This document shows, piece by piece, positions 1-64,000 of a stretch of DNA of 64,000 bases. This stretch comes from Escherichia coli. Lineage in GTDB: Bacteria > Pseudomonadota > Gammaproteobacteria > Enterobacterales > Enterobacteriaceae. The stretch is taken from assembly GCF_022846255.1 (NCBI RefSeq), contig NZ_AP025682.1. One strand, 5' to 3'. Positions within the stretch are counted from its first letter, which is position 1. Every line of letters starts with the position of its first letter. The position numbers were made by a program, and so were the translations under genes. The notes beneath the pieces were generated by a model that saw only the letters and a program-made list of their open reading frames with translations, did not search any database and was not told where the DNA came from.

Positions 1-531
1 GTGAAATATGAATCAGATGGAGGCCCAGGCATCGCGCGGATCATGGCTTTTTTGATGGGGTCCTGCGAGGCGCTGAAAGATCGCTATGATTTTATGAAGT
101 TTCAGGTGTTCCAGTGGTTGATTGGCGCAACGGATGGCCATGCAAAAAACTTCTCCGTATTTATTCAGGCTGGCGGCAGTTATCGACTCACGCCATTTTA
201 CGACATCATTTCAGCATTTCCGGTATTGGGTGGCGCGGAAATACACATCAGCGATCTCAAACTGGCAATGGGGCTTAATGCATCCAAAGGCAAAAAAACG
301 GCAATCGATAAAATTTATCCGCGACATTTTCTGGCGACAGCAAAGGTGCTGAAATTTCCGCAAGTGCAGATGCATGAAATCCTGAGTGACTTTGCCAGAA
401 TGATTCCGGCAGCACTGGATAACGTGAAGACTTCATTACCGACAGATTTTCCGGAGAACGTGGTGACGGCAGTTGAAACCAATGTGTTGAGGTTGCACCG
501 TCGGTTAAGCCGAGAATACGGTATTAAGTAA
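1..531 (+). CDS. hipA: HipA serine/threonine kinase toxin, C-terminal 176 codons (gene starts upstream of the window)
   Basis: ORF translation matches the HipA C-terminal region (…GATDGHAKNFSVFIQAGGSYRLTPFYDIISAFPVLGG…LRLHRRLSREYGIK); truncated by the window edge, not a pseudogene. Confidence 0.9.
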   Translation: MKYESDGGPGIARIMAFLMGSCEALKDRYDFMKFQVFQWLIGATDGHAKNFSVFIQAGGSYRLTPFYDIISAFPVLGGAEIHISDLKLAMGLNASKGKKTAIDKIYPRHFLATAKVLKFPQVQMHEILSDFARMIPAALDNVKTSLPTDFPENVVTAVETNVLRLHRRLSREYGIK

Positions 532-811
532 GATATGGGGTGTGGCCGTTGTTAATGAGCAGGACAATCATGACCGCCAACGGCTGGATTCTCCCTTGGT
601 TTATGTTGGTGCGCATAATGTATATTATGTTAAATTGAATTTGAGTGATGCGAAGCGATTTTCCAGTCGTCGTTATTACTTCAGGGTTCCAGAACATAAA
701 GCCTCTCCTCTTTCATAATTGGCCTGTGCATACCGGATATAGGCTGGCTGGTATGCAGGTTTGCCGTTTGCCGCATCTTCCCTGCGTTGATGAGTCAGGC
801 TGGCAAACCGC

Positions 812-1066
812 GTGCAAATGAACACCCCCTCTTTCCATCAACATTTCAGACAGCTTGCGGGAATGAGTCCACTCCGGTATCGGAAATGGCTAAGCCTCAA
901 TGAAGCCAGGCGACTGATGCTGAATGAACATTACGATGTCACCACTGCAGCCTATGCTGTCGGTTACGAAAGCTTATCCCATTTCAGTCGGGAATATTCG
1001 CGGATGTTTGGAGAGTCACCTAAGAGAGATATTACCAGGTTAAGAAAGTCTGTCGGTCAGCTTTAA
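812..1066 (+). pseudogene. yneL: AraC-family regulator remnant (C-terminal helix-turn-helix only)
   Basis: 84-aa ORF is only the AraC-type C-terminal HTH (…LSHFSREYSRMFGESPKRD…); no N-terminal domain in frame upstream; position between hipA and the fimbrial operon as for K-12 yneL. Confidence 0.6.
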
Positions 1067-1292
1067 TAAACCCTACACTTATCTGTTTAGAGCAATTCCG
1101 TGTTAGTTACACCAGGCAAACATTAACTATGGCTAATGATTTATAGCCATATAAACCATTGGTCGCTCTTGACCTTTCCTGACACTTCCCTTGTTCGCAA
1201 TAATATTCTGTTTAGTCACGGTTTATAAATAACATGCATAATGAAATCGTCATGTTATTTAGCGACATAAAATGTCTTTGCAAATACTCTCT

Positions 1293-1320
1293 ACAACAAG
1301 TGCTGCAATAAACTTGTTGT
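1293..1320 (+). promoter_or_regulatory. Inverted repeat (acaacaag…cttgttgt) in the AT-rich leader upstream of the fimbrial major subunit
   Basis: 8-bp arms with 12-bp spacer read directly in sequence; function unknown. Confidence 0.3.
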
Positions 1321-1499
1321 GATTAGGTGTCCTTGTAATTTAAAGATATTATCGTTCTTCGTGAAATGTAATAACCCTGGAAACTATATTCTCAGGGCAA
1401 CTACCAATTAAGAATGATTCTTGTTTTATAAGCAATAACAGAATGACTTAATTGTTAACTCTCTTTATTCAGCTACTTAAATATAAATTTTGGAGAATT

Positions 1500-2063
1500 A
1501 TGAAACTCAAACATGTCGGTATGATTGTCGTTTCTGTATTGGCGATGTCGTCTGCTGCGGTAAGCGCAGCCGAGGGTGATGAATCAGTAACGACCACTGT
1601 TAATGGCGGTGTTATTCATTTTAAAGGTGAAGTGGTAAATGCCGCTTGTGCGATTGATTCAGAATCAATGAACCAAACGGTTGAGCTGGGTCAGGTCCGT
1701 TCTTCTCGTCTGGCTAAAGCGGGTGACCTCAGCTCCGCCGTTGGCTTCAATATCAAGCTGAATGATTGTGATACCAATGTTTCCAGTAATGCAGCTGTTG
1801 CATTCCTGGGTACTACTGTCACCAGTAATGACGATACATTAGCGCTGCAGAGTTTAGCGGCAGGCTCTGCCCAAAATGTTGGTATTCAAATTTTGGACCG
1901 TACGGGGGAGGTATTAATACTTGATGGTGCCACTTTTAGCGCTAAAACTGACTTGATTGATGGCACGAATATATTGCCGTTCCAGGCTCGATATATTGCT
2001 CTCGGGCAGTCAGTAGCTGGTACTGCAAACGCAGATGCGACCTTCAAAGTTCAATATCTATAA
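1500..2063 (+). CDS. F9/Yde-type fimbrial major subunit (FimA-like pilin)
   Basis: Signal peptide [23 protein letters not shown] followed by pilin-like sequence with conserved Cys pair; GGAG ribosome-binding site before ATG 1500; first gene of chaperone-usher operon. Confidence 0.85.
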
Positions 2064-2104
2064 TTCAATCTTAAGGTGGCTATACGTCATCTGAAATTGA
2101 AACA

Positions 2105-2133
2105 GGGTGTGTGTGGCATGGCTACGCACACCC
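2105..2133 (+). terminator. Intra-operon stem-loop after the major pilin gene (possible attenuator)
   Basis: gggtgtgtgt…acgcacaccc hairpin about 40 bp after the pilin stop; such hairpins after the major subunit gene are typical of chaperone-usher operons. Confidence 0.45.
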
Positions 2134-2415
2134 GAGCAATATACCTATGTTCATCTCATTTTTAATGAGGAATGGTTTTTATTTGGGAGCACTATGAAAA
2201 ATCACATAATATCTAAACGATCAATAAACAACAGTAGTTAAACTTGCTGTTATTTAAAATATTTACTTGGTAGCAAGGTTTTCCTATCAAAAGAGAACCA
2301 ACATTTATTACAAACGCATTAAGTCTGGAAACCCGGCGACTCGCCAATGTATTAGCAATATTTACCGATTGTCTGATGTAACGGTTTCCCCGCTTATCCT
2401 CTTAACACATGGAGA

Positions 2416-3135
2416 ATGCATCAGATGCAAACTACGCGTACCCCCTACTCTGTTTCCTTTATGGCGACAGTGTTACTTTTATTGCTCTTTGCTTGCCATA
2501 GCACCATTGCCAACGCAGCTGTCGCACTTGGTGCGACGCGGGTAATTTATCCGGCAAACCAGAAACAGGTTTTATTGCCTGTCACGAATAATGATCCTGC
2601 CAGTGTCTATCTCATTCAGTCATGGATAGAAAATGCGGGTGACCAGAAAGATACCCAGTTTGTCATTACCCCACCGCTTTTTTCCATGCAAGGTAAAAAA
2701 GAGAATACGCTTCGGATAATCAACGCCACTAATCATCAGTTACCAGGCGACCGTGAAAGCCTGTTCTGGGTTAATGTTAAAGCTATCCCTGCTATGGAAA
2801 AAGACCAGAAGAATGAGAATACATTACAGCTGGCAATTATTAGCCGCATAAAAATGTTTTATCGCCCCACGCATCTGGCAATGGCACCTGAAGAAGCGCC
2901 TGCAATGCTTCGGTTTCGTCGCAGCGGTAGCAAATTCACTCTTATTAATCCAACGCCCTACTTCATTACCGTAACGAATATGAAAGCAGGAAATAGCAAT
3001 CTCCCAAACACCATGGTGCCGCCAAAAGGTGAAGTATCGGTGGATATCCCGCATGCGGCAACCGGGGATATCAGTTTTCAGACAATCAATGATTACGGTG
3101 CATTAACTCCGCGTATTAAGGCAACCATGCAGTAA
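2416..3135 (+). CDS. Periplasmic fimbrial chaperone (PapD/FimC-like)
   Basis: N-terminal signal peptide (…LLLLLFACHSTIANA) and chaperone-like sequence; start codon uncertain (2416 to 2461). Confidence 0.8.
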   Translation: MHQMQTTRTPYSVSFMATVLLLLLFACHSTIANAAVALGATRVIYPANQKQVLLPVTNNDPASVYLIQSWIENAGDQKDTQFVITPPLFSMQGKKENTLRIINATNHQLPGDRESLFWVNVKAIPAMEKDQKNENTLQLAIISRIKMFYRPTHLAMAPEEAPAMLRFRRSGSKFTLINPTPYFITVTNMKAGNSNLPNTMVPPKGEVSVDIPHAATGDISFQTINDYGALTPRIKATMQ

Positions 3136-3176
3136 GCCAGTGACCTAATTAATAATAAACTCAATCGGGATTAAAA

Positions 3177-5828
3177 ATGACAGCCTTTCGTGCCGCATTT
3201 AAGGCATATCGTATGCATCAGGTGTTAATACTGCCTCGCTTTGCACGGCTTACCTTTGCCCTTGGCTTAGCAACTGCGGTTTTTCCCGTTGACGCAGAGT
3301 ATTATTTTAATCCACGGTTTTTAAGCAATGACCTTGCTGAATCTGTCGATTTATCTGCCTTTACTAAGGGACGCGAGGCCCCACCTGGTACATATCGGGT
3401 CGACATTTATTTGAACGACGAATTTATGGCTAGTCGGGATATTACTTTTATTGCAGATGATAATAACGCAGATCTCATCCCATGCCTGAGTACAGACCTT
3501 CTTGTCAGTCTTGGCATAAAAAAATCAGCATTATTAGACAACAAGGAACATTCGGCAGAAAAACATGTGCCGGACAACAGCGCATGCACACCACTTCAGG
3601 ATCGTTTGGCTGACGCATCATCTGAGTTTGATGTTGGTCAGCAACATCTGTCACTCTCCGTTCCGCAAATATATGTCGGCAGAATGGCTCGCGGCTATGT
3701 TTCTCCTGATCTGTGGGAAGAAGGAATAAATGCCGGGCTACTAAACTATAGTTTTAATGGTAATTCTATTAATAACCGTAGTAACCATAATGCAGGAAAA
3801 TCCAACTATGCATATTTGAATTTACAGAGTGGCATCAACATTGGTAGTTGGCGACTGCGCGATAACTCAACGTGGAGTTATAACAGTGGGAGTAGCAATT
3901 CATCTGACAGCAATAAATGGCAGCATATCAATACGTCGGCTGAACGTGACATTATTCCGTTACGCTCACGGTTAACAGTGGGTGATAGTTATACCGATGG
4001 CGATATTTTTGACAGTGTGAACTTTCGTGGCCTTAAAATAAATTCAACAGAAGCGATGTTGCCCGATAGCCAACATGGTTTCGCTCCGGTGATTCATGGT
4101 ATTGCTCGTGGCACCGCACAAGTGAGTGTAAAACAGAATGGATACGATGTTTATCAGACTACTGTCCCACCCGGCCCTTTTACTATTGATGATATCAACT
4201 CTGCGGCCAATGGTGGTGATCTGCAAGTAACCATAAAAGAGGCAGACGGCAGTATTCAGACATTATATGTTCCTTATTCGTCTGTTCCGGTTCTCCAACG
4301 TGCTGGATATACGCGTTATGCACTTGCCATGGGGGAATATCGTAGTGGAAATAACCTGCAAAGCACCCCCAAGTTCGTACAAGCAAGCTTGATGCATGGT
4401 CTGAAAGGAAACTGGACACCTTATGGCGGAATGCAAATTGCAGAAGATTATCAGGCCTTCAACCTTGGTATTGGTAAAGATTTAGGACTTTTTGGTGCCT
4501 TTTCTTTCGATATTACGCAGGCCAATACGACACTTGCAGATGACACCCGTCACAGCGGACAATCGGTTAAATCCGTCTACAGCAAATCCTTCTACCAGAC
4601 GGGAACCAATATCCAGGTCGCAGGATATCGCTATTCTACGCAAGGTTTTTATAACTTATCCGACAGTGCATACAGTCGAATGAGTGGTTACACCGTCAAG
4701 CCTCCTACCGGAGACACCAGTGAGCAGACACTATTTATTGATTATTTTAATCTGTTCTACAGTAAGCGTGATCAGGAACAAATAAGCATCTCTCAGCAGC
4801 TTGGAAATTACGGTACGACATTTTTCAGTGCCAGTCGCCAAAGTTACTGGAACACGTCACGCAGCGACCAGCAAATATCATTTGGATTAAATGTGCCGTT
4901 TGGTGATATTACGACTTCGCTGAATTACAGCTATTCCAATAATATATGGCAAAACGATCGGGATCATTTACTCGCTTTTACGCTTAATGTTCCCTTTAGT
5001 CATTGGATGCGTACAGACAGTCAGTCGGCATTTCATAATTCAAACGCCAGTTACAGTATGTCAAACGATTTGAAAGGCGGCATGACCAACCTATCAGGGG
5101 TTTATGGCACTCTGCTACCGGATAATAACCTGAATTATAGTGTTCAGGTCGGTAACACCCAAGGGGGTAATACATCGTCTGGCACCAGTGGTTACAGTTC
5201 TCTTAATTATCGTGGAGCTTACGGTAATACGAATGTCGGTTACAGTCGGAGTGGTGACAGCAGCCAGATTTATTACGGAATGAGTGGTGGGATTATTGCT
5301 CATGCTGATGGCATCACCTTTGGACAGCCGCTGGGCGACACAATGGTTCTGGTTAAGGCTCCTGGCGCTGATAATGTCAAAATAGAGAACCAGACCGGAA
5401 TTCATACCGACTGGCGTGGCTATGCCATATTACCATTTGCGACAGAATATAGAGAAAATCGTGTCGCTCTTAACGCGAATTCCCTTGCAGATAATGTTGA
5501 ACTGGATGAAACCGTAGTCACTGTCATCCCAACTCACGGTGCTATTGCCAGAGCAACATTTAATGCACAAATCGGCGGGAAAGTATTAATGACGTTGAAG
5601 TACGGTAATAAAAGCGTTCCATTCGGTGCAATTGTCACTCACGGAGAGAATAAAAATGGCAGCATTGTCGCGGAAAATGGTCAGGTTTATCTGACTGGAC
5701 TTCCACAGTCAGGGAAATTACAGGTTTCATGGGGCAATGATAAAAACTCAAACTGTATTGTCGATTACAAGCTTCCTGTAGTCTCTCCTGGAACCTTGCT
5801 GAACCAGCAGACAGCAATCTGTCGCTAA
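3177..5828 (+). CDS. ydeT: Fimbrial outer-membrane usher (FimD-like), full length
   Basis: 883-aa ORF with usher hallmarks (YFNPRFL…, GTYRVDIYLN…, C-terminal Cys pair); a pseudogene in K-12 but intact here; exact start uncertain. Confidence 0.85.
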   Translation: MTAFRAAFKAYRMHQVLILPRFARLTFALGLATAVFPVDAEYYFNPRFLSNDLAESVDLSAFTKGREAPPGTYRVDIYLNDEFMASRDITFIADDNNADLIPCLSTDLLVSLGIKKSALLDNKEHSAEKHVPDNSACTPLQDRLADASSEFDVGQQHLSLSVPQIYVGRMARGYVSPDLWEEGINAGLLNYSFNGNSINNRSNHNAGKSNYAYLNLQSGINIGSWRLRDNSTWSYNSGSSNSSDSNKWQHINTSAERDIIPLRSRLTVGDSYTDGDIFDSVNFRGLKINSTEAMLPDSQHGFAPVIHGIARGTAQVSVKQNGYDVYQTTVPPGPFTIDDINSAANGGDLQVTIKEADGSIQTLYVPYSSVPVLQRAGYTRYALAMGEYRSGNNLQSTPKFVQASLMHGLKGNWTPYGGMQIAEDYQAFNLGIGKDLGLFGAFSFDITQANTTLADDTRHSGQSVKSVYSKSFYQTGTNIQVAGYRYSTQGFYNLSDSAYSRMSGYTVKPPTGDTSEQTLFIDYFNLFYSKRDQEQISISQQLGNYGTTFFSASRQSYWNTSRSDQQISFGLNVPFGDITTSLNYSYSNNIWQNDRDHLLAFTLNVPFSHWMRTDSQSAFHNSNASYSMSNDLKGGMTNLSGVYGTLLPDNNLNYSVQVGNTQGGNTSSGTSGYSSLNYRGAYGNTNVGYSRSGDSSQIYYGMSGGIIAHADGITFGQPLGDTMVLVKAPGADNVKIENQTGIHTDWRGYAILPFATEYRENRVALNANSLADNVELDETVVTVIPTHGAIARATFNAQIGGKVLMTLKYGNKSVPFGAIVTHGENKNGSIVAENGQVYLTGLPQSGKLQVSWGNDKNSNCIVDYKLPVVSPGTLLNQQTAICR

Positions 5829-5841
5829 GGAACAATAGATT

Positions 5842-6372
5842 ATGAAATACAATAACATTATTTTCCTCGGTTTATGTCTGGGGTTAACCACCTATTCTGC
5901 TTTATCCGCAGATAGTGTTATTAAAATTAGCGGGCGCGTCCTCGATTATGGCTGCACAGTCTCATCGGATTCGCTTAATTTTACCGTAGATCTCCAAAAA
6001 AACAGTGCCAGACAATTTCCAACGACCGGTAGCACAAGTCCAGTCGTCCCTTTTCAGATTACATTAAGTGAATGCAGCAAAGGGACAACGGGAGTTCGGG
6101 TTGCATTTAACGGTATTGAGGATGCAGAAAATAATACTCTGTTGAAACTAGATGAAGGAAGCAATACGGCCTCCGGTTTGGGTATAGAAATACTGGACGG
6201 AAATATGCGTCCGGTGAAATTGAATGACCTTCATGCTGGGATGCAGTGGATCCCATTGGTACCAGAACAGAACAATATTTTGCCTTACTCCGCTCGTTTG
6301 AAGTCAACTCAGAAGTCCGTCAATCCAGGACTGGTGAGCGCTTCGGCAACCTTTACCCTTGAATTTAAATAA
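5842..6372 (+). CDS. ydeS: Fimbrial minor subunit (FimF-like)
   Basis: 176 aa with signal peptide; length and order match K-12 ydeS. Confidence 0.85.
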   Translation: MKYNNIIFLGLCLGLTTYSALSADSVIKISGRVLDYGCTVSSDSLNFTVDLQKNSARQFPTTGSTSPVVPFQITLSECSKGTTGVRVAFNGIEDAENNTLLKLDEGSNTASGLGIEILDGNMRPVKLNDLHAGMQWIPLVPEQNNILPYSARLKSTQKSVNPGLVSASATFTLEFK

Positions 6373-6384
6373 TCAGAGTCAGAT

Positions 6385-6888
6385 ATGAAAAGACTTCACA
6401 AGAGGTTCCTGTTAGCTACGTTTTGCACATTATTCACAGCAACTCTCCAGGCCGCCGATGTCACTATCACTGTTAATGGTCGGGTAGTCGCTAAACCATG
6501 CACTATTCAAACCAAAGAAGCTAACGTTAATCTCGGGGATCTTTATACACGCAATCTGCAACAACCTGGTTCTGCATCTGGCTGGCACAATATTACTTTG
6601 TCATTAACCGATTGTCCGATTGAAACAAGTGCAGTGACGGCAATCGTGACAGGTTCAACTGACAATACGGGTTATTACAAAAATGAAGGTACTGCCGAAA
6701 ATATTCAGATAGAGCTAAGGGATGACCAGGATGCGACGTTAAAAAATGGCGATAGCAAAACGGTTATTGTTGATGAGATCACTCGTAATGCACAGTTTCC
6801 ACTTAAGGCAAGAGCTATCACGGTGAATGGAAACGCAAGCCAGGGTACGATCGAGGCGCTAATCAATGTGATCTATACCTGGCAATAA
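6385..6888 (+). CDS. ydeR: Fimbrial minor subunit (FimG-like)
   Basis: 167 aa with signal peptide; length and order match K-12 ydeR. Confidence 0.85.
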   Translation: MKRLHKRFLLATFCTLFTATLQAADVTITVNGRVVAKPCTIQTKEANVNLGDLYTRNLQQPGSASGWHNITLSLTDCPIETSAVTAIVTGSTDNTGYYKNEGTAENIQIELRDDQDATLKNGDSKTVIVDEITRNAQFPLKARAITVNGNASQGTIEALINVIYTWQ

Positions 6889-6947
6889 CATCAATTTGAT
6901 TTTATTTTCCTCCTTTTTAAATCAATTTTTTAACCTTAGGATATATC

Positions 6948-7862
6948 ATGGGTAAAACATTCAGTATAAAGGTCCTGTTCGGTATTTATCTTCTATTAAT
7001 TGCAGGCAAAGTTTTTGCCTTCAGTTGTAATGTCGATGGCGGGTCAAGTATTGGAGCAGGTACAACCTCTGTTTATGTTAATCTCGATCCTGTAATACAA
7101 CCGGGCCAGAATCTGGTTGTAGACTTGTCTCAGCATATAAGTTGCTGGAATGATTACGGCGGCTGGTACGACACTGATCATATAAACCTGGTACAAGGAT
7201 CAGCTTTCGCAGGCTCCCTACAGTCATATAAAGGATCACTGTACTGGAATAATGTGACCTACCCTTTCCCGTTGACGACAAATACCAACGTATTGGATAT
7301 TGGTGATAAGACACCGATGCCATTACCGTTAAAACTCTATATTACCCCAGTCGGAGCGGCTGGTGGAGTTGTCATAAAAGCAGGGGAAGTTATTGCCCGT
7401 ATTCATATGTATAAAATTGCCACGTTAGGAAGCGGAAATCCGCGTAATTTTACGTGGAATATTATTTCAAATAACAGTGTTGTTATGCCAACAGGCGGTT
7501 GCACCGTTGATAGTCGTAATGTCACCGTGAATCTCCCGGACTTTCCTGGAAGCGCAGAAATACCCCTTGGTGTATATTGCTCTAGCGAACAAAAGCTCTC
7601 ATTTTATCTTTCGGGTGCCACCACTGACAGTGCCCGACAAGTGTTTGCTAACACAGCACCAGATGCAACAAAAGCATCGGGCGTGGGTGTCTCTCTGATG
7701 CGTAATGGAAAAACACTGGCAACAGGAGAAAATGTCTCCCTGGGGACAGTAAATAAAAGCAAAGTACCTCTGGGTTTAAGCGCAACCTATGGACAAACAG
7801 GAAACAAGGTTGCAGCCGGAGCCGTCCAGTCAGTCATTGGTGTCACTTTTATCTATGAATAA
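6948..7862 (+). CDS. ydeQ: Fimbrial tip adhesin (FimH-like two-domain adhesin)
   Basis: 304 aa with signal peptide; last gene of operon; length matches K-12 ydeQ. Confidence 0.85.
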
Positions 7863-7934
7863 TTGTGATTTTGACATTAGTCTATGCGCTCCATTCACGA
7901 AAATTGCGCGGATAATTATTTTGTGAAGGCTATT

Positions 7935-7952
7935 ATCCTACACTTGTAAGAA
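7935..7952 (+). promoter_or_regulatory. EvgA box upstream of ydeP
   Basis: aTCCTACA-CT-TGTAAGAA matches the EvgA inverted-repeat consensus TTCYTACA-N2-TGTRGAA. Confidence 0.6.
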
Positions 7953-8051
7953 AATCCGCGCACAATTGAAGCCAGAGTCTTATTTTTTATATTGAGAATT
8001 ATGTTAATTTAAACCCTATGAGAGATGATGCTTAACTTATCGTATTTATAC

Positions 8052-8110
8052 TACTCTATTATTTAACGATAATAGAGTAAAAATAGTAAGAGAGTAGTCC
8101 CCTACTCTTA
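8052..8110 (+). repeat. Perfect 11-bp inverted repeat (tactctattat-ttaacg-ataatagagta) plus further TACTCT/AGAGTA copies
   Basis: Read directly in the ydeQ-ydeP intergenic region; four copies of the hexamer in alternating orientation. Confidence 0.5.
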
Positions 8111-8200
8111 TATATCCATGTTGACGATAAACCCTATGTATATACTGTGCATCATCGCTATTACAAATCCTAATAATTCATTTCCACACAGGATAAGCAG

Positions 8201-10480
8201 ATGAAGAAAAAAATTGAATCCTACCAGGGAGCTGCCGGTGGTTGGGGTGCTGTTAAATCCGTAGCGAATGCAGTACGTAAGCAGATGGATATACGCCAGG
8301 ATGTTATTGCCATGTTTGACATGAATAAGCCAGAGGGCTTTGACTGTCCGGGATGTGCATGGCCAGATCCTAAGCACAGTGCGTCATTCGACATTTGTGA
8401 AAACGGCGCAAAAGCAATCGCCTGGGAAGCCACGGATAAGCAGGTAAATGCCTCTTTCTTTGCTGAGAATACGGTTCAATCATTACTTACCTGGGGAGAT
8501 CACGAGCTTGAGGCTGCGGGACGTCTCACTCAGCCTTTGAAATATGATGACGTCAGCGACTGTTACAAGCTATTAAGCTGGCAACAAGCTTTCGACGAAA
8601 TTGGCGAACGCCTTCAAAGCTATAGTGATCCCAATCAGGTTGAATTCTATACTTCGGGCCGCACTTCCAATGAAGCTGCCTTTCTTTATCAGCTTTTTGC
8701 CCGTGAATACGGGAGCAATAACTTCCCCGACTGCTCCAACATGTGCCATGAACCGACCAGTGTGGGTTTGGCAGCGAGTATCGGTGTAGGTAAAGGGACC
8801 GTGTTGCTGGAAGACTTTGAGAAATGCGATTTAGTCATTTGCATTGGGCATAACCCTGGTACAAACCACCCTCGCATGTTGACTTCGTTGCGCGCTTTAG
8901 TGAAACGGGGAGCGAAAATGATCGCCATCAATCCTCTACAGGAACGTGGCCTGGAGCGATTTACCGCACCGCAAAACCCGTTTGAAATGCTGACGAACTC
9001 TGAGACTCAGTTGGCCAGTGCCTACTACAACGTGCGCATTGGTGGTGATATGGCGTTGCTCAAGGGGATGATGCGCCTGTTAATTGAGCGCGATGATGCT
9101 GCAAGCGCCGCAGGTCGGCCCTCATTGCTGGATGACGAATTTATTCAAACGCATACCGTCGGCTTTGACGAGCTACGCCGTGACGTGCTCAATTCCGAGT
9201 GGAAAGATATCGAACGTATTTCTGGATTAAGTCAGACTCAAATCGCCGAACTGGCTGATGCATATGCCGCTGCCGAACGCACCATTATCTGTTACGGAAT
9301 GGGGATCACTCAGCACGAACATGGTACCCAGAATGTACAGCAACTGGTCAATCTGCTGTTGATGAAAGGTAACATTGGCAAGCCTGGTGCGGGTATCTGC
9401 CCACTACGAGGTCACTCTAATGTACAGGGCGACCGAACCGTCGGTATCACCGAGAAACCGTCTGCAGAGTTTCTGGCTCGCCTGGGTGAGCGCTATGGTT
9501 TCACCCCACCTCATGCACCTGGACATGCTGCAATTGCCAGCATGCAAGCAATATGTACGGGGCAGGCTCGCGCATTGATCTGCATGGGGGGCAACTTTGC
9601 ACTGGCAATGCCAGATCGGGAAGCGAGCGCTGTACCGTTAACGCAATTAGATCTGGCGGTACACGTTGCCACTAAGCTTAACCGCTCTCATCTGCTGACC
9701 GCACGGCATAGCTATATTCTGCCGGTTCTGGGACGTAGCGAGATTGACATGCAAAAAAGCGGTGCGCAGGCGGTAACCGTTGAAGATTCAATGTCGATGA
9801 TTCATGCCTCGCGTGGTGTGTTAAAACCCGCCGGTGTAATGCTGAAATCAGAGTGTGCAGTGGTCGCGGGAATCGCGCAAGCAGCACTACCCCAGAGCGT
9901 GGTAGCCTGGGAGTATCTGGTGGAAGATTATGATCGCATTCGCAATGACATTGAAGCTGTGCTGCCAGAGTTTGCCGACTATAACCAGCGCATCCGTCAT
10001 CCTGGTGGTTTTCACCTGATAAACGCAGCAGCTGAAAGGCGCTGGATGACGTCGTCAGGTAAGGCTAATTTCATTACCAGTAAAGGGCTGTTAGAAGATC
10101 CCTCTTCAGCGTTTAACAGTAAGCTGGTCATGGCGACAGTACGCAGTCACGATCAGTACAACACGACGATTTATGGTATGGATGATCGCTATCGAGGGGT
10201 ATTCGGTCAACGAGATGTGGTCTTTATGAGTGCTAAACAAGCTAAAATTTGCCGTGTAAAAAACGGCGAAAGAGTTAATCTTATTGCACTCACGCCAGAC
10301 GGTAAACGTAGCTCACGCCGCATGGATAGATTAAAAGTGGTCATTTACCCTATGGCTGACCGCTCACTGGTGACCTATTTTCCAGAATCGAATCACATGC
10401 TAACACTTGATAACCACGATCCATTAAGTGGCATTCCTGGCTATAAAAGTATTCCGGTTGAATTAGAACCATCAAATTAA
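8201..10480 (+). CDS. ydeP: Acid-resistance molybdopterin oxidoreductase (formate dehydrogenase-like, FdhF family)
   Basis: 759-aa ORF matching YdeP length and sequence; no in-frame TGA. Confidence 0.92.
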
Positions 10481-10598
10481 TTCGCCTCCTCATTTCTTCT
10501 GCTGTCATCCGCACAGCAGAAGAATTCCTCATTGACTATTATCGCGCAATTTGCTCACATGGATTAAATTAAACCACACACTATAAGATATAAACTTC

Positions 10599-10616
10599 TG
10601 CCTACAGCTGTAAGAA
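10599..10616 (+). promoter_or_regulatory. EvgA box upstream of safA-ydeO
   Basis: TGCCTACA-GC-TGTAAGAA matches the EvgA consensus. Confidence 0.6.
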
Positions 10617-10727
10617 ACTCCGCTCAGTACTGAAGTACCCGTCCTATTTCCTCTATTCTCCAGCCTGTTATATTAAGCATACTGATTAACGATGCTTAAC
10701 GTCATTCGTTTAATAAACACATTTGAA

Positions 10728-10925
10728 ATGCATGCGACCATAGTGAAAAATAAAATCACGCAAAGAGACAACTATAAAGGGATCATGTCTGTAATTGTGG
10801 TTGTCTTATTACTGACCCTTACATTGATAGCCATTTTTTCGGCAATTGATCAGCTGGGTATTTCAGAAATGGGTCGCATTGCAAGGGATCTTACACATTT
10901 CATTATCAATAGTTTGCAAGACTGA
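10728..10925 (+). CDS. safA: SafA, small membrane connector between the EvgS/EvgA and PhoQ/PhoP two-component systems
   Basis: 65-aa product MHATIVKNKITQRDNYKGIMS…THFIINSLQD with one TM segment; directly upstream of ydeO. Confidence 0.85.
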   Translation: MHATIVKNKITQRDNYKGIMSVIVVVLLLTLTLIAIFSAIDQLGISEMGRIARDLTHFIINSLQD

Positions 10926-11000
10926 AAAATAAACAGCAAATTATAAATATGAAATGTTAAAAAAGTATCGATAAAAACTTTATTGTTTTAAGGAGATAAA

Positions 11001-11762
11001 ATGTCGCTCGTTTGTTCTGTTATATTTATTCATCATGCCTTCAACGCTAACATTTTAGATAAAGATTACGCCTTCTCTGACGGCGAGATCCTGATGGTAG
11101 ATAACGCTGTTCGTACGCATTTTGAACCTTATGAGCGGCATTTTAAAGAAATCGGATTTAATGAAAATACCATTAAAAAATATCTACAATGCACTAACAT
11201 CCAGACAGTGACGGTGCCTGTTCCTGCGAAGTTTTTACGTGCTTCAAATGTACCGACTGGATTGCTTAATGAAATGATTGCTTATCTCAACTCGGAAGAA
11301 CGCAATCATCATAATTTTTCAGAACTTTTGCTTTTTTCTTGCCTGTCTATTTTTGCCGCATGCAAAGGTTTCATTACACTATTAACTAACGGTGTGCTAT
11401 CCGTTTCCGGGAAAGTGAGAAATATTGTCAACATGAAGCTGGCGCACCCATGGAAGCTGAAAGATATTTGTGACTGCCTGTACATCAGTGAAAGCCTGTT
11501 GAAGAAAAAACTAAAGCAAGAGCAAACGACATTCTCACAGATTCTTTTAGATGCCAGAATGCAGCACGCAAAAAATTTGATACGCGTAGAAGGTTCAGTC
11601 AATAAAATTGCCGAACAATGTGGTTATGCGAGTACATCTTATTTTATTTATGCGTTCCGCAAACATTTCGGCAACAGTCCAAAGAGAGTTTCTAAGGAGT
11701 ACCGTTGTCAAAGGCACACGGGTATGAACACGGATAACAAGATGAGTGCTTTAGCTATTTGA
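11001..11762 (+). CDS. ydeO: AraC-family acid-resistance regulator
   Basis: 253 aa with C-terminal AraC HTH; position after safA. Confidence 0.9.
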   Translation: MSLVCSVIFIHHAFNANILDKDYAFSDGEILMVDNAVRTHFEPYERHFKEIGFNENTIKKYLQCTNIQTVTVPVPAKFLRASNVPTGLLNEMIAYLNSEERNHHNFSELLLFSCLSIFAACKGFITLLTNGVLSVSGKVRNIVNMKLAHPWKLKDICDCLYISESLLKKKLKQEQTTFSQILLDARMQHAKNLIRVEGSVNKIAEQCGYASTSYFIYAFRKHFGNSPKRVSKEYRCQRHTGMNTDNKMSALAI

Positions 11763-11810
11763 TTATTTGCTAACGAGTAGTCAACCACACACGCTGCGTA
11801 AGAATTAAAT

Positions 11811-11842
11811 GGGGCAGCCATTCCCTGCCCCGCGTTGTTTTT
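11811..11842 (+). terminator. Rho-independent terminator after ydeO
   Basis: ggggcag-ccattc-cctgcccc hairpin followed by gcgttgttttt. Confidence 0.7.
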
Positions 11843-12163
11843 AGGTGATATATTTCTTGAAATAAATAAGTGACAGCCATCACATATTTATGCATTTGCA
11901 TAACCCGTTGCATGATTATTTATGATCTCAATTCGGTATTTTGTCGGTAAAATTCAATAATTTGTTAAATATCAATAGATTAGTTGTTTATCAACGAGAA
12001 TTTACTTAGTAGAACAGAAAGTAATGTCAACAGTTTATGGACTGTTATTTCTCTTTTTTTAGCTAAATCTGCTATCTATTTATGTGACTAACTTCACTTA
12101 CATTAACTTATTTCTCTTCGTAAAATTACTTTGGAATTAAGTACAATAAGAAGAGGAACATTT

Positions 12164-13846
12164 ATGAAGTCTGCATTAAAGAAAAGTGTCGTAAGTACCT
12201 CGATATCTTTGATACTGGCATCTGGTATGGCTGCATTTGCTGCTCATGCGGCAGATGATGTAAAGCTGAAAGCAACCAAAACAAACGTTGCTTTCTCAGA
12301 CTTTACGCCGACTGAATACAGTACCAAAGGAAAGCCAAATATTATCGTACTGACCATGGATGATCTTGGTTATGGACAACTTCCTTTTGATAAGGGATCT
12401 TTTGACCCAAAAACAATGGAAAATCGTGAAGTTGTCGATACCTACAAAATAGGGATAGATAAAGCCATTGAAGCTGCGCAAAAATCAACGCCGACGCTCC
12501 TTTCATTAATGGATGAAGGCGTACGTTTTACTAACGGCTATGTGGCGCACGGTGTTTCCGGCCCCTCCCGCGCCGCAATAATGACCGGTCGAGCGCCCGC
12601 CCGCTTTGGTGTCTATTCCAATACCGATGCTCAGGATGGTATTCCGCTAACAGAAACTTTCTTGCCTGAATTATTCCAGAATCATGGTTATTACACTGCA
12701 GCAGTAGGTAAATGGCACTTGTCAAAAATCAGTAATGTGCCGGTACCGGAAGATAAACAAACGCGTGACTATCATGACAACTTCACCACATTTTCTGCGG
12801 AAGAATGGCAACCTCAAAACCGTGGCTTTGATTACTTTATGGGATTCCACGCTGCAGGAACGGCATATTACAACTCCCCTTCACTGTTCAAAAACCGTGA
12901 ACGCGTCCCCGCAAAAGGTTATATCAGCGATCAGTTAACCGATGAGGCAATTGGCGTTGTTGATCGTGCCAAAACACTTGACCAGCCTTTTATGCTTTAC
13001 CTGGCTTATAATGCTCCGCACCTGCCAAATGATAATCCTGCACCGGAGCAATATCAGAAGCAATTTAATACCGGTAGTCAAACAGCAGATAACTACTACG
13101 CTTCCGTTTATTCTGTTGATCAGGGTGTAAAACGCATTCTCGAACAACTGAAGAAAAACGGACAGTATGACAATACTATTATTCTCTTTACCTCCGATAA
13201 TGGTGCGGTTATCGATGGTCCTCTGCCGCTGAACGGGGCGCAAAAAGGCTATAAGAGTCAGACCTATCCTGGCGGTACTCACACCCCAATGTTTATATGG
13301 TGGAAAGGAAAACTTCAACCCGGTAATTATGACAAGCTGATTTCCGCAATGGATTTCTACCCGACAGCTCTTGATGCAGCCGATATCAGCATTCCAAAAG
13401 ACCTTAAGCTGGATGGCGTATCCTTGCTGCCGTGGTTGCAAGATAAGAAACAAGGCGAGCCACATAAAAATCTGACCTGGATAACCTCTTATTCTCACTG
13501 GTTTGATGAAGAGAATATTCCCTTCTGGGATAATTACCACAAATTTGTCCGCCATCAGTCAGACGATTACCCGCATAACCCCAACACCGAGGACTTAAGC
13601 CAATTCTCTTATACGGTGAGAAATAACGATTATTCGCTTGTCTATACAGTAGAAAACAATCAGTTAGGTCTATACAAACTGACGGATCTACAGCAAAAAG
13701 ATAACATTGCCGCCGCCAATCCGCAGGTCGTTAAAGAGATGCAAGGCGTGGTAAGAGAGTTTATCGACAGCAGCCAACCACCACTTAGCGAGGTAAATCA
13801 GGAGAAGTTTAACAATATCAAGAAAGCACTAAGCGAAGCGAAATAA
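12164..13846 (+). CDS. ydeN: Ser-type sulfatase (periplasmic)
   Basis: 560 aa with signal peptide; sulfatase signature S-x-P-x-R seen as VSGPSRAAIMTGR. Confidence 0.9.
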   Translation: MKSALKKSVVSTSISLILASGMAAFAAHAADDVKLKATKTNVAFSDFTPTEYSTKGKPNIIVLTMDDLGYGQLPFDKGSFDPKTMENREVVDTYKIGIDKAIEAAQKSTPTLLSLMDEGVRFTNGYVAHGVSGPSRAAIMTGRAPARFGVYSNTDAQDGIPLTETFLPELFQNHGYYTAAVGKWHLSKISNVPVPEDKQTRDYHDNFTTFSAEEWQPQNRGFDYFMGFHAAGTAYYNSPSLFKNRERVPAKGYISDQLTDEAIGVVDRAKTLDQPFMLYLAYNAPHLPNDNPAPEQYQKQFNTGSQTADNYYASVYSVDQGVKRILEQLKKNGQYDNTIILFTSDNGAVIDGPLPLNGAQKGYKSQTYPGGTHTPMFIWWKGKLQPGNYDKLISAMDFYPTALDAADISIPKDLKLDGVSLLPWLQDKKQGEPHKNLTWITSYSHWFDEENIPFWDNYHKFVRHQSDDYPHNPNTEDLSQFSYTVRNNDYSLVYTVENNQLGLYKLTDLQQKDNIAAANPQVVKEMQGVVREFIDSSQPPLSEVNQEKFNNIKKALSEAK

Positions 13847-13858
13847 CTAAACCTTCAT

Positions 13859-13886
13859 GCGGCGGATTTTTCCGCCGCCTTATTGA
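13859..13886 (+). terminator. Stem-loop between ydeN and ydeM (terminator or attenuator)
   Basis: gcggcggatttttccgccgcc hairpin; weak T-tract. Confidence 0.45.
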
Positions 13887-13897
13887 GCGAGATAGCG

Positions 13898-15055
13898 ATG
13901 CACGTTACAGCCAAGCCCTCCAGTTTTCAATGTAATCTCAAATGTGATTACTGTTTTTACCTTGAAAAAGAGTCGCAGTTTACTCATGAAAAATGGATGG
14001 ATGACAGCACTCTGAAAGAGTTCATCAAACAATATATCGCAGCGTCTGGCAATCAGGTCTATTTTACCTGGCAAGGCGGTGAACCCACTCTGGCTGGCCT
14101 GGATTTTTTCCGTAAAGTTATTCACTATCAACAACGCTATGCAGGCCAAAAACGTATTTTTAATGCATTACAAACGAATGGCATTTTATTGAATAATGAA
14201 TGGTGTGCCTTTCTCAAAGAACATGAGTTTCTGGTTGGTATCTCGATCGATGGACCCCAAGAACTACATGACCGCTACAGACGCAGTAATTCAGGTAACG
14301 GTACTTTTGCAAAAGTGATAGCAGCCATCGAGCGTCTGAAATCATATCAAATAGAGTTTAATACGTTAACTGTCATTAATAACATTAATGTCCATTACCC
14401 TCTTGAGGTTTATCATTTTTTAAAATCTATCGGCAGTAAACATATGCAATTTATCGAATTGCTCGAAACCGGGACGCCGAATATTGATTTCAGTGGTCAT
14501 AGTGAGAACACATTCCGTATCATTGATTTTTCTGTGCCTCCCACGGCTTATGGCAAGTTTATGTCAACCATTTTTATGCGATGGGTTAAAAACGATGTGG
14601 GTGAAATTTTCATCCGTCAGTTTGAAAGCTTTGTCAGCCGTTTTTTGGGGAATGGGCATACCAGTTGTATTTTCCAGGAGTCCTGCAAGGATAATCTGGT
14701 TGTTGAAAGTAATGGAGACATTTACGAATGCGACCATTTTGTCTATCCACAGTACAAAATTGGAAACATTAATAAATCGGAACTCAAAACGATGAACAGT
14801 GTACAACTGACAGCGCAAAAAAAACGGATTTCAGCCAAATGTCAGCAATGTGTATATAAACCTATCTGCAATGGTGGTTGCCCTAAGCATCGTATTACTA
14901 AAGTAAACAATGAGACTGTTTCCTATTTTTGCGAAGGTTATAAAATCCTTTTTTCAACCATGGTACCTTATATGAACGCCATGGTGGAGTTAGCTAAGAA
15001 CAGAGTACCGCTTTACCACATTATGGATGTTGCAAAACAAATGGAGAATAATTAA
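13898..15055 (+). CDS. ydeM: Radical-SAM anaerobic sulfatase-maturating enzyme homologue
   Basis: CxxxCxxC radical-SAM motif ([10 protein letters not shown]) and C-terminal Cys clusters; ~385 aa. Confidence 0.9.
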
Positions 15056-15108
15056 TAACGCTCCCCCTTAGCTCCATTCTTAGCCTCCTTCTTATGACCT
15101 TAACAAGG

Positions 15109-15140
15109 CACCCGACATAAATTCCTGTCGGGTGTTTCGT
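15109..15140 (+). terminator. Rho-independent terminator after ydeM
   Basis: cacccgaca-taaattcc-tgtcgggtg followed by tttcg. Confidence 0.6.
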
Positions 15141-15345
15141 CTTCATCATCTTCCTTTGCGAAAATCCTGGCTTACGAGGTATGCGTCAGGGCATTAGCAA
15201 TACCCTTGATTATCAATAGTATAACCATAACCACTGAAAATTAAATATTTCTTTATATTTCATATTGTTAAATGATACTTAAATAAATTTCATCAGTATA
15301 TCATTGCCATAGATAATCATTGGGTGGCACAATCAATTTTCGCTA

Positions 15346-17031
15346 ATGATAACCATTCCCATTACGTTTTGTATGTTGATAGCAAAGTATCTCTGTCTGC
15401 TGAAGCCCTTTTGGCTGCGTAAGAATAATAAAACTTCAGTGTTGTTAATCATTATTATCCTCGCCATGATCCTTGGCGTGGTTAAAATTCAGGTCTGGTT
15501 AAACGACTGGAATAATGATTTTTTCAATGCGCTAAGCCAGAAAGAAACTGATAAGCTTTGGCAGCTTGTCCTTTGGTTCCCTGCCCTGCTGGGGATCTTT
15601 GTATTAATATCCGTAAACAAAACATGGTTAATTAAACTACTGACTATTCGCTGGCGCGAATGGTTAACAGATTACTACCTTAATCGCTGGTTTGCAGATA
15701 AAAACTACTACTTCACGCAGATCTACGGCGAGCATAAAAATACAGATAACCCTGACCAACGTATCGCTGAAGACATTCTCTTACTGATCAGCAAAACGCT
15801 CAGCCTTTCATTTGGCTTCATCCAGTCACTTAGCATGCTGATCACCTTTACCGTTATTCTTTGGCAAAGCGCGGGTACGCTCTCATTCACTGTTGGTGGA
15901 ACTGAATGGAGTATCCAGGGGTATATGGTCTATACCGTCGTGCTCATTGTGATCGGTGGAACTTTATTTACCCATAAGGTTGGTAAACGTATTCGTCCAC
16001 TTAATGTGGAAAAACAACGTAGCGAAGCGACATTTCGAACTAATCTTGTGCAGCATAATAAGCAGGCAGAACTGATTGCGCTAAGCAATGCTGAGTCTCT
16101 ACAACGCCAGGAGTTGAGCGAAAATTTTCATACCACTAAAGAGAACTGGCATCGTTTAATGAATCGTCAGCGGTGGCTTGATTACTGGCAGAATATTTAT
16201 TCGCGCTCGCTTAGCGTTCTTCCCTACTTTCTGTTATTGCCGCAGTTTATTAGCGGGCAGATCAATCTGGGCGGACTGATGAAATCGCGCCAGGCATTTA
16301 TGCTGGTATCGAACAATTTAAGCTGGTTTATTTATAAATATGATGAACTTGCTGAACTGGCTGCGGTTATCGATCGCTTGTATGAGTTCCATCAACTCAC
16401 CGAACAGCGCCCTACGAATAAGCCTAAAAATTGTCAACATGCGGTACAAGTGGCTGACGCGAGTATTCGTACTCCTGATAATAAGATCATATTAGAGAAC
16501 CTGAACTTTCATGTTTCGCCAGGCAAATGGCTATTGCTGAAAGGTTACTCTGGTGCGGGAAAAACCACACTGCTTAAAACATTATCCCACTGCTGGCCGT
16601 GGTTTAAAGGTGATATTTCTTCTCCTGCTGACAGTTGGTATGTGTCACAAACACCGTTAATCAAAACCGGCTTACTGAAAGAGATTATTTGTAAAGCACT
16701 TCCCCTGTCCGTAGACGATAAATCGTTGAGCGAAGTACTGCATCAGGTTGGTCTGGGGAAATTGGCTGCGCGTATTCATGATCACGATCGCTGGGGAGAT
16801 ATTCTTTCCAGCGGCGAAAAACAACGTATCGCCCTGGCTCGATTAATTTTACGACGTCCGAAATGGATATTTCTTGACGAAACTACCTCTCATCTTGAGG
16901 AACAAGAGGCAATCCGCTTACTGCGTTTAGTGCGAGAAAAACTCCCCACAAGCGGCGTCATTATGGTTACACATCAACCCGGTGTCTGGAACCTGGTCGA
17001 TGATATTTGTGACATTAGCGCGGTTATATAA
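15346..17031 (+). CDS. yddA: Fused ABC transporter permease/ATPase
   Basis: 561 aa; N-terminal TM domain, C-terminal Walker A (GYSGAGKTT) and ABC signature (LSSGEKQR). Confidence 0.9.
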   Translation: MITIPITFCMLIAKYLCLLKPFWLRKNNKTSVLLIIIILAMILGVVKIQVWLNDWNNDFFNALSQKETDKLWQLVLWFPALLGIFVLISVNKTWLIKLLTIRWREWLTDYYLNRWFADKNYYFTQIYGEHKNTDNPDQRIAEDILLLISKTLSLSFGFIQSLSMLITFTVILWQSAGTLSFTVGGTEWSIQGYMVYTVVLIVIGGTLFTHKVGKRIRPLNVEKQRSEATFRTNLVQHNKQAELIALSNAESLQRQELSENFHTTKENWHRLMNRQRWLDYWQNIYSRSLSVLPYFLLLPQFISGQINLGGLMKSRQAFMLVSNNLSWFIYKYDELAELAAVIDRLYEFHQLTEQRPTNKPKNCQHAVQVADASIRTPDNKIILENLNFHVSPGKWLLLKGYSGAGKTTLLKTLSHCWPWFKGDISSPADSWYVSQTPLIKTGLLKEIICKALPLSVDDKSLSEVLHQVGLGKLAARIHDHDRWGDILSSGEKQRIALARLILRRPKWIFLDETTSHLEEQEAIRLLRLVREKLPTSGVIMVTHQPGVWNLVDDICDISAVI

Positions 17032-17068
17032 AAACAATAAAAGCCCTGCTGTACGGAGATATAAATAA

Positions 17069-19441
17069 ATGAAGCGAGTTCTTATTCCTGGCGTCATTTT
17101 ATGTGGCGCTGATGTGGCGCAGGCCGTCGATGACAAAAATATGTACATGCATGTTTTTGAAGAGATGACGGTCTATGCTCCTGTCCCTGTACCCGTAAAC
17201 GGCAACACGCATTACACCAGTGAAAGCATCGAGCGTTTACCGACCGGGAATGGCAATATCAGCGATCTGCTGAGAACCAACCCTGCGGTACGCATGGATT
17301 CAACGCAAAGTACCTCATTGAACCAGGGAGATATTCGCCCGGAGAAAATCTCTATTCACGGTGCGTCGCCCTACCAGAATGCCTATTTGATTGACGGTAT
17401 TAGTGCAACGAATAACCTGAACCCAGCGAATGAGTCCGATGCCAGTAGTGCAACCAATATTAGCGGGATGTCACAGGGGTATTATCTTGATGTCAGCTTA
17501 CTGGACAATGTGACGCTTTATGACAGTTTTGTGCCAGTTGAATTCGGTCGCTTCAATGGCGGGGTAATTGATGCAAAGATCAAACGCTTCAACGCTGATG
17601 ATAGCAGCGTGAAACTGGGTTATCGCACTACGCGTTCGGACTGGTTAACATCGCATATCGATGAGAATAACAAGAGCGCATTTAATCAAGGTTCTTCAGG
17701 AAGTACTTATTACTCTCCAGATTTTAAAAAGAACTTTTATACCTTGTCGTTTAATCAGGAACTCGCTGATAACTTTGGCGTTACCGCTGGTTTATCGCGC
17801 CGCCAGTCTGATATCACCCGCGCGGATTATGTTTCGAATGACGGCATTGTCGCCGGCAGGGCACAGTATAAAAACGTTATCGATACTGCATTGAGCAAAT
17901 TTACCTGGTTTGCCAGCGACCGCTTTACCCACGATTTAACCTTAAAATATACCGGCTCCAGCCGTGATTATAATACCAGCACCTTCCCGGAGTCTGATCG
18001 CGAAATGGGTAATAAATCCTATGGTCTGGCATGGGATATGGATACCCAGCTCGCATGGGCCAAACTGCGTACCACCGTTGGTTGGGATCATATTAGTGAT
18101 TATACCCGTCACGATCATGACATCTGGTACACCGAACTTTCATGTACATATGGTGATATTTCAGGGCGTTGCACCCGTGGCGGATTAGGACACATTTCCC
18201 AGGCTGTAGATAATTACACCTTCAAAACACGCCTGGACTGGCAAAAATTCGCCGTGGGTAATGTTTCGCATCAACCCTACTTCGGCGCGGAATACATCTA
18301 TTCCGATGCATGGACTGAACGCCATAACCAGTCTGAATCCTATGTGATTAATGCTGCCGGAAAGAAAACTAACCATACAATTTACCATAAAGGTAAAGGT
18401 AGTCTGGGAATTGACAATTACACGCTGTATATGGCGGATCGCATTAGCTGGCGTAATGTGTCGTTAATGCCCGGCGTGCGGTATGACTATGATAACTATC
18501 TGTCAAACCACAATATCTCCCCGCGCTTTATGACGGAATGGGATATTTTTGCTGATCAAACCTCAATGATTACTGCAGGTTATAACCGTTACTATGGCGG
18601 GAATATTCTTGATATGGGATTACGTGATATCCGCAATAGCTGGACGGAATCGGTATCAGGCAATAAAACCCTGACGCGTTATCAGGATTTGAAAACGCCT
18701 TATAACGATGAACTGGCAATGGGATTGCAGCAGAAAATCGGTAAGAACGTTATTGCGCGTGCAAACTATGTTTACCGTGAAGCGCATGATCAAATCAGCA
18801 AAAGCAGTCGTACCGACAGCGCGACTAAAACCACCATTACTGAATATAACAACGATGGCAAAACCAAAACACATTCGTTTAACCTCAGTTTTGAACTGGC
18901 CGAACCCCTGCATATCAGCCAGGTAGATATTAACCCGCAAATTGTCTTTAGCTATATCAAGAGCAAGGGCAACTTGTCGTTAAACAATGGTTATGAGGAG
19001 AGCAATACCGGTGATAACCGGGTGGTTTATAACGGTAATCTGGTCTCTTACGATAGCGTTCCAGTGGCGGATTTTAATAATCCATTAAAGATCTCCTTAA
19101 ACATGGATTTCACGCATCAACCGAGCGGGTTGGTGTGGGCGAATACGCTGACCTGGCAAGAAGCGCGTAAAGCTCGCATTATCCTGGGTAAGACGAATGC
19201 GCAATACATCAGCGAATATTCAGATTACAAGCAGTATGTTGACGAGAAACTGGATAGCAGCCTGACCTGGGACACCCGCTTGTCCTGGACGCCACAATTT
19301 CTGAAACAACAAAACCTGACGATCAGTGCCGATATTCTCAATGTACTGGATAGCAAAACCGCTGTTGATACAACGAATACTGGCGTGGCGACCTACGCCA
19401 GTGGCCGTACTTTCTGGCTTGATGTCAGCATGAAATTTTAA
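17069..19441 (+). CDS. yddB: TonB-dependent-receptor-like outer membrane protein
   Basis: 790 aa, signal peptide, C-terminal aromatic residue (…DVSMKF). Confidence 0.9.
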   Translation: MKRVLIPGVILCGADVAQAVDDKNMYMHVFEEMTVYAPVPVPVNGNTHYTSESIERLPTGNGNISDLLRTNPAVRMDSTQSTSLNQGDIRPEKISIHGASPYQNAYLIDGISATNNLNPANESDASSATNISGMSQGYYLDVSLLDNVTLYDSFVPVEFGRFNGGVIDAKIKRFNADDSSVKLGYRTTRSDWLTSHIDENNKSAFNQGSSGSTYYSPDFKKNFYTLSFNQELADNFGVTAGLSRRQSDITRADYVSNDGIVAGRAQYKNVIDTALSKFTWFASDRFTHDLTLKYTGSSRDYNTSTFPESDREMGNKSYGLAWDMDTQLAWAKLRTTVGWDHISDYTRHDHDIWYTELSCTYGDISGRCTRGGLGHISQAVDNYTFKTRLDWQKFAVGNVSHQPYFGAEYIYSDAWTERHNQSESYVINAAGKKTNHTIYHKGKGSLGIDNYTLYMADRISWRNVSLMPGVRYDYDNYLSNHNISPRFMTEWDIFADQTSMITAGYNRYYGGNILDMGLRDIRNSWTESVSGNKTLTRYQDLKTPYNDELAMGLQQKIGKNVIARANYVYREAHDQISKSSRTDSATKTTITEYNNDGKTKTHSFNLSFELAEPLHISQVDINPQIVFSYIKSKGNLSLNNGYEESNTGDNRVVYNGNLVSYDSVPVADFNNPLKISLNMDFTHQPSGLVWANTLTWQEARKARIILGKTNAQYISEYSDYKQYVDEKLDSSLTWDTRLSWTPQFLKQQNLTISADILNVLDSKTAVDTTNTGVATYASGRTFWLDVSMKF

Positions 19442-19485
19442 TAGTTCGGATTTTACTTTACCGGGTAAATTCGCCCGGTTTTCGC

Positions 19486-22281
19486 ATGGAGATAATTATG
19501 AGAAACCTCTGTTTCTTACTGACGTTAGTGGCAACTCTGTTGCTCCCCGGGCGACTGATTGCCGCCGCCTTACCGCAGGATGAAAAGTTAATTACCGGGC
19601 AACTGGACAATGGCTTGCGATATATGATTTATCCGCATGCTCAACCAAAGGATCAGGTAAATTTATGGCTGCAAATTCATACCGGTTCATTGCAGGAAGA
19701 AGACAATGAGCGCGGCGTGGCTCATTTTGTAGAACATATGATGTTTAACGGCACAAAAACATGGCCGGGTAATAAAGTCATCGAAACATTTGAGTCAATG
19801 GGCCTGCGTTTTGGTCGCGATGTTAATGCCTATACCAGCTATGACGAAACAGTGTATCAGGTGAGTTTGCCGACTACGCAGAAACAAAATCTGCAACAAG
19901 TGATGGCAATCTTCAGTGAATGGAGTAATGCCGCAACCTTTGAAAAACTCGAAGTAGACGCTGAACGCGGCGTAATTACTGAGGAATGGCGTGCCCATCA
20001 GGATGCGAAATGGCGCACCTCTCAGGCGCGCCGCCCTTTCCTGCTGGCAAATACCCGTAATTTAGACCGTGAACCTATCGGCCTGATGGATACCGTCGCC
20101 ACGGTCACACCGGCACAATTGCGCCAATTTTATCAACGCTGGTATCAACCAAATAATATGACCTTTATTGTGGTCGGCGATATCGACAGTAAAGAAGCGC
20201 TGGCGCTGATAAAGGATAATTTAAGTAAGCTTCCGGCTAACAAAGCAGCTGAAAATCGCGTCTGGCCGACAAAAGCCGAAAACCACCTGCGCTTTAATAT
20301 CATCAATGATAAAGAAAACCGGGTGAACGGCATCGCACTCTATTATCGCCTGCCAATGGTACAAGTGAACGATGAGCAAAGCTTTATCGAACAAGCTGAA
20401 TGGAGCATGTTGGTTCAGCTGTTCAACCAACGTCTGCAGGAACGCATACAGTCGGGCGAGTTGAAGACTATTTCTGGCGGCACTGCGCGCAGCGTCAAAA
20501 TTGCACCCGATTATCAGTCGCTATTTTTCCGTGTAAATGCACGAGACGATAATATGCAGGATGCTGCGAATGCATTAATGGCAGAGTTGGCAACCATTGA
20601 TCAGCATGGTTTTTCTGCTGAAGAACTCGATGATGTTAAATCTACCCGCCTTACCTGGCTGAAAAATGCGGTTGATCAGCAAGCTGAGCGTGATTTACGT
20701 ATGCTGACCAGTCGCCTGGCATCCAGCTCATTAAATAATACGCCGTTCTTGTCGCCGGAAGAGACATATCAACTTTCGAAACGTCTGTGGCAGCAAATTA
20801 CCGTGCAAAGTCTGGCGGAAAAATGGCAGCAGTTAAGAAAGAACCAGGACGCATTTTGGGAGCAAATGGTAAACAATGAAGTTGCCGCCAAAAAAGCATT
20901 GTCTCCTGCGGCTATCCTGGCGCTGGAAAAAGAGTACGCCAACAAAAAGCTGGCGGCTTACATCTTCCCAGGCAGAAATTTATCGTTAACAGTAGACGCT
21001 GACCCACAGGCGGAAATTAGCAGCAAAGAAACGCTGGCTGAGAATCTGACATCATTAACACTTTCCAATGGTGCCAGGGTTATTCTGGCAAAATCCGCGG
21101 GTGAAGAGCAAAAGCTACAAATTATTGCCGTATCTAATAAAGGCGATTTAAGTTTCCCTGCGCAGCAAAAATCACTTATCGCGCTGGCTAATAAAGCAGT
21201 AAGCGGAAGCGGCGTTGGTGAACTCTCCTCTTCCAGCCTGAAACGCTGGAGTGCGGAAAACTCGGTAACCATGAGCAGTAAAGTCAGTGGCATGAATACG
21301 TTGCTCTCCGTTAGCGCGCGGACTAATAACCCTGAACCTGGTTTCCAGTTGATTAACCAGCGAATCACCCACAGCACGATTAACGACAATATTTGGGCAT
21401 CGCTGCAAAATGCTCAAATTCAGGCGTTGAAAACGCTCGACCAGCGTCCAGCGGAGAAATTCGCCCAGCAGATGTATGAGACGCGCTATGCTGATGACCG
21501 CACGAAATTACCGCAAGAAAATCAGATTGCACAGTTTACTGCCGCAGATGCACTGGCTGCCGATCGCCAGTTGTTTTCATCTCCAGCGGATATCACGTTT
21601 GTCATTGTCGGTAATGTCGCAGAAGACAAACTCGTGGCGTTAATTACGCGTTACTTAGGATCTATCAAACACTCTAATTCGCCATTAGCCGCAGGTAAAC
21701 CATTAACTCGCGCGACGGACAACGCATCGGTTACTGTAAAAGAACAAAATGAACCAGTGGCACAGGTTTCACAGTGGAAGCGTTATAATTCCCGGACTCC
21801 TGTTAATCTGGCGACGCGTATGGCGCTCGATGCTTTTAACGTCGCACTGGCAAAAGATCTACGCGTTAATATTCGTGAACAGGCATCTGGAGCATACAGC
21901 GTTTCTTCTCGCCTCTCGGTTGATCCTCAGGCCAAAGATATCAGTCATTTGCTGGCTTTTACTTGTCAACCAGAACGACATGATGAACTGTTAACGTTAG
22001 CGAATGAAGTGATGGTTAAGCGTCTGGCTAAAGGGATCAGTGAGCAAGAACTGAATGAATACCAGCAAAACGTTCAGCGCAGCCTCGATATCCAACAGCG
22101 TAGCGTTCAACAATTAGCGAACACCATTGTAAATAGTCTTATTCAATATGACGATCCTGCAGCATGGACTGAGCAGGAGCAATTATTGAAACAAATGACG
22201 GTAGAGAATGTTAACACTGCCGTTAAACAATATCTTTCTCATCCGGTGAATACCTATACCGGAGTATTATTGCCAAAATAA
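19486..22281 (+). CDS. pqqL: Periplasmic M16-family zinc metallopeptidase
   Basis: 931 aa; inverted zinc-binding motif HFVEH…E. Confidence 0.9.
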   Translation: MEIIMRNLCFLLTLVATLLLPGRLIAAALPQDEKLITGQLDNGLRYMIYPHAQPKDQVNLWLQIHTGSLQEEDNERGVAHFVEHMMFNGTKTWPGNKVIETFESMGLRFGRDVNAYTSYDETVYQVSLPTTQKQNLQQVMAIFSEWSNAATFEKLEVDAERGVITEEWRAHQDAKWRTSQARRPFLLANTRNLDREPIGLMDTVATVTPAQLRQFYQRWYQPNNMTFIVVGDIDSKEALALIKDNLSKLPANKAAENRVWPTKAENHLRFNIINDKENRVNGIALYYRLPMVQVNDEQSFIEQAEWSMLVQLFNQRLQERIQSGELKTISGGTARSVKIAPDYQSLFFRVNARDDNMQDAANALMAELATIDQHGFSAEELDDVKSTRLTWLKNAVDQQAERDLRMLTSRLASSSLNNTPFLSPEETYQLSKRLWQQITVQSLAEKWQQLRKNQDAFWEQMVNNEVAAKKALSPAAILALEKEYANKKLAAYIFPGRNLSLTVDADPQAEISSKETLAENLTSLTLSNGARVILAKSAGEEQKLQIIAVSNKGDLSFPAQQKSLIALANKAVSGSGVGELSSSSLKRWSAENSVTMSSKVSGMNTLLSVSARTNNPEPGFQLINQRITHSTINDNIWASLQNAQIQALKTLDQRPAEKFAQQMYETRYADDRTKLPQENQIAQFTAADALAADRQLFSSPADITFVIVGNVAEDKLVALITRYLGSIKHSNSPLAAGKPLTRATDNASVTVKEQNEPVAQVSQWKRYNSRTPVNLATRMALDAFNVALAKDLRVNIREQASGAYSVSSRLSVDPQAKDISHLLAFTCQPERHDELLTLANEVMVKRLAKGISEQELNEYQQNVQRSLDIQQRSVQQLANTIVNSLIQYDDPAAWTEQEQLLKQMTVENVNTAVKQYLSHPVNTYTGVLLPK

Positions 22282-22287
22282 TAACAG

Positions 22288-32551: not shown

Positions 32552-33574
32552 GTGACCTTCTGGAGTATTTTACGCCAACGCTGCTGGGGGCTGGTGCTCG
32601 TGGTGGCGGGCGTCTGTGTGATAACGTTTATTATCTCGCACCTGATCCCCGGCGATCCGGCGCGGTTACTGGCGGGTGACCGCGCCAGCGATGCTATCGT
32701 GGATAATATTCGCCAGCAACTGGGACTGGACCAGCCACTGTACGTACAGTTTTACCGCTACGTCAGCGACCTGTTTCAGGGTGACCTAGGAACATCCATT
32801 CGTACCGGGCGTCCGGTGCTGGAAGAGTTGCGCATATTTTTCCCGGCGACGCTGGAACTGGCTTTTTGTGCCCTGCTGCTGGCACTCCTGATTGGCATCC
32901 CGCTGGGCATACTCTCTGCAGTCTGGCGAAATCGCTGGCTGGATCATCTGGTGCGAATAATGGCCATTACCGGAATCTCCACACCTGCGTTCTGGCTTGG
33001 GCTGGGCGTCATTGTGCTGTTTTATGGTCATCTGCAAATTCTTCCCGGCGGCGGAAGGCTTGATGACTGGCTGGATCCACCAACGCACGTTACCGGCTTT
33101 TATCTGCTCGATGCGCTGCTTGAAGGTAACGGTGAAGTCTTCTTCAATGCGCTGCAACATCTCATCTTACCGGCATTAACGCTGGCGTTCGTTCACCTGG
33201 GAATTGTCGCTCGCCAGATCCGCTCAGCTATGCTGGAACAATTGAGTGAAGATTACATTCGTACCGCCCGGGCCAGCGGCTTGCCCGGCTGGTATATCGT
33301 TTTATGTTATGCGCTACCCAATGCGTTGATCCCCTCGATTACCGTATTGGGTCTGGCGCTGGGCGATTTGTTGTATGGCGCAGTGCTCACCGAAACCGTT
33401 TTTGCCTGGCCCGGAATGGGTGCATGGGTAGTAACATCAATACAGGCGCTCGACTTCCCGGCAGTGATGGGCTTTGCCGTCGTGGTTTCGTTTGCTTATG
33501 TGCTGGTGAACCTGGTGGTGGATTTGCTCTATTTGTGGATTGATCCGCGTATCGAACGTGGAGGTGGTGAATGA
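32552..33574 (+). CDS. ddpB: ABC transporter permease
   Basis: 340 aa, polytopic. Confidence 0.9.
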   Translation: MTFWSILRQRCWGLVLVVAGVCVITFIISHLIPGDPARLLAGDRASDAIVDNIRQQLGLDQPLYVQFYRYVSDLFQGDLGTSIRTGRPVLEELRIFFPATLELAFCALLLALLIGIPLGILSAVWRNRWLDHLVRIMAITGISTPAFWLGLGVIVLFYGHLQILPGGGRLDDWLDPPTHVTGFYLLDALLEGNGEVFFNALQHLILPALTLAFVHLGIVARQIRSAMLEQLSEDYIRTARASGLPGWYIVLCYALPNALIPSITVLGLALGDLLYGAVLTETVFAWPGMGAWVVTSIQALDFPAVMGFAVVVSFAYVLVNLVVDLLYLWIDPRIERGGGE

Positions 33575-34467
33575 TGCTAAGCGAGGAAACGTCAGCCGTG
33601 CGCCCACCAAAACAAACGCGATTTAACGGTGCAAAACTGGTATGGATGCTGAAAGGCAGCCCGCTTACCGTGACCGGCGCAGTCATCATTGTATTAATGC
33701 TACTGATGATGATTTTTTCACCGTGGCTGGCGACGCATGATCCCAACGCCATTGATTTAACCGCCCGCCTTTTGCCGCCTTCTGCGGCGCACTGGTTTGG
33801 CACCGATGAAGTGGGACGCGATCTGTTTAGCCGCGTACTGGTCGGCAGTCAGCAATCAATTCTCGCCGGATTAGTGGTGGTCGCCATTGCAGGTATGATG
33901 GGGTCGCTACTCGGGTGTCTATCCGGTGTGCTTGGCGGACGCGCAGACGCGATTATCATGCGCATCATGGACATTATGCTGTCGATTCCTTCGCTGGTGC
34001 TGACAATGGCACTGGCAGCCGCTCTCGGGCCGAGTTTGTTTAACGCCATGCTGGCGATTGCTATTGTGCGAATTCCCTTTTATGTGCGCCTGGCGCGGGG
34101 GCAAACATTAGTTGTCCGCCAGTACACTTACGTTCAGGCGGCGAAAACCTTTGGTGCGTCGCGTTGGCATCTGATCAACTGGCATATTTTACGTAACTCC
34201 CTGCCGCCGCTGATTGTGCAGGCATCGCTGGATATCGGTAGCGCGATTTTAATGGCCGCCACGTTGGGATTTATTGGCCTTGGTGCTCAACAACCGAGTG
34301 CTGAATGGGGGGCGATGGTGGCGAATGGTCGCAACTATGTGCTCGATCAATGGTGGTATTGCGCATTTCCGGGGGCAGCGATTTTGCTTACCGCCGTCGG
34401 GTTTAATCTCTTTGGCGATGGTATTCGCGATCTGCTTGACCCGAAAGCAGGAGGAAAGCAGTCATGA
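33571..34467 (+). CDS. ddpC: ABC transporter permease
   Basis: 298 aa; 4-bp overlap with ddpB. Confidence 0.9.
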   Translation: MMLSEETSAVRPPKQTRFNGAKLVWMLKGSPLTVTGAVIIVLMLLMMIFSPWLATHDPNAIDLTARLLPPSAAHWFGTDEVGRDLFSRVLVGSQQSILAGLVVVAIAGMMGSLLGCLSGVLGGRADAIIMRIMDIMLSIPSLVLTMALAAALGPSLFNAMLAIAIVRIPFYVRLARGQTLVVRQYTYVQAAKTFGASRWHLINWHILRNSLPPLIVQASLDIGSAILMAATLGFIGLGAQQPSAEWGAMVANGRNYVLDQWWYCAFPGAAILLTAVGFNLFGDGIRDLLDPKAGGKQS

Positions 34468-35450
34468 CCCAACCCGTTCTGGACATTCAACAGCTGCATT
34501 TGAGTTTCCCCGGTTTTAACGGCGACGTTCACGCGCTCAACAATGTGTCATTGAAAATCAACCGCGGTGAAATTGTCGGTCTGGTGGGAGAATCCGGCTC
34601 GGGTAAATCAGTCACTGCAATGTTGATTATGCGTCTGTTACCGACGGGCAGTTATTGCGTACATCGGGGGCAGATTTCACTGCTGGGAGAAGATGCTCTT
34701 AACGCTCGGGAAAAGCAGCTTCGTCAGTGGCGCGGCGCACGAGTGGCGATGATCTTTCAGGAACCGATGACCGCCCTTAATCCGACACGTCGAATAGGTC
34801 TTCAGATGATGGACGTGATCCGCCATCATCAACCAATAAGTCGTCGGGAAGCCAGAGCTAAAGCGATTGCCCTGCTGGAAGAGATGCAAATCCCGGATGC
34901 CGTGGAAGTTATGTCGCGCTATCCGTTTGAGCTTTCAGGTGGTATGCGCCAGCGGGTAATGATTGCGCTGGCATTCTCCTGCGAGCCGCAATTGATTATT
35001 GCCGACGAACCGACTACGGCGCTGGACGTCACGGTACAGTTGCAGGTACTGCGTCTGCTTAAACATAAAGCCCGCGCCAGTGGAACTGCGGTACTGTTCA
35101 TCAGCCATGATATGGCCGTGGTGTCGCAACTGTGCGATAGCGTTTACGTGATGTATGCCGGAAGCGTGATTGAAAGCGGCGTGACGGCAGACGTTATCCA
35201 TCATCCCCGGCATCCGTATACCATTGGTTTGCTGCAATGCGCACCGGAACATGGAATACCGCGCCAGCCATTACTCGCTATTCCGGGGACGGTACCAAAC
35301 CTCACCCATTTGCCTGACGGCTGCGCTTTTCGCGATCGTTGCTATGCGGCAGGTGCACAGTGTGAAAACGTCCCGGTGCTAACAGCGTATGGTGACAACA
35401 ACCACCGCTGCGCCTGTTGGTATCCGCAGCAGGAGGTCATTAGTGTCTGA
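34464..35450 (+). CDS. ddpD: ABC transporter ATP-binding protein
   Basis: 328 aa; Walker A GESGSGKS. Confidence 0.9.
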   Translation: MTQPVLDIQQLHLSFPGFNGDVHALNNVSLKINRGEIVGLVGESGSGKSVTAMLIMRLLPTGSYCVHRGQISLLGEDALNAREKQLRQWRGARVAMIFQEPMTALNPTRRIGLQMMDVIRHHQPISRREARAKAIALLEEMQIPDAVEVMSRYPFELSGGMRQRVMIALAFSCEPQLIIADEPTTALDVTVQLQVLRLLKHKARASGTAVLFISHDMAVVSQLCDSVYVMYAGSVIESGVTADVIHHPRHPYTIGLLQCAPEHGIPRQPLLAIPGTVPNLTHLPDGCAFRDRCYAAGAQCENVPVLTAYGDNNHRCACWYPQQEVISV

Positions 35451-36369
35451 TACATTATTAACGTTACGCGACGTCCATATCAATTTCCCTGCCCGAAAAA
35501 ACTGGCTTGGTAAAACTACGGAACATGTTCATGCCATCAATGGTATTGATTTACAGATCCGTCGTGGTGAAACCTTAGGGATCGTCGGTGAGTCAGGCTG
35601 CGGCAAAAGCACCCTCGCACAGCTTTTAATGGGTATGCTGCAACCGAGCCACGGGCAGTACATCCGTTCAGGATCACAACGCATTATGCAGATGGTGTTT
35701 CAGGACCCGCTCTCTTCGCTTAATCCGCGCTTACCGGTGTGGCGCATCATCACGGAACCGCTCTGGATTGCTAAGCGTAGTAGTGAACAACAGCGGCGAG
35801 CGTTGGCAGAGGAGCTGGCTGTGCAGGTGGGTATTCGTCCGGAGTATCTCGACCGCTTGCCTCATGCGTTTTCCGGCGGGCAGCGGCAACGTATCGCCAT
35901 TGCCAGAGCACTCTCTTCGCAGCCTGACGTGATTGTGCTTGATGAACCAACCTCGGCGCTGGATATCTCCGTGCAGGCGCAGATCCTCAATTTACTGGTA
36001 ACGCTACAGGAAAATCGCGAGCTGACTTATGTGCTGATTTCACACAATGTCTCCGTGATACGTCATATGAGCGATCGGGTGGCGGTGATGTATCTCGGAC
36101 AGATTGTGGAACTAGGAGACGCGCAACAGGTGCTGACAGCTCCGGCACATCCATACACCCGATTATTGCTGGATTCCCTCCCCGCCATTGATAAACCGCT
36201 GGAGGAAGAATGGGCATTACGTAAAACGGATCTGCCGGGAAACCGCACGTTTCCGCAAGGCTGTTTTTTCTACGAACGTTGCCCTCTGGCAACCCACGGA
36301 TGTGAAGTCCGACAATCATTAGCAATAAGGGAGGACGGACGTGAGCTCCGGTGCTGGCGGGCGCTGTAG
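35443..36369 (+). CDS. ddpF: ABC transporter ATP-binding protein
   Basis: 308 aa from GTG preceded by AGGAGG; Walker A GESGCGKST. Confidence 0.88.
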   Translation: MSDTLLTLRDVHINFPARKNWLGKTTEHVHAINGIDLQIRRGETLGIVGESGCGKSTLAQLLMGMLQPSHGQYIRSGSQRIMQMVFQDPLSSLNPRLPVWRIITEPLWIAKRSSEQQRRALAEELAVQVGIRPEYLDRLPHAFSGGQRQRIAIARALSSQPDVIVLDEPTSALDISVQAQILNLLVTLQENRELTYVLISHNVSVIRHMSDRVAVMYLGQIVELGDAQQVLTAPAHPYTRLLLDSLPAIDKPLEEEWALRKTDLPGNRTFPQGCFFYERCPLATHGCEVRQSLAIREDGRELRCWRAL

Positions 36370-36371
36370 AG

Positions 36372-36410
36372 ATGCTAACAACGCATCAGGCATTCACGCG
36401 CCTGACGCGT
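36372..36410. repeat. REP-like palindromic element between convergent ddpF and osmC
   Basis: gcatcaggc…gcctgacgcgtcatccggca resembles REP consensus. Confidence 0.4.
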
Positions 36411-36424
36411 CATCCGGCAATGCT

Positions 36425-36856
36425 TTACGATTTCAACTGGTAATCCAGCGTAATTTCCGCTTTCAGTACCTGAGAGACCGGGCATCCTGCTTTTGCTTTC
36501 TGGATAATGCCGTCAAAAGTAGAGGCATCAATACCCGGCACCGCAACTTCGCTCTTCAGTGCGATTTTAGTAATCGCAAAACCGGCATCCACTTTATCCA
36601 GCGAGACATCGGCGGTGGTATCAATCGATGTTGGCGTGAATCCCGCTTCCCCCAGCATTAATGAAAGCGCCATTGAGAAACATGCGGCATGCGCTGCGCC
36701 AATCAGTTCTTCAGGGTTGGTTCCTTTTTCGCCTTCAAAACGCGTGTTAAATCCATACGGCTGTTGGTTCAGCACGCCGCTCTCAGTAGATACTGTTCCC
36801 TTCCCGCGTTTGATATCGCCTTCCCAGTGTGCCTGACCTTTCTTATGGATTGTCAT
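36425..36856 (-). CDS. osmC: Osmotically inducible peroxiredoxin
   Basis: 143 aa, MTIHKKGQAHWEGD…. Confidence 0.95.
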   Translation of the reverse strand: MTIHKKGQAHWEGDIKRGKGTVSTESGVLNQQPYGFNTRFEGEKGTNPEELIGAAHAACFSMALSLMLGEAGFTPTSIDTTADVSLDKVDAGFAITKIALKSEVAVPGIDASTFDGIIQKAKAGCPVSQVLKAEITLDYQLKS

Positions 36857-37200
36857 TGTTGCTCTCCTGTGGGCTTAAAAAGGAAATTATAGACTACGTG
36901 AGAAACAGCACGAGGATAAGCAGGATAATCCGAATAAAATCCGGCGAAAATATAATTCCTGCACTTAAATTAAATTTCCACAATAGATAACCGGAAATAT
37001 ATAACTCAAGAGATATTGCATCAATATCAATCAACTCATCACAATAATAATACCTATCAATATCATGGAGTTAAAATATAAAAATCATCAACCAGGACTA
37101 ATCTTAACAACGAAGCGGCAAATATTTGCCATGCTGAATGTGCTTTATAAATCTGCGATCCGTAGCAGACACCATAAATACACAGACACGGAGAATCACT

Positions 37201-37416
37201 ATGTTTACTTATTATCAGGCAGAAAATTCAACAGCAGAACCCGCTCTGGTTAATGCCATTGAGCAAGGCCTTCGGGCAGAGCACGGTGTTGTCACTGAAG
37301 ATGACATTCTCATGGAGCTGACCAAATGGGTGGAAGCATCTGATAACGACATCCTCAGTGATATCTACCAGCAAACGATCAATTATGTGGTCAGTGGTCA
37401 GCACCCTACGCTTTAA
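37201..37416 (+). CDS. bdm: Biofilm-dependent modulation protein
   Basis: 71 aa, MFTYYQAENSTAEPALVNAIEQG…. Confidence 0.9.
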   Translation: MFTYYQAENSTAEPALVNAIEQGLRAEHGVVTEDDILMELTKWVEASDNDILSDIYQQTINYVVSGQHPTL

Positions 37417-37517
37417 GGTGCTATGCTTGATCGGCAACCTAATTTAGGGGTTTAGCACGTGTTTCTTCGCTACGGCGATGTTGTCCTTAAAACTAGCAAC
37501 AGGATTGAGGAGTTAAA

Positions 37518-37655
37518 ATGAAATCGAACCGTCAGGCACGTCATATTCTTGGACTGGACCATAAAATTTCTAACCAGCGCAAAATAGTTACCGAAGGTGA
37601 CAAATCCAGCGTGGTAAATAATCCCACCGGCAGAAAACGCCCCGCTGAAAAGTAA
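37518..37655 (+). CDS. sra: Stationary-phase-induced ribosome-associated protein (45 aa)
   Basis: [45 protein letters not shown]; below the 60-aa ORF-track cutoff, found by manual translation. Confidence 0.85.
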
Positions 37656-37686
37656 TTCATAACCATCAGTCCTCAATGACGATTAA

Positions 37687-37720
37687 ACACCATTGCCTGC
37701 GCAATGGTGTTTTTGTTTTT
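37687..37720 (+). terminator. Rho-independent terminator after sra
   Basis: acaccattgc-ctgc-gcaatggtgt followed by ttttgttttt. Confidence 0.8.
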
Positions 37721-37811
37721 ATCTGCTTTATACTTGGTACTTGACGCCCTGGCGGTAATGCAAAGACGATAAAAGCCCCCAGGGATGGATATTCAAAAAA
37801 GAGTGAGTGAC

Positions 37812-39509
37812 ATGGAACCAAAAACAAAAAAACAGCGTTCGCTTTATATCCCTTACGCTGGCCCTGTATTGCTGGAATTTCCGTTGTTGAATAAAGGCAG
37901 CGCCTTCAGCATGGAAGAACGCCGTAACTTCAACCTGCTGGGGTTACTGCCGGAAGTGGTCGAAACCATCGAAGAACAAGCGGAACGAGCATGGATCCAG
38001 TATCAGGGATTCAAAACCGAAATCGACAAACACATCTACCTGCGTAACATCCAGGACACTAACGAAACCCTCTTCTACCGTCTGGTAAACAATCATCTTG
38101 ATGAGATGATGCCAGTCATTTACACCCCAACCGTCGGCGCAGCCTGTGAGCGTTTTTCTGAGATCTACCGCCGTTCACGCGGTGTGTTTATCTCTTACCA
38201 GAACCGCCACAATATGGACGATATTCTGCAAAACGTACCAAACCATAATATCAAAGTGATTGTGGTGACTGACGGCGAACGTATTCTGGGGCTTGGTGAC
38301 CAGGGCATCGGCGGGATGGGCATTCCGATCGGTAAACTGTCGCTCTATACCGCCTGTGGCGGCATCAGTCCGGCCTATACCCTTCCGGTGGTGCTGGATG
38401 TCGGCACCAACAACCAACAGCTGCTTAACGATCCGCTGTATATGGGCTGGCGTAATCCGCGTATCACTGACGACGAATACTATGAATTCGTTGATGAATT
38501 TATCCAGGCTGTGAAACAACGCTGGCCGGACGTACTGTTGCAGTTTGAAGACTTCGCACAAAAAAATGCGATGCCGTTACTTAACCGCTATCGCAATGAA
38601 ATTTGTTCTTTTAACGATGACATTCAGGGCACCGCGGCGGTAACAGTCGGCACACTGATCGCAGCCAGCCGCGCGGCAGGCGGTCAGTTAAGCGAGAAAA
38701 AAATCGTCTTCCTTGGCGCAGGTTCAGCGGGATGCGGCATTGCCGAAATGATCATCGCCCAGACCCAGCGCGAAGGATTAAGCGAGGAAGCGGCGCGGCA
38801 GAAAGTCTTTATGGTCGATCGCTTTGGCCTGCTGACCGACAAGATGCCGAACCTGCTGCCTTTCCAGACCAAACTGGTGCAGAAGCGCGAAAACCTCATC
38901 GACTGGGATACCGACAGCGATGTGCTGTCACTGCTGGATGTGGTGCGCAATGTAAAACCAGATATTCTGATTGGCGTCTCAGGACAGACCGGACTGTTTA
39001 CGGAAGAGATCATCCGTGAGATGCATAAACACTGTCCGCGTCCGATCGTGATGCCGCTGTCTAACCCGACGTCACGCGTGGAAGCCACACCGCAGGACAT
39101 TATCGCCTGGACCGAAGGTAACGCGCTGGTCGCCACTGGCAGTCCATTTAATCCAGTGGTATGGAAAGATAAAATCTACCCTATCGCCCAGTGTAATAAC
39201 GCCTTTATTTTCCCGGGCATCGGGCTGGGTGTTATTGCTTCCGGCGCGTCACGTATCACCGATGAAATGCTGATGTCGGCAAGTGAAACGCTTGCTCAGT
39301 ATTCGCCGCTGGTCCTGAACGGCGAAGGTCTGGTACTGCCGGAACTGAAAGATATTCAGAAAGTATCCCGCGCAATTGCGTTTGCGGTTGGCAAAATGGC
39401 GCAGCAGCAAGGCGTGGCGGTGAAAACCTCCGCCGAAGCTCTGCAACAGGCCATTGATGATAATTTCTGGCAAGCCGAATACCGCGACTACCGCCGTACC
39501 TCCATCTAA
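37812..39509 (+). CDS. maeA: NAD-dependent malic enzyme
   Basis: 565 aa from [23 protein letters not shown]…. Confidence 0.95.
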
Positions 39510-39642
39510 GCCTGCGCCCGGTAGTGAAGGCTACCGGGCAATTTCCCTCTCCCTTTTTCAGATCTCATCCATACTGGGTAGTGGCGAATAAATCTCATTT
39601 GCCTCACCTGCTATGCAGAACATCATCCGAAAAGGAGGAACT

Positions 39643-40653
39643 ATGAAGGCTGCAGTTGTTACGAAGGATCATCATGTTGACGTTACGGATAAAACACTGC
39701 GCTCACTGAAACATGGCGAAGCCCTGCTGAAAATGGAGTGTTGTGGTGTATGTCATACCGATCTTCATGTTAAGAATGGCGATTTTGGTGACAAAACCGG
39801 CGTGATTCTGGGACACGAAGGTATTGGTGTGGTGGCAGAAGTTGGCCCTGGTGTTACTTCATTAAAACCAGGCGATCGTGCCAGCGTGGCGTGGTTCTAT
39901 GAAGGATGCGGTCATTGCGAATACTGTAACAGTGGTAACGAAACGCTCTGCCGTTCAGTTAAAAATGCCGGATACAGCGTTGATGGCGGGATGGCGGAAG
40001 AGTGCATCGTGGTCGCCGATTACGCGGTAAAAGTGCCAGATGGTCTGGACTCGGCGGCGGCCAGCAGCATTACCTGTGCGGGGGTCACTACCTACAAAGC
40101 CGTTAAGCTGTCAAAAATTCGTCCAGGACAGTGGATTGCTATCTACGGTCTTGGCGGTCTGGGTAACCTCGCCCTGCAATACGCGAAGAATGTCTTTAAC
40201 GCCAAAGTGATCGCCATTGATGTCAATGATGAACAGTTAAAACTGGCAACCGAAATGGGTGCAGATTTAGCGATTAACTCACGCACCGAAGACGCCGCCA
40301 GAATTGTGCAGGAGAAAGCCGGTGGCGCTCACGCAGCGGTGGTGACAGCGGTAGCTAAAGCTGCGTTTAACTCGGCGGTGGATGCTGTCCGTGCAGGTGG
40401 TCGTGTCGTGGCTGTCGGTCTGCCGCCGGAGTCTATGAGCCTGGACATCCCACGGCTGGTGCTGGATGGTATTGAAGTGGTCGGTTCGCTGGTCGGCACG
40501 CGTCAGGATCTCACCGAAGCCTTCCAGTTTGCCGCCGAAGGCAAAGTGGTGCCGAAAGTCGCCCTGCGTCCGTTAGCGGACATCAACACCATCTTTACCG
40601 AGATGGAAGAAGGCAAAATCCGTGGCCGTATGGTGATTGATTTCCGTCGCTAA
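39643..40653 (+). CDS. adhP: Zn-dependent alcohol dehydrogenase, propanol-preferring
   Basis: 336 aa from [12 protein letters not shown]…; Zn-ADH motifs (GHEGIG, GxGxxG). Confidence 0.95.
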
Positions 40654-40798
40654 GAGGTCTTTGCTGCGACTGCCATGTTCGGGTCGCAGCATCGCACACT
40701 CTCCAACATGAAATGGCTAAATGGATTATTGTTGCGTAGGAAGGAACAATAATGATAGTGTTCCTGGTGAAGGAACGCTACTGAGAGTAAAGACACTG

Positions 40799-41083
40799 AT
40801 GAAAATGGCCAATCCTCCCCGCCCGGGAGACATTATTCAGGAATCACTGGACGAACTTAATGTCAGCCTGCGCGAGTTTGCCAGAGCAATGGAAATTGCT
40901 CCCTCAACGGCAAGCCGATTGCTGACCGGAAAAGCAGCTTTGACGCCAGAAATGGCAATTAAACTTTCCGTGGTGATCGGCAGTTCGCCGCAAATGTGGC
41001 TGAATCTGCAAAACGCCTGGAGCCTGGCAGAGGCTGAAAAAACGGTGGATGTGTCGCGACTGCGCCGTCTGGTTACGCAATAA
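40799..41083 (+). CDS. yddM: XRE-family HTH protein (HigA-like antitoxin-type regulator)
   Basis: 94 aa from [21 protein letters not shown]…. Confidence 0.85.
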
Positions 41084-41112
41084 AAAAATGGCGCTTCTTA
41101 AAGCGCCATTTT
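41084..41112. terminator. Bidirectional terminator between convergent yddM and fdnI
   Basis: aaaaaatggcgctt-ctta-aagcgccatttt, A/T tracts on both sides. Confidence 0.75.
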
Positions 41113-41133
41113 CAGCTTAAAGTTCAAAAGAGA

Positions 41134-41787
41134 TTATATCCCTTCTTCACTCTCTTTTTTCGCTTCTGCCTTCTCGATTTCACGATACCAGCGCGGATGG
41201 TGTTTCTTCGCCCAGCGACGGCTCACCTTCCCTTCGATCATCCCTTTAATCGATCCTTTCACCCAGAATGCCATATACATATGGATCAGGATGGCGTGGA
41301 TCAGGATGATACCCGCAGCCGCGTGAATCAGCAGGCTATAACGGACAACCTGTATCGGGAAGTACTGCGCAAAGTACGGACGCCAGATAATCACCCCGGT
41401 CACCAGCAGCACGAAAATCATGCTCATGATCGACCAGAACATCATCTTTTGCCCGGCGTTGTACTTACCGACATCCGCCACTTTATGCTCATTGCCTTTC
41501 AATACTTCGACAATGTTCAACAGCCACGGAATATCTTTCTTATCCGGGATGTTGTGATGCACAAAACGCACAAACATAAACATCAGTGCGACGAAAATCG
41601 CAATGCCGAAGAACGGGTGCAAAATGCGTCCCATCTGCGGCGTACCGAAGGTTTGCGTCAGCCATTGCAGCGTCGGGAAGAAGAACGAAATCCCGGACAG
41701 CGCCACCAGGAAGAAGCAAATCACCACGGTCCAGTGACAGGCGCGATCAATAAACTTGGTGCGCACAATCATTTTCGACTTACTCAT
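41134..41787 (-). CDS. fdnI: Formate dehydrogenase-N gamma subunit (cytochrome b556)
   Basis: 217 aa from [22 protein letters not shown]…. Confidence 0.95.
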
Positions 41788-42664
41788 GATGCTCCTCCTC
41801 GTCATCGTCCACTTCCTTATTCGGGCCAATACCGATGTAGTGGAAAATCAACCCGGCAAAAGTGGCGATAAAGCCAGCCGCTGCCAGCGGTTTCAACGCG
41901 CCTTTCCACAAGTTCACCGATGTGTCGATCTTCGGATCTTTCGGCAGACCGTGATACAGCTCCGGCTGATCGGCGTGATGCAACACGTACATGACGTGCG
42001 TACCACCGACCCCTTCCGGGTTGTAGACGCCAGCATGTTCGTAACCACGCGCTTTCAGTTTCGCCACGCGCTGTTCCGCCAGCTCCATCATCTCCTTCTT
42101 GGTGCCGAAGTGGATAGCCCCGGTCGGACAGGTTTTCACACAAGCCGGTTCCTGGCCGACGCTGACGCGATCGACGCAGAGCGTGCATTTATATACCCGG
42201 TTATCCTCTTTGTTGAGGCGCGGAATATTAAACGGACACCCGGCAATGCAGTAACCACAGCCGATGCAGTTTTCCGACTGGAAATCGACAATCCCGTTAG
42301 CGTACTGAATGATTGCACCAGCAGACGGGCACGCCTTCAGGCAGCCCGGATCTTCACAGTGCATACAGCCGTCTTTACGGATCAGCCACTCCAGCTTGCC
42401 GTTCTGTTCGGTTTCGCTAAAGCGCATCACCGTCCAGGACTTGGCGCTCAGATCGGCGGGGTTATCGTAAACCCCGACGCAGTGCCCCACTTCATCACGG
42501 ATGTCGTTCCACTCCGAACACGCCACCTGACAGGCTTTACAGCCGATACAGGTGGAAACGTCGATAAGTTTTGCGACTTCTGCTTTGTAATCACGCACCT
42601 GAGAAGGCGGCGTGATGGAGTTAGTTGCGGACCTTTTGATAATGTCCTGCGTTTCCATAGCCAT
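41780..42664 (-). CDS. fdnH: Formate dehydrogenase-N beta subunit (4x[4Fe-4S])
   Basis: 294 aa with four ferredoxin-type Cys clusters and C-terminal TM anchor. Confidence 0.95.
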
Positions 42665-42676
42665 CTGTTCGCCCCC

Positions 42677-45600
42677 TTACGCCTTCTCGATGTTGACTAA
42701 GAACGCTTTATATTCCGGCGTTTGCGAGTTTGCATCACCGACATTCGGCGTCAGAGTGTTAGCGATATAACCTTTACGCGCGACACCCTCAAAGCCCCAG
42801 TGGATCGGAATACCCACCGTTTCAACCTGCTGACCGTTTACATTCAGCGGTTTCAGACGGCGCGTTACCACCGCCACCGCGCGGATAAAGCCACGCTTGC
42901 TTGAGACAGTGACACGATCGCCATTATTAATGCCTTTCGCCGCCGCCAGCGTTTCGCTGATTTCCACAAACTGTTCCGGCTGAGCAATTGCGTTGAGCAA
43001 CGCGTGCTTGGTCCAGGTGTGGAAGTGCTCGGTCAGACGATAGGTCGTACCCACATACGGGAACTGCTCTTTTTTACCCATCCGCAGCGCGTCTTGTTCA
43101 TACAGACGAACGACCGGGTTAGACACCACGTTCGGATGCAGCGGGTTAGTGCCCAGCGGCGTTTCAATCGGCTCGTAGTGTTCCGGGAACGGACCTTCCG
43201 CCATTTTGTTGATGGCAAACAGGCGTCCCATCCCTTCCGGCTGCATGATAAACGGTCCGGTTGGTGTACCTGGCGCGGCATTGCCGAAGTCCGGAATATC
43301 GTTACCCGTCCACTTGCTGCCGTTCCACTGAATCAGCATCCGTTTCGGATCCCACGGTTTACCGTTGATATCCGCCGAAGCACGGTTGTAGAGTACGCGA
43401 CGGTTGAGCGGCCACGCCCAGGCCCATCCCAGCGTATTCCCCAGACCAGATGGGTCAGAGTTATCGCGGTTAGCCATCTGGTTGCCCTGCTCTGTCCAGC
43501 TACCGGTGTAGATCCAGCAAGACGATGCGGTTGTACCGTCATCACGCAGATGCGCAAAGCTACTCAGCAACTGACCTTTCTTCGCAATCAGCACGCCATT
43601 GGCATCATAGAGATCTTCCAGCGCGTAGCCGTTGTTCTCTTTCGCTACTTCGTCAGATTGCGGTTCGTGCGGCTGCTTGTAGTTCCAGCTCATCTTCATC
43701 AGCGGTTCTACGCCTTTACCACCCTCGGCCTGGTACAGCTCGCGCAGATGATGGTAGATACCCGCCAGAATTTCGCCGTCGTTACGTGCTTCGCCCGGCG
43801 CGTCCTGACCTTTCCAGTGCCACTGCAACCAGCGACCGGAGTTAGCGATAGAACCATCTTCTTCAGCAAAGCAGGTCGAAGGCAGACGGAATACTTCAGT
43901 CTGAATAGATGCCGGATCGACATCGTTCGACTCGCCGTGGTTCTGCCAGAAGGTAGAGGTTTCAGTCACCAGCGGATCGATAACCACCATGTACTTCAGT
44001 TTGCTCAGGCAGCTCACCACTTTGTTTTTGTCCGGGAAGGACGCAACCGGGTTAAAGCCCTGGCAGAAATAACCGGTGACTTTGCCTTCGTCCATCATGT
44101 TGAAATACTTGATGACGTCGTAGGTCTGGTCCCACTTCGGCAGCCAGTCGTAGCCCCAGTTGTTCTCTTTCTGCGCGGCATCGCCGTAGAAAGATTTCAT
44201 CAGGCTAACGAAAAACTTCGGATAGTTGCTCCAGTAGTTCACCTGATCAGCCAGCGTCGCTTTCGGCGTGTTCGCTTCCAGATACGACTGCAAATCAACC
44301 TGTTTTTCTGACGGCAGCGTCAGATAACCTGGCAGGCTGGTAGAGAGCAGGCCTAAGTCAGTCAGGCCCTGAATGTTGGAGTGACCACGCAATGCGTTCA
44401 CGCCGCCACCGGCCATACCCATGTTACCGAGCAGCAACTGGATCATCGCCATCGTACGGATGTTCTGCGCACCCACGGTGTGCTGCGTCCAGCCCAGCGC
44501 GTACAGGAAGGTGGTTGTGCGATCCGGTGCGCTGGTGGAGGCCAGCACTTCACACACTTTCAGGAAGTCGGCTTTTGGCGTACCGCAAATGTTTTCTACT
44601 ACGTCCGGCGTGTAGCGGGAAACGTGCGCTTTCAGCAGATTCCATACACAGCGCGGATGAGTCAGCGTGTCATCGCGTTTCGCATAGCCGTTTTCATCGA
44701 ACTGATAGTTCCAGGACGACTTATCGTATTGACGTTTTTCAGCGTCGTAGCCGCTGAACAGACCGTCTTCGAAAGCAAAATCATCACGCACCAGCAGGCT
44801 GGCGTTGGTGTAATGCTTAACGTATTCGGCGTTGATTTTGTTGTTTTCGATCAGGTAGCGCAAAACGCCAGACAGGAACGTAATGTCCGTACCGGAACGA
44901 ATAGGTGCGTAAATATCCGCCACAGAAGCGGTACGCGTAAAACGGGGATCGACAACGATCAAGGTTGCATCGTTGTTGTTTTTCGCTTCCATCGCCCAGC
45001 GGAAACCGACGGGATGCGCTTCAGCAGCGTTACCGCCCATCACCATTACGACGTTAGCGTTTTTGATATCCACCCAGTGGTTGGTCATCGCACCGCGACC
45101 AAATGTTGGAGCAAGACTTGCTACCGTTGGTCCGTGTCAGACGCGCGCCTGGTTGTCTACCGCCAGCATCCCGAGGGAGCGGGCAAATTTTTGAGTCAGC
45201 ATCCCGGTTTCGTTGCTGGCACCGGAAGCACACAGCATACCGGTAGAAAGCCAACGGTTTACCGTTACGCCCTGCTCGTTCTTTTCAATAAAGTTAGCGT
45301 CACGGTCGGCTTTCATCAGCTTCGCAATACGGGAGAATGCTTCTTCCCAGCTAATGCGCTGCCATTTGTCAGAACCTGGCGCACGATATTCCGGGTAGCG
45401 CAGACGGTTTTCGCTGTTGACGTAATCCAGCAAACCGGCCCCTTTCGGGCACAGCGCACCACGGCTTACCGGATGATCCGGGTCACCTTCAATGTGATAA
45501 ATCGCTTCTCTGGCGTTTTTCGCGCCATCACCCAGGCTATACATCAATAGCCCGCAACCTACGGAACAGTATGTGCAGGTGTTACGGATCTCTTTCGCGC

Positions 45601-45724
45601 GTAATAATTTGTAGTTTCGCGCCTGAGCCAGTGCTTGCTTCGGGGCAAAGCCCAATGCTGCTACTGTTGTTCCCGCCATACCGCCCGCGCAGATTTTAAA
45701 AAATTGTCTGCGACTGACGTCCAT
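42677..45724 (-). CDS. fdnG: Formate dehydrogenase-N alpha subunit, selenocysteine-containing (TGA at 45137..45139 read as Sec)
   Basis: Two ORF-track pieces (195 aa and 803 aa) are in one frame separated only by TGA; context …VDNQARV-U-HGPTVASLAPTFGRGAMTNHW…; Tat signal MDVSRRQFFKICAGG at N-terminus. Confidence 0.95.
45090..45139 (-). other. Selenocysteine UGA codon plus downstream SECIS stem-loop region in fdnG mRNA
   Basis: In-frame TGA at 45137..45139 (minus strand) inside an otherwise uninterrupted 1016-codon frame; bacterial SECIS lies immediately 3' of the UGA. Confidence 0.85.
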
Positions 45725-45788
45725 TGCTTTCCTCTTTTTTCAGGGGTATTACTGCGCGAGGAAACTAACAGTAAAATTCTGAATCTTT

Positions 45789-45802
45789 TTGCGCGAAATC
45801 AA
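45789..45802 (-). promoter_or_regulatory. Putative FNR half-site pair in fdnG promoter
   Basis: TTGCG-CGAA-ATCAA, partial match to TTGAT-N4-ATCAA; position relative to the transcription start not determinable here. Confidence 0.4.
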
Positions 45803-45849
45803 AAAGAACACGTGTTTGCCACAAAATAATCCTCCTGCGCAAATTGACC

Positions 45850-45865
45850 TACCTCAATAGCGGTA
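45850..45865 (-). promoter_or_regulatory. NarL 7-2-7 heptamer pair upstream of fdnG
   Basis: TACCTCA-AT-AGCGGTA, inverted TACYYMT heptamers with 2-bp spacer, ~130 bp upstream of the fdnG start codon. Confidence 0.6.
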
Positions 45866-45956
45866 GAAAAACGCACCACTGCCTGACAGGCCAGTTAAAA
45901 AAAATGCTATAAAATTCAGCTTAATTTTTAACGGCAAGAGAGACAAAACAGCGAGC

Positions 45957-46838
45957 ATGACACGACAAAAAGCAACGCTCATAGGGCTAATAGCGATCGT
46001 CCTGTGGAGCACGATGGTAGGATTGATTCGCGGTGTCAGTGAGGGACTCGGCCCGGTCGGCGGCGCAGCTGCTATCTATTCATTAAGCGGGCTGCTGTTA
46101 ATCTTCACGGTTGGATTTCCGCGTATTCGGCAGATCCCGAAAGGCTATTTACTCGCCGGGAGTCTGTTATTCGTCAGCTATGAAATCTGTCTGGCGCTTT
46201 CCTTAGGGTATGCGGCGACCCGTCATCAGGCGATTGAAGTGGGGATGGTGAACTATCTGTGGCCCAGCCTGACAATTCTCTTTGCCATTCTGTTTAATGG
46301 TCAGAAAACCAACTGGCTGATTGTACCAGGATTATTATTAGCCCTGGTCGGCGTCTGCTGGGTGTTAGGCGGTGACAATGGGTTACATTATGATCAAATT
46401 ATTAATAATATCACCACCAGCCCATTGAGTTATTTCCTGGCGTTCATTGGGGCGTTTATCTGGGCAGCCTACTGCACAGTAACGAATAAATACGCACGCG
46501 GATTTAACGGAATTACCGTTTTTGTCCTGCTAACGGGAGCAAGTCTGTGGGTTTACTATTTTCTTACGCCACAACCAGAAATGGTATTTAGCACGCCCGT
46601 CATGATTAAACTCATCTCTGCGGCATTTACCTTAGGATTTGCTTATGCTGCATGGAATGTCGGTATATTACATGGCAACGTCACCATAATGGCGGTAGGT
46701 TCGTATTTTACGCCCGTCCTTTCCTCAGCGCTTGCAGCCGTGCTGCTCAGCGCCCCGCTGTCGTTCTCGTTCTGGCAAGGCGCGCTAATGGTCTGCGGCG
46801 GTTCCCTGCTCTGCTGGCTGGCGACACGTCGTGGCTAA
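45957..46838 (+). CDS. yddG: Aromatic amino acid exporter (DMT family)
   Basis: 293 aa, ten predicted TM segments. Confidence 0.92.
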   Translation: MTRQKATLIGLIAIVLWSTMVGLIRGVSEGLGPVGGAAAIYSLSGLLLIFTVGFPRIRQIPKGYLLAGSLLFVSYEICLALSLGYAATRHQAIEVGMVNYLWPSLTILFAILFNGQKTNWLIVPGLLLALVGVCWVLGGDNGLHYDQIINNITTSPLSYFLAFIGAFIWAAYCTVTNKYARGFNGITVFVLLTGASLWVYYFLTPQPEMVFSTPVMIKLISAAFTLGFAYAAWNVGILHGNVTIMAVGSYFTPVLSSALAAVLLSAPLSFSFWQGALMVCGGSLLCWLATRRG

Positions 46839-47110
46839 AATAATTGTCGGGTCTACGGCCCGGCAGTTAATCAGATAAATTCTGACAATATTAAAAAATA
46901 AATTTCAAATACCAGAAAGTCATTTTAGTTACATTTAGTAACACATATCTGTCTGTTTATTCCACATTCTGCCCCCGCAGTTACGCTTTCTTATCTATTC
47001 TTCTAATCAGCACTTCACCTGATTCATCCTTAATTCTAATAACTGGCTATTGCGCCTTACCTCCTGTTTTGTCTTTTTTTCATTACCAATGTGTGCATGT
47101 GAGGAACAAT

Positions 47111-48499
47111 ATGGCACTGCAAAATGAGAAAAATAGTCGTTATCTTTTACGCGACTGGAAACCAGAAAATCCGGCCTTCTGGGAAAATAAAGGAAAGCAT
47201 ATTGCACGAAGAAACCTCTGGATATCAGTCAGTTGCCTACTTCTTGCCTTCTGTGTCTGGATGCTATTTAGCGCAGTTACTGTTAATCTCAATAAAATCG
47301 GTTTTAATTTCACTACCGATCAACTCTTTTTATTAACCGCATTACCCTCCGTTTCTGGCGCATTATTGCGTGTCCCCTACTCCTTTATGGTGCCTATATT
47401 CGGTGGACGCCGATGGACGGTTTTTAGTACTGCAATCCTGATTATTCCTTGCGTCTGGCTCGGAATTGCCGTGCAAAATCCGAATACCCCTTTTGGGATA
47501 TTTATCGTTATCGCTTTGCTATGCGGTTTTGCAGGTGCGAACTTTGCTTCGAGCATGGGCAATATCAGTTTCTTCTTTCCAAAAGCCAAACAAGGGAGCG
47601 CTCTTGGGATTAATGGCGGATTAGGAAACTTAGGTGTAAGTGTGATGCAGCTGGTTGCACCGCTGGTCATTTTTGTCCCCGTATTTGCCTTTCTCGGCGT
47701 CAATGGCGTACCGCAGGCCGACGGTTCGGTGATGTCGCTGGCGAATGCCGCATGGATTTGGGTGCCATTACTGGCGATTGCCACGATCGCCGCCTGGTCA
47801 GGGATGAATGATATCGCCAGTTCACGCGCCTCAATTGCCGACCAGCTCCCTGTCTTGCAACGCCTGCATCTCTGGCTGCTGAGCCTGCTTTATCTTGCCA
47901 CCTTCGGTTCGTTTATCGGTTTTTCTGCGGGTTTTGCCATGCTGGCAAAAACCCAGTTCCCGGATGTGAATATTCTGCGCCTGGCGTTCTTTGGCCCATT
48001 TATCGGTGCCATCGCGCGATCGGTTGGTGGTGCTATTTCCGATAAATTCGGCGGCGTGCGGGTGACGTTGATCAACTTCATTTTTATGGCGATTTTCAGC
48101 GCCCTGCTGTTCCTTACCTTACCGGGCACAGGCTCCGGTAATTTCATCGCATTTTACGCCGTATTTATGGGGCTGTTTCTGACCGCGGGTCTGGGAAGTG
48201 GTTCTACTTTCCAGATGATCGCCGTCATCTTTCGCCAGATAACAATTTATCGGGTGAAGATGAAAGGCGGTAGTGATGAGCAAGCTCAAAGAGAAGCCGT
48301 CACCGAAACGGCAGCCGCTCTGGGCTTTATCTCAGCCATTGGCGCAGTGGGCGGCTTTTTTATTCCGCAGGCGTTTGGCATGTCGCTCAATATGACCGGC
48401 TCTCCGGTGGGCGCGATGAAAGTGTTTTTAATCTTCTACATCGTTTGTGTGCTACTGACCTGGCTGGTTTATGGTCGGCGGAAGTTCAGCCAAAAATAA
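47111..48499 (+). CDS. narU: Nitrate/nitrite transporter (MFS)
   Basis: 462 aa from MALQNEKNSRYLLRDWKPENPAFWE…. Confidence 0.93.
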   Translation: MALQNEKNSRYLLRDWKPENPAFWENKGKHIARRNLWISVSCLLLAFCVWMLFSAVTVNLNKIGFNFTTDQLFLLTALPSVSGALLRVPYSFMVPIFGGRRWTVFSTAILIIPCVWLGIAVQNPNTPFGIFIVIALLCGFAGANFASSMGNISFFFPKAKQGSALGINGGLGNLGVSVMQLVAPLVIFVPVFAFLGVNGVPQADGSVMSLANAAWIWVPLLAIATIAAWSGMNDIASSRASIADQLPVLQRLHLWLLSLLYLATFGSFIGFSAGFAMLAKTQFPDVNILRLAFFGPFIGAIARSVGGAISDKFGGVRVTLINFIFMAIFSALLFLTLPGTGSGNFIAFYAVFMGLFLTAGLGSGSTFQMIAVIFRQITIYRVKMKGGSDEQAQREAVTETAAALGFISAIGAVGGFFIPQAFGMSLNMTGSPVGAMKVFLIFYIVCVLLTWLVYGRRKFSQK

Positions 48500-48504
48500 G
48501 AGAT

Positions 48505-48560
48505 CGATGCCTGACACGTCTTATCAGGCTACAACCGTGTCTCATCCGACAAGGCATCAG
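48505..48560. repeat. REP-like element between narU and narZ
   Basis: gatgcctgacacgtcttatcaggctac resembles REP half-site. Confidence 0.45.
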
Positions 48561-48593
48561 ATCCCAATTCATTCCTGGAGCAGGAGTTATGTC

Positions 48594-51500
48594 ATGAGTA
48601 AACTTTTGGATCGCTTTCGCTACTTCAAACAAAAGGGCGAAACCTTTGCCGATGGTCACGGACAGGTGATGCATAGCAACCGCGACTGGGAGGACAGCTA
48701 TCGCCAGCGTTGGCAGTTCGACAAAATCGTGCGTTCCACCCACGGTGTTAACTGTACAGGCTCCTGCAGCTGGAAAATCTACGTTAAAAATGGTCTGGTG
48801 ACCTGGGAAATCCAACAGACCGACTACCCGCGCACTCGCCCTGACCTGCCAAATCATGAACCTCGCGGCTGCCCGCGTGGCGCAAGTTACTCCTGGTATC
48901 TCTACAGCGCTAACCGCCTGAAATACCCGCTCATTCGTAAACGACTGATTGAACTGTGGCGCGAAGCCCTCAAACAACACAGCGATCCGGTACTGGCGTG
49001 GGCATCGATTATGAACGATCCGCAAAAGAGCCTGAGCTACAAACAAGTGCGTGGACGCGGTGGCTTTATCCGCTCCAACTGGCAGGAGCTAAATCAGCTG
49101 ATTGCCGCCGCTAACGTCTGGACCATCAAAACTTACGGCCCGGATCGCGTTGCCGGTTTCTCGCCGATTCCGGCGATGTCGATGGTTTCTTACGCCGCCG
49201 GAACACGCTATCTGTCGTTGTTAGGTGGCACCTGTTTAAGCTTCTACGACTGGTATTGCGACCTGCCGCCCGCCTCGCCGATGACCTGGGGCGAGCAAAC
49301 CGACGTACCGGAATCTGCCGACTGGTATAACTCCAGTTACATCATCGCCTGGGGGTCTAACGTACCGCAGACACGTACGCCGGACGCCCATTTCTTTACC
49401 GAAGTACGCTACAAAGGCACTAAAACCATCGCCATTACCCCTGACTACTCTGAAGTGGCCAAATTGTGCGACCAGTGGCTGGCACCGAAACAAGGCACTG
49501 ATAGTGCCCTGGCAATGGCAATGGGCCATGTCATTTTAAAAGAGTTTCATCTCGATAATCCCAGCGATTATTTTATCAACTACTGCCGCCGCTACAGCGA
49601 CATGCCGATGCTGGTAATGCTGGAACCTCGCGACGACGGCAGCTACGTTCCCGGGCGCATGGTCCGCGCATCTGACCTGGTGGATGGACTGGGCGAAAGC
49701 AATAATCCGCAGTGGAAAACCGTGGCAGTTAATACCGCAGGTGAATTGGTAGTGCCGAACGGTTCGATTGGTTTTCGCTGGGGAGAAAAAGGCAAATGGA
49801 ACCTGGAATCCATTGCCGCCGGTACGGAAACCGAATTGTCGTTAACCCTGCTCGGTCAACATGACGCCGTTGCAGGCGTGGCCTTCCCCTACTTTGGCGG
49901 CATTGAAAATCCACATTTTCGCAGCGTAAAACACAATCCTGTCCTGGTGCGCCAATTGCCCGTTAAAAACCTGACATTAGCCGATGGTAGCACCTGTCCG
50001 GTGGTCAGCGTTTATGATTTGGTACTGGCGAATTACGGCCTCGATCGCGGGCTGGAAGATGAAAACAGCGCGAAAGATTACGCTGAAATCAAACCTTATA
50101 CCCCTGCCTGGGGCGAGCAAATTACCGGCGTTCCGCGCCAGTATATTGAAACCATCGCCCGTGAATTTGCCGATACCGCCCATAAAACGCATGGGCGCTC
50201 GATGATTATTCTCGGCGCAGGTGTTAACCACTGGTATCACATGGACATGAACTACCGCGGGATGATCAATATGCTGATCTTCTGCGGTTGTGTCGGGCAA
50301 AGCGGTGGCGGCTGGGCACACTATGTCGGTCAGGAAAAACTGCGCCCGCAAACCGGCTGGCTGCCTCTGGCCTTTGCGCTCGACTGGAACCGACCACCGC
50401 GCCAGATGAACAGCACCTCGTTTTTCTACAATCACTCCAGCCAGTGGCGCTATGAAAAAGTCACCGCGCAGGAATTGCTCTCACCGCTCGCCGATGCCAG
50501 TAAATACAGCGGTCACCTGATTGATTTCAACGTTCGCGCCGAACGTATGGGCTGGCTACCTTCTGCGCCGCAGCTGGGGCGTAACCCGCTCTCCCTGAAA
50601 GCCGAAGCCGACAAGGCCGGATTGTCACCCGCCGAATTTACCGTCCAGGCACTGAAGTCAGGCGAATTACGCATGGCCTGCGAACAGCCGGACAACGGCA
50701 GCAACCATCCGCGTAACCTGTTTGTCTGGCGTTCAAACCTGCTTGGCTCTTCCGGCAAGGGCCACGAGTATATGCAGAAGTATCTGCTGGGTACGAAAAG
50801 TGGCATTCAGGGGGAAGAACTTGGACCGACGGAGGGAATCCAACCAGAAGAAGTCGAGTGGCAAACTGCGGCGATTGAAGGCAAGCTCGACCTGCTGGTG
50901 ACGCTCGACTTCCGCATGTCCAGTACCTGCCTGTTCTCCGATATCGTTCTGCCCACCGCCACCTGGTACGAAAAAGACGATATGAATACCTCGGATATGC
51001 ATCCATTTATTCATCCGCTTTCTGCGGCGGTCGATCCGGCGTGGGAATCACGCAGCGACTGGGAAATCTACAAAGGTATCGCTAAAGCCTTTTCGCAAGT
51101 GTGCATAGGGCATCTCGGCAAAGAAACCGACGTGGTATTACAACCACTGCTGCATGACTCCCCGGCAGAGCTTTCACAGCCGTGTGAAGTGCTCGACTGG
51201 CGCAAAGGTGAATGCGATCTGATTCCAGGCAAAACCGCGCCGAATATTGTGGCGGTGGAGCGCGACTACCCTGCTACCTATGAACGCTTTACCTCACTCG
51301 GGCCATTGATGGACAAACTTGGCAACGGCGGTAAAGGGATTTCGTGGAATACCCAGGATGAAATTGATTTCCTCGGTAAACTCAATTACACCAAGCGTGA
51401 TGGCCCGGCAAAGGGGCGTCCGCTGATTGACACCGCCATTGACGCATCAGAAGTGATTCTGGCACTGGCACCGGAAACCAACGGCCATGTTGCAGTCAAA

Positions 51501-52334
51501 GCGTGGCAAGCGCTGGGCGAGATCACCGGACGCGAACATACCCATCTGGCGCTGCACAAAGAGGACGAGAAGATTCGCTTTCGCGATATTCAGGCGCAGC
51601 CGCGTAAAATTATCTCCAGCCCCACATGGTCTGGTCTGGAAAGCGATCACGTTTCCTATAACGCGGGATACACCAACGTTCATGAGTTAATTCCGTGGCG
51701 CACGCTGTCAGGACGCCAGCAACTCTATCAGGATCATCCGTGGATGCGTGCTTTTGGTGAAAGTCTGGTGGCTTATCGCCCGCCTATCGACACCCGTAGC
51801 GTCAGTGAAATGCGCCAGATACCGCCAAACGGCTTCCCGGAGAAAGCCCTTAACTTCCTGACGCCGCACCAGAAATGGGGCATTCACTCAACCTACAGTG
51901 AAAACCTGCTAATGCTGACGCTCTCTCGCGGTGGACCGATTGTCTGGCTCAGCGAAACCGATGCCCGTGAACTGACCATTGTCGATAACGACTGGGTGGA
52001 AGTGTTTAACGCCAATGGCGCGCTGACTGCCCGCGCGGTGGTCAGCCAGCGTGTACCGCCGGGCATGACCATGATGTATCACGCTCAGGAACGCATTATG
52101 AATATTCCTGGTTCGGAAGTAACTGGCATGCGCGGCGGCATTCATAACTCGGTCACCCGCGTTTGTCCGAAACCAACGCATATGATTGGCGGTTACGCGC
52201 AGCTGGCCTGGGGCTTTAACTACTACGGCACCGTCGGCTCAAACCGCGACGAATTCATCATGATCCGCAAGATGAAGAACGTTAACTGGCTGGATGATGA
52301 AGGTCGCGATCAGGTACAGGAGGCGAAAAAATGA
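48594..52334 (+). CDS. narZ: Respiratory nitrate reductase Z alpha subunit
   Basis: 1246 aa from MSKLLDRFRYFKQKGETFADGHGQ…. Confidence 0.95.
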   Translation: MSKLLDRFRYFKQKGETFADGHGQVMHSNRDWEDSYRQRWQFDKIVRSTHGVNCTGSCSWKIYVKNGLVTWEIQQTDYPRTRPDLPNHEPRGCPRGASYSWYLYSANRLKYPLIRKRLIELWREALKQHSDPVLAWASIMNDPQKSLSYKQVRGRGGFIRSNWQELNQLIAAANVWTIKTYGPDRVAGFSPIPAMSMVSYAAGTRYLSLLGGTCLSFYDWYCDLPPASPMTWGEQTDVPESADWYNSSYIIAWGSNVPQTRTPDAHFFTEVRYKGTKTIAITPDYSEVAKLCDQWLAPKQGTDSALAMAMGHVILKEFHLDNPSDYFINYCRRYSDMPMLVMLEPRDDGSYVPGRMVRASDLVDGLGESNNPQWKTVAVNTAGELVVPNGSIGFRWGEKGKWNLESIAAGTETELSLTLLGQHDAVAGVAFPYFGGIENPHFRSVKHNPVLVRQLPVKNLTLADGSTCPVVSVYDLVLANYGLDRGLEDENSAKDYAEIKPYTPAWGEQITGVPRQYIETIAREFADTAHKTHGRSMIILGAGVNHWYHMDMNYRGMINMLIFCGCVGQSGGGWAHYVGQEKLRPQTGWLPLAFALDWNRPPRQMNSTSFFYNHSSQWRYEKVTAQELLSPLADASKYSGHLIDFNVRAERMGWLPSAPQLGRNPLSLKAEADKAGLSPAEFTVQALKSGELRMACEQPDNGSNHPRNLFVWRSNLLGSSGKGHEYMQKYLLGTKSGIQGEELGPTEGIQPEEVEWQTAAIEGKLDLLVTLDFRMSSTCLFSDIVLPTATWYEKDDMNTSDMHPFIHPLSAAVDPAWESRSDWEIYKGIAKAFSQVCIGHLGKETDVVLQPLLHDSPAELSQPCEVLDWRKGECDLIPGKTAPNIVAVERDYPATYERFTSLGPLMDKLGNGGKGISWNTQDEIDFLGKLNYTKRDGPAKGRPLIDTAIDASEVILALAPETNGHVAVKAWQALGEITGREHTHLALHKEDEKIRFRDIQAQPRKIISSPTWSGLESDHVSYNAGYTNVHELIPWRTLSGRQQLYQDHPWMRAFGESLVAYRPPIDTRSVSEMRQIPPNGFPEKALNFLTPHQKWGIHSTYSENLLMLTLSRGGPIVWLSETDARELTIVDNDWVEVFNANGALTARAVVSQRVPPGMTMMYHAQERIMNIPGSEVTGMRGGIHNSVTRVCPKPTHMIGGYAQLAWGFNYYGTVGSNRDEFIMIRKMKNVNWLDDEGRDQVQEAKK

Positions 52335-53875
52335 AAATACGTTCGCAAGTCGGCATGGTGCTTAACCTCGATAAATGTATCGGCTGCCATACCTGTTCGG
52401 TGACCTGTAAAAACGTCTGGACCGGACGCGAAGGCATGGAGTACGCATGGTTTAACAACGTCGAAACCAAACCGGGCATTGGTTATCCGAAAAACTGGGA
52501 AGATCAGGAAGAGTGGCAAGGCGGCTGGGTGCGTGATGTGAATGGCAAGATCCGCCCGCGTCTGGGCAGCAAGATGGGCGTAATAACCAAAATCTTCGCC
52601 AACCCGGTGGTGCCGCAGATTGATGATTACTACGAACCTTTCACCTTCGACTACGAACATTTGCATAGCGCACCGGAAGGCAAACATATCCCTACTGCTC
52701 GCCCGCGTTCACTGATTGACGGCAAACGGATGGACAAAGTGATCTGGGGGCCAAACTGGGAAGAATTGTTGGGCGGCGAATTCGAAAAACGCGCCCGTGA
52801 CCGCAACTTCGAGGCCATGCAAAAGGAGATGTACGGGCAGTTTGAAAACACCTTCATGATGTACCTGCCGCGCTTGTGCGAACACTGCCTCAATCCCAGT
52901 TGCGTGGCGACCTGCCCAAGCGGCGCTATCTACAAACGCGAAGAAGACGGCATTGTGCTGATCGATCAGGATAAATGCCGTGGCTGGCGTTTGTGCATTA
53001 GCGGTTGTCCGTACAAAAAAATCTACTTCAACTGGAAAAGCGGCAAGTCAGAAAAATGTATCTTCTGTTACCCACGAATTGAGTCAGGCCAACCCACCGT
53101 GTGCTCAGAAACCTGCGTGGGTCGCATCCGGTATCTGGGCGTGCTGCTTTACGACGCCGACCGCATCGAGGAAGCGGCGAGCACCGAGCGCGAAGTTGAC
53201 CTCTATGAACGCCAGTGCGAAGTGTTCCTCGATCCGCACGATCCCTCAGTGATCGAAGAAGCCCTGAAACAAGGTATTCCACAAAACGTGATTGACGCTG
53301 CCCAGCGTTCGCCAGTCTACAAAATGGCAATGGACTGGAAACTGGCGCTACCGCTGCACCCTGAATACCGCACCCTGCCGATGGTCTGGTACGTTCCGCC
53401 GCTGTCACCGATTCAGTCCTACGCTGATGCGGGAGGTTTGCCGAAAAGCGAAGGCGTGCTGCCCGCCATCGAAAGCCTGCGTATTCCGGTGCAATATCTC
53501 GCCAATATGTTGAGTGCCGGTGATACCGGTCCGGTACTGCGGGCGCTGAAACGGATGATGGCGATGCGCCACTATATGCGTTCACAAACCGTGGAAGGCG
53601 TTACTGATACTCGTGCCATCGACGAAGTAGGTCTGAGCGTCGCCCAGGTCGAAGAGATGTATCGTTACCTCGCCATTGCCAACTATGAAGACCGTTTTGT
53701 CATCCCGACAAGCCATCGGGAAATGGCGGGCGATGCCTTCGCAGAACGCAACGGCTGCGGTTTTACCTTTGGCGACGGTTGCCACGGCTCGGACAGCAAA
53801 TTCAACCTGTTCAACAGTAGCCGTATCGATGCCATCAACATCACCGAAGTGCGCGACAAAGCGGAGGGCGAATAA
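52331..53875 (+). CDS. narY: Nitrate reductase Z beta subunit (Fe-S)
   Basis: 514 aa with Cys clusters; 4-bp overlap with narZ. Confidence 0.95.
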   Translation: MKIRSQVGMVLNLDKCIGCHTCSVTCKNVWTGREGMEYAWFNNVETKPGIGYPKNWEDQEEWQGGWVRDVNGKIRPRLGSKMGVITKIFANPVVPQIDDYYEPFTFDYEHLHSAPEGKHIPTARPRSLIDGKRMDKVIWGPNWEELLGGEFEKRARDRNFEAMQKEMYGQFENTFMMYLPRLCEHCLNPSCVATCPSGAIYKREEDGIVLIDQDKCRGWRLCISGCPYKKIYFNWKSGKSEKCIFCYPRIESGQPTVCSETCVGRIRYLGVLLYDADRIEEAASTEREVDLYERQCEVFLDPHDPSVIEEALKQGIPQNVIDAAQRSPVYKMAMDWKLALPLHPEYRTLPMVWYVPPLSPIQSYADAGGLPKSEGVLPAIESLRIPVQYLANMLSAGDTGPVLRALKRMMAMRHYMRSQTVEGVTDTRAIDEVGLSVAQVEEMYRYLAIANYEDRFVIPTSHREMAGDAFAERNGCGFTFGDGCHGSDSKFNLFNSSRIDAINITEVRDKAEGE

Positions 53876-54570
53876 TGCAGATCCTCAAAGTGATCGGCCT
53901 GTTGATGGAGTATCCGGACGAGCTGTTATGGGAATGTAAGGAGGACGCGCTGGCGTTGATCCGCCGCGACGCACCGATGCTTACGGATTTTACCCGCAAC
54001 CTGCTTAACGCGCCGCTGCTGGATAAACAGGCCGAATGGTGCGAAGTGTTTGACCGTGGACGTACCACATCGCTGCTGCTGTTCGAACATGTTCATGCCG
54101 AGTCCCGCGATCGCGGCCAGGCAATGGTGGACCTGCTGGCGGAGTATGAAAAGGTCGGTCTGCAACTGAATTGTAGGGAACTGCCCGATTATCTACCGCT
54201 GTATCTGGAGTATTTAAGCGTACTTCCGGACGATCAGTCGAAAGAAGGATTACTCAACGTTGCGCCGATCCTCGCCCTGCTTGGCGGACGCTTAAAACAA
54301 CGCGAGGCACCGTGGTACGCGTTATTTGACGCCCTGTTGCAACTGGCAGGAAGCCCTCTGTCAAGTGACAGCGTCACAAAACAGATTCGCAGTGAAGAGC
54401 GTGACGACACCCGCCAGGCGCTGGATGCCGTGTGGGAAGAAGAACAGGTGAAGTTTATTGAAGATAACGCCACGGCGTGTGACAGCTCGCCGCTTAATCA
54501 ATATCAGCGACGCTTTAGCCAGGATGTCGCGCCGCAGTATGTCGACATCAGTGCGGGAGGTGGGAAATGA
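53875..54570 (+). CDS. narW: Nitrate reductase Z assembly chaperone (NarJ paralogue)
   Basis: 231 aa. Confidence 0.93.
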
Positions 54571-55247
54571 TTCAGTATCTGAACGTCTTTTTTTACGATA
54601 TCTACCCGTACTTGTGTGGCACGGTTTTTATCCTTGGAAGCTGGCTGCGCTACGATTACGGGCAGTATACCTGGCGTGCCGCCTCCAGCCAGATGCTGGA
54701 TAAACGCGGGATGGTGCTATGGTCGAACTTGTTCCATATCGGCATTCTGGGGATCTTCTTCGGTCATCTGTTCGGCATGTTAACGCCGCACTGGATGTAC
54801 GCGTGGTTTCTGCCGGTGGCGGTAAAACAGCAGATGGCGATGATCCTCGGCGGAATATGCGGGGTATTGACGCTGATTGGCGGTGCGGGGCTACTGGTGC
54901 GTCGTTTAACAAATCCGCGTATCAGGGTGACGTCTTCTGGTGCGGATATCCTGATCCTCGCCATTTTGTTAATTCAGTGCATTCTTGGGTTAACCACCAT
55001 TCCTTTTTCAGCACAACATCCGGACGGCAGTGAAATGATGAAGCTGGTGGGCTGGGCGCAAAGCATTGTCACTTTCCAGGGCGGTGCATCTACGCATCTT
55101 GATGGTGTCGCCTTTATATTCCGCGTTCATCTGGTGCTTGGAATGACCATCTTCCTGCTCTTCCCGTTCACCCGACTGGTGCATGTCTGGAGCGCGCCGT
55201 TTGAGTACTTTACTCGTCGGTATCAGATTGTGCGTTCGCGGCGTTAA
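54567..55247 (+). CDS. narV: Nitrate reductase Z gamma subunit (cytochrome b)
   Basis: 226 aa, polytopic. Confidence 0.93.
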
Positions 55248-55326
55248 TTCTCACGCGGGCCGGATAGCCCTTCGCTCTCCGGCCACTTGCAGGCTATGAT
55301 AGTTCTCCAGCCACAGGAGAACATTA

Positions 55327-56220
55327 ATGAAACCGCAGGTTTACCACGTCGATGCTTTTACCTCTCAACCGTTTCGCGGCAATTCTGCCGGTGTTGTTTT
55401 CCCCGCCGATAATCTCAGTGAAGCGCAAATGCAGCTTATCGCCCGCGAGTTAGGTCATTCGGAAACTGCTTTTCTGCTGCACAGAGACGACAGCGATGTG
55501 CGCATCCGCTACTTTACGCCAACGGTTGAAGTTCCGATTTGTGGTCACGCGACAGTAGCTGCGCACTATGTACGTGCAAAGGTGTTAGGTTTAGGAAATT
55601 GCACGGTCTGGCAAACATCGCTGGCAGGAAAACATCGCGTGACTATCGAAAAGCACAACGATGATTATCGTATTTCGCTGGAACAAGGTACGCCGGGCTT
55701 TGAGCCACCGCTGGAAGGTGAAACACGTGCGGCGATTATCAACGCGCTTCATCTCACTGAAGACGATATTCTGCCAGGCTTGCCAATTCAGGTGGCAACC
55801 ACAGGACACTCAAAAGTGATGATCCCACTGAAACCGGAAGTGGATATCGACGCCCTTTCGCCTGACCTTAATGCGCTGACCGCTATCAGCAAACAGATTG
55901 GCTGCAATGGTTTCTTCCCGTTCCAGATCCGCCCAGACAAAAACGAAACCGACGGTCGTATGTTCTCGCCTGCCATTGGTATTGTGGAAGATCCGGTGAC
56001 TGGCAATGCCAATGGCCCGATGGGTGCATGGTTAGTACATCACAACGTATTGCCCCACGATGGCAACGTGTTGCGTGTTAAAGGCCATCAGGGGCGCGCA
56101 TTAGGGCGTGACGGCGTGATTGAAGTGACGGTGACAATTCGTGATAACCAACCGGAGAAAGTCACCATTTCTGGCGTGGCGGTGATTTTGTTTCATGCCG
56201 AATGGGCAATTGAACTCTGA
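55327..56220 (+). CDS. yddE: PhzF-family isomerase-like protein
   Basis: 297 aa. Confidence 0.9.
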   Translation: MKPQVYHVDAFTSQPFRGNSAGVVFPADNLSEAQMQLIARELGHSETAFLLHRDDSDVRIRYFTPTVEVPICGHATVAAHYVRAKVLGLGNCTVWQTSLAGKHRVTIEKHNDDYRISLEQGTPGFEPPLEGETRAAIINALHLTEDDILPGLPIQVATTGHSKVMIPLKPEVDIDALSPDLNALTAISKQIGCNGFFPFQIRPDKNETDGRMFSPAIGIVEDPVTGNANGPMGAWLVHHNVLPHDGNVLRVKGHQGRALGRDGVIEVTVTIRDNQPEKVTISGVAVILFHAEWAIEL

Positions 56221-56227
56221 AACCGTT

Positions 56228-56303
56228 GCCTGATGCGCTTCGCTTATCAGGTCTACAACCGGGCTAATGTAGGCCGGATAAGGCGTTTACGCCACATCCG
56301 GCA
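56228..56303. repeat. REP (repetitive extragenic palindromic) element pair between yddE and nhoA
   Basis: gcctgatgcgcttcgcttatcaggtctac and tgtaggccggataaggcgtttacgccacatccggca match REP consensus. Confidence 0.75.
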
Positions 56304-56315
56304 ACCTGACATAAA

Positions 56316-57161
56316 TTATTTTCCCGCCTCCGGGTGCGTATCAAACGCCGCCATCACCAGCGCTAACTCATCCACAGTAAAGCCATGTTTCGCATCATCT
56401 ACGCCCAGACCAAACTGTTCCTGCATCACGGCATATAACGACGCCACATCTGGTAGATTTCGCTGCTCAACTGCGTGCCCATTTTCATAATGGGTAAAAT
56501 GAAAATTGGTCAGCGTTAGCTTGCCACCGTCCGGCAAATGGCGACACATCAGCAAATGATGGCGAAAATGCGACTGCGGCCAGTGCGCCGACCAGAAATT
56601 GCCCATCACATAATCGCTTTGTTGCTGCTCGCAGAGATCAAAACGGTACATCGACTGCCAGTGCTGATGATGATTAAACTGCAACACCCAATCATCACCC
56701 TCCTGCAACAACCGATACTCTCCGTGTGGCGTGGTTTGCATGATATCCGGCATTAAACGAATCGGCGCGGTTAGCGTCTGCCCACCGAAACCGACATCAG
56801 CAATCCATTTTTCCCCTTCCAGTTCCACCAACAGCAAACGATGGGTGCGCGGCGGTAATGCTGGCGGATTTGATAACACTACGCGCCCTAACAAGCTGCG
56901 AACGTTAAACCCCAGCTCGCGTAACACCCGCTCAAACACGCCATTCTGCTCAAAACAGTAACCACCACGACGGGCTATCACCAGTTTCTCTTCCAGCGAT
57001 TGATCATCAAGCTGTATTTCCCTCGGCAGCAAAACGTCGAGATTTTCAAACGGAATGGTGCAATTGTGTTTCAGGTGCAATGCACGCAGCGTATCAATAT
57101 TGGCCGCAGCAGCTCCCAACCAGTTAATACGGGCAAAATAATGATTCAGAATGGGCGTCAT
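56316..57161 (-). CDS. nhoA: Arylamine N-acetyltransferase (N-hydroxyarylamine O-acetyltransferase)
   Basis: 281 aa, MTPILNHYFARINW…; catalytic Cys context GGYCFEQN. Confidence 0.93.
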   Translation of the reverse strand: MTPILNHYFARINWLGAAAANIDTLRALHLKHNCTIPFENLDVLLPREIQLDDQSLEEKLVIARRGGYCFEQNGVFERVLRELGFNVRSLLGRVVLSNPPALPPRTHRLLLVELEGEKWIADVGFGGQTLTAPIRLMPDIMQTTPHGEYRLLQEGDDWVLQFNHHQHWQSMYRFDLCEQQQSDYVMGNFWSAHWPQSHFRHHLLMCRHLPDGGKLTLTNFHFTHYENGHAVEQRNLPDVASLYAVMQEQFGLGVDDAKHGFTVDELALVMAAFDTHPEAGK

Positions 57162-57335
57162 CAGGCGTTTCCCTTAGTGGTTTTCTCAACTTATAACCTG
57201 GAATAGACGCCGCACTGGCTATTTTGTGCGATCGCGGACATGCATCACGTTCGCAAATCGCCAATCCCGTTAATTTCGTTACTTATTGCGTTACGAGCTA
57301 CGCTTTTAAAACACCCTTCATAGCGAGGCGATATC

Positions 57336-57905
57336 GTGAGCCGATTCATCCCTGTCGAATTACACCATGCCAGCCGTCTGTTAAATCATGGCCCAACTGT
57401 CTTGATCACCAGTTTCGATGAGCAATCCCAGCGGCGTAACATTATGGCAGCAGCCTGGTCAATGCCGGTGGAGTTTGAACCGCCACGCGTGGCGATTGTG
57501 GTAGATAAATCGACATGGACCAGGGAGTTGATTGAACGTAACGGTAAGTTTGGCATCGTTATCCCGGGCGTTGCGGCGACTAACTGGACGTGGGCGGTGG
57601 GAAGTGTGTCGGGGCGTGATGAAGATAAGTTTAATTGCTATGGTATTCCGGTTGTGAAAGGTCCGGTGCTTGGTTTGCCGCTGGTCGAGGAAAAATGTCT
57701 GGCGTGGATGGAGTGTCGCCTGCTACCTGCAACTTCCGCGCAAGAAAAATACGATACGCTATTTGGCGAAGTGGTATCTGCAGCGGCAGACGCACGAGTA
57801 TTTGTCGAAGGCCGCTGGCAGTTTGATGATGACAAACTCAATACGTTGCATCATTTAGGTGCTGGCACGTTTGTTACCAGCGGCAAGCGTGTTACGGCAG
57901 GTTAA
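57336..57905 (+). CDS. yddH: Flavin-reductase-like domain protein
   Basis: 189 aa. Confidence 0.88.
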   Translation: MSRFIPVELHHASRLLNHGPTVLITSFDEQSQRRNIMAAAWSMPVEFEPPRVAIVVDKSTWTRELIERNGKFGIVIPGVAATNWTWAVGSVSGRDEDKFNCYGIPVVKGPVLGLPLVEEKCLAWMECRLLPATSAQEKYDTLFGEVVSAAADARVFVEGRWQFDDDKLNTLHHLGAGTFVTSGKRVTAG

Positions 57906-57908
57906 GCA

Positions 57909-58136
57909 TTACATGCTGTAACCGGGTTTCTTTATCAAAGCCTCCATTTGGGGCTCGACTTCGGCATCCCAGATAGCTTGCCAAGATTCTGGTTGAATCT
58001 GCTGTAGAGAAATGCTTATCGAGCTATCTTTACTGTTCAGATGGCGAATAATAACGTCGGTAATATCTGCAGCAAGTGCTGCTTTTTGTTGTTCGTCCAG
58101 TTCACGCGGAAAACATTTAATGTCTATGTGCGGCAT
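57909..58136 (-). CDS. pptA: Tautomerase (4-oxalocrotonate tautomerase family)
   Basis: 75 aa from [18 protein letters not shown]… with N-terminal Pro after Met. Confidence 0.88.
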
Positions 58137-58441
58137 GATTGTGCTCCTTTTGAAAGATGTCAGTAAAATTAACACACGTTGTGAATGTCGTGTGTCCGGT
58201 AATGCGTTTTTACGGCAATAATGCCTACTTGAAATTGTACATATTTGTACTACACACTTTTAAATAAAGCGCCAATGAAAACGTTAACTTGCAGAATATA
58301 TTCTTCGCCAACATGCCATTAAGAAAACATCAAGTTCCCGGCTTGCCAATTTGTTAACGCCCATTATAGTTATTCTTGCCCTCACTAAAAATTTTCATCC
58401 GTAATTACCCCCAATAAAAATCCATTCTGGAGACGCTTAAG

Positions 58442-60418
58442 ATGCAGCTTAATCATATCGTTAAAAGTCTGCTAATAACGGGATTATTCACCACCAGTTC
58501 TTTACCTCTCCTCGCGGCGGAAGCTCCTAAAGACGCCACCGCAGCCACGCAACAAGCAAACAATTTACTCTACAACCAGTTGCCGTTTGCCGATAACACT
58601 GACTTTACTGATGCCCATAAAGGTTTTATTGCCCCTATCCCTCAAGACGTGATTAAGGGCGAACAAGGGAATGTTATCTGGGATCCACAACATTACGCTT
58701 TTATCAAAGAAGGCGATAAAGCCCCTGATACGGTGAATCCGAGTTTATGGCGTCAGGCGCAACTGATAAATATCAGCGGGTTATTCGAAGTAACTGAAGG
58801 TGTCTATCAGATTCGCAATCTCGATCTATCAAATATGACCATCATTGAAGGCAAAGAGGGTATTACCGTCGTTGATCCCCTTGTTTCAGCAGAAACAGCC
58901 AAAGTGGGTATGGATCTCTATTACAAAAATCGCGGCAAAAAACCGGTAGTGGCGGTTATCTATACACACAGTCATGTCGATCACTACGGTGGTGTTCGTG
59001 GCGTAATTGATGAAGCTGACGTTAAATCAGGCAAAGTTAAAATCTATGCGCCAGCCGGATTTTTGGAGGAAGCCGTTTCCGAAAACATCATGGCTGGCAA
59101 TGTTATGAGCCGACGAGCCAGTTATATGTATGGCAACTTATTGAAACCTGATGTTAAAGGCCAGGTGGGGGCTGGACTGGGAACGACTACTTCAGCAGGA
59201 ACAGTCACGTTGATTGCTCCTACTAACTACATCACCAAAACCGGACAAATAGAAACTATTGACGGGTTGACTTATGATTTCCTGATGGCGCCAGGTTCTG
59301 AAGCGCCTTCTGAAATGCTGTGGTTTATTGAAGAAAAGAAACTGATCGAAACCGCTGAAGATGTCACGCACACCCTTCATAACACCTATTCGCTGCGTGG
59401 GGCTAAAATTCGCCAACCGCTGCCGTGGTCAAAATATATTAATGAAGCTCTCAATTTGTGGGGTGATAAAGCCGAGATTATTCTCGCTCAACATCACTGG
59501 CCAACCTGGGGCAACGATAACGTGGTCAAACTGCTTAAAAGCCAGCGTGATTTGTATCGTTACATCAATGATCAAACTCTGCGCATGGCTAATCAAGGGA
59601 TGACCCGTGATGAAATTGCCGCAAACTTTAAACTGCCCTCTTCACTGGCTAACACCTGGGCGAATCGCGGCTATTACGGTTCGGTAAGTCATGACGTGAA
59701 AGCAACTTACGTGCTTTATCTCGGCTGGTTTGATGGTAACCCCGCGACGCTTGATGAACTGCCGCCAGAAGAAGGCGCAAAAAAATTCGTCGAGTATATG
59801 GGCGGTGCTGATGCCATTTTACAGAAAGCCAAACAGGATTATGACCAGGGTAATTTCCGCTGGGTTGCCCAAGTTGTTAGTAAGGTGGTGTTTGCCGATC
59901 CAAACAACCAGGCAGCGAGAGATCTGGAAGCTGATGCGCTTGAGCAGTTAGGCTATCAGGCTGAATCTGGGCCGTGGCGTAATTTCTATCTCACTGGTGC
60001 ACAGGAATTGCGTAATGGCGTACAAAAATTACCAACACCAAATACTGCCAGCCCAGACACCGTGCGTGCGATGACGCCGGAGATGTTCTTTGATTATCTT
60101 GCCGTCCATATTAATGGTGAGAAAGCGGCAGATGCCAAAACCGTGTTGAATTTCGATTTTGGTGAAGATGGCGGCACCTATAAAGTGGAGCTTGAAAATG
60201 GTGTTCTCAATCATACCGCTGGTGTAGAGGCTTCGGATGCTGATGCCACTATCACTCTGTCTCGTGATGTATTGAACAAAATTGTACTGAAAGAAGAGAC
60301 GCTGAAAGAAGCCACGGCCAAAGGAGATGTCAAAATTACTGGCAATGCGGAAAAACTCAACGAGCTGTTAGGTTATATGGATAATTTTGAATTTTGGTTC
60401 AATATAGTGACACCATAA
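58442..60418 (+). CDS. Secreted alkyl/aryl-sulfatase of the metallo-beta-lactamase fold (SdsA1/YjcS-like)
   Basis: 658 aa; signal peptide (…TTSSLPLLAAEAP); MBL zinc motif THSHVDHYGG; not at this position in K-12 as far as I recall. Confidence 0.8.
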   Translation: MQLNHIVKSLLITGLFTTSSLPLLAAEAPKDATAATQQANNLLYNQLPFADNTDFTDAHKGFIAPIPQDVIKGEQGNVIWDPQHYAFIKEGDKAPDTVNPSLWRQAQLINISGLFEVTEGVYQIRNLDLSNMTIIEGKEGITVVDPLVSAETAKVGMDLYYKNRGKKPVVAVIYTHSHVDHYGGVRGVIDEADVKSGKVKIYAPAGFLEEAVSENIMAGNVMSRRASYMYGNLLKPDVKGQVGAGLGTTTSAGTVTLIAPTNYITKTGQIETIDGLTYDFLMAPGSEAPSEMLWFIEEKKLIETAEDVTHTLHNTYSLRGAKIRQPLPWSKYINEALNLWGDKAEIILAQHHWPTWGNDNVVKLLKSQRDLYRYINDQTLRMANQGMTRDEIAANFKLPSSLANTWANRGYYGSVSHDVKATYVLYLGWFDGNPATLDELPPEEGAKKFVEYMGGADAILQKAKQDYDQGNFRWVAQVVSKVVFADPNNQAARDLEADALEQLGYQAESGPWRNFYLTGAQELRNGVQKLPTPNTASPDTVRAMTPEMFFDYLAVHINGEKAADAKTVLNFDFGEDGGTYKVELENGVLNHTAGVEASDADATITLSRDVLNKIVLKEETLKEATAKGDVKITGNAEKLNELLGYMDNFEFWFNIVTP

Positions 60419-60432
60419 ATTTACTGCATACC

Positions 60433-60456
60433 GGGCAGGTATCCTGCCCTTTTTTG
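60433..60456 (+). terminator. Rho-independent terminator after the alkylsulfatase gene
   Basis: gggcagg-tat-cctgccc followed by tttttt. Confidence 0.75.
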
Positions 60457-60464
60457 GTTAAAAA

Positions 60465-61562
60465 ATGGCTGAACGAAGAAAAACGCATCACTCATGGAAA
60501 ACCCGCCGCGATATGGTTATTCGCGGCATGACGATTAGTTTGCCATGGTTTGCTTTTATCAATGTCAGTTTTGCATTGATAATTTTGCTGCGCCGTGTTC
60601 TGTTTAATGACCTTACTCCACCCTGGTTAAATGAAAAAAGCCTTATACATTCTATTGATATATCTGCAACGGGTATTCTGCTGATTTGCAGTGGTTTACT
60701 ACTCATCCCTCGGCAAAAAACATTACCTATCCAGGTGCTATTAGTTGCCCTGAGCCTGCTATGGTCATGGTGTAGTTATCACTTTATTGCGTACTGGACG
60801 CTGCAGTTTGCTTATCCACTATGTGTATTATTAATGCTTAGTGGCGTTGTCGCACTTTATTTCCATACCCCATCATTGCTCGCATTTGTCATTCCCTTAT
60901 GGTTCACCACTCCAATAGCGAGTCTTATGCTTAATCAACAGATCAATATTCATTTTGCTGTTGTATGGTGTATTTTTTCACTGGCGCTATATGGTGGGCG
61001 ACTCATTTTGTTACGTTGGTTTGAAGAAGCATGGGTACAAAACAGTTATAACAACCAGTTAATTAATCGCCTTGATGCATTAGCACATCGCGATCCTTTA
61101 ACTGGGATAGCAAACCGACGTGCAATGAACAGTATCTTACACGACGCGATGGATAACGGCGGGTCATTTGCTCTTATTATGCTGGATGTCGATTTTTTTA
61201 AACGTTACAACGACACTTACGGGCATCCTGCTGGGGATCGTTGTCTAATACAAGTTGCCGACGCTCTACAGCGTTCAACTCGCCAGTCGGAGGATGTTGT
61301 TGTCCGTTATGGTGGCGAAGAGTTTGCCATCATACTTTTTAATGCAACATTGCCGGAAGCAGAGACGGTAGCAGCCAGAGTGAAGCAAGAACTTAAACTG
61401 GCAGCTATCCCACATCAGGCATCTGCTGTTAATGCATTCGTTACGGTTAGTCAGGGGATTACCTGTTCTGCTCCCGCAAAAACGGCTGAACAAATTATTT
61501 CAGATGCCGACGCTGCGTTATACCGGGCGAAAGAAAGTGGGCGAAATCGATGGGCTTTATAA
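60465..61562 (+). CDS. Membrane-anchored diguanylate cyclase (multi-TM N-terminal domain + GGDEF domain)
   Basis: ~200 aa hydrophobic N-terminus with 5-6 TM segments, then GGDEF hallmarks: DPLTGIANRR, RYGGEEF, ADAALYRAKESGRNR; AT-rich; start codon uncertain. Confidence 0.8.
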   Translation: MAERRKTHHSWKTRRDMVIRGMTISLPWFAFINVSFALIILLRRVLFNDLTPPWLNEKSLIHSIDISATGILLICSGLLLIPRQKTLPIQVLLVALSLLWSWCSYHFIAYWTLQFAYPLCVLLMLSGVVALYFHTPSLLAFVIPLWFTTPIASLMLNQQINIHFAVVWCIFSLALYGGRLILLRWFEEAWVQNSYNNQLINRLDALAHRDPLTGIANRRAMNSILHDAMDNGGSFALIMLDVDFFKRYNDTYGHPAGDRCLIQVADALQRSTRQSEDVVVRYGGEEFAIILFNATLPEAETVAARVKQELKLAAIPHQASAVNAFVTVSQGITCSAPAKTAEQIISDADAALYRAKESGRNRWAL

Positions 61563-61635
61563 GCATTAGGGGACTGGACAGATTACGTCTCTCCTCGCTT
61601 AACAAGGGCTGACGGAGGGTAATAATTGTCTATAG

Positions 61636-62187
61636 CTATCTTCTTAGCGATGTCTTTCTGGTATCACATTGGATCGGTGCAATTATTTTTCCTTTAATAC
61701 CCATTATGTTAAGAAATTCAGAACCAGCTGTAATCTCATTGTTTTTTTCATTCGTCTTGATCTTCCAAGGAATCTGACTGTGCATTATTGAGAACACACT
61801 AATAACGTGAATCGCTCCCTTGCGACGACTCTTGTCATAAGAGTACCGGAGCGTTTTTCCATCAATTGCAATGACGTCTTTATCATCTGAAGAATGGCAG
61901 TCAAGCATCCAGTTAATAAAGCACTCATGAAATTTTTCAGGACTGATACAGGATACAACTCTGGCAATGGTATCGTGAACAGGAATACCATTATCAAAAT
62001 CACCATATTGCTTCAAAAAATCGAGATGTGTTTCCCCAAAATCCTCTATATCTTCCCAGCCTTCTGCACCCGAAATAACGACACAAATAGTCAACAGTAG
62101 AATATCCGATAATTTATGCTCCACTTTCCAGGCTTGTCTGTAATCGGGGATAATAGAAATATGTTCCATCAATTTTTTAAGTTCCAT
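61636..62187 (-). mobile_element. ISAs1-family (H-repeat, YdcC/YhhI-like) transposase, 5' fragment only (about codons 1-190, frameshifted near its end)
   Basis: [63 protein letters not shown]… is the H-repeat protein N-terminus as I recall it; frame breaks after …IKGKII and similarity ends about 75 bp before the DGC stop. Confidence 0.8.
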
Positions 62188-62360
62188 TTTGTTCTCCTTA
62201 ATTATGTAAAGAGTATTTGATCATGTATAAGCAATAAAAAACAGCTTTAGGTAATGAGGAATATCTCAATTTTTAAACATAAAATGCGAATTATTTAGTA
62301 CAAAAAAGCAGCGTTACGTGATCTTTCCATGGAAAAGAGAGTAATACACTGATTTTTAAC

Positions 62361-62395
62361 GCAGATTGCCAGTGCTACCAACACTGACAATCTGC
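62361..62395 (+). promoter_or_regulatory. 14-bp imperfect inverted repeat upstream of the symE-like gene (candidate operator)
   Basis: gcagattgccagtg-N7-cactgacaatctgc, one mismatch, about 35 bp upstream of ATG 62428. Confidence 0.35.
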
Positions 62396-62427
62396 TCACC
62401 ACAAGCAACTAACAGAGGTAGTTAATC

Positions 62428-62747
62428 ATGGCTGAACACGATATTACGCCAGAAGTCGCCATTTCCAAAACACAGCGCCGCTATAAAGTCGGCTATGTCA
62501 GAGCCCGCCACATAAACAGCAAACCACGTACTACTCACGACACCCCAGCCTGAACCTTAAGGGCGACTGGCTGAAAGAGGCCGGATTTGATACCGGACGG
62601 GGTGTCACGGTGAAGATTTCGGAGGGGTGCCTGACCATCATCGCTGACAGTGACGAGGTGCAGGAACTGCGGGAGGAACTTTATCAGGTTAAACAGGTGG
62701 TTAAGGGGATGCGGAACGGGATGTTTAGTGTGCTGAACGAGAATTAA
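62428..62747 (+). pseudogene. SymE-family (type I toxin-like, AbrB-fold) gene with an apparent -1 frameshift
   Basis: Frame A gives MAEHDITPEVAISKTQRRYKVGYVRARHINSKPRTTHDTPA then TGA at 62551; frame -1 continues LNLKGDWLKEAGFDTGRGVTVKISEGCLTII…, resembling the SymE core (ITLKGQWLEAAGF…EGC) as I recall it. Confidence 0.6.
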
Positions 62748-62797
62748 ATAATAAAAAAGCCGGGGAGATTTAAAATCTTCCCGGCTTTCTTTATCAT

Positions 62798-63100
62798 CTA
62801 AAAAGGTAATAATCCTCTAATAGGAGAAAATTTTGTAATATCAATACCTTGTAATTTAAAGTAATTAAAAGCATCTTCTATATTGGAAAACGCACTAATT
62901 TCTTCAGTTGCATAATCTTCGAACACTTCCATTTTATTTTCTGGTATTTTGAAAAAATAGGTATTGTATTTTTCATCCTGTTTTTTAATGGCATATTGGA
63001 AAAAATAACTTTCACCATTTATTTCCTTTATCTCATCAAAACCTCTAACCTTACCATTCTCTATAGCAACAATTAATTTTTCAATAGACAAATCAACCAT
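62798..63100 (-). CDS. Small acidic protein, candidate immunity protein
   Basis: 100 aa, D/E-rich; start overlaps the stop of the upstream basic ORF by 8 bp; AT-rich codon usage. Confidence 0.5.
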   Translation of the reverse strand: MVDLSIEKLIVAIENGKVRGFDEIKEINGESYFFQYAIKKQDEKYNTYFFKIPENKMEVFEDYATEEISAFSNIEDAFNYFKLQGIDITKFSPIRGLLPF

Positions 63101-63440
63101 CTATATCTATCCTCACCATTGTCCCATCAGAACGTTTAATATTTATATGAGGCAAAGAACCATGCCCTGTGCCTTTATGGTCATCATGACCATATACACG
63201 ACCAGTATTAGAATCAATAGGGTAATCTTTCCTATAACGGACAGTACCATCTCTTTTCTTAAATTGTTCCATCTTATGTTTTTTTCTAATACCGGCGGCA
63301 TCCTGCGAACTGATCCCTCTTACTTTTTGAGCATCAGGAAAGGCCTCCATCAATAAATCATGGGCTTCCTGTTTTGATTTAACTGTGACAACGGTTCCTT
63401 GAGGCCCCAGGGCAAGATTACGAAAGCCCGCTCCCCGCAA
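63093..63440 (-). CDS. Small basic His-rich protein, candidate orphan toxin domain (possibly HNH/EndoVII-type nuclease tip)
   Basis: 115 aa, K/R-rich with [21 protein letters not shown]; no Rhs DPxGL or CdiA VENN junction visible; its start overlaps the ISAs1 transposase stop, so the N-terminal part may not be genuine. Confidence 0.45.
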
Positions 63441-64000
63441 GGACTGACGCCAGATAGTTTCTGTCCATGGCTGCTTTTCGCATCTTACGTCTTAACCCTG
63501 CCTTGAATACCTTATCATTCGTCAAAATATTAATAGCGATGTGCCGTATCCCTGAAAATAATTCTGCTGCATTTCCTCTTCTTATTTTGCAGTCGTCTTC
63601 ATTCATTACCACGTCCAGACGCCAGTGCAGCTTATTCTCCACGTGCCAGTGGTTTCGGATTGCTGTGGCGAACTTCTCTGCGGTTAAATCAGCAGAACTG
63701 ATATAATATCTGACCGTCATTTCTGGCTATTTCTTTTGTTCTGCTATTATGGACCGAAAGGAGACTGCCACGCATAATTTCTTCAGTCCTTTCCATTCAA
63801 ACGTGAAATCAATAAGTTCATCAGGGACATCGCAAACAATATGAAGACGGATTTCTTCTCTGCCGTGACTTTTTTCACTAATTGCGTAACTGTCATGCTC
63901 TGGATTATTCAATTCTTTCAGCGGAAATTTTTCCTCGAAGGCTTTATTTAGCCGCCCCTGGTTTCCTTTTACAGCGAATAAATAATCACCTCCCTGTTTT
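63418..64000 (-). mobile_element. ISAs1-family (H-repeat) transposase, 3' portion, interrupted by an in-frame TAG; continues beyond the window
   Basis: Reverse-strand translation from the window edge reads [43 protein letters not shown]…AEQKK-(TAG at 63727..63729)[45 protein letters not shown]…. Confidence 0.8.

Follow-up and report, generated by a model that had tools for sequence, protein, structure and literature searches.

The stem-loop that lies behind the major pilin gene of the Escherichia coli F9 (Fml, ydeQRS) chaperone-usher fimbrial operon is a previously undescribed example of a familiar design, in which the major pilin cistron is followed by a structured 3′ end, and it is neither a classical terminator nor a FimR2-type element. 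The hairpin (GGGTGTGTGTGGCATGGCTACGCACACCC) occupies positions 2105-2133 of a 64,000-nucleotide stretch of E. coli DNA (hereafter, the window), to which all coordinates refer unless another genome or locus is named. As to its function, we give an even chance to a cis-acting role in the sense RNA, in which the hairpin would set the 3′ boundary of a short and stable pilin-only mRNA of ~0.89 kb (TSS ~1249 to ~2135).

Position, structure and conservation of the F9 hairpin

The F9 operon fills positions 1-8200 of the window, bordered by a hipA remnant and an AraC-type remnant on one side and by ydeP on the other, and its gene order (Table 1) is the same in the RefSeq annotation of O157:H7, GF130 and E400634. 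The major pilin, in whose homologues Pfam PF00419 is found, has its TAA stop codon at 2061-2063; the hairpin starts 41 nt 3′ of this codon, and 361 nt with a GC content of 0.37 separate the stop codon from the annotated ATG of the chaperone (2425). These distances agree with the ~40 bp and the ~350-bp gap given in the first-pass annotation of the window, which had also read the order of major pilin, gap, chaperone, usher and three minor subunits correctly. Furthermore, the predicted f9 promoter agrees with the promoter mapped by 5′RACE in CFT073, which has a -10 CATAAT, an 18-bp spacer and a TSS 251 nt before the pilin ATG (PMC3966885).

Table 1. Features of the F9 operon in the window, with the basis on which each was placed.
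Feature	Position	Strand	Basis
f9 operon promoter, TAGTCA-18 nt-CATAAT, predicted TSS ~1249	1213..1242	+	promoter scan
F9 major pilin gene, fmlA / Z2200 / c1936 orthologue (RefSeq label 'fimA')	1500..2063	+	ORF list, annotation of orthologous records
Part of pilin 3′UTR, single-stranded, A-rich, polymorphic among alleles	2064..2104	+	allele alignments
Hairpin, 13-bp stem, AUG loop, -22.4 kcal/mol	2105..2133	+	folding, conservation
Variable AU-rich untranslated spacer	2134..2275	+	composition, polymorphism
Conserved structured chaperone leader	2276..2424	+	alignment, folding
F9 periplasmic chaperone gene, 711-nt CDS	2425..3135	+	ORF list, RefSeq annotation
F9 usher gene	3177..5828	+	ORF list, RefSeq annotation
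Minor subunit ydeS	5842..6372	+	ORF list, RefSeq annotation
Minor subunit ydeR	6385..6888	+	ORF list, RefSeq annotation
Adhesin ydeQ	6948..7862	+	ORF list, RefSeq annotation

The hairpin consists of 13 consecutive pairs (11 Watson-Crick and two G·U) around a 3-nt AUG loop and folds with -22.4 kcal/mol, against a mean of -10.4 kcal/mol for its shuffled versions (z -4.54; 0/200 fold equally well). The coordinates proposed beforehand were exact and are borne out by this folding energy; of the arms described with them (gggtgtgtgt…acgcacaccc), the outer 10 bp were right, and the stem runs three pairs further. When both strands of the 64-kb window were scanned for local single hairpins with a span of <=45 nt, the F9 hairpin came out at rank 7 among 179 hairpins at <= -17 kcal/mol. 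Of the top seven, six lie in GC-richer sequence and the F9 hairpin alone in the AT-rich (GC 0.37) pilin-chaperone spacer. As background comparison, the same scan returned a strong bidirectional terminator-like hairpin at 62753-62791 (AAAGCCGGGGAGATTTAAAATCTTCCCGGCTTT). Moreover, the structure is strand-biased: its two imperfect positions are G·U on the plus strand and C·A on the minus strand, and the minus-strand version folds with only -14.6 kcal/mol (z -2.3; z -1.1 in a 61-nt context). This asymmetry of -22.4 versus -14.6 kcal/mol favours a role at the RNA level, on the sense transcript of the operon.

Of 5,426 complete E. coli genomes, 3,590 contained the hairpin element, always at a single place, with a 43-nt core identical in 2,248 of them, and in the single-mismatch variants that were fetched every change fell in the flanks. 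In an alignment of 11 alleles, variable columns numbered 1 of 29 in the hairpin and 37 of 108 in the flanking 3′UTR and spacer (Fisher p = 4e-4); the sole hairpin variant, G2126T in a wobble pair (E400634 and N96), still folds with -18.6 kcal/mol. Judged from these alignments, the hairpin is under sequence constraint. Covariation is absent because the hairpin is essentially invariant among E. coli alleles, so that support for the pairing consists of thermodynamics, strand bias and conservation, and sequence conservation by itself would equally fit a protein-binding site.

In several E. coli genomes, in-frame pilin-chaperone fusion proteins were also observed (P0057, P0072, P0093 and P0099), with four different junctions. 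The deletions behind them (~1900-2700 relative to the window) are independent events in which the C-terminus of the pilin and the N-terminus of the chaperone were lost together with the hairpin and the spacer. As read from these sequences, the F9 operon seems to have been inactivated repeatedly by deletion in the pilin-chaperone interval.

Comparison with FimR2-type modules and other F9-type operons

Among 58 FimA-family loci collected from the genomes of many Enterobacterales, nearly all of the 56 pilin genes surveyed had a hairpin within ~50 nt of the stop codon, and the F9 hairpin was the strongest post-pilin hairpin of the survey (-22 to -24 kcal/mol, against a median near -12). In the paralogous fim operon, the fimA 3′UTR yields FimR2, a 35-nt RNase E-processed sRNA composed of a single-stranded stretch plus a stem-loop without a poly-U tail (PMC9723502), which in K-12 is b4838. 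A FimR2-like module followed the pilin stop at nearly all of the 58 loci and was conserved in 46 distinct type 1 fimA 3′UTRs (L004:1665-1722; L007-L059, after the pilin stop), with hosts in Klebsiella, Citrobacter, Enterobacter, Raoultella, Kluyvera, Serratia, Pantoea and others. The module has two small helices with one GGA motif each, one of the motifs being in the loop of the main hairpin, followed by GTTATCC, and its main stem is GGGCC/GGCCC, of 5-7 bp; its pairing covaries, with 26 cells changed on both sides, a value reached by 0/500 shuffles.

Like these modules, the F9 hairpin belongs to the 3′UTR of a major pilin gene of the FimA family. The likeness extends to the distance of 10-45 nt after the pilin stop, to the setting in a paralogous gamma-1 fimbrial operon and to a stem-loop without a poly-U tail. 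However, FimR2-type elements offer GGA motifs to CsrA and have stems of 4-7 bp, at ~-9 to -13 kcal/mol, whereas the F9 stem is 13 bp long, folds with -22.4 kcal/mol and carries AUG in its loop, with no GGA motif in 2064-2168. A covariance model built from the 46 family members gave K-12 FimR2 30.8 bits and the 3′UTR of a Citrobacter F9-type operon (L006) 10.6 bits, a weak match; run with filters off on window 2040-2440, its best hit had 3.9 bits (local E 0.48), in an alignment that deleted both helices. Likewise, the similarity of the F9 3′UTR to the fimA 3′UTR was not significant in local alignment against shuffles (p = 0.11-0.27). A shared ACGTCAT, which is at chance level, and a shared CACCC had been suggestive of homology to FimR2, which was rejected on the failure of both the shuffle test and the covariance model.

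Outside E. coli, the hairpin of F9-type operons in Citrobacter and others is a different, short one whose loop contains GGA, and no homology links their spacers to that of the window. The loci in question are those of Citrobacter sp. JGM124 (L006), L065, for whose pilin the protein database gives Morganella morganii, and L066, from a Logan assembly; all three lack fimI, have an AT-rich spacer of 440-450 nt and keep the short hairpin GGGCAAGGATAGCCC with GGA in its loop, which makes the 13-bp hairpin specific to the E. coli F9 lineage. A search for divergent orthologues (GTDB genome scan, protein search, contig look-ups) turned up none with the F9 hairpin, which all E. coli alleles share. It is conceivable, though in our judgement very unlikely, that the E. 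coli F9 lineage replaced an ancestral CsrA-binding FimR2-like module with a much stronger, GGA-less hairpin, which would have uncoupled F9 from the CsrA/FimR2 circuit. The product would have been either a pilin mRNA that is hyper-stable or else a new, stable RNA derived from the 3′UTR, with trans targets of its own. If so, such targets might lie, for instance, in cross-talk with type 1 fimbriae or in low-temperature motility.

One further locus (L063:2501-3671, GCA_902850055.1) carries a chimeric pilin at the hipA-adjacent F9 position. This pilin is 83% identical to that of F9, and its 3′ end, the 3′UTR (identical to the K-12 FimR2 region) and a fimI-like gene are of the fim type, which denotes either F9/fim recombination or a misassembly. 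Being an F9/fim chimera with a genuine fimA 3′ end, FimR2 and fimI, the locus is uninformative on F9.

Termination, small-RNA and antisense readings

The hairpin region is without annotation in every RefSeq record listed, and a cmscan of 1000-8300 against Rfam 15 (E up to 10) gave no match in 2000-2450. A REP/BIME or other dispersed repeat was ruled out by the single-copy status of the element in the 3,590 genomes; a true REP palindrome that the hairpin scan returned from the same window as background comparison (GCCGGATGTGGCGTAAACGCCTTATCCGGC, 56273-56302) differs from it in sequence. A decayed fimI in the 361-nt gap was also rejected, tblastn with FimI, FimA, the F9 pilin, YdeS and YdeR giving a best E of 0.3 over 9 aa.

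With intrinsic terminators the F9 hairpin shares a GC-rich stem-loop just 3′ of a gene, here a 13-bp stem 41 nt after the pilin stop. It differs from them in having no U-tract and in lying within an operon whose downstream genes are co-expressed. The 15-nt tail 3′ of the stem (GAGCAATATACCTAT) has a T-score of 0.07, against 3.6-5.6 in canonical tails, and the terminator scan made no call at 2105-2133; a canonical intrinsic terminator was ruled out on these two grounds. A leaky terminator or attenuator, in which the stem would stop some of the RNA polymerases, possibly aided by NusA/NusG or by a hairpin and T-run at 2155-2184, so that fewer transcripts reach the chaperone and usher, seems to us unlikely. 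In pap and other fimbrial operons, the gene of the major subunit is classically followed by a stem-loop or terminator; a terminator structure of papA is mentioned in PMC5927463. Apart from the strength of the GC-rich stem directly after the pilin gene, this reading could draw on the weak hairpin CTCATT/AATGAG followed by GGTTTTTATTT, 20 nt downstream. However, the low score of the primary tail (GAGCAAUAUACCUAU) and the missing scan call weigh against partial termination as well, and the second hairpin has a tail that scores just 0.51 and is broken in S88, E400634 and N96; it was rejected as a true terminator for want of conservation. Moreover, the pilin and chaperone genes c1936 and c1935 are co-regulated (-3.2 and -3.7-fold; PMC2648988), and a plasmid carrying c1931-c1936 in pBAD30, a vector with the ara promoter, over-expressed the F9 pilin and made F9 fimbriae (PMC3966885). 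From this co-regulation and the functional clone, transcriptional read-through appears to occur.

The position of the hairpin also invites comparison with FimR2 in function: RNase E might release a 3′UTR-derived sRNA by cutting 5′ of the stem (e.g., GAA|AUU, ~2094), leaving a hairpin-stabilized core that acts in trans. FimR2 itself comes from the same position and is a stem-loop without a poly-U tail (PMC9723502), the F9 hairpin and its loop are strictly conserved, and an RNase E-like AAAUU, read directly from the sequence, stands at ~2093-2097, ~8 nt before the stem. Even so, we regard an sRNA of this kind as highly improbable: the two GGA motifs that FimR2 and its 46 relatives present are missing in 2064-2168, the FimR2-like covariance model scores far lower here than on K-12 FimR2 and the resemblance to the fimA 3′UTR is non-significant, as reported above; the putative seed region (2064-2104) is polymorphic, and the region has neither an Rfam match nor an annotation in the records listed. 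Quite unlikely, too, is a hairpin with no role in the sense RNA, be it a terminator or insulator for antisense transcription from the AT-rich spacer, a protein-bound DNA palindrome or a functionless, young, lineage-specific insertion. On the minus strand (2085-2133), the weaker hairpin is followed by UGUUUCAAUUUCAGA, with a T-score of 2.42, and might terminate antisense transcripts begun in the AT-rich spacer, where a promoter-like site was seen on that strand at 2165-2138. The confinement of the hairpin to E. coli F9, with its absence from the F9-type operons of Citrobacter and others, and the absence of covariation would also fit such a reading. Nevertheless, the minus-strand fold is much weaker than its counterpart, the terminator scan made no call there either, and it is on the sense strand that the two imperfect positions form G·U pairs. 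As for youth, the flanks within 40 nt carry several haplotypes across which the hairpin is invariant, which argues against an element that is simply young.

A possible 3′ boundary of the pilin mRNA and the chaperone leader

The structure that would be needed for a 3′ protective hairpin is present at the F9 locus, where a stable fold at the 3′ boundary of the pilin is followed by 361 nt of untranslated spacer with 37% GC. Its location directly 3′ of the cistron that is needed in the greatest amount was likewise counted in favour of a boundary. The absence of a U-tract and of a terminator-scan call makes the protection of a processed 3′ end a better fit than intrinsic termination, and makes any differential expression more likely to come from 3′-end protection and differential decay than from simple intrinsic termination. 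In this context, the first-pass annotation had seen in the hairpin a structure of the kind that gives high pilin and low downstream expression: the strong and constrained hairpin, near-universal after FimA-family pilins, is supported, and the simple intrinsic termination that was implied is not.

What follows on RNases, Rho, transcript ends and stoichiometry is our inference. Transcription that starts at the f9 promoter would cross the pilin gene, and ribosomes would leave at the pilin stop, after which 361 nt of untranslated AU-rich RNA would be exposed to RNase E and perhaps to termination assisted by Rho or H-NS. The 3′-to-5′ exonucleases PNPase and RNase II would then trim back and stall at the 13-bp GC-rich stem, so that the pilin cistron may outlive the segment for the chaperone, usher and tip subunits. 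Pausing of RNA polymerase or inefficient termination at the stem may contribute. The result would be a high ratio of pilin to assembly machinery, which a structure predicted to mask the chaperone ribosome-binding site would reinforce.

Published expression data show that the pilin and the distal genes can diverge (Z2200 1.4-fold, ydeQ/ydeR 2.2-fold; PMC3769235), and in a study of the Fur regulon fmlA was the only gene of the F9 operon listed as regulated (PMC7157518). On transcript ends or per-gene abundance across the hairpin, the literature gave fold-changes only, and no 3′-end mapping was found for F9-carrying strains. Precedents exist in the 3′ protective structure of malE-malF and in the differential decay of papBA and of cfaAB of the CFA/I fimbriae (Dar and Sorek, 2018; PMC5927463). 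With this type the F9 locus shares a stable stem-loop that ends the first and most needed cistron, a poorly ribosome-protected segment next to it and the lack of a U-tract, and, as with 3′ protective stem-loops in general, the expected outcome is more product of the upstream gene. Unlike the F9 hairpin, which is single-copy, the malE-malF element is a multi-copy REP, and papA is stabilized by an upstream RNase E cut, a 5′ hairpin and a true 3′ terminator, an arrangement that differs from that of F9.

Several findings stand against a boundary set by the hairpin. Few canonical RNase E motifs were seen in the spacer, which is not C-rich and hence a poor rut candidate, and a short 5-bp hairpin suffices in the F9-type operons of other genera. 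A sigma-70-like site (TTGGGA-16 nt-CATAAT, 2183-2210) was also observed on the sense strand of the spacer; it is a match to the consensus only, partly conserved among alleles, and could be a candidate internal promoter for the chaperone, usher and tip genes. Such a promoter and the Shine-Dalgarno-masking leader described below could alone set the levels of chaperone and usher, in which case stoichiometry would not need the hairpin.

Toward the chaperone, at ~2276-2424, the gap is much better conserved in the alignment than in its 5′ part, and a second structured element lies there, one that the first-pass annotation had not noted. A predicted 10-bp helix (2371-2380 with 2417-2426) covers the chaperone start codon, and the Shine-Dalgarno sequence GGAG (2411-2414), 10 nt 5′ of that codon, is predicted to pair with CUCU (2399-2402). 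The fold z was -3.06 for 166 nt and -2.6 for 63 nt, and in the divergent alleles of the leader one pair had changed in a compensatory way from A-U to G-C and another from U·G to U-A. On the predicted fold, the leader may act as a brake on chaperone translation or respond to temperature, and it would lower that translation independently of the hairpin. It may thus contribute as much as the hairpin to low downstream expression.

Two Fur ChIP peaks of CFT073 (coordinates 1778955 and 1777552; supplements of PMC7157518) map to ~1405, in the pilin 5′UTR, and to ~2808 of the window, ~383 nt inside the chaperone gene. A Fur site in the spacer was therefore excluded for the peak assigned to the chaperone, which maps inside that gene, the spacer itself having no peak.

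In brief, a hairpin after the pilin gene follows a textbook principle, so the finding refines what is known without changing it. Across Enterobacterales, the two-GGA module of the FimR2 type is widespread in the 3′UTRs of type 1 fimA genes, and E. coli F9 is an exception. F9 (Fml) fimbriae are of importance in chronic urinary tract infection, in the colonization of cattle and in attachment to plants, and their expression is poorly understood beyond H-NS repression and induction at low temperature. The candidate stability element of the pilin mRNA and the Shine-Dalgarno-masking leader of the chaperone offer two mutable targets for subunit stoichiometry and post-transcriptional control.

Follow-up and report, generated by a model that had tools for sequence, protein, structure and literature searches.

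An EvgA box upstream of ydeP in Escherichia coli and its predicted position in an EvgA-dependent promoter

The window, i.e. the entire 64,000-nucleotide stretch of Escherichia coli DNA that was analysed (contig NZ_AP025682.1), carries a short inverted repeat in the intergenic region between ydeQ and ydeP, and the question raised by this locus is whether this repeat constitutes a binding site for the response regulator EvgA, and from which position it might then activate ydeP. The downstream open reading frame was assigned as ydeP through the annotation of a 100%-identical record of E. coli Nissle 1917, its product being annotated as a putative molybdopterin oxidoreductase for acid resistance with homologues that carry PF00384. 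In the Nissle 1917 record, the genes follow in the order ydeS-ydeR-ydeQ, then ydeP, safA, ydeO, ydeN and ydeM, with the same orientation as in the window, and K-12 MG1655 displays the same gene arrangement around ydeP. The ydeQ-ydeP intergenic region (338 nt) is 100% identical to that of Nissle 1917, and the stretch around the repeat is AT-rich (32.5% GC versus 47.9% for the window). The features concerned are:

7935–7952, + strand: EvgA box of the ydeP promoter, ATCCTACA-CT-TGTAAGAA (consensus match and matrix score)
8201–10480, + strand: ydeP coding sequence, 759 aa, the gene downstream of the EvgA box (open reading frame and annotation)
10494–10524, + strand: perfect 12-bp hairpin, TTCTTCTGCTGT / ACAGCAGAAGAA, starting 14 nt past the ydeP stop codon (inverted-repeat search)

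The hairpin is probably the ydeP terminator, which would separate ydeP from the safA-ydeO unit.

An earlier note on this DNA had transcribed the sequence of the box and claimed that it matches the EvgA inverted-repeat consensus. At 7935–7952 the window reads ATCCTACACTTGTAAGAA, exactly as transcribed, and comparison with TTCYTACA-NN-TGTARGAA (TTCYTACANNTGTARGAA) gives a single mismatch (A for T at position 1) in 16 specified positions. The box consists of two 8-base arms that form an imperfect inverted repeat around a 2-base spacer, and its half-sites (ATCCTACA, and TTCTTACA as the reverse complement of the right half) agree at six of eight positions. A distance of 73 nt separates it from the preceding ydeQ stop codon and one of 248 nt from the ATG of ydeP, which has the same orientation, and the claim of a site upstream of ydeP is thus borne out by the annotation of both Nissle 1917 and K-12. 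When at most one mismatch was allowed, two matches were observed in the 64-kb window versus none in 100 dinucleotide-preserving shuffles, while the analytic expectation at this threshold is 0.0027 matches per 64 kb, placing the consensus match far beyond chance. Both matches stand upstream of known EvgA targets (ydeP and safA-ydeO), and allowing up to three mismatches still yielded only the same two.

The box pattern was additionally searched for, with up to three mismatches, in K-12 regions with genes reported to be activated by EvgA. Besides the orthologous K-12 ydeP and safA positions, which also match, the following sites were identified:

emrK-evgA intergenic region (K-12): box pattern with 2 mismatches
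yfdX-frc intergenic region (K-12): box pattern with 0 mismatches
upstream of yfdX (K-12): two boxes, with 1 and 3 mismatches
upstream of yegR (K-12): box pattern with 1 mismatch

The pattern therefore precedes every other checked K-12 operon for which direct activation by EvgA has been reported (safA-ydeO, emrK/evgA, frc, yfdX and yegR). Outside the promoter regions of the searched K-12 EvgA loci only one match was detected, with three mismatches and inside the ydeO coding region. Upstream of gadE in K-12, no box was present at up to three mismatches; the sole match at the gadE locus falls inside mdtE and is probably a chance occurrence. A weight matrix was then trained solely on the emrK/evgA, frc, yfdX (two boxes) and yegR sites, leaving out those of ydeP and safA. 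This matrix ranked 7935–7952 first in the window (24.3 bits) and 10599–10616 second (21.1 bits), the next best position scoring 6.6 bits; being built from a small sample, the matrix is noisy, and 21.1 bits was also attained in one of 30 mononucleotide shuffles. The two boxes of yfdX (K-12 L003:16501–16556) lie 38 bp apart: the proximal box, which is the weaker one (3 mismatches), stands at the standard distance to a good -10 (TATGAT), while the centre of the better distal box (1 mismatch) would fall near -112.

The second-ranking position belongs to safA-ydeO, the other operon in the window that the literature places directly under EvgA, and is accompanied by a predicted promoter:

10599–10616, + strand: second EvgA box, TGCCTACA-GC-TGTAAGAA (TGCCTACAGCTGTAAGAA), 1 mismatch, 21.1 bits, identical in K-12
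10666–10674, + strand: predicted extended -10 of safA-ydeO, TG-t-TATATT, with a predicted start near 10681–10682

This box is situated 111 nt upstream of safA, in the safA-ydeO promoter region, and shares with the ydeP box its motif, its orientation and its spacing to the -10. The similarity extends beyond the box, since the 95 nt that follow each of them (7953–8047 and 10617–10711) are identical at 56 of 95 positions (59%) in an ungapped comparison; among 127,621 placements in the window this one ranks first, ahead of a runner-up with 45. Blocks common to the two promoters are TCCGC-CA, TGAAG, GTCYTATTT, TGTTA and GATGCTTAAC. This likeness suggests that a single module, reaching approximately 30 nt into the transcript, was duplicated to give the ydeP and safA promoters. 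They differ in their predicted leaders (about 46 nt for safA versus about 183 nt for ydeP) and in the left half-site, which begins with TG in safA and with AT in ydeP. The safA promoter is additionally repressed by PhoP (10.64898/2026.05.06.723403).

To define where the box stands relative to the core promoter, six promoters were aligned on the box and oriented to the regulated gene, i.e. ydeP and safA from the window, and emrK, frc, proximal yfdX and yegR from K-12. A -10-like hexamer begins 53–54 nt past the box in all six. For ydeP, the corresponding elements are:

8002–8010, + strand: predicted extended -10 of ydeP, TG-t-TAATTT, at +50 to +58 from the box, the same offset as in safA
8018, + strand: predicted ydeP start (A), 8 nt after the -10 hexamer, equal to -178 from the K-12 ATG by alignment

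The predicted start at 8018 is, by alignment to K-12, the base equivalent to the 5' end of the ydeP leader transcript used in PMC11210196, which begins at -178, a position that the paper does not call a mapped start. With the start at 8018, we infer that the box spans -83 to -66 and is centred at about -74.5, a class-I-like position for an upstream activator. What marks 7935–7952 as an EvgA box is thus its motif, its location before an EvgA-induced operon, its score against a matrix of independent sites and its constant spacing to the promoter elements.

The same alignment was used to examine the 70 nt that follow the box. Five columns show the same base in each of the six promoters (CA at +9/+10, TC at +26/+27 and T at +31), as against 0.21 expected from circular-shift controls, none of 5000 of which reached five; subsets of four promoters without obvious common ancestry retain the excess (P = 0.0004–0.047). 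In the ydeP promoter, these columns correspond to:

7961–7962, + strand: invariant CA, 9–10 nt past the box, common to the six EvgA-box promoters
7978–7983, + strand: TCTTAT, 26–31 nt past the box (about -40 to -35), of which TC and the final T are invariant in the six

The bases at +26 to +30 read TCTTA, TCCTA, TCCTC, TCTGA, TCTGA and TCCTA, and five of the six fit TCYNA, which equals bases 2–6 of the EvgA half-site and also the right half of the RcsB box, TN(G/A)GAN4TC(T/C)NA (PMC7913699). While the right half of the RcsB box is thus matched in five of six promoters, its left half (TNRGA) is, by inspection, absent at the required 4-nt spacing from all six, nor does the 18-bp EvgA box itself fit the RcsB pattern. 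An RcsB homodimer site at or near the box was consequently rejected, as neither the 18-mer nor the region around TCTTA (7978–7982) has both halves. RcsB is nonetheless required for the acid induction of ydeP (PMC7174508) and acts at safA independently of GadE (PMC5651002); furthermore, Johnson et al. 2011 (cited in PMC5651002) speculated on a partnership between EvgA and RcsB. Given this genetic need and the speculated pairing, we infer that the TCYNA element (about -40 to -36) is a candidate place for a second contact by a regulator, adjoining the -35. From the sequence alignment, EvgA promoters appear to share a rigid module consisting of the box, CA 9–10 bp on, TC(Y)NA 26–30 bp on and the -10 at 53–54 bp. 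The fuller proposal, in which TCYNA could dock either RcsB or a second EvgA protomer and the ydeP and safA promoters derive from a duplicated module of ~110 bp, is put forward tentatively and may well prove wrong. A conserved half-site-like element by the -35 offers a concrete and testable candidate for contact by RcsB or a second EvgA. Secondary EvgA boxes at a 20–22-bp periodicity downstream are not claimed, as the candidates inspected gave only 8–9 matches in 16 positions in an inconsistent register.

The box is also flanked by a perfect, G+C-rich 9-bp inverted repeat (TGCGCGGAT / ATCCGCGCA, 7905–7913 and 7954–7962, 40 nt apart). The right arm (7954–7962) begins 2 nt past the box and includes the invariant CA. 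About 0.05 repeats of 9 bp would be expected by chance in the ydeP box region (an estimate), and the repeat is absent at safA.

A different promoter could in principle be served by the same box. A generic -35/-10 scan missed TG-t-TAATTT and gave TTGAAG-16-TATATT (7966–7993) instead, with the -35 at 7966–7971, the -10 at 7988–7993 and transcription beginning near 8000; in that case the centre of the box would fall near -57, with its edge 13 bp from the -35 hexamer, implying a closer and more class-II-like contact. This pair of hexamers has nine of 12 matches and a 16-bp spacer, and TGAAG recurs at an equal offset in safA (as CTGAAG). However, the scan found two sites where 2.3 were expected from shuffles, and emrK, frc, yfdX and yegR lack TGAAG and TATATT at these offsets, while all six promoters have the hexamer at +53/54. 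The K-12 leader transcript (PMC11210196) likewise begins at the equivalent of 8018 rather than 8000, with the reservation noted above as to -178. Since the scan hexamers are absent from the other four promoters and the scan performs no better than on shuffles, the -57 geometry is ranked second to that at -74.5 and is considered unlikely.

Two other explanations concern the repeat itself. Recognition mainly by another regulator of the NarL/FixJ family, such as RcsB or GadE, rather than by EvgA, would accord with the genetic role of RcsB at ydeP and safA described above (PMC7174508, PMC5651002) and with the mutual resemblance of NarL/FixJ-family half-sites. Against this, the box does not fit the RcsB consensus (PMC7913699; by inspection), the motif is specific to EvgA-regulon promoters in K-12, the gadE promoter, which is the one controlled by RcsB and GadE, has no upstream match at up to three mismatches, and the secondary literature attributes binding to EvgA; such a regulator is thus a very improbable main ligand. 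Less credible still is a repeat without a regulatory role, i.e. a chance palindrome or the remnant of a hairpin or terminator of the ydeQ fimbrial operon. An AT-rich setting 73 nt after the ydeQ stop codon, and a box conservation within E. coli that is not above background, would be compatible with such an origin. Chance is effectively refuted by the statistics, with 0.0027 matches expected per 64 kb and two seen, both at EvgA targets, and a repeat arisen by chance would hardly stand at a fixed spacing to promoter elements in six promoters. Folded as RNA, the repeat at 7935–7952 would have a 2-nt loop, two internal mismatches and no U-run (by inspection), and a scan of 7800–8260 gave no terminator-like site on the + strand.

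The preferred reading, to which a probability of about 0.9 is given, is thus that 7935–7952 is the site for a dimer of phosphorylated EvgA, predicted to be centred about 74.5 bp upstream of a weak, EvgA-dependent sigma-70 promoter of ydeP. This feature is the EvgA box of K-12 ydeP, which is already known. The repeat is presumably, in K-12, the 18-bp inverted repeat of Masuda and Church (2003), who are said to have found the motif by means of AlignACE, to have gel-shifted six sites and to have mutated the ydeP and b1500-ydeO repeats (in the K-12 allele). Mutation of the repeat reportedly lowered the EvgA-dependent expression of ydeP, and EvgA footprints have reportedly been obtained by Itou et al. 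(2009). For the direct EvgA-dependence of ydeP we rely on published work, which describes the gene as a direct target of EvgA regulation (PMC7174508) and as activated by EvgA (PMC11210196, PMC7174508, PMC4283999). According to a secondary statement, EvgA binds the promoters of ydeP, safA, yfdX, frc and yegR (PMC8147483); every gene known to be under direct EvgA control has an EvgA binding site (PMC4283999), and inverted repeats bound by EvgA are marked before yfdX and yfdWUVE (PMC3720670). The further claim of the earlier note, that the site is consistent with EvgSA activation of acid-resistance genes, is supported by the recurrence of the pattern at K-12 EvgA targets, the first rank in the matrix search and the published work (PMC7174508, PMC8147483).

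The proposed course of events is as follows. EvgA, which belongs to the NarL/FixJ family and is the response regulator of the acid-sensing two-component system EvgS/EvgA, would bind 7935–7952 as a phosphorylated dimer, each 8-base half-site (TTCYTACA) taking one helix-turn-helix domain. The promoter would be a weak, activator-dependent sigma-70 promoter with an extended -10 (TGtTAATTT, 8002–8010), a -35 of poor quality and transcription beginning near 8018. When the pH is mildly acidic, bound EvgA-P may recruit or stabilise RNA polymerase, either by contacting the alpha C-terminal domain or by means of additional regulator protomers that reach towards the -35, and the outcome would be a ydeP transcript with a leader of about 183 nt. 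The second copy of box and promoter (10599–10682) would drive safA-ydeO in the same manner. The site would thereby link acid sensing by EvgS to the induction of ydeP and, via its twin at safA-ydeO, to the whole glutamate-dependent acid-resistance cascade that E. coli uses to survive stomach acid. A useful comparison is BvgA, the closest characterised homologue of EvgA, which has sites at Bordetella virulence promoters such as that of fha. As a matter of general knowledge, these sites likewise comprise an inverted repeat, far upstream of a poor -35, to which a dimer of a NarL/FixJ-family protein binds with high affinity, and the CA (+9/10) and TCYNA (+26–30) of the EvgA promoters could be weaker secondary contacts similar to those in BvgA arrays. 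In contrast to such arrays, the conserved positions of the EvgA promoters show, by inspection, no clean 22-bp repetition of the full box. The annotation of the site is therefore correct and useful though nothing new, and the modest additions made here are the polymorphism of the box, its fixed distance to the promoter and the element by the -35.

With respect to that polymorphism, three box alleles were encountered among seven sampled E. coli, namely ATCC..CT (window), ATCC..CC and AGCC..CC (K-12), the variable positions being 7936 and 7944. The orthologous K-12 site (L001:6731–6748) has G at box position 2 and C at spacer position 10, where the window has T in both cases, so that the K-12 allele carries two consensus mismatches versus one in the window allele; both differences affect weakly specified positions, and one of them moves the window allele towards the consensus. 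The two sites share their intergenic position, their flanks, the core CCTACA-NN-TGTAAGAA and the downstream gene, and the 338-nt region aligns end to end with that of K-12 at about 94% identity. Among 5,426 complete E. coli genomes, the exact 44-mer with the window allele was present in 1,379, O157:H7 strains included, and that of K-12 in 1,748, while about 1,783 further genomes contain a sequence within two mismatches of the K-12 44-mer, with ATCC..CC found in all four that were sampled. The K-12 allele, which is the one used in published work, is the poorest consensus match of the three, and could contribute to strain differences in acid induction. No variation was seen among the seven E. 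coli in the core CCTACA-NN-TGTAAGAA, in the CA, in TCTTAT or in the extended -10, while positions in the spacer between -35 and -10 vary. Two of the 18 columns of the box are variable, as are 30 of the 338 of the intergenic region, and with variation in the box thus on a par with that around it, conservation within the species is no evidence either way on function.

Beyond E. coli, a scan of a genome contig collection with CCTACANNTGTAAGAAAATC returned 10 matches, where about 9 would be expected by chance (an estimate), and every one of them came from an unrelated taxon; none was in Escherichia although K-12 contains the pattern, the collection evidently being without E. coli. The nearest YdeP homologues listed outside Escherichia/Shigella are those of Edwardsiella tarda (86% aa identity), an ENA contig (74%), and Hafnia and Providencia (about 70%), and no intermediate enterobacterial relatives of YdeP were among the matches listed. 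A homologue with 93% identity (P0001) was rejected as a non-Escherichia relative, as it proved to be an ordinary E. coli locus. The ydeP loci of Edwardsiella and of the 74% ENA contig have other gene neighbourhoods and no box at up to three mismatches; in Edwardsiella the gene adjoins moaA-E. This distribution suggests that ydeP is patchy or horizontally transferred and, as the nearest outside homologues stand in other contexts without a box, the EvgA wiring of ydeP appears to be specific to the Escherichia/Shigella locus.

Two minor observations concern the sequences on either side of the promoter. Upstream, the fimbrial usher open reading frame (a ydeT homologue, 3177–5828) is intact in the window and in Nissle 1917 (883 aa), and the ydeQRST-type fimbrial operon thus appears to be complete in the window strain; in K-12 MG1655, the annotated ydeT is just an usher-domain gene of 1,149 bp that adjoins the pseudogene yneL. 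The region 7800–8300 gave no Rfam family match at E <= 1. Downstream, the predicted 5' leader of ydeP contains two strong hairpins (8052–8079 and 8090–8109, with stems of 12 bp and 8 bp, respectively), which together form a larger mirror-image palindrome with possible alternative pairings (MFE -41.7 kcal/mol, z = -3.15). The leader haplotypes of the window and K-12 differ by a 5-bp indel (8047–8051) just upstream of these hairpins and, within the stems, by one C:G pair changed to A:U (8054/8077) and one A:U pair changed to G:U (8061).

Follow-up and report, generated by a model that had tools for sequence, protein, structure and literature searches.

The 18 bp at positions 10599 to 10616 on the plus strand of the 64-kb stretch of Escherichia coli DNA analyzed here (the window) read TGCCTACAGCTGTAAGAA, and we consider it highly probable that they form the operator of EvgA at the safA-ydeO promoter. 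This reading draws on what was computed here, namely the sequence, rarity, and genomic context of the site, the degree to which it is conserved, and the constant distance between it and a -10 element, and on what has been published, namely direct binding of EvgA to the safA-ydeO promoter and EvgA-dependent induction. The site is almost certainly the already-described EvgA box of K-12 b1500/safA, encountered here in another E. coli strain.

The EvgA box and its genomic context

The site is an 18-bp inverted repeat, TGCCTACA-GC-TGTAAGAA, and represents the upstream-most element of the safA-ydeO promoter. As a yardstick we used the EvgA consensus TTCYTACA-N2-TGTARGAA, composed of two 8-bp arms and a 2-bp spacer, which is reported to go back to Masuda & Church (2003) and Itou et al. 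(2009). When the site is compared with this consensus (TTCYTACANNTGTARGAA), 15 of the 16 specified positions agree, the sole mismatch being a G for T at position 2. Base for base, including the G at position 2, the box is the same in K-12 MG1655, the strain in which the published work on EvgA and safA-ydeO was carried out; there it occupies approximately 1584071-1584088 of NC_000913.3, on the minus strand. Kato in 2000, Masuda and Church in 2003, and Itou in 2009 are said to have described EvgA boxes for emrKY, ydeP, b1500/safA, yfdX, frc, and yegR. The K-12 boxes and the box at 10599-10616 have the same length, arms, 2-bp spacer, and inverted symmetry, and we see no substantive difference between the latter and the boxes of the K-12 EvgA regulon. 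Judging from reviews and from the consensus, EvgA would probably protect exactly these 18 bp. A reading of the 18-mer as an RNA hairpin or terminator was dropped, since the 2-nt spacer between the 8-bp arms cannot make a hairpin loop.

Matches to the consensus are rare in the window. At no more than one mismatch there are two sites only, 10599-10616 and ATCCTACACTTGTAAGAA at 7935-7952, and none of 100 dinucleotide-preserving shuffles of the window contained any site of that quality. Relaxing the threshold to three mismatches, at which 0.70 sites are expected, still yields just these two. The first-pass annotation had pointed to a consensus match upstream of safA-ydeO and to the presence of two EvgA targets inside 3 kb. 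Both statements are borne out, as the sequence is the one quoted there, with its 15 of 16 agreement and its absence from the shuffles, and a distance of 2,664 bp separates the two boxes.

The box is located in the intergenic region between ydeP (8201-10480) and safA (10728-10925), with the safA ATG 111 bp downstream. The genes ydeP, safA, and ydeO all lie on one strand, the plus strand of the window, and were assigned from their open reading frames together with the RefSeq annotation of identical E. coli DNA. The first gene of the operon, safA, encodes a connector of 65 amino acids by which PhoQ is activated, is named "two-component system connector SafA" in RefSeq, and corresponds to K-12 b1500. 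The second gene, ydeO (11001-11762), encodes an activator of the AraC family that acts on gadE and on further acid-resistance genes, and is followed in the window by ydeN and ydeM. A 701-bp query spanning this part of the window matched several complete E. coli chromosomes, annotated with ydeP, safA, and ydeO, at 100% identity, and the region was found in 5,379 of 5,426 E. coli genomes; the gene order in K-12 MG1655 is the same as that of the window. The earlier proposal that the EvgA site belongs to safA-ydeO is upheld by these RefSeq names, by the identity with K-12, by the papers on direct EvgA binding, and by the enrichment, conservation, and -10 spacing that are described below.

The evgAS genes are absent from the 64-kb window. 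Since evgA is present in 5,398 of the 5,426 complete E. coli genomes, it is very likely that this particular strain carries it as well. In NCM3722, CY598, and CY706, the evgA match comes in two pieces around an IS1A element, and the gene appears to be interrupted there.

Recurrence, conservation, and spacing of the box

The consensus was also checked on K-12 DNA that is independent of its discovery, namely 20 kb around evgAS and the yegR and gadE loci. The 20 kb around K-12 evgAS contain four matches at up to three mismatches versus 0.19 expected (0/100 shuffles), and all four are intergenic: one between emrK and evgA, a perfect match in front of frc, and two more in front of yfdX. K-12 yegR has a site with one mismatch 106 bp upstream. 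Of the promoters carrying such boxes, those of ydeP, frc, yfdX, and yegR have been reported to be bound by EvgA (PMC8147483). The gadE promoter is also listed in papers as EvgA-bound; upstream of K-12 gadE there is no match to the consensus at up to three mismatches, and for this reason gadE was unusable as an extra test promoter. The only match in the K-12 segment 3654000-3660000 (locus L014) is TTCTTACGCATGAAAGAA at 5887-5904, which has two mismatches and lies inside mdtE.

The ydeP-safA intergenic region is unusually variable in E. coli, with most genomes being 90 to 95% identical to the window over 251 bp, and within this region the box at 10599-10616 is selectively conserved over the flanking noncoding DNA. 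Among nine E. coli haplotypes, sampled down the identity ranking of the E. coli matches, differences within the box are confined to its outermost base (T/C) and a single base of the spacer (C/T), and the stretch from 10600 to 10635 is invariant apart from that one spacer base. The 36-mer at 10599-10634 was found in 5,370 of the 5,426 complete E. coli genomes, and its 5,372 matching records comprise 4,362 with at least 99% identity and 1,010 with one mismatch, none being worse. By comparison, the neighboring upstream 36-mer reaches at least 99% identity in just 461 records; another 3,239 records carry it with two mismatches, and approximately 580 genomes lack it.

A cross-species YdeO scan of genome contigs returned three loci, two consisting of near-identical E. 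coli DNA and one originating from a divergent Escherichia (L012) with a YdeO that is 93% identical. Because two of the three loci are near-identical E. coli DNA, cross-species conservation refers here to a single outgroup. In this outgroup, 16 of the 18 positions of the box are kept, the changes again affecting the outermost base and the spacer base, while identity is 53% in the upstream spacer and 65% over the whole ydeP-safA intergenic region. The two near-identical loci, which carry ydeP-safA-ydeO with a YdeO 99% identical to that of the window and an identical EvgA box, go under the names "uncultured bacterium UMGS1713" (L010) and "Candidatus Nanosynbacter sp. MAG" (L011), and both look like E. 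coli contigs that were binned into the wrong genomes.

A consensus promoter scan detected no canonical promoter upstream of safA. The scan demands a good -35 and the region is without one, and it hence missed what we predict, on the basis of conservation and spacing, to be an extended -10 element, TGtTATATT, at 10666-10674 on the plus strand (TG at 10666-10667, hexamer at 10669-10674). This element is invariant in the E. coli haplotypes and reads TGcTATATT in the divergent Escherichia, the change affecting the "n" base alone. Transcription of safA is predicted to start at about 10681 (near 1584006 in K-12), and, given the position of the extended -10 at 10666-10674, we infer that the box is centered near -73.5 to -74.5.

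To analyze the distance between box and -10, all offsets downstream of the box were scored with a -10 matrix in the promoters of safA, ydeP, frc, yfdX, and emrK. A single sharp optimum emerged, with a -10-like hexamer starting 53 to 54 bp after the box in the five promoters (0/2000 shuffles), the distance for yfdX being taken from the proximal three-mismatch box, which was picked over the distal one-mismatch box after the sequences had been inspected. The hexamers at this distance are TATATT for safA, TAATTT for ydeP, TATTCT for frc, TATGAT for yfdX (proximal box), and TAAATT for emrK. The yegR promoter, which was examined later, is consistent with this spacing, with TATTAT at +54, but the DNA there is so AT-rich that its agreement is weak.

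Further downstream, the safA leader at 10692-10712 occurs in two E. coli haplotypes that are distinguished by about six linked differences in 20 bp: GATGCTTAACGTCATTCGTTT is found in the window, EFF60, and Z1323HEC0462, and GATTTTTAACGTTATCCGCTA is found in K-12, ST131, and O26. In the safA leader of the window, TTAACG occurs twice as a direct repeat, at 10686-10691 and, 10 bp further on, at 10696-10701, and the ydeP leader is closer to this version of the safA leader than to the K-12-type version.

A promoter module shared by ydeP and safA

The sister box ATCCTACACTTGTAAGAA at 7935-7952 (plus strand), upstream of ydeP, heads a module that is similar to that of safA. The modules compared were 7935-8047 for ydeP and 10599-10711 for safA. 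Aligned on their boxes, the two promoters are identical at 38 of the 62 positions from the end of the box to the -10 (0/20000 shuffles), as opposed to 9 of 40 positions upstream of the boxes, and this in-register likeness is also seen in K-12 (39/62) and in the divergent Escherichia (35/62). Since the similarity begins exactly at the box, the latter forms the 5' edge of a common cassette. The blocks that the two promoters have in common are AAnTCCGCnCAnnAnTGAAG, GTCnTATTT, TGnTAwwTTAA, and the leader sequence GATGCTTAAC, the last located at 8027-8036 in ydeP and at 10691-10700 in safA. The order of the elements, box, AAnTCCGCnCAnnAnTGAAG, GTCnTATTT, extended -10, and leader GATGCTTAAC, is kept in the divergent Escherichia lineage.

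This likeness suggests either that a promoter cassette was duplicated or that the two promoters have additional binding sites in common. A more specific proposal, which we put forward only tentatively and consider rather doubtful, is that PydeP and PsafA share a cassette of about 100 bp, derived by duplication of an ancestral module, of which the conserved 35 bp between box and -10 might serve as a second, previously undescribed protein contact, either through BvgA-like spreading of EvgA dimers in the direction of the polymerase or through binding of RcsB. The two promoters differ in that the distance from box to ATG is 248 bp for ydeP versus 111 bp for safA. They also differ in that the safA-ydeO promoter is repressed by YdeO and PhoP as well (PMC5619816), whereas ydeP has been described as simply regulated (PMC7174508). 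Compared with its safA counterpart, the ydeP box varies more, reading ATCCTACACTTGTAAGAA in the window, AGCCTACACCTGTAAGAA in K-12, and ATCCTACGCCTGTAAGAA in the divergent Escherichia, with a constant right arm.

Between the safA box and its -10 lies a conserved block, AACTCCGCTCAGTACTGAAG....GTCCTATTTCC, at 10617-10651 on the plus strand, with GTCCTATTTCC occupying 10641-10651, and the ydeP promoter has this block as well, in register. It harbors a perfect 10-bp palindrome, TCAGTACTGA, at 10624-10633, the center of which is 21 bp from the center of the box. Positions 10617 to 10635 are invariant in the nine E. coli haplotypes, and 17 of these 19 positions are conserved in the divergent Escherichia. 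No known motif could be assigned to the block, which may be a second point of attachment for additional EvgA dimers or for another factor. When a second EvgA dimer site was sought in it, agreement with the consensus amounted to 8 to 9 of 16 positions at +20 to +22, indistinguishable from background. Between 10481 and 10727, nothing matches the RcsB-box pattern TNRGA-N4-TCYNA with one mismatch or fewer, and over the whole window the pattern is rarer than expected by chance.

Among well-studied regulators, EvgA has its closest relative in BvgA of Bordetella. At fha and ptx, BvgA occupies a primary inverted-repeat site far upstream, and further dimers bind cooperatively at intervals of about 22 bp until the -35 region is reached. 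The safA promoter is reminiscent of this arrangement in that the interval downstream of the box holds a conserved block with a palindrome centered 21 bp away. Unlike at the BvgA promoters, the block at 10617-10651 is only a candidate secondary site and agrees with the EvgA consensus at only 8 to 9 of 16 positions, and the half-sites differ from the BvgA heptads. With regard to other factors, H-NS binds the promoter regions of ydeO and ydeP (PMC2984483), and acid induction of ydeP and gadE requires both EvgA and RcsB (PMC7174508).

Alternative readings and the acid-resistance cascade

Just past the ydeP stop codon, at 10494-10524 on the plus strand, is a hairpin with a 12-bp stem, TTCTTCTGCTGT/ACAGCAGAAGAA, and a folding energy of -17.5 kcal/mol (z = -4.9; 0/200 shuffles). 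In the divergent Escherichia, all 24 stem positions are conserved and none of the 7 loop positions is; this perfect conservation of the stems while the loop changes is suggestive of a functional ydeP 3' end. The terminator scan called no terminator after ydeP, the hairpin being without a T-tract (just four T in the next eight positions). The hairpin is likely to represent the ydeP 3' end or terminator and would, as such, separate ydeP from the safA promoter.

The nature of this hairpin bears on the question whether safA-ydeO might be transcribed mainly by read-through from the EvgA-dependent ydeP promoter, the second box then being redundant or acting as a booster. The three genes are indeed co-directional, the wording "ydeP-safA-ydeO operon" has been used in one paper (PMC11052181), and the lack of a T-tract, with which the hairpin was not called a terminator, would fit such a scenario. 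We nevertheless consider it very unlikely, given that conservation of the box, of the block that follows, and of the extended -10 far exceeds that of the intergenic DNA around them, that the conserved stems and free loop of the hairpin suggest a functional 3' end, and that reporters carrying only the safA promoter respond to EvgS/EvgA (bioRxiv 10.64898/2026.05.06.723403; PMC5619816). Alternatively, the palindrome could be the target not of EvgA but of some other member of the NarL/FixJ family that works in the acid network, for example RcsB or GadE. In favor of this, the right arm includes TAAGAA, which resembles part of the RcsAB box. The requirement for RcsB alongside EvgA in the acid induction of ydeP and gadE (PMC7174508) points in the same direction. 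However, the safA promoter is devoid of matches to the RcsB box at up to one mismatch and the window shows no enrichment of the pattern, whereas the arms (TTCYTA...TARGAA) are oriented, and separated by 2 bp, as in the EvgA consensus. This consensus, moreover, recurs upstream of emrK and of the EvgA-bound ydeP, frc, yfdX, and yegR (PMC8147483), so that binding of a different regulator of this family in place of EvgA strikes us as extremely improbable. Finally, the expectation of 0.7 sites per 64 kb at up to three mismatches might be taken to mean that the palindrome is a chance match devoid of function. This is effectively refuted by the lack of any shuffle match at the one mismatch observed, by the selective conservation of the site, by its location in the right intergenic region, and by a spacing to the -10 that is the same as that at other EvgA promoters.

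Assignment of 10599-10616 to EvgA is consistent with the published regulation of this promoter. Direct binding of EvgA to the safA-ydeO promoter is stated in a passage of PMC9496106 that cites Itou et al. 2009, and it is also reported in PMC8147483. The promoter is activated by EvgA after a drop in pH and repressed by YdeO and PhoP (PMC5619816), a PsafA-gfp reporter reads out EvgS/EvgA activity (bioRxiv 10.64898/2026.05.06.723403), and a cascade from EvgA via YdeO to GadE has been described (PMC4222967).

In the mechanism that we envisage, mild acid would activate the sensor kinase EvgS, which would in turn phosphorylate EvgA, a helix-turn-helix protein of the NarL/FixJ type, and a dimer of EvgA~P would then occupy both halves of the inverted repeat, each 8 bp long. 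Bound EvgA would turn on a sigma-70 promoter that has an extended -10, no usable -35, and a box centered at about -73.5. Since the box is too distant for direct contact at the -35, polymerase would most likely be contacted through the alpha-CTD of RNA polymerase in a class-I-like manner or through further proteins on the conserved 35 bp in a BvgA-like spreading mode. The resulting safA-ydeO transcript would provide SafA, which turns on PhoQ/PhoP, and YdeO, which turns on gadE and hence gadBC further along the window (PMC4222967; bioRxiv 10.64898/2026.05.06.723403; PMC9496106). YdeO and PhoP exert negative feedback on the safA promoter (PMC5619816). The connection of this block to the cascade and to gadBC, already drawn in the first-pass annotation, holds up, as gadB (22641-24041) and gadC (24197-25732) are both present in the window and the cascade is as described in PMC4222967.

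In conclusion, the finding is correct but not new: publications on K-12 already cover the site, its regulator, and the cascade, and since the sequence is identical it offers nothing new for the field. A mildly new angle, which may already be published too, is provided by the cassette shared by ydeP and safA and by the fixed spacing between box and -10. Together, these two features may aid in dissecting the contact between EvgA and RNA polymerase or the place of action of RcsB. For the acid response of E. coli, the box at 10599-10616 is the entry point to the cascade of EvgA, YdeO, and GadE and to the SafA link with PhoQ/PhoP, and its correct annotation connects gadBC, located in the same window, with the ydeP-safA-ydeO block.

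Follow-up and report, generated by a model that had tools for sequence, protein, structure and literature searches.

The genes ydeN and ydeM of Escherichia coli very probably form a two-gene operon in which a periplasmic Ser-type formylglycine sulfatase is encoded together with a cytoplasmic radical-SAM maturase; what is shown directly is that the two proteins belong to the respective families, that the key residues are in place, that the pair is conserved and that both genes are under purifying selection. The two genes lie in a stretch of 64,000 nucleotides (the window), which is ordinary E. coli chromosome with the standard surrounding gene order ydeP-safA-ydeO-ydeN-ydeM-yddA-yddB-pqqL. The ydeN frame (12164-13846, + strand) starts with the ATG at 12164 and encodes a 560-aa precursor of an S1-family formylglycine-dependent sulfatase, predicted to be of the Ser type and named ydeN in RefSeq. 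A longer frame with a TTG start at 12131 can be read, but it is the ATG at 12164 that has the Shine-Dalgarno sequence AAGAGGA before it. After a spacer of 51 nt, the ydeM frame (13898-15055, + strand; 15055 is the final base of the stop codon) encodes a 385-aa homologue of radical-SAM/SPASM anaerobic sulfatase-maturating enzymes (anSMEs) that has no signal peptide. Both frames are intact and co-oriented, as an earlier note on this DNA had claimed. Compared with K-12, YdeN is 99% identical to b1498 (3 substitutions, none catalytic) and YdeM is 99% identical to b1497 (5 substitutions, none at a cluster-ligand position). Among 5426 complete E. coli genomes, 5373 match the 2.9-kb stretch with both genes and 5322 have a match that spans 80% or more of it; in the matched genomes ydeN is annotated as a sulfatase-like hydrolase/transferase and ydeM as an anaerobic sulfatase maturase.

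That the pair consists of a sulfatase and an anaerobic maturase is already described in RefSeq ('putative sulfatase YdeN', 'putative anaerobic sulfatase maturation enzyme YdeM') and in the literature. The literature has treated aslB and ydeM as the two putative anSMEs of E. coli since 2007, the year in which they were reportedly examined as such by Benjdia et al. What is new here is the behaviour of the pair as a portable two-gene unit, together with an inter-gene hairpin that is kept in the gammaproteobacterial copies.

It had been proposed from the letters of the DNA that YdeN carries the motif S-G-P-S-R, with a serine where Cys-type sulfatases carry a cysteine. YdeN matches the Pfam Sulfatase domain PF00884 over residues 58-408 and the full model 1-301 (E 7.6e-71; 239 bits against a cut-off of 25), and the signature V-S-G-P-S-R-A-A-I-M-T-G-R (VSGPSRAAIMTGR, 12554-12592, + strand) occupies residues 131-143. 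When YdeN was aligned to solved structures, AHGV-S-GPSRAAIMTGR was placed on AHPF-C-GPSRAALMTGR of 6bia, and S132-G-P-S-R136 over C-G-P-S-R of both 6bia and 9hh3. Both parts of the proposal are borne out: the motif is found at residues 132-136, and Ser132 (codon TCC, 12557-12559), the predicted formylglycine precursor, stands in the column of the formylglycine-precursor Cys of these S1_19 sulfatases. A bare S-x-P-x-R could occur by chance in a protein of this size; the present motif lies inside the Sulfatase domain and column for column on the catalytic Cys of solved sulfatases. The sole visible alignment difference between the depositions 9hh3 (FCGPSR) and 9hh2 (FSGPSR) is at this residue, and we read them as one enzyme and its Cys-to-Ser active-site variant, which would mark the residue as the catalytic formylglycine precursor. 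In addition, D66/D67, R136, K183/H185, H286, D345/N346 and K364 of YdeN are identical to the aligned active-site residues of 6bia; the roles of the S1 metal-binding and catalytic residues (DD, K/H, H, DN and K) are those generally assigned in the family. The whole YdeN translation contains no Cys, and therefore no other residue could supply a Cys-derived formylglycine.

Conservation of the serine was seen at two depths. It is present at the signature in 118 of the 120 best YdeN homologues (to about 70% identity), the two exceptions being aberrant sequences that are unaligned over the motif, and also in all 18 loci of other species, down to 54% identity. The earlier note had held that an alignment placing the signature residue elsewhere would speak against it; in the alignment that was run, the residue keeps to the precursor column, all full-length relatives among the best 120 have Ser, and there is no substitute Cys. 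These results support the interpretation of a putative Ser-type sulfatase with a radical-SAM maturase beside it.

For ydeM, a CxxxCxxC motif and extra Cys clusters had been described, typical of anSMEs that are able to act on Ser-type substrates. YdeM scores 502.3 bits against TIGR03942 ('anaerobic sulfatase maturase'; curated equivalog cut-off 349.45) over model positions 1-362 of 363, and this is the only model that it passes, the anaerobic sulfatase-maturase models NF010308 and NF010321 both being under cut-off. It aligns with the anSME of Clostridium perfringens (anSMEcpe, 4K36) over residues 4-359 (E 1e-62), with the radical-SAM motif, GGEPTL, the eight auxiliary-cluster Cys and the C-D dipeptide at 278-279 all in register. 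The radical-SAM cluster motif C12-x3-C16-x2-C19 (C12-NLK-C16-DY-C19; 13931-13954, + strand) falls on CNLKCTYC of 4K36. Within the SPASM region (14666-14932, + strand; Pfam SPASM match, E 2.4e-6), Cys 257, 263, 278, 315, 318, 324, 328 and 345 are aligned to the ligands of the two auxiliary [4Fe-4S] clusters of anSMEcpe, C257/263/278/328 being equivalent to C255/261/276/330 and C315/318/324/345 to C317/320/326/348 (ligand numbering from PMC5682303). All 11 of these cluster Cys are invariant in 15 homologues, and the twelfth Cys of YdeM, C103, varies; 11 conserved Cys have been reported for AtsB and anSMEcpe (PMC2996862). The description of the cysteines is confirmed by C12/C16/C19 plus eight further Cys, and the anSME assignment, with its capacity for Ser-type substrates, is supported by TIGR03942, by the 3 + 8 Cys shared with 4K36 and by the adjacency of the two genes. 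YdeM and anSMEcpe (PDB 4K36-4K39) have all 11 cluster Cys in common, but their alignment columns are only partly identical, and anSMEcpe naturally acts on a Cys-type sulfatase whereas the neighbour of YdeM is Ser-type. Models of RiPP maturases (DynA, DarE, YhhB and similar) were also considered for YdeM and were all under cut-off.

It is highly improbable that Ser132 remains unconverted and its hydroxyl serves as the nucleophile, as in phosphatases of the alkaline-phosphatase superfamily, with YdeM modifying another target, for example a peptide. YdeN does have a secondary Pfam match to the phosphodiesterase family PF01663 (E 1.4e-7), and the sub-threshold RiPP maturase scores of YdeM are sizeable, e.g. 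219 bits for DynA. However, these scores are far under the respective cut-offs, no small precursor-peptide gene is conserved beside ydeM in the compared loci, and the full signature S-x-P-x-R-xxx-x-T-G-R is the recognition motif of anSMEs (PMC7771511). The strict adjacency of sulfatase and maturase across phyla would also be hard to account for.

This adjacency was analyzed by a locus scan with one genome per species, which gave 19 loci, 18 of them with sequence downstream of the sulfatase gene. In all 18 loci of other species a ydeM homologue (46-99% identity) lies directly downstream on the same strand, which supports a cognate enzyme-substrate pair. The loci come from Escherichia, Leminorella, Mixta, Citrobacter, Budvicia, Cedecea, Yersinia, Grimontia, Psychromonas, Anaerobiospirillum and Fusobacterium, the last being the farthest (54% identity). 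The genes flanking the pair are unrelated from genus to genus, so that the constant pair behaves as a self-contained two-gene unit. When ydeN and ydeM were compared with K-12, another Escherichia species and E. albertii, dN/dS was 0.014-0.045 and 0.039-0.085, respectively, which indicates that both genes are kept by strong purifying selection.

We consider it scarcely probable that YdeN is matured by AslB, or by an additional system, and that YdeM is redundant. It has been reported that anSMEs touch their substrate mainly via the peptide backbone and that one can serve many sulfatases (PMC7771511), and a third, unidentified formylglycine-forming system is suspected in E. coli (PMC8379841). However, the conserved tight linkage and the purifying selection on ydeM argue for a cognate maturase. 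To our knowledge, moreover, the third system has been shown only with Cys-type substrates. AslA/AslB is a second pair of sulfatase and anSME-like protein in the same species, and AslA is Cys-type. Against NF010308, a 412-position model of anaerobic sulfatase maturation that we take to represent the AslB type, YdeM reaches 358 bits with a cut-off of 484, and YdeM thus appears to be a distinct anSME lineage.

The chemistry, the order of compartments and the class of substrate of a YdeM-matured YdeN are inferred as follows. It is known that anSMEs oxidise Cys or Ser in (C/S)x(P/A)xR through abstraction of the C-beta hydrogen (PMC7771511). The N-terminus of YdeN reads as a putative Sec-type signal peptide (12164-12250, + strand), with MKSALKK, a hydrophobic core and a predicted cleavage site between AHA and ADD; there is no twin-arginine in this part of the translation. 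Since YdeM is without a signal peptide and YdeN has a predicted one, Ser132 would likely be oxidised in the cytoplasm on the unfolded precursor, and export and hydrolysis of the sulfate ester in the periplasm would follow. YdeM would bind the unfolded S-G-P-S-R segment of pre-YdeN ahead of Sec export, and the [4Fe-4S] cluster held by its CxxxCxxC motif would cleave SAM to give a 5'-deoxyadenosyl radical, which may take the C-beta hydrogen from Ser132. The two auxiliary [4Fe-4S] clusters would then remove an electron to leave the aldehyde, formylglycine. In exported YdeN, D66, D67, D345 and N346 would hold a divalent metal, and with this metal and the hydrated aldehyde the enzyme would hydrolyse the sulfate ester of a substrate that is most likely a sulfated sugar.

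The prototype Ser-type pair, AtsA/AtsB of Klebsiella pneumoniae, resembles ydeN-ydeM in the Ser of (C/S)xPxR, in an exported sulfatase (export being predicted for YdeN), and in a radical-SAM maturase that is encoded next to the sulfatase in the same orientation and has 11 conserved Cys and three [4Fe-4S] clusters. However, YdeN scores only 126 bits against NF010322, the arylsulfatase model of NCBIfam (cut-off 481), and is thus no orthologue of AtsA. In Klebsiella the gene order is atsB then atsA, whereas in ydeN-ydeM the sulfatase gene comes first, and the activity of AtsA/AtsB has been shown experimentally whereas YdeN/YdeM are known here from sequence. Work on Klebsiella AtsB is said to indicate that anaerobiosis may not be strictly needed in vivo.

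The best solved relatives of YdeN are S1_19 structures (6bia, 6b0j and 9hh2/9hh3; E 6e-52 to 3e-50, 175-180 bits, residues 109-436), followed at 138-151 bits by S1_16 carrageenan sulfatases and others that are presumably of the S1_7 type. Members of S1_19 are endo-4S-iota and endo-4S-kappa carrageenan sulfatases (PMC5066984), and the resemblance suggests that YdeN may act on a sulfated sugar. The active-site framework of YdeN is identical to that of the S1_19 enzymes, Pseudoalteromonas proteins that act as 4-O-sulfate carrageenan sulfatases; in contrast to YdeN, these are Cys-type (FCGPSR), marine and found in polysaccharide-utilisation contexts. YdeN is also longer than these by about 25-30 residues in the stretch from the DDLGY motif to residue 109, and past about residue 440 its C-terminal region is poorly matched. 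The NCBIfam equivalogs for arylsulfatase, choline sulfatase, PehA and Mn-arylsulfatase were all far under their cut-offs; since YdeN reaches the cut-off of none of the NCBIfam equivalogs, we assign it no specific activity. The neighbouring genes, different in every genus, gave no clue to the substrate, and the sole hint among them comes from one genome, that of Mixta theicola, where nan-like genes adjoin the pair. According to the literature YdeN has no known substrate, and use of mucin has been speculated in a gut-adaptation study (PMC10878103). The papers that we found report no biochemical data obtained directly on YdeN or YdeM of E. coli. The sulfatases of E. coli are poorly understood, and the central question is the substrate of YdeN and its physiological role; the invariant Ser, the portable unit, the inter-gene hairpin and the S1_19-like active site narrow the experiments on this role without answering it.

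A tentative extension of these results, which we regard as possible but rather doubtful, is that ydeN-ydeM forms a self-contained cassette for a Ser-type carbohydrate sulfatase that is horizontally portable. It is backed by the same two genes in the same order from Enterobacterales to Fusobacterium between unrelated flanks, and by the fact that the nearest solved relatives of YdeN are galactose-4-O-sulfatases. If it is true, E. coli in the anaerobic gut could remove sulfate from a sulfated glycan of host or dietary origin. The GC content is 44% for ydeN, 39% for ydeM and 31% for the upstream intergenic region, against 48% for the window, and this AT-rich composition is consistent with acquired, possibly silenced DNA.

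An improbable alternative is that E. coli retains the pair as a cryptic remnant which is transcriptionally silent and has no function today. The low GC is typical of silenced acquired DNA, neither a substrate nor a phenotype has been reported, and deletion of ydeN left azo-dye reduction unaffected (PMC10653809). ydeN was the one gene induced by a sulfonated azo dye (PMC10653809). On the other hand, the frames are intact in both the window and K-12, the region is widely matched among E. coli genomes, and the low dN/dS of both genes (0.01-0.09) reflects sustained purifying selection. We know of no arylsulfatase activity of E. coli K-12 in standard assays, which would suit a silent remnant. Against the main reading of a sulfatase with its maturase, the Klebsiella Ser-type sulfatase is said to need co-expressed Klebsiella atsB for activation in E. 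coli. This would mean that in laboratory culture the chromosomal ydeM is either silent or expressed too weakly, and the low-GC composition fits such putative silencing in laboratory conditions. A silent remnant is further contradicted by transcript or protein seen under gut-like or anaerobic conditions: besides the induction by the dye, ydeM and ydeN were co-transcribed and derepressed in an araC deletion strain (PMC10878103), and YdeN peptides were detected in O157 cultures in anaerobic rumen fluid (PMC3936929).

ydeN has been described as a direct target of AraC (PMC10878103, PMC3738151), which binds upstream of it only with arabinose (PMC3738151). The ydeO-ydeN intergenic region (11763-12163, + strand) contains the ydeO terminator hairpin followed by a T run (11810-11832, + strand) and a weak sigma-70-like match (12097-12126, + strand). 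A scan for the AraC half-site (TAGC-N7-TCCATA, at most 2 mismatches) gave 44 matches in the window, where 48 would be expected by chance, and no match upstream of ydeN, so that the reported site could not be located in this way.

Between ydeN and ydeM there is a hairpin (13859-13878, + strand) with a perfect 8-bp GC stem, GCGGCGGA-TTTT-TCCGCCGC, followed by a weak T tail, CTTATTG; the minimum free energy of the 76-nt region is -21 kcal/mol (z -2.5). Owing to its weak T tail, this hairpin was not called as a terminator in the promoter/terminator scan. All 15 gammaproteobacterial loci have a hairpin in the corresponding position, different in sequence and of about -18 kcal/mol or stronger, and in several of them a proper T run comes next; the three Fusobacterium loci lack such a hairpin. 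In E. albertii the stem shows a compensatory G:C to A:T change. The hairpin is a candidate leaky terminator or mRNA-stabilising element; it may keep the ratio of maturase to sulfatase low or make the ydeN message more stable. Because the 51-nt spacer leaves little room for a promoter after it, expression of ydeM probably depends on read-through. Were the pair indeed a portable cassette, the conserved leaky terminator could hold the maturase low relative to its substrate protein.

Between the sulfatase gene ydeN and the maturase gene ydeM lies a strong GC-rich hairpin (window positions 13859-13878). Such an intergenic hairpin was found in 15 of the 15 gammaproteobacterial sulfatase-gene loci, with L001, L003-L016 and L020 listed for this position. 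Its sequence varies from genus to genus, and in several of the gammaproteobacterial copies it is accompanied by a T run; at the same intergenic position, no hairpin was found in three Fusobacterium loci. The element may serve as a leaky terminator or stabilise the mRNA.

The gene pair is embedded in an AT-rich block of about 6 kb (10000-16000; 37-44% GC, versus 48% for the whole window), which takes in safA-ydeO-ydeN-ydeM and the start of yddA. The region downstream of ydeM (15056-40000) finds no closer counterpart in 5426 complete E. coli genomes than a match with just 98.2% identity across 25 kb, which falls into three pieces whose span is about 1.2 kb longer than the query. For ydeNM, by contrast, identity reaches 99.3% with strains IAI39 and CE10. 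The strain of the window seems to be a mosaic, or to belong to a lineage that has no representative among the complete genomes.

In Escherichia albertii (locus L004), DNA identity to the window is 85% for ydeN and 81% for ydeM, synonymous divergence is saturated (dS 1.4-1.8), and the flanking genes are not those of the window, which together suggest that the allele is old or that the pair was acquired separately. The pair also occurs on a contig binned to a 'Candidatus Nanosynbacter' metagenome-assembled genome (L003, JARKOR010000108.1), with products 98-99% identical to the E. coli proteins; this is very likely binning contamination. In the one Mixta theicola genome (L016, 245-4718), the cassette lies directly 3' of nanE-, nanT- and nanA-like genes, as judged from the gene N-termini. 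The nanE, nanT and nanA genes function in sialic-acid catabolism, and these neighbours, found beside the cassette in this single genome, hint weakly at host-glycan use.

A second Ser-type sulfatase resembling YdeN (77% identity, 565 aa) is present in some E. coli (L022, 6001-7698; proteins P0064-P0069 and P0072), with 303 member sequences in one cluster. Its gene adjoins a porin gene, with another sulfatase gene nearby, on contigs that stop short of where a maturase gene might appear.

On the minus strand, a 42-aa antisense ORF (15021-15149) overlaps ydeM by the 35 nt at the gene's 3' end. Its K-12 counterpart is the annotated small protein YneP (b4747), and the one in IAI39 is labelled 'hypothetical protein'.

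Follow-up and report, generated by a model that had tools for sequence, protein, structure and literature searches.

The in-frame TGA at codon 196 of fdnG is, with near certainty, a selenocysteine codon (Sec196) of an intact gene, recoded by means of a SECIS hairpin located immediately downstream. The gene lies on the minus strand of a 64,000-nucleotide stretch of Escherichia coli DNA (contig NZ_AP025682.1), referred to here as the window. This reading is carried by the continuity of the frame across the TGA, the full-length match to FdnG, the match of the adjacent RNA to the SECIS_3 family, the frozen synonymous sites around the codon and the covariation in the upper helix of the hairpin, and nothing substantive stands against it. 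Both the selenocysteine codon and the SECIS element of fdnG are already known, as the recoding of the UGA and the requirement for the stem-loop were established in 1991: according to Berg et al. 1991, as cited in PMC13188914 (refs 46 and 73), the opal codon encodes selenocysteine in fdnG and the stem-loop is essential.

Translation of the minus strand from nt 45724 to nt 42677 in one frame gave 1016 codons, with the TGA at codon 196 (T at 45139, G at 45138 and A at 45137) as the sole internal stop. The minus-strand letters at the recoding site are GCG CGC GTC TGA CAC GGA CCA ACG GTA GCA AGT and the translated context reads AVDNQARV, the stop, and then HGPTVASLAPTFGRGAMTN, so that both the strand sequence and its translation reproduce the selenocysteine context ARV-U-HGPTVAS of the original prediction. 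In the mechanical ORF list the gene appears as two minus-strand ORFs, 45137..45724 (195 aa) and 42677..45088 (803 aa, counted from the first ATG, M213), the second of which begins 16 codons past the TGA. The one-frame translation confirmed that no frame change occurs between them and that the open frame is broken by the TGA alone; since the frame is the same and only this codon interrupts it, the earlier description of the two ORFs as separated only by TGA is right, despite the later start of the second one. The 819 codons past the TGA contain no further stop and their product is 99.6% identical to the crystallised protein.

FdnG is the catalytic subunit of formate dehydrogenase-N (FDH-N), a respiratory enzyme inducible by nitrate, and its Sec196 is the molybdenum ligand; E. 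coli has three classical selenoprotein genes, of which fdnG is one. The N-terminus of the window protein carries the twin-arginine signal SRRQFFK. The NCBIfam profile TIGR01553 (FDH-N alpha equivalog) is matched at positions 1–194 before the TGA and 196–1009 after it, and with 1316 bits the part downstream of the TGA exceeds the cut-off of 814 by itself; membership of the family is therefore full-length, above the curated cut-off and continuous across the UGA, which falls at the Sec/Cys active-site column. Alignment with PDB 1kqf_A (FDH-N) pairs residues 1–1015 with residues 1–1015, the non-standard residue X at 196 of the structure standing opposite the UGA, and shows four substitutions (L342F, E353D, E366A and S666A, relative to 1kqf_A). 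The tetrapeptide UHGP in the window gene fits the motif UHxP listed for the formate dehydrogenase family (PMC13188914). At the nucleotide level, fdnG is 99.5% identical to the fdnG of CFT073 and Nissle, the highest value among complete E. coli genomes, and its best matches are with the gene annotated fdnG. In RefSeq the gene is annotated as one CDS and carries no pseudogene flag, so that calling it a pseudogene would be an error, as had been cautioned beforehand.

The identity of the gene as fdnG, already proposed in the original prediction, rather than as fdoG, is supported by the scores of the gamma subunit and by the neighbouring genes. FdnI exceeds the cut-off of NF007558 (Table 1), the match spanning residues 15–231 of the mechanical fdnI ORF, whereas on NF007924, the other formate dehydrogenase gamma equivalog (cytochrome b556 subunit), it reaches 269.8 bits and misses the cut-off of 341. 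The order of the genes is maeA-adhP-yddM / fdnIHG / yddG-narU-narZ, with the neighbours that fdnGHI has in CFT073, K-12 and EC31; the position of fdnH is likewise the same as in these three genomes, and fdnI and fdnH share an 8-nt overlap, which E. coli has too. In K-12 the fdnGHI operon and its flanking genes are arranged as in the window, and the 66 nt around the UGA of K-12 fdnG (b1474) are identical to ours, so that the recoding element is without any difference. The spacer between yddM and fdnI, instead, is shorter in the window than in K-12 and CFT073. A scan of nt 40900..46100 for promoters and terminators returned no more hits than shuffled sequences, with nothing informative, and a search of the window for tRNA genes found none.

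Table 1. Coordinates of the fdn genes and of the recoding element in the window (offsets in the last column are relative to the U of the UGA, +1).
Feature	Position	Strand	Details
fdnI, FDH-N gamma (cytochrome b) subunit	41134..41787	-	217 aa; NF007558, 485.8 bits, cut-off 339
fdnH, FDH-N beta (iron-sulfur) subunit	41780..42664	-	TIGR01582, 482.5 bits, cut-off 334.7
fdnG, formate dehydrogenase-N alpha subunit	42677..45724	-	One selenoprotein CDS, 1015 residues and terminal TAA
UGA codon 196, read as selenocysteine (Sec196)	45137..45139	-	Seen directly; aligns with X196 of 1kqf_A
SECIS element, Rfam RF01989 (SECIS_3)	45084..45142	-	59 nt, -3 to +56
Upper mini-hairpin (predicted SelB-binding)	45108..45125	-	+15..+32, GG-U-AGCAA-GUC-UUGCU-CC, in the MFE structure
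Lower helix of the SECIS	45094..45134	-	+6..+13 with +38..+46; asymmetric internal loop +33..+37 on the 3' strand
71-nt block, synonymous sites all frozen	45072..45142	-	-3..+68; 100% identical to K-12 fdoG

The RNA around the TGA matches the full model (1–59) of the Rfam family SECIS_3. With 84.3 bits (gathering score 63; E = 2.2e-19) the match greatly exceeds what chance would give, and SECIS_3 is one of only two Rfam families reaching the gathering score across the whole 64-kb window. The same score of 84.3 bits was obtained for fdnG and fdoG of K-12. The fdhF-type family SECIS_2 (RF01988), whose gathering score is 70, gave only 28.8 bits and a number of non-canonical pairs that scored negatively, and the element is thus assigned to the SECIS_3 type. 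Counted from the U of the UGA, the span originally indicated for the recoding signal (45090..45139) is +1..+50, and it contains the whole hairpin.

In the predicted structure the mini-hairpin starts at G15, after an 11-nt spacer from the UGA. Its upper stem of 7 bp (5 + 2) is broken by the bulged U17 (nt 45123) and closed by a 3-nt apical loop, GUC, at +23..+25, which opens with G23 (nt 45117) followed by U24 (nt 45116), all on the minus strand. The determinants described for E. coli SelB, namely U17, G23, U24 and a mini-hairpin placed 11 nt after the UGA (PMC8659212), are all present. The window element also agrees with all of the published bSECIS criteria for loop, stem, UGA-loop spacing and MFE, taken from the summary of the Zhang & Gladyshev model in PMC13188914: the hairpin is inside the ORF directly 3' of the UGA, the distance from the UGA to the apical loop is 19 nt (range 16–37 nt), and the MFE of +1..+48 is -13.8 kcal/mol (limit -7.5 kcal/mol or lower), the upper hairpin alone accounting for -6.0 kcal/mol.

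Folding of the sequence 3' of the UGA, one of the checks originally suggested, did return the hairpin, but the folding energy by itself was unconvincing (z = -1.1 to -1.4). Compared with shuffled sequences, a length of 61 nt gave z = -1.08 and one of 48 nt z = -1.44, and 21–27 of 200 shuffles folded as well, which makes the MFE a weak criterion here. Because folding energy does not discriminate in G+C-rich coding sequence, the decisive evidence was taken from the covariance-model match, together with conservation and covariation. The lower helix is entirely canonical in the MFE register of the window sequence (-13.8 kcal/mol), which is shifted by one base from the Rfam consensus register; in the latter, two pairs of the window sequence are non-canonical, A.G and A.C (-7.2 kcal/mol). 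Across 69 relatives (see below) 84.4% of the cells are paired in either register, which leaves the choice between the two ambiguous.

In the 71-nt block around the codon, 23 of 23 synonymous codons are unchanged with respect to fdoG (p about 2e-6); elsewhere the longest identical run between the two paralogues, which are 77% identical over the first 1500 nt, is 21 nt. Of 5433 E. coli records, 5432 carry the block without any difference; counted by genome, 5425 of 5426 have the TGA in this 71-nt context. Sixteen loci of non-Escherichia Enterobacterales also carry an identical block, and there identity ends exactly at +68. Flanking third codon positions were compared in five loci, from Providencia, Photorhabdus, Yersinia, Klebsiella and E. 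albertii, and are 38–58% identical in four of them and 84–94% in E. albertii. The most conserved part of fdnG is represented by the 16 codons between the TGA and the ATG at nt 45088. At a larger distance, the TGA is also kept in 104 FdnG-type loci across many phyla.

Covariation was assessed on 69 distinct FdnG-type sequences from many phyla. In the upper helix 97.7% of the cells are paired, and four of the seven pairs have compensatory changes on both sides, these changes being synonymous. Pair 18–30 occurs as GC in 52 sequences, AU in 9 and CG in 4, and pair 21–27 as AU in 42, CG in 22 and GC in 3; in both pairs the two members are synonymous third positions. The covariation score of the upper helix was 0.221 versus 0.121 in shuffles, a value reached by none of 500 shuffles, and controls obtained by sliding the structure were 27–50% paired for this helix; in all, the slid controls were 27–57% paired versus 90% observed. 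The determinants are kept among the same relatives, with U17 found in 69/69, G23 in 67/69 and U24 in 69/69 sequences.

Alignment with known selenocysteine contexts, the other check proposed at the outset, showed that the window hairpin aligns with those of fdoG and fdhF: the in-frame TGA of K-12 fdnG, fdoG and fdhF aligns with that of the window, and U17, G23 and U24 are invariant in the fdnG/fdoG/fdhF alignment. The fdoG gene of E. coli, coding for the alpha subunit of FDH-O, has selenocysteine at the same position 196 and an element of the same Rfam family, but belongs to a different operon (fdoGHI-fdhE) at a different locus. The SECIS of fdhF (FDH-H) is the experimentally dissected prototype. 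It shares with the window the ARV-U-HGP context, nearly all of the first 14 nt after the UGA, and the positions of the bulged U17, of G23 and U24 and of the GG/CC base of the upper stem. The sequence of the upper stem is, on the contrary, different, and pair 18 is swapped in a compensatory way, from U-A in fdhF to A-U in the window; the mini-hairpin is 18 nt long (15–32) in the window and 17 nt (15–31) in fdhF, and the lower stems differ.

The mRNA directly 3' of the UGA folds into the bacterial SECIS hairpin. By analogy with the E. coli systems, its upper mini-hairpin (+15..+32), with the bulged U17 and the GUC loop bearing G23 and U24, would be the binding site of the specialised elongation factor SelB. 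In its GTP-bound form, SelB would tether Sec-tRNA(Sec) where the mRNA enters the ribosome and hand it to the UGA, for which release factor 2 competes, after which translation would run through the remaining 819 codons. Binding of SelB and actual incorporation of selenium are inferred from what is established for fdhF and fdnG of E. coli and from the element being identical to the one in K-12; on the same grounds selA, selB, selC and selD are expected elsewhere in the source genome.

We considered whether the TGA could instead be an inactivating nonsense mutation, fdnG being a true pseudogene from which only a fragment of 195 residues is made. The mechanical ORF call does split the gene, and the lineage of the window shares no more than about 98% identity with any complete genome of E. 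coli, for which reason a lineage-specific decay had to be considered. Such decay is nevertheless extremely improbable, as the same TGA occurs in nearly every E. coli genome, in the three K-12 genes and in the FdnG-type loci of many phyla reported above, the downstream codons are free of stops and differ in four residues from the crystallised protein, and a structure has been solved with a non-standard residue at 196. The marks of a pseudogene, a stop missing in the orthologues and relaxed constraint downstream, do not apply: the TGA is kept and the downstream frame is intact. We give equally little credit to the presence of two genes, one for a 195-aa protein ending at the TGA and one for a second protein re-initiated at the ATG at nt 45088. 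The ORF list does contain an ATG-initiated ORF of 803 aa at that place, but one family profile and one crystallised chain cross the junction, including the 16 intervening codons (HGPTVASLAPTFGRGA); these same codons are the best conserved of the gene, and the region holds the SECIS hairpin and not a ribosome-binding site.

A different possibility is that the UGA is recoded not, or not only, as selenocysteine, either by near-cognate read-through with Trp or Cys or by Cys carried on tRNA(Sec), the conserved RNA then serving as a general stimulator of read-through. The inserted amino acid cannot be told from sequence alone, and many homologues in the formate dehydrogenase family have Cys at the selenocysteine position. 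We regard this reading too as hardly tenable, since U17, G23, U24 and the 11-nt spacing are placed as in the dissected fdhF element, the hairpin belongs to a curated SECIS family, the essentially identical protein of 1kqf_A has a non-standard residue at 196, and the opal codon of fdnG has been assigned to selenocysteine, with an essential stem-loop, in the work of Berg et al. 1991 cited above. The selenocysteine reading of codon 196 is accordingly retained.

The extent of the frozen region raises the further, rather doubtful, idea that constraint at the nucleotide level around the selenocysteine codon is wider than the known functional element. Within Enterobacterales, and considering fdnG and fdoG together, all synonymous sites from -3 to +68 are frozen and the first mismatch falls exactly at +69; of this, the mini-hairpin occupies +15..+32 alone, and the hairpin as modelled in full comes to its end near +46 to +54. 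At the three informative sites +57, +60 and +63, which lie outside the stretch used for selection and in preferred NNC codons, 16 of 16 comparisons are identical versus about 13 of 16 at comparable nearby codons. The available evidence thus points weakly to a wider constraint. The 3' flank (+47..+68) could have an additional role in selenocysteine decoding, and one candidate is an extended lower helix enclosing the UGA, in which -4..-1 could pair with +51..+54, and A3 and C4 with U48 and G47, as modelled in the MFE structure. The flank could also affect ribosome pausing or the way release factor 2 (RF2) competes for the codon, or the two paralogues could have undergone repeated gene conversion.

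The finding is correct but ordinary, and opens no new question. The data illustrate, without being a discovery, how the same nucleotides serve a dual coding, for protein and for RNA structure, with synonymous sites that are frozen across a bacterial order and covary across phyla. For annotation, the case is one of hygiene: a gene caller that takes every stop at face value would split, or turn into a pseudogene, the functional gene of a respiratory enzyme, and fdnG needs a selenocysteine translation exception at codon 196.

Translation of 45724..42677 on the minus strand in a single frame gave 1016 codons, of which codon 196 is the sole internal stop (AVDNQARV*HGPTVASLAPTFGRGAMTN); here the strand reads CAG GCG CGC GTC TGA CAC GGA CCA ACG GTA GCA AGT CTT GCT CCA ACA, directly followed by TTT GGT CGC GGT GCG ATG ACC. 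The original prediction of two minus-strand ORFs in the same frame, parted only by a TGA in the context ARV-U-HGPTVAS, was borne out: both pieces are in-frame with each other, the TGA is their sole interruption, and a frame change between them was looked for and one continuous frame found.

Features of the fdnG region and of other loci in the window
Feature	Position	Strand	Details
TGA (Sec codon)	45139..45137	-	read in sequence, codon 196
ORF piece 1	45137..45724	-	195 aa, mechanical ORF list
ORF piece 2	42677..45088	-	803 aa counted from first ATG, mechanical ORF list
SECIS_3 (Rfam RF01989)	45142..45084	-	84.3 bits, gathering score 63, E = 2.2e-19, whole model length
Lower SECIS helix	45094..45134	-	two possible registers
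100%-identical run vs K-12 fdoG	45142..45072	-	gene nt 583-653, -3..+68, 71 nt
fdnH			ORF downstream of fdnG; TIGR01582, 482.5 bits
fdnI			ORF downstream of fdnG; FDH-N gamma equivalog, 485.8 bits, cut-off 339
Convergent yddM-fdnI intergenic spacer	41084..41133		about 50 nt
STnc320-like terminator hairpin in yddM-fdnI spacer	41072..41118		sub-threshold, 28.8 bits
SymE-family type I toxin gene and antisense isrA	62428..62747 and 62499..62617	+ and -	

On profile scores, structure alignment, DNA identity and neighbourhood, the gene is fdnG and not its paralogue fdoG. The segment upstream of the TGA matched positions 1-194 of NCBIfam TIGR01553 (formate dehydrogenase-N alpha equivalog) and that downstream positions 196-1009 (1316 bits vs a cut-off of 814), and the TGA therefore fills exactly one profile column. 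With X placed at residue 196, residues 1-1015 of the product aligned to 1-1015 of PDB 1kqf_A (formate dehydrogenase, nitrate-inducible, major subunit), which also has a non-standard residue at 196, with only four differing residues. The gene is 99.5% identical in DNA to fdnG of CFT073, Nissle and related strains, and the order maeA-adhP-yddM / fdnI-fdnH-fdnG / yddG-narU-narZ is the E. coli arrangement. As for fdnI, the other formate dehydrogenase gamma model (cytochrome b556 subunit) scored 269.8 bits, missing its cut-off of 341.

SECIS_3 was one of only two Rfam families reaching the gathering score in the 64-kb window, and K-12 fdnG and K-12 fdoG score identically, whereas K-12 fdhF matches the sister family SECIS_2. 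The MFE structure comprises an 11-nt spacer, an upper mini-hairpin and a lower helix (+6..+13 paired with +38..+46, the U of UGA being +1). The 5' strand of the mini-hairpin is G15 G16, bulged U17, A18 G19 C20 A21 A22, its apical loop G23 U24 C25 and its 3' strand U26 U27 G28 C29 U30, then C31 C32. For E. coli the described SelB determinants are a mini-hairpin that begins 11 nt past the UGA, with U17 bulged and G23 and U24 in its loop (PMC8659212). They occupy the same numbered positions here as in fdhF, and the alignment of the fdnG, fdoG and fdhF contexts proposed at the outset found U17, G23 and U24 invariant. The structure lies within every published constraint of the bacterial SECIS model (upper stem of 4-16 bp, 16-37 nt between UGA and loop, MFE of -7.5 kcal/mol or lower; PMC13188914), with a UGA-to-loop spacing of 19 nt and an MFE of -13.8 kcal/mol. 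Folding 3' of the UGA, also proposed originally, did yield the hairpin, but folding energy alone was not significant (z = -1.1 to -1.4), a weak test by itself.

In the lower helix, the Rfam consensus register leaves two non-canonical pairs in the window (A.G, A.C; -7.2 kcal/mol), while a one-base shift makes all pairs canonical (-13.8 kcal/mol). In 69 relatives among the matches listed each register pairs 84.4% of cells, and which one fits goes with the third bases of two Gly codons: lineages with GGC...GGC, as in most others, fit the Rfam register, whereas the window, with the enterobacterial type GGA...GGU, favours the shifted one.

Over their first 1500 nt, window fdnG and K-12 fdoG are 77% identical, and the next longest identical run after the 71-nt one is 21 nt; within the 71-nt run 23/23 synonymous codons are unchanged, vs 56% elsewhere (p about 2e-6). 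This 71-mer recurs unaltered in 5432 of 5433 E. coli records, at a median of two places per genome (fdnG and fdoG), the whole fdnG being 95-99% identical in most E. coli genomes. An identical 59-mer occurs in at least 17 other Enterobacterales loci among the matches listed (Providencia, Photorhabdus, Yersinia, Klebsiella, Citrobacter, Enterobacter, Superficieibacter and E. albertii). Five of the 17 were checked: third codon positions after the UGA equal those of the window (18/18), and in the flanks third-position identity is 38-58% for the four non-Escherichia loci and 84-94% for E. albertii. Identity from -3 to +68 is common to fdoG and 16 loci of seven other enterobacterial genera, the first mismatch always being +69. 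In length the frozen Enterobacterales block exceeds the 59-nt Rfam model, and by a wide margin the SelB-binding mini-hairpin; its extent past the hairpin to +68 is only suggestive, because +57, +60 and +63, sites outside the selection window, are preferred NNC codons.

A DNA-pattern scan for A-R-V-TGA-H-G-P in 100,044 species genomes returned at least 120 loci, 104 of the 120 among the matches listed being of FdnG/FdoG type. In Pseudomonas, Burkholderiales, Rhodospirillales, Acidobacteria, Actinomycetota and others the nucleotides differ under an unchanged peptide, the upper helix being preserved through compensatory changes. Among the matches listed, 97.7% of upper-helix cells are paired, with pair 18-30 as GC 52, AU 9, CG 4 and GU 2, pair 21-27 as AU 42, CG 22 and GC 3, and pair 19-29 as GC 59 and UG 8; in 18-30 and 21-27 both partners fall on synonymous third bases, of Val/Ala and Ala/Leu codons respectively. 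The covariation score was reached by 0/500 shuffles, and pairing fell from 90% to 27-57% when partners were slid. U17 and U24 are each conserved in 69/69 distinct sequences, and G23 in 67/69, among the matches listed. Judged from these alignments, selection around the fdnG UGA acts on the RNA as well as on the protein.

Both G23 exceptions are Desulfovibrio-type genes (L033, L076) with a different hairpin, which retain U-HGPTV. Since they have C at loop position 23 and three broken upper-helix pairs, their SECIS hairpin must be placed differently.

A split ORF could also be read as a true pseudogene, which is excluded because the TGA and the 819 downstream codons are conserved; the compared E. 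coli records give fdnG as one CDS without a pseudogene flag, and the warning that a stop reading would wrongly make it a pseudogene was well founded. Two separate genes are likewise excluded: a single profile and a single crystallised chain span the junction and the 16 codons from the TGA to the next ATG are the most conserved of the gene. Read-through of the UGA with a residue other than Sec would be compatible with the sequence alone, but is very unlikely: it is contradicted by the specific SelB determinants in the hairpin and by the solved structure.

Elsewhere in the window, a 10-bp deletion near 62522 shifts the frame of the SymE-family gene (ORF pieces of 41 and 45 aa), which apart from this matches the intact copy in E. 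coli EC31 at 100% identity; isrA (Rfam RF01385, 96.4 bits) lies antisense over its middle, between ISAs1 transposase fragments. The yddM-fdnI spacer, about 50 nt here, measures 225 nt in CFT073 and 406 nt in K-12, and in EC31 it is interrupted by an IS200C insertion; in CFT073 a RelE/ParE-family toxin gene adjoins yddM, for which the window has no room. Across 15001..64000 gene order is that of E. coli; because identity to the best match among 5,426 complete E. coli genomes reaches only about 98.1-98.2% over 24-25 kb stretches, the source lineage seems absent from that collection; it could, for instance, be a divergent lineage of Escherichia or Shigella.

The selenoprotein frame of the window's fdnG is intact, its SECIS hairpin places the SelB determinants at the canonical distance, and the TGA is the already known Sec196 codon with its SECIS. 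Going by work on E. coli (Berg et al. 1991, refs 46 and 73 of PMC13188914; also PMC8659212), SelB-GTP-Sec-tRNA(Sec) would bind the upper hairpin and, competing with RF2, bring Sec to the UGA in the A site; selABCD would lie elsewhere in the genome, and no tRNA gene was found within the 64-kb window. The product would be full-length FdnG, with Sec196 ligating the molybdenum of the bis-MGD cofactor. The practical value of the finding lies in annotation only.

Follow-up and report, generated by a model that had tools for sequence, protein, structure and literature searches.

The yddG–fdnG divergent intergenic region

The stretch of Escherichia coli DNA analyzed here (64 kb, referred to throughout as the window) carries a divergent intergenic region of 232 bp at positions 45725–45956, which separates the coding regions of fdnG and yddG:

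42677–45724, minus strand: fdnG coding region, formate dehydrogenase-N alpha subunit (from ORFs, TIGR01553, SECIS_3 and the RefSeq annotation of near-identical genomes)
45957–46838, plus strand: yddG coding region, DMT-family aromatic amino acid exporter (NF008676 equivalog, 472 bits against a cut-off of 194; RefSeq annotation)

A first-pass annotation of the sequence had named this the fdnG-yddG divergent region, and both gene names were confirmed by the profile matches together with the RefSeq annotation. The segment 45600–46100 was matched in 5,413 of 5,426 complete E. coli genomes, and it shares 99.8% identity with the corresponding segment of strain Nissle 1917, which is annotated there as yddG and fdnG. 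The fdnG reading frame starts with an ATG at 45724 and contains an in-frame TGA at 45137–45139, the codon of selenocysteine 196. TIGR01553 was matched on both sides of this codon, with model positions 1–194 upstream of the TGA (in the first 195 codons) and positions 196–1009 downstream, and the TGA is located inside a SECIS_3 match at 45084–45142 (84 bits, Rfam scan). The fdnG SECIS was the only structured RNA found by the Rfam scan of 44800–46200, and none was found in the intergenic region; a mir-129 match with E = 0.3 was dismissed as noise.

A generic sigma-70 promoter and terminator scan of 45650–46050 returned no matches. This empty result is expected from an fdnG promoter that is activator-dependent with a TAGTTT −10, and the yddG −10 (TATAAA) was missed because the scan rule demands a T at position 6. 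For comparison among species, 80 loci were fetched with an FdnG N-terminus probe (species representatives from more than 20 enterobacterial genera, with 88–100% identity), and their upstream regions and that of the window, 81 in all, were placed in a gapless alignment anchored on the FNR site.

Published control elements map to a single fdnG start point

The FNR site of E. coli fdnG has been located at −42.5 and the NarL heptamers at −77, −100, −109 and −124 (PMC3349551). The heptamers curated with their flanks for b1474 are CGGATTA, TGAGGTA, TACCGCT and AGTGGTG, among which TGAGGTA and TACCGCT are marked as a 7-2-7 pair (3a/3b), and 7-2-7 sites are reported for fdnG, napF, nirB and nrfA (PMC2718512). 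In the window, the four curated heptamers are centered at 45830, 45853, 45862 and 45877, and the FNR site at 45795.5. When these centers were compared with the mapped fdnG elements, a check suggested in the first-pass annotation, one start point was found to fit: 45753 is the sole coordinate from which each of the five elements falls where it was published, and it sets the motif centers at −42.5 (FNR) and −104.5 (NarL/NarP). The elements of the fdnG control region are as follows:

45753, minus strand: fdnG transcription start, an A located 29 nt before the ATG, inferred from the published positions (predicted K-12 coordinate 1,547,372 in U00096.3)
45762–45770, minus strand: fdnG extended −10, TGtTAGTTT, −17 to −9 (conserved register in the 81 loci)
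45789–45802, no strand: FNR site, center −42.5, TTGCGCGAAATCAA (fdnG strand, TTGATTTCGCGCAA)
45827–45833, plus strand: NarL heptamer −77, TAATCCT (K-12, TAATCCG; curated as CGGATTA for b1474)
45850–45865, no strand: NarL/NarP 7-2-7, center −104.5 (curated b1474 pair, matrix rank and conservation)
45850–45856, plus strand: NarL heptamer −100, TACCTCA, half of the 7-2-7
45859–45865, minus strand: NarL heptamer −109, TACCGCT, half of the 7-2-7
45874–45880, plus strand: NarL heptamer −124, CACCACT (curated as AGTGGTG for b1474)

The interval 45789–45865, to which the first-pass annotation had drawn attention, extends between the outer edges of the FNR site and the 7-2-7. Both motifs named there, a partial FNR-like site TTGCG-N4-ATCAA at 45789–45802 and a NarL 7-2-7 TACCTCA-AT-AGCGGTA at 45850–45865, could be read directly in the sequence, and their proposed tie to the known nitrate and anaerobic control of fdnG was borne out by their match to the documented elements at −42.5 and −104.5. 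The annotation had overlooked the −77 and −124 NarL heptamers and, at −97.5, the region's strongest FNR-type site. As documented control elements of fdnG, the two motifs that it named are already known; the start point and the binding to these elements rest on secondary citations.

Between −150 and the ATG, four bases set the window apart from K-12 MG1655 (−84, −80, −59 and −58), and the sole published element touched by these differences is the −77 heptamer, at its last base (−80, window 45833), where the change brings the heptamer nearer to the consensus than that of K-12. At the −80 position, the other six Escherichia sequences compared all have C. The extended −10 of fdnG, TGnTA(G/A/T/C)nTT, was found in register in nearly all of the 81 loci and was exactly TGTTAGTTT in 49 of them, with no recognizable −35 element in the fdnG promoter. 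In the published numbering its hexamer lies at −14 to −9, which is 2 bp beyond the typical distance from the start.

Matrix rank, position and conservation of the FNR and NarL sites

With at most two mismatches allowed, the 7-2-7 consensus was observed 5 times in the 64-kb window against 3.6 expected from shuffling, and the FNR consensus 49 times against 41 expected; judged by consensus alone, neither motif occurs less often in 64 kb than chance predicts. These counts, equal to the shuffled expectation across the window, are what speaks for regarding both motifs as functionless chance matches. Since the consensus could not separate sites from chance, matrices built from published sites were used instead: an FNR matrix from 62 FNR sites located under ChIP-seq peaks by Myers et al. 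2013 (PMC3688515, Table S6) and a NarL matrix from 68 curated NarL heptamers (PMC2718512, Additional file 4), with the fdnG sites left out of both.

The 7-2-7 consists of two heptamers that each match TACYYMT at 6 of 7 positions and are arranged head-to-head with a 2-bp spacer. It scored 5.3 + 7.0 bits, ranking third of 63,984 positions by the summed score and second by the weaker half. The −42.5 FNR site matches TTGAT-N4-ATCAA at 8 of 10 positions and scored 10.3 bits, ranking ninth of 63,987. In this matrix scan, of the kind proposed in the first-pass annotation, the FNR site is sub-threshold in spite of its high rank; the same annotation had aptly called the FNR site a weak match, in that its score falls under the weakest of the 62 training sites (11.4 bits) and the site is missing from the thresholded list of Myers et al. 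Taking a matrix score under threshold as refutation, as that annotation proposed, would have wrongly rejected this site, which all 81 loci have.

The NarL matrix gave 7.0–7.2 bits to the −77 heptamer, and the −124 heptamer is a poor consensus match that is unconserved beyond Escherichia. Three other NarL-like matches were set aside. The window's best 7-2-7-like match, at 22251–22266, lies in the coding sequence of pqqL and is presumably due to chance, and that at 47485–47500 lies in the coding sequence of narU and was likewise treated as chance. In the leader of fdnG, the perfect NarL heptamer TACCCCT (45742–45748, minus strand, +5 to +11) is probably a chance match as well; about 0.09 such perfect heptamers are expected in the region, and TACCCCT is unconserved beyond Escherichia and absent from the published fdnG heptamers found. 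Apart from this, the pqqL region 22000–22500 has just 90–96% identity to nearly all complete E. coli genomes and, judged by that identity, is a divergent or mosaic allele.

Conservation among the loci was assayed for each element. TTGATTTnnnnCAA was present and unique in all of the 81 fdnG upstream regions, and the imperfect GCAA half-site of the −42.5 FNR site was kept in 76 of them. The FNR center lies 31 bp from the center of the −10 hexamer. Among 23 FNR-activated promoters, 19 have their site within −41.5 ± 4 (Myers et al., PMC3688515), and the fdnG FNR site, at −42.5 from the literature-derived start, falls inside this range. The −42.5 position is therefore that of a class II activator, one half-site being deliberately imperfect. 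Within 300 bp, the best-scoring 7-2-7 was located exactly 62 bp upstream of the FNR center in 73 of the 81 loci and 61 bp upstream in three more. Its outer TA steps were kept in 72–73 of the 81 loci, while the heptamer interior varied within the TACYYMT consensus, a pattern to be expected of a functional site and not of shared ancestry alone. Within Escherichia (seq­uences compared: seven; 30 of 140 columns variable), contact positions were variable in 1 of 38 columns versus 29 of 102 elsewhere (Fisher p = 4e-4).

In three distant loci without an upstream yddG, the 7-2-7 is centered at −81.5, 39 bp upstream of the FNR site; the right heptamer of these 7-2-7 sites is in register with the −77 heptamer of E. 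coli.

That both motifs share one intergenic stretch of 232 bp and stand at the proper distances to a conserved −10 is far beyond chance. The position, the matrix rank, the identity with experimentally studied K-12 sites, and the conservation of sites and spacing in 73–81 of the 81 loci all oppose the view that the motifs are functionless matches, the probability of which is practically nil. That view is already refuted, and the comparison across genera settles the question of chance. Phospho-NarL and NarP are reported by Li et al. in 1994 and Darwin et al. in 1996/1997 to footprint the fdnG 7-2-7, which is said to be needed for nitrate induction.

A second FNR-consensus site overlaps the NarL 7-2-7 in Escherichia

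Published FNR ChIP-seq and ChIP-chip peaks lie between fdnG and yddG, and Myers et al. (PMC3688515) class fdnG as 'activated by FNR in nitrate and by NarL'. The intergenic region contains a further FNR-type site:

45844–45857, no strand: FNR-consensus site, center −97.5, TTGAGGTAGGTCAA (FNR matrix, 15.8 bits)

With 15.8 bits, this site is the top FNR matrix match of the 64-kb window. It covers all 7 bp of the NarL heptamer −100 and sits 55 bp upstream of the −42.5 FNR site. It was found to be confined to Escherichia and absent from every other locus compared, and so falls outside the conserved mechanism; by this distribution, the stronger upstream FNR site would be a recent Escherichia addition. 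Myers et al. 2013 (PMC3688515) assigned the −97.5 site to the yddG/fdnG peak, their coordinate 1545292 (U00096.2) being its first base. The ChIP-seq summit in the same study, from cells grown without nitrate, is at 1545309, about position 45840 of the window (−87), which is 10.5 bp from the −97.5 center and 44.5 bp from the −42.5 center. Because the summit is nearer to the −97.5 site, in vivo occupancy of the −42.5 site is not assignable from those peaks.

The higher matrix score of the −97.5 site and its closeness to the summit, together with a −42.5 site under the published prediction threshold, could be taken to mean that anaerobic induction is driven from −97.5 and that the −42.5 match is incidental. 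This is highly improbable. All 81 loci have the −42.5 site, at a fixed distance to the conserved −10, and only Escherichia has the −97.5 site; FNR activation normally proceeds from the class II position; and the literature puts the functional site at −42.5 (PMC3349551). As far as sequence comparison can tell, conservation has largely refuted induction from −97.5 already.

A different role is conceivable for the upstream site in Escherichia, namely that FNR bound at −97.5 damps fdnG in the absence of nitrate, and that phospho-NarL displaces FNR, relieves the damping and activates. Such a role would accord with the best FNR matrix match in 64 kb being predicted under the Myers peak, with the no-nitrate summit lying so close to its center, and with its overlap with an entire NarL heptamer. 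The seven Escherichia sequences show no variation in either half-site, including the GTCAA that the NarL site does not cover, and E. albertii differs at one spacer base only, but five invariant bases among closely related genomes are weak evidence. The 55-bp spacing between the two fdnG sites resembles the 53 bp of the yfiD pair, in which the upstream FNR site down-regulates, and Pseudocitrobacter carries an independent FNR-like site at −92.5. Counting against damping are the lack of the −97.5 site in all non-Escherichia loci and the dispensability for anaerobic induction that Li and Stewart in 1992 reportedly found for a second Fnr-like sequence near −97.5. On this balance we regard damping from −97.5 as rather unlikely.

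The 7-2-7 lies at a conserved distance from a predicted yddG promoter

On the other side of the 7-2-7, a promoter element could be recognized for the divergent gene:

45905–45913, plus strand: predicted yddG extended −10, TGcTATAAA (conserved as TGyTATAAA; start expected near 45920)

In 73 of the 80 fetched loci, yddG and fdnG are divergent, and TGyTATAAA was recognizable in 67 of these 73. The distance from the 7-2-7 center to the center of the yddG extended −10 was 49.5–52.5 bp in 63 of the 67 loci and exactly 50.5 bp in 50. The sequence of the 38 bp between the two elements is unconserved, no conserved −35 was found for yddG among the loci compared (a −35-like CTGACA at 45883–45888 is unconserved), and the leaders of both yddG and fdnG vary widely in length among loci; the spacing therefore looks selected. 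Relative to yddG, the 7-2-7 is predicted at −61.5 in 50 loci. In the window it is predicted at −62.5, the A-run at 45897–45904, in the spacer of the yddG promoter, being one A longer than in K-12 (8 A versus 7). A location at about −61.5 from the predicted yddG start would be a classical class I position.

The 7-2-7 might on these grounds be shared, with NarL/NarP also controlling yddG from the class I position and yddG being regulated by nitrate or nitrite. The spacing between the 7-2-7 and the yddG −10 is conserved in some 20 genera, and NarL is able, according to the literature, to activate from −67.5 and −77.5 via alpha-CTD contacts. Circumstantially, yddG and fdnG shift in the same direction and by a similar size in Salmonella Infantis RNA-seq, and they shift alike in CpxR perturbations (PMC9600279). 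On the other hand, the −61.5 position is itself predicted, from a predicted yddG start; no literature tying yddG to NarL or nitrate was found; the FNR peak is given to fdnG only by Myers et al. (PMC3688515); and a fixed length could stem from another constraint of a compact divergent region. Control of yddG through the shared site is accordingly offered as a tentative suggestion, with the odds against it, and it adds to the FNR–NarL explanation of fdnG control without replacing it. The wider form of the suggestion, in which the 7-2-7 is a bidirectional nitrate switch, yddG an unrecognized NarL/NarP member, and the site in Escherichia, through the added high-affinity FNR site over its heptamer, a shared node at which FNR and NarL compete, is equally tentative. 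If true, the aromatic amino acid and paraquat exporter gene yddG would be nitrate-regulated, which is a cheap and testable prediction; possible NarL control of yddG is the sole new lead here.

A conserved block at −78 to −65 and a candidate CpxR box

The anchored alignment contains one more element in the fdnG control region:

45818–45831, no strand: conserved block, −78 to −65 (high column conservation in the anchored alignment)

This block, GATTATTTTGTGGC in E. coli and GACTATTAAGGGGG in most genera (33 loci), belongs to the most strongly conserved parts of the control region and overlaps the −77 heptamer. It scored as a NarL heptamer in Escherichia only, the median elsewhere being −0.8 bits. 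No convincing match emerged when the block was compared by eye with −10 elements on either strand and with the consensus sequences of IHF, Fis, ModE, TyrR, TrpR and OxyR. A CpxR box has been predicted in the fdnG-yddG intergenic region, and both genes change in a CpxR-dependent manner (PMC9600279); GTAAAATTCTGAATC at 45771–45785 is a possible candidate for this predicted box.

Neighborhood beyond yddG

In K-12, yddL, yddK and yddJ lie between yddG and narU; in the window, these three genes appear to be absent from that position. The ORF at 47069–48499, about 230 bp past yddG, appears to be narU, and contains positions 48062–48075. At these positions, inside narU and upstream of narZ, TTGATCAACGTCAC is the second-best FNR matrix match of the window. 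Myers et al. (PMC3688515) placed this site within narU and listed it among predicted FNR sites that have no ChIP peak.

Proposed control of fdnGHI by FNR and NarL

Taken together, the interval 45789–45865 very probably holds the cis-regulatory core of the E. coli fdnGHI (formate dehydrogenase-N) promoter. In the best-supported account, which is the established one, active FNR would occupy the imperfect −42.5 site when oxygen is absent, and from there would activate, in class II fashion, a promoter with an extended −10 (TGtTAGTTT) but lacking a −35. Nitrate would be sensed by NarX, giving phospho-NarL, a dimer of which would bind the 7-2-7 at −104.5, with further binding at the flanking single heptamers −77 and −124, and NarL binding would raise fdnG transcription further. 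Given the weak FNR site, full expression would need both signals, and the conserved weakness of that site fits a promoter requiring both inputs. NarP would be able to occupy the same 7-2-7. Work on yeaR and ogt has indicated that NarL dimers bind 7-2-7 sites and that alpha-CTD contacts activate; from −104.5, NarL likely reaches RNA polymerase via an alpha-CTD contact or DNA bending. The binding and activation by FNR and NarL and the in vivo occupancy by FNR are taken from the literature and not from this analysis.

The finding re-identifies textbook sites of a well-studied E. coli promoter, which are unchanged in this strain except at −80. It is of use as a positive control, both sites having been located to the base from sequence alone, and it illustrates that a matrix threshold alone would reject a genuine FNR site whose weakness evolution deliberately maintains. 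The conservation across Enterobacteriaceae of the 62-bp FNR–NarL spacing and of the imperfect FNR half-site is a modest comparative addition.

Comparison with known systems

The K-12 fdnGHI control region is the same locus, and its elements are base-for-base identical to those of the window except for the last base of the −77 heptamer. The napF, nirB, nrfA, yeaR and ogt promoters likewise carry inverted TACYYMT heptamers with a 2-bp spacer that are bound by a response-regulator dimer, but their 7-2-7 sites are located at about −43.5 to −77.5, whereas that of fdnG is at −104.5. Since the fdnG 7-2-7 lies that far from the start, with a class II FNR site 62 bp downstream of it, a direct polymerase contact is less obvious. 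The narG promoter resembles that of fdnG in being an FNR-dependent class II promoter with NarL co-activation from far upstream; it differs in having no 7-2-7 and in needing IHF-mediated bending, whereas fdnG has a 7-2-7 together with the conserved −78 to −65 block, and no IHF-like site was seen in its control region. Like fdnG, yfiD has two FNR-consensus sites about 53–55 bp apart, of which the downstream one is class II, but the upstream FNR site of fdnG, which occurs in Escherichia only, is the stronger of its pair and shares bases with a NarL heptamer.

Follow-up and report, generated by a model that had tools for sequence, protein, structure and literature searches.

Organization of the yddG-narU locus

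In the 64-kb window (the whole stretch of DNA analysed here), yddG and narU follow each other on the + strand. The left gene, yddG (45957-46838), is an ORF encoding an aromatic amino acid exporter of 293 aa, which shows 97% identity to K-12 yddG by BLAST and carries the same annotation in the matching RefSeq genomes. The right gene, narU (47111-48499), encodes a nitrate/nitrite transporter of 462 aa; the length of its ORF equals that of the 1389-bp K-12 narU, and it is likewise annotated as narU in the matching genomes. A ribosome-binding site, GAGGAA (47101-47106, + strand), lies 4 nt before the narU ATG at 47111 and is conserved in the alignment. The spacer between the two genes (46839-47110) measures 272 bp and has a G+C content of ~35%, compared with ~50% in the flanking yddG and narU, and no ORF of at least 20 aa was found wholly within it, consistent with the gap of about 270 bp, AT-rich and free of ORFs, that the first-pass annotation had placed at exactly these coordinates. 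Elsewhere in the window, the minus-strand fdnG frame is interrupted by an in-frame TGA (45137-45139) between ...DNQARV and HGPTVASL; formate dehydrogenase-N is expected to have its selenocysteine codon here, and fdnG is not a pseudogene.

In K-12, yddG does not adjoin narU. The RefSeq annotation of MG1655 gives the order narU-yddJ-yddK-yddL-yddG, in agreement with the K-12 map given in the first-pass annotation, and the leucine-rich-repeat (LRR) protein and the porin pseudogene mentioned there correspond to yddK, encoding an LRR protein, and yddL, a porin fragment; yddJ is a pseudogene. These genes (b1472-b1470) occupy the same site between the same flanking genes as the spacer in the window, where all three are absent as had been claimed, and DNA of this segment was found nowhere in the 64 kb.

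Alignment to K-12, proposed earlier as a means of finding the endpoints and any flanking repeats, produced two collinear BLAST blocks of 97% identity, the first extending to 46922 and the second starting at 46925. In place of the intervening 'TT' (46923-46924), whose position is ambiguous by a few bases in the alignments to K-12, O157 and IAI39, K-12 retains 1,956 bp with a G+C content of 33.7% (NC_000913.3, 1544247-1546202) and the window nothing. O157:H7 strain WS4202 breaks at the identical window positions and carries 4,143 bp (36% G+C), and in IAI39 the aligned blocks stop at 46915 and start again at 46928, leaving ~4,156 bp between them. The K-12 segment and the O157 island have identical junctions with the flanks, and the breakpoints are precise and common to the island-bearing forms compared. 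The 84 bp following yddG (46839-46922, + strand) form an E. coli-specific 3' flank, common by BLAST to the island-bearing K-12, O157, 405, C4 and IAI39.

No direct or inverted repeats of at least 9 bp flank the island ends, and the spacer itself contains no significant repeats, only chance-level matches of 8-12 nt, none of them att-like or IS-like. An Rfam scan of 45700-47400 hit no tRNA or other RNA family and gave just a sub-threshold miRNA match, which was taken as chance. The sequence at the junction would fit a clean deletion together with one G-to-T change, but also 2 bp of filler, and is diagnostic of neither.

Distribution of the short form in E. coli

The first-pass annotation regarded the difference as a presence/absence polymorphism, and a survey of 5,426 complete E. 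coli genomes bears this out. yddG and narU are contiguous in 1,133 genomes (~21%), 1,115 of the 5,426 carry the exact 62-bp junction, and at least part of the K-12 segment is present in 4,291 (~79% with some form of the segment). The short and island states together account for 5,424 genomes and are thus essentially exclusive and exhaustive. With 1,115 complete genomes sharing the exact junction, the yddG-narU gap is a real structural difference and not a chance feature.

Among the matches listed, all recognisable short-form strains, namely 536, O25b:H4-ST131, Nissle (EcN), UM146, clone D i14, APEC O2:K1:H4 and the type strain ATCC 11775, are ones that we take to belong to phylogroup B2. The window is the phylogroup-B2 form of the yddG-narU locus, and the 62-bp junction provides a clean lineage marker, every assignable genome that carries it being B2. 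Where the segment is present in E. coli, 5,308 of its 5,312 places are on chromosomes, and the median genome has one place.

A few genomes match neither form. In ZH142 just 82 bp of yddG could be aligned, and EC23HZZ201 matches no more of the island than its last 64 bp, suggesting still larger deletions at the locus.

Identity of the missing segment and its allelic series

The segment absent from the window is EHEC O-island 62, which lies at the same chromosomal site and of which the window keeps none. This island comprises EDL933 z2239-z2242, near Sakai ECs2075, between yddG and narU (Okeke et al. 2011, Gut Pathog 3:4, PMC3079680), and has been reported in O157, O55:H7, EAEC 042, UMN026, IAI39, SMS-3-5 and Shigella (PMC3079680). 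The same paper compares the versions in EHEC, EAEC 042 and K-12; the B2 junction and the relation of the porin to ompD are not discussed there.

In its full form, ~4.1 kb long and found in O157:H7 (phylogroup E), strain C4 and IAI39 (ST62, phylogroup F), the locus runs from yddG through an intact 366-aa porin gene, LRR gene fragments and an LRR gene of 417-419 aa to narU. The porin is annotated as 'OmpC' and the LRR gene, in O157, as espR1, a T3SS effector. Aligned to the O157 island, the K-12 segment is the same DNA with two stretches deleted internally (island positions 459-1994 and 2321-2961), and it keeps the N-terminal 96 codons of the porin (yddL), a chimera of two LRR genes (yddK) and a C-terminal fragment of espR1. 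The K-12 version has been proposed to arise by 'insertion of yddK' (PMC3079680). This origin was rejected on the alignment, in which yddK is an LRR fusion, and the published reading is corrected accordingly: K-12 yddK derives from internal deletions rather than from an insertion.

Other strains are eroded in other ways. Strain 405 carries an O157-type island minus one internal deletion that differs from those in K-12. In GSH8M-2 (NZ_AP019675.1, positions 2000-3181 of the extracted locus), IS1 replaces a K-12-type island except for its first 34 bp and last 107 bp, between flanks that are K-12-identical or K-12-like; this IS1 form is an independent loss of yddJKL, separate from the B2 event. The window is the complete loss in this allelic series. 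Neither the LRR genes espR1/yddK nor the additional porin is present in B2 strains.

The segment shows no sign of being a mobile genomic island: no integrase, tRNA or att target or direct repeats were found, nor copies on phages, on genuine plasmids or at other chromosomal sites. The annotated island genes include no integrase or recombinase, only the porin and LRR proteins; the match to phage records is confined to the porin CDS, at 70% identity; and of the four matches in the plasmid collection PLSDB, three are chromosomes of 4.8-4.9 Mb, leaving a single record of 219 kb. Mobility of the island, considered as a candidate explanation, gained no support from these phage and plasmid searches. 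The three chromosomes belong to E. coli, are filed in PLSDB as plasmids and are the source of the full-length island matches in that collection.

The porin gene following yddG in other Enterobacteriaceae

An outgroup scan with YddG, taking one genome per species, returned 80 loci; E. albertii, E. fergusonii and E. marmotae were not among the returns under those names. A porin gene directly follows yddG in Citrobacter, Salmonella enterica subsp. arizonae and diarizonae, Enterobacter and Lelliottia, and these syntenic porins are 68-75% identical to the E. coli porin. In Citrobacter and Enterobacter, narU-narZ lies a few kb farther downstream. In Citrobacter sp. MGH106, yddG and the porin are followed by a small Cys-rich ORF, then by a 495-aa MFS pump encoded on the opposite strand, a TetR regulator and finally narU, an order that matches the Salmonella yddG-ompD-smvA neighbourhood. 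In the Salmonella literature, ompD, yddG and smvA are named together (e.g. PMC4215857). The Salmonella/Citrobacter locus (yddG-ompD-smvA-smvR-narU) has an OmpD-clade porin straight after yddG, as in island-bearing E. coli. Beyond the porin, those genera have the small Cys-rich gene, the MFS pump and the TetR regulator, whereas E. coli has the LRR genes, and the window has neither set.

Neighbour-joining places the E. coli porin with the syntenic porins and NmpC, away from OmpC, OmpN, OmpF and PhoE. Its identity is 70-75% to the syntenic porins, 69% to NmpC and 60-62% to OmpC, OmpF, PhoE and OmpN, and it shares the signal peptide MKLK(I/L)VAV with the OmpD/NmpC clade. It sits on a long branch, and its G+C content is 44%, compared with 48-52% in the syntenic porins. 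Moreover, ~90 bp just upstream of the porin start codon align to Salmonella and Citrobacter (E = 3e-8 and 6e-5, respectively). By position and tree, the missing porin (the intact form of yddL) belongs to the OmpD/NmpC clade, and it probably reached its present site by vertical descent.

Short forms also occur outside E. coli. Two genomes labelled 'E. coli' (L007 and L008) have 85-87% nucleotide identity to the window and are non-coli Escherichia; in both, yddG adjoins narU. Over the 70-95 bp nearest yddG the two are similar to each other and dissimilar to positions 46839-46927 of the window. The number of shuffles, out of 500, that scored as well as the real pair was 74 for window-L008, 367 for window-L007, 2 for L007-L008 and 0 for window-O157. 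Compared with L007/L008, Citrobacter and Salmonella, the 46839-46927 half of the B2 spacer aligned no better than shuffled sequence.

In Escherichia sp. MOD1-EC7003 (positions 7882-8900), yddG adjoins nhoA on the opposite strand; both narU-narZYWV and yddE are missing, so that this other Escherichia species has a larger deletion at the yddG locus.

Polarity of the difference

We infer that the direction of the B2 event was loss rather than gain, and likewise its mechanism: with a probability of about 70%, the short form is a clean, repeat-free deletion on the B2 lineage and not an empty ancestral site. The E. coli ancestor would have carried a ~4.1-kb segment between yddG and narU, comprising an OmpD-family porin, LRR fragments and espR1, and a single repeat-independent (illegitimate) deletion would have removed the whole of it on the B2 lineage, from 84 bp past the yddG stop codon to 3-4 bp short of a conserved palindrome. 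Such an event would have joined the yddG 3' hairpin directly to an intact narU regulatory region, and K-12 yddL-yddK-yddJ would be a different, partial decay product of the same ancestral segment.

Several observations favour loss in B2. The porin sits where OmpD-clade porins sit across the family, a coincidence that an ancestral empty site could explain only by the chance landing of an OmpD-clade porin exactly where other Enterobacteriaceae carry one. The full form is found in strains of phylogroups E, D and F and the decayed form in A, that is, in lineages on both sides of B2. Phylogroup F is the group nearest B2, and the presence of the island in IAI39 argues against an island gained by a non-B2 ancestor; IAI39 belongs to ST62, as does CE10, a strain given as phylogroup F (PMC11537424). 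Between E. coli lineages, divergence in the porin part is ~2%, as it is in yddG and narU, which indicates long co-residence with the flanks and favours loss over recent insertion. The locus also decays by deletion in several independent ways (K-12, 405 and GSH8M-2). Finally, the left half of the B2 spacer is common to island-bearing E. coli and not shared with the outgroup short forms, whose yddG-proximal half is unrelated, suggesting that the B2 junction is not simply a retained outgroup state.

The alternative, possible though on the unlikely side, is that the short form is ancestral, the Escherichia ancestor already being without the ompD-smvA region, and that the island was inserted later in a non-B2 ancestor. 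Low G+C and effector-like cargo are the usual signature of acquired DNA, and the segment has both, its G+C content being 34-37% where the flanks have ~50%, and its cargo including type III effector-like LRR genes, among them the annotated T3SS effector espR1. The long branch of the porin, its 70-75% identity to the syntenic porins and its lower G+C also speak against loss, and the two non-coli Escherichia genomes in which yddG adjoins narU make an empty Escherichia ancestor conceivable. The junction, for its part, offers no confidently readable diagnostic scar, either microhomology or filler. Okeke et al. considered the island recently acquired (PMC3079680). Against an insertion stand the lack of any integrase, tRNA or direct or inverted repeat at the island ends, and the phage and plasmid records, which hold no phage or genuine plasmid copies beyond the 70%-identical phage porin genes. 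Under the preferred reading of loss in B2, the published view changes, since the porin part of O-island 62 looks like a decayed counterpart of the post-yddG OmpD-type porin and not like a recent import.

A deletion mediated by an IS element, as in GSH8M-2, with later loss of the IS, is very improbable. IS1-mediated loss of the same segment is known in that K-12-like background, but no IS remnant, terminal inverted repeat or target duplication was found at the junction or in the spacer of the window, GSH8M-2 has different endpoints and retains island DNA at both ends, and B2 relatives with an IS at 46923 and the same endpoints are absent across the 1,115 genomes. An assembly or sequencing artefact, in which the island was present in the strain and collapsed from the assembly, found no supporting evidence and has a negligible probability, given the identical junction in 1,115 independently finished genomes, flanks that join unambiguously and the absence of island DNA elsewhere in the window.

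The short form is an ordinary, precisely bounded, lineage-specific gene-content difference at an already documented locus, with little importance beyond bookkeeping. Beyond the first-pass annotation, the analysis adds the polarity (most likely loss in B2), the identity of the segment (O-island 62, with an OmpD-type porin and espR1) and its prior documentation.

Elements retained in the spacer

Fold prediction places a hairpin with a 13-bp stem just past the yddG stop codon (46841-46869, + strand), and together with a small second hairpin (46871-46885) it has a folding energy of -22.8 kcal/mol (z = -7.4). No U-tract follows it on the + strand and a terminator scan of the spacer found none, so the hairpin does not qualify as an intrinsic terminator of yddG. 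The T-rich run is on the other strand, and in the short form no gene converges there.

At the right side of the junction, the palindrome GTTAC-ATTTA-GTAAC (46928-46942) marks the left edge of the conserved region upstream of narU. Its core, TTACA-N5-GTAAC, is invariant in 27 of 27 aligned narU upstream sequences, which come from Escherichia, Citrobacter, Enterobacter, Kluyvera, Raoultella and others, and from the palindrome rightward the sequence upstream of narU is conserved between the Salmonella/Citrobacter-type locus and the window. Farther downstream, the conserved ATCTATTCTT (46993-47002, + strand; pattern ATCTATYCTT) is invariant at 9 of 10 positions in the same 27 sequences. In its letters it may resemble a -10 element with an upstream C (CTATTCT), of the sigma-S promoter type. 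narUZYWV is expressed in stationary phase, which would fit a sigma-S-type -10 element. If this assignment holds, the palindrome would lie near -73 relative to the predicted transcription start. A consensus sigma-70 scan detected nothing at 46993-47002 and, in the whole spacer, one minus-strand promoter-like site, at chance rate.

The palindrome was compared with NarL/NarP 7-2-7, FNR, ArcA, ModE, NsrR and LysR T-N11-A sites, and none gave a convincing match.

The variable segment stops 3-4 bp before the conserved narU block in every form, so that all forms keep the same narU control region. It is doubtful that the palindrome, as an uncharacterised narUZYWV control element, determines where the indel ends on the right and that narU expression in B2 differs from that in K-12. 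On that reading, loss of the island in B2 would leave the palindrome ~60 bp from a yddG hairpin without a U-tract, and narU expression could shift through read-through from yddG or through loss of island-borne transcription. Mutations upstream of narU are reported to raise narUZYWV expression, and clinical isolates have been screened for regulatory mutations between narU and yddJ (PMC11417348). The short form accounts for 'variants' or gaps in the narU-yddJ intergenic region when B2 genomes are mapped to K-12.
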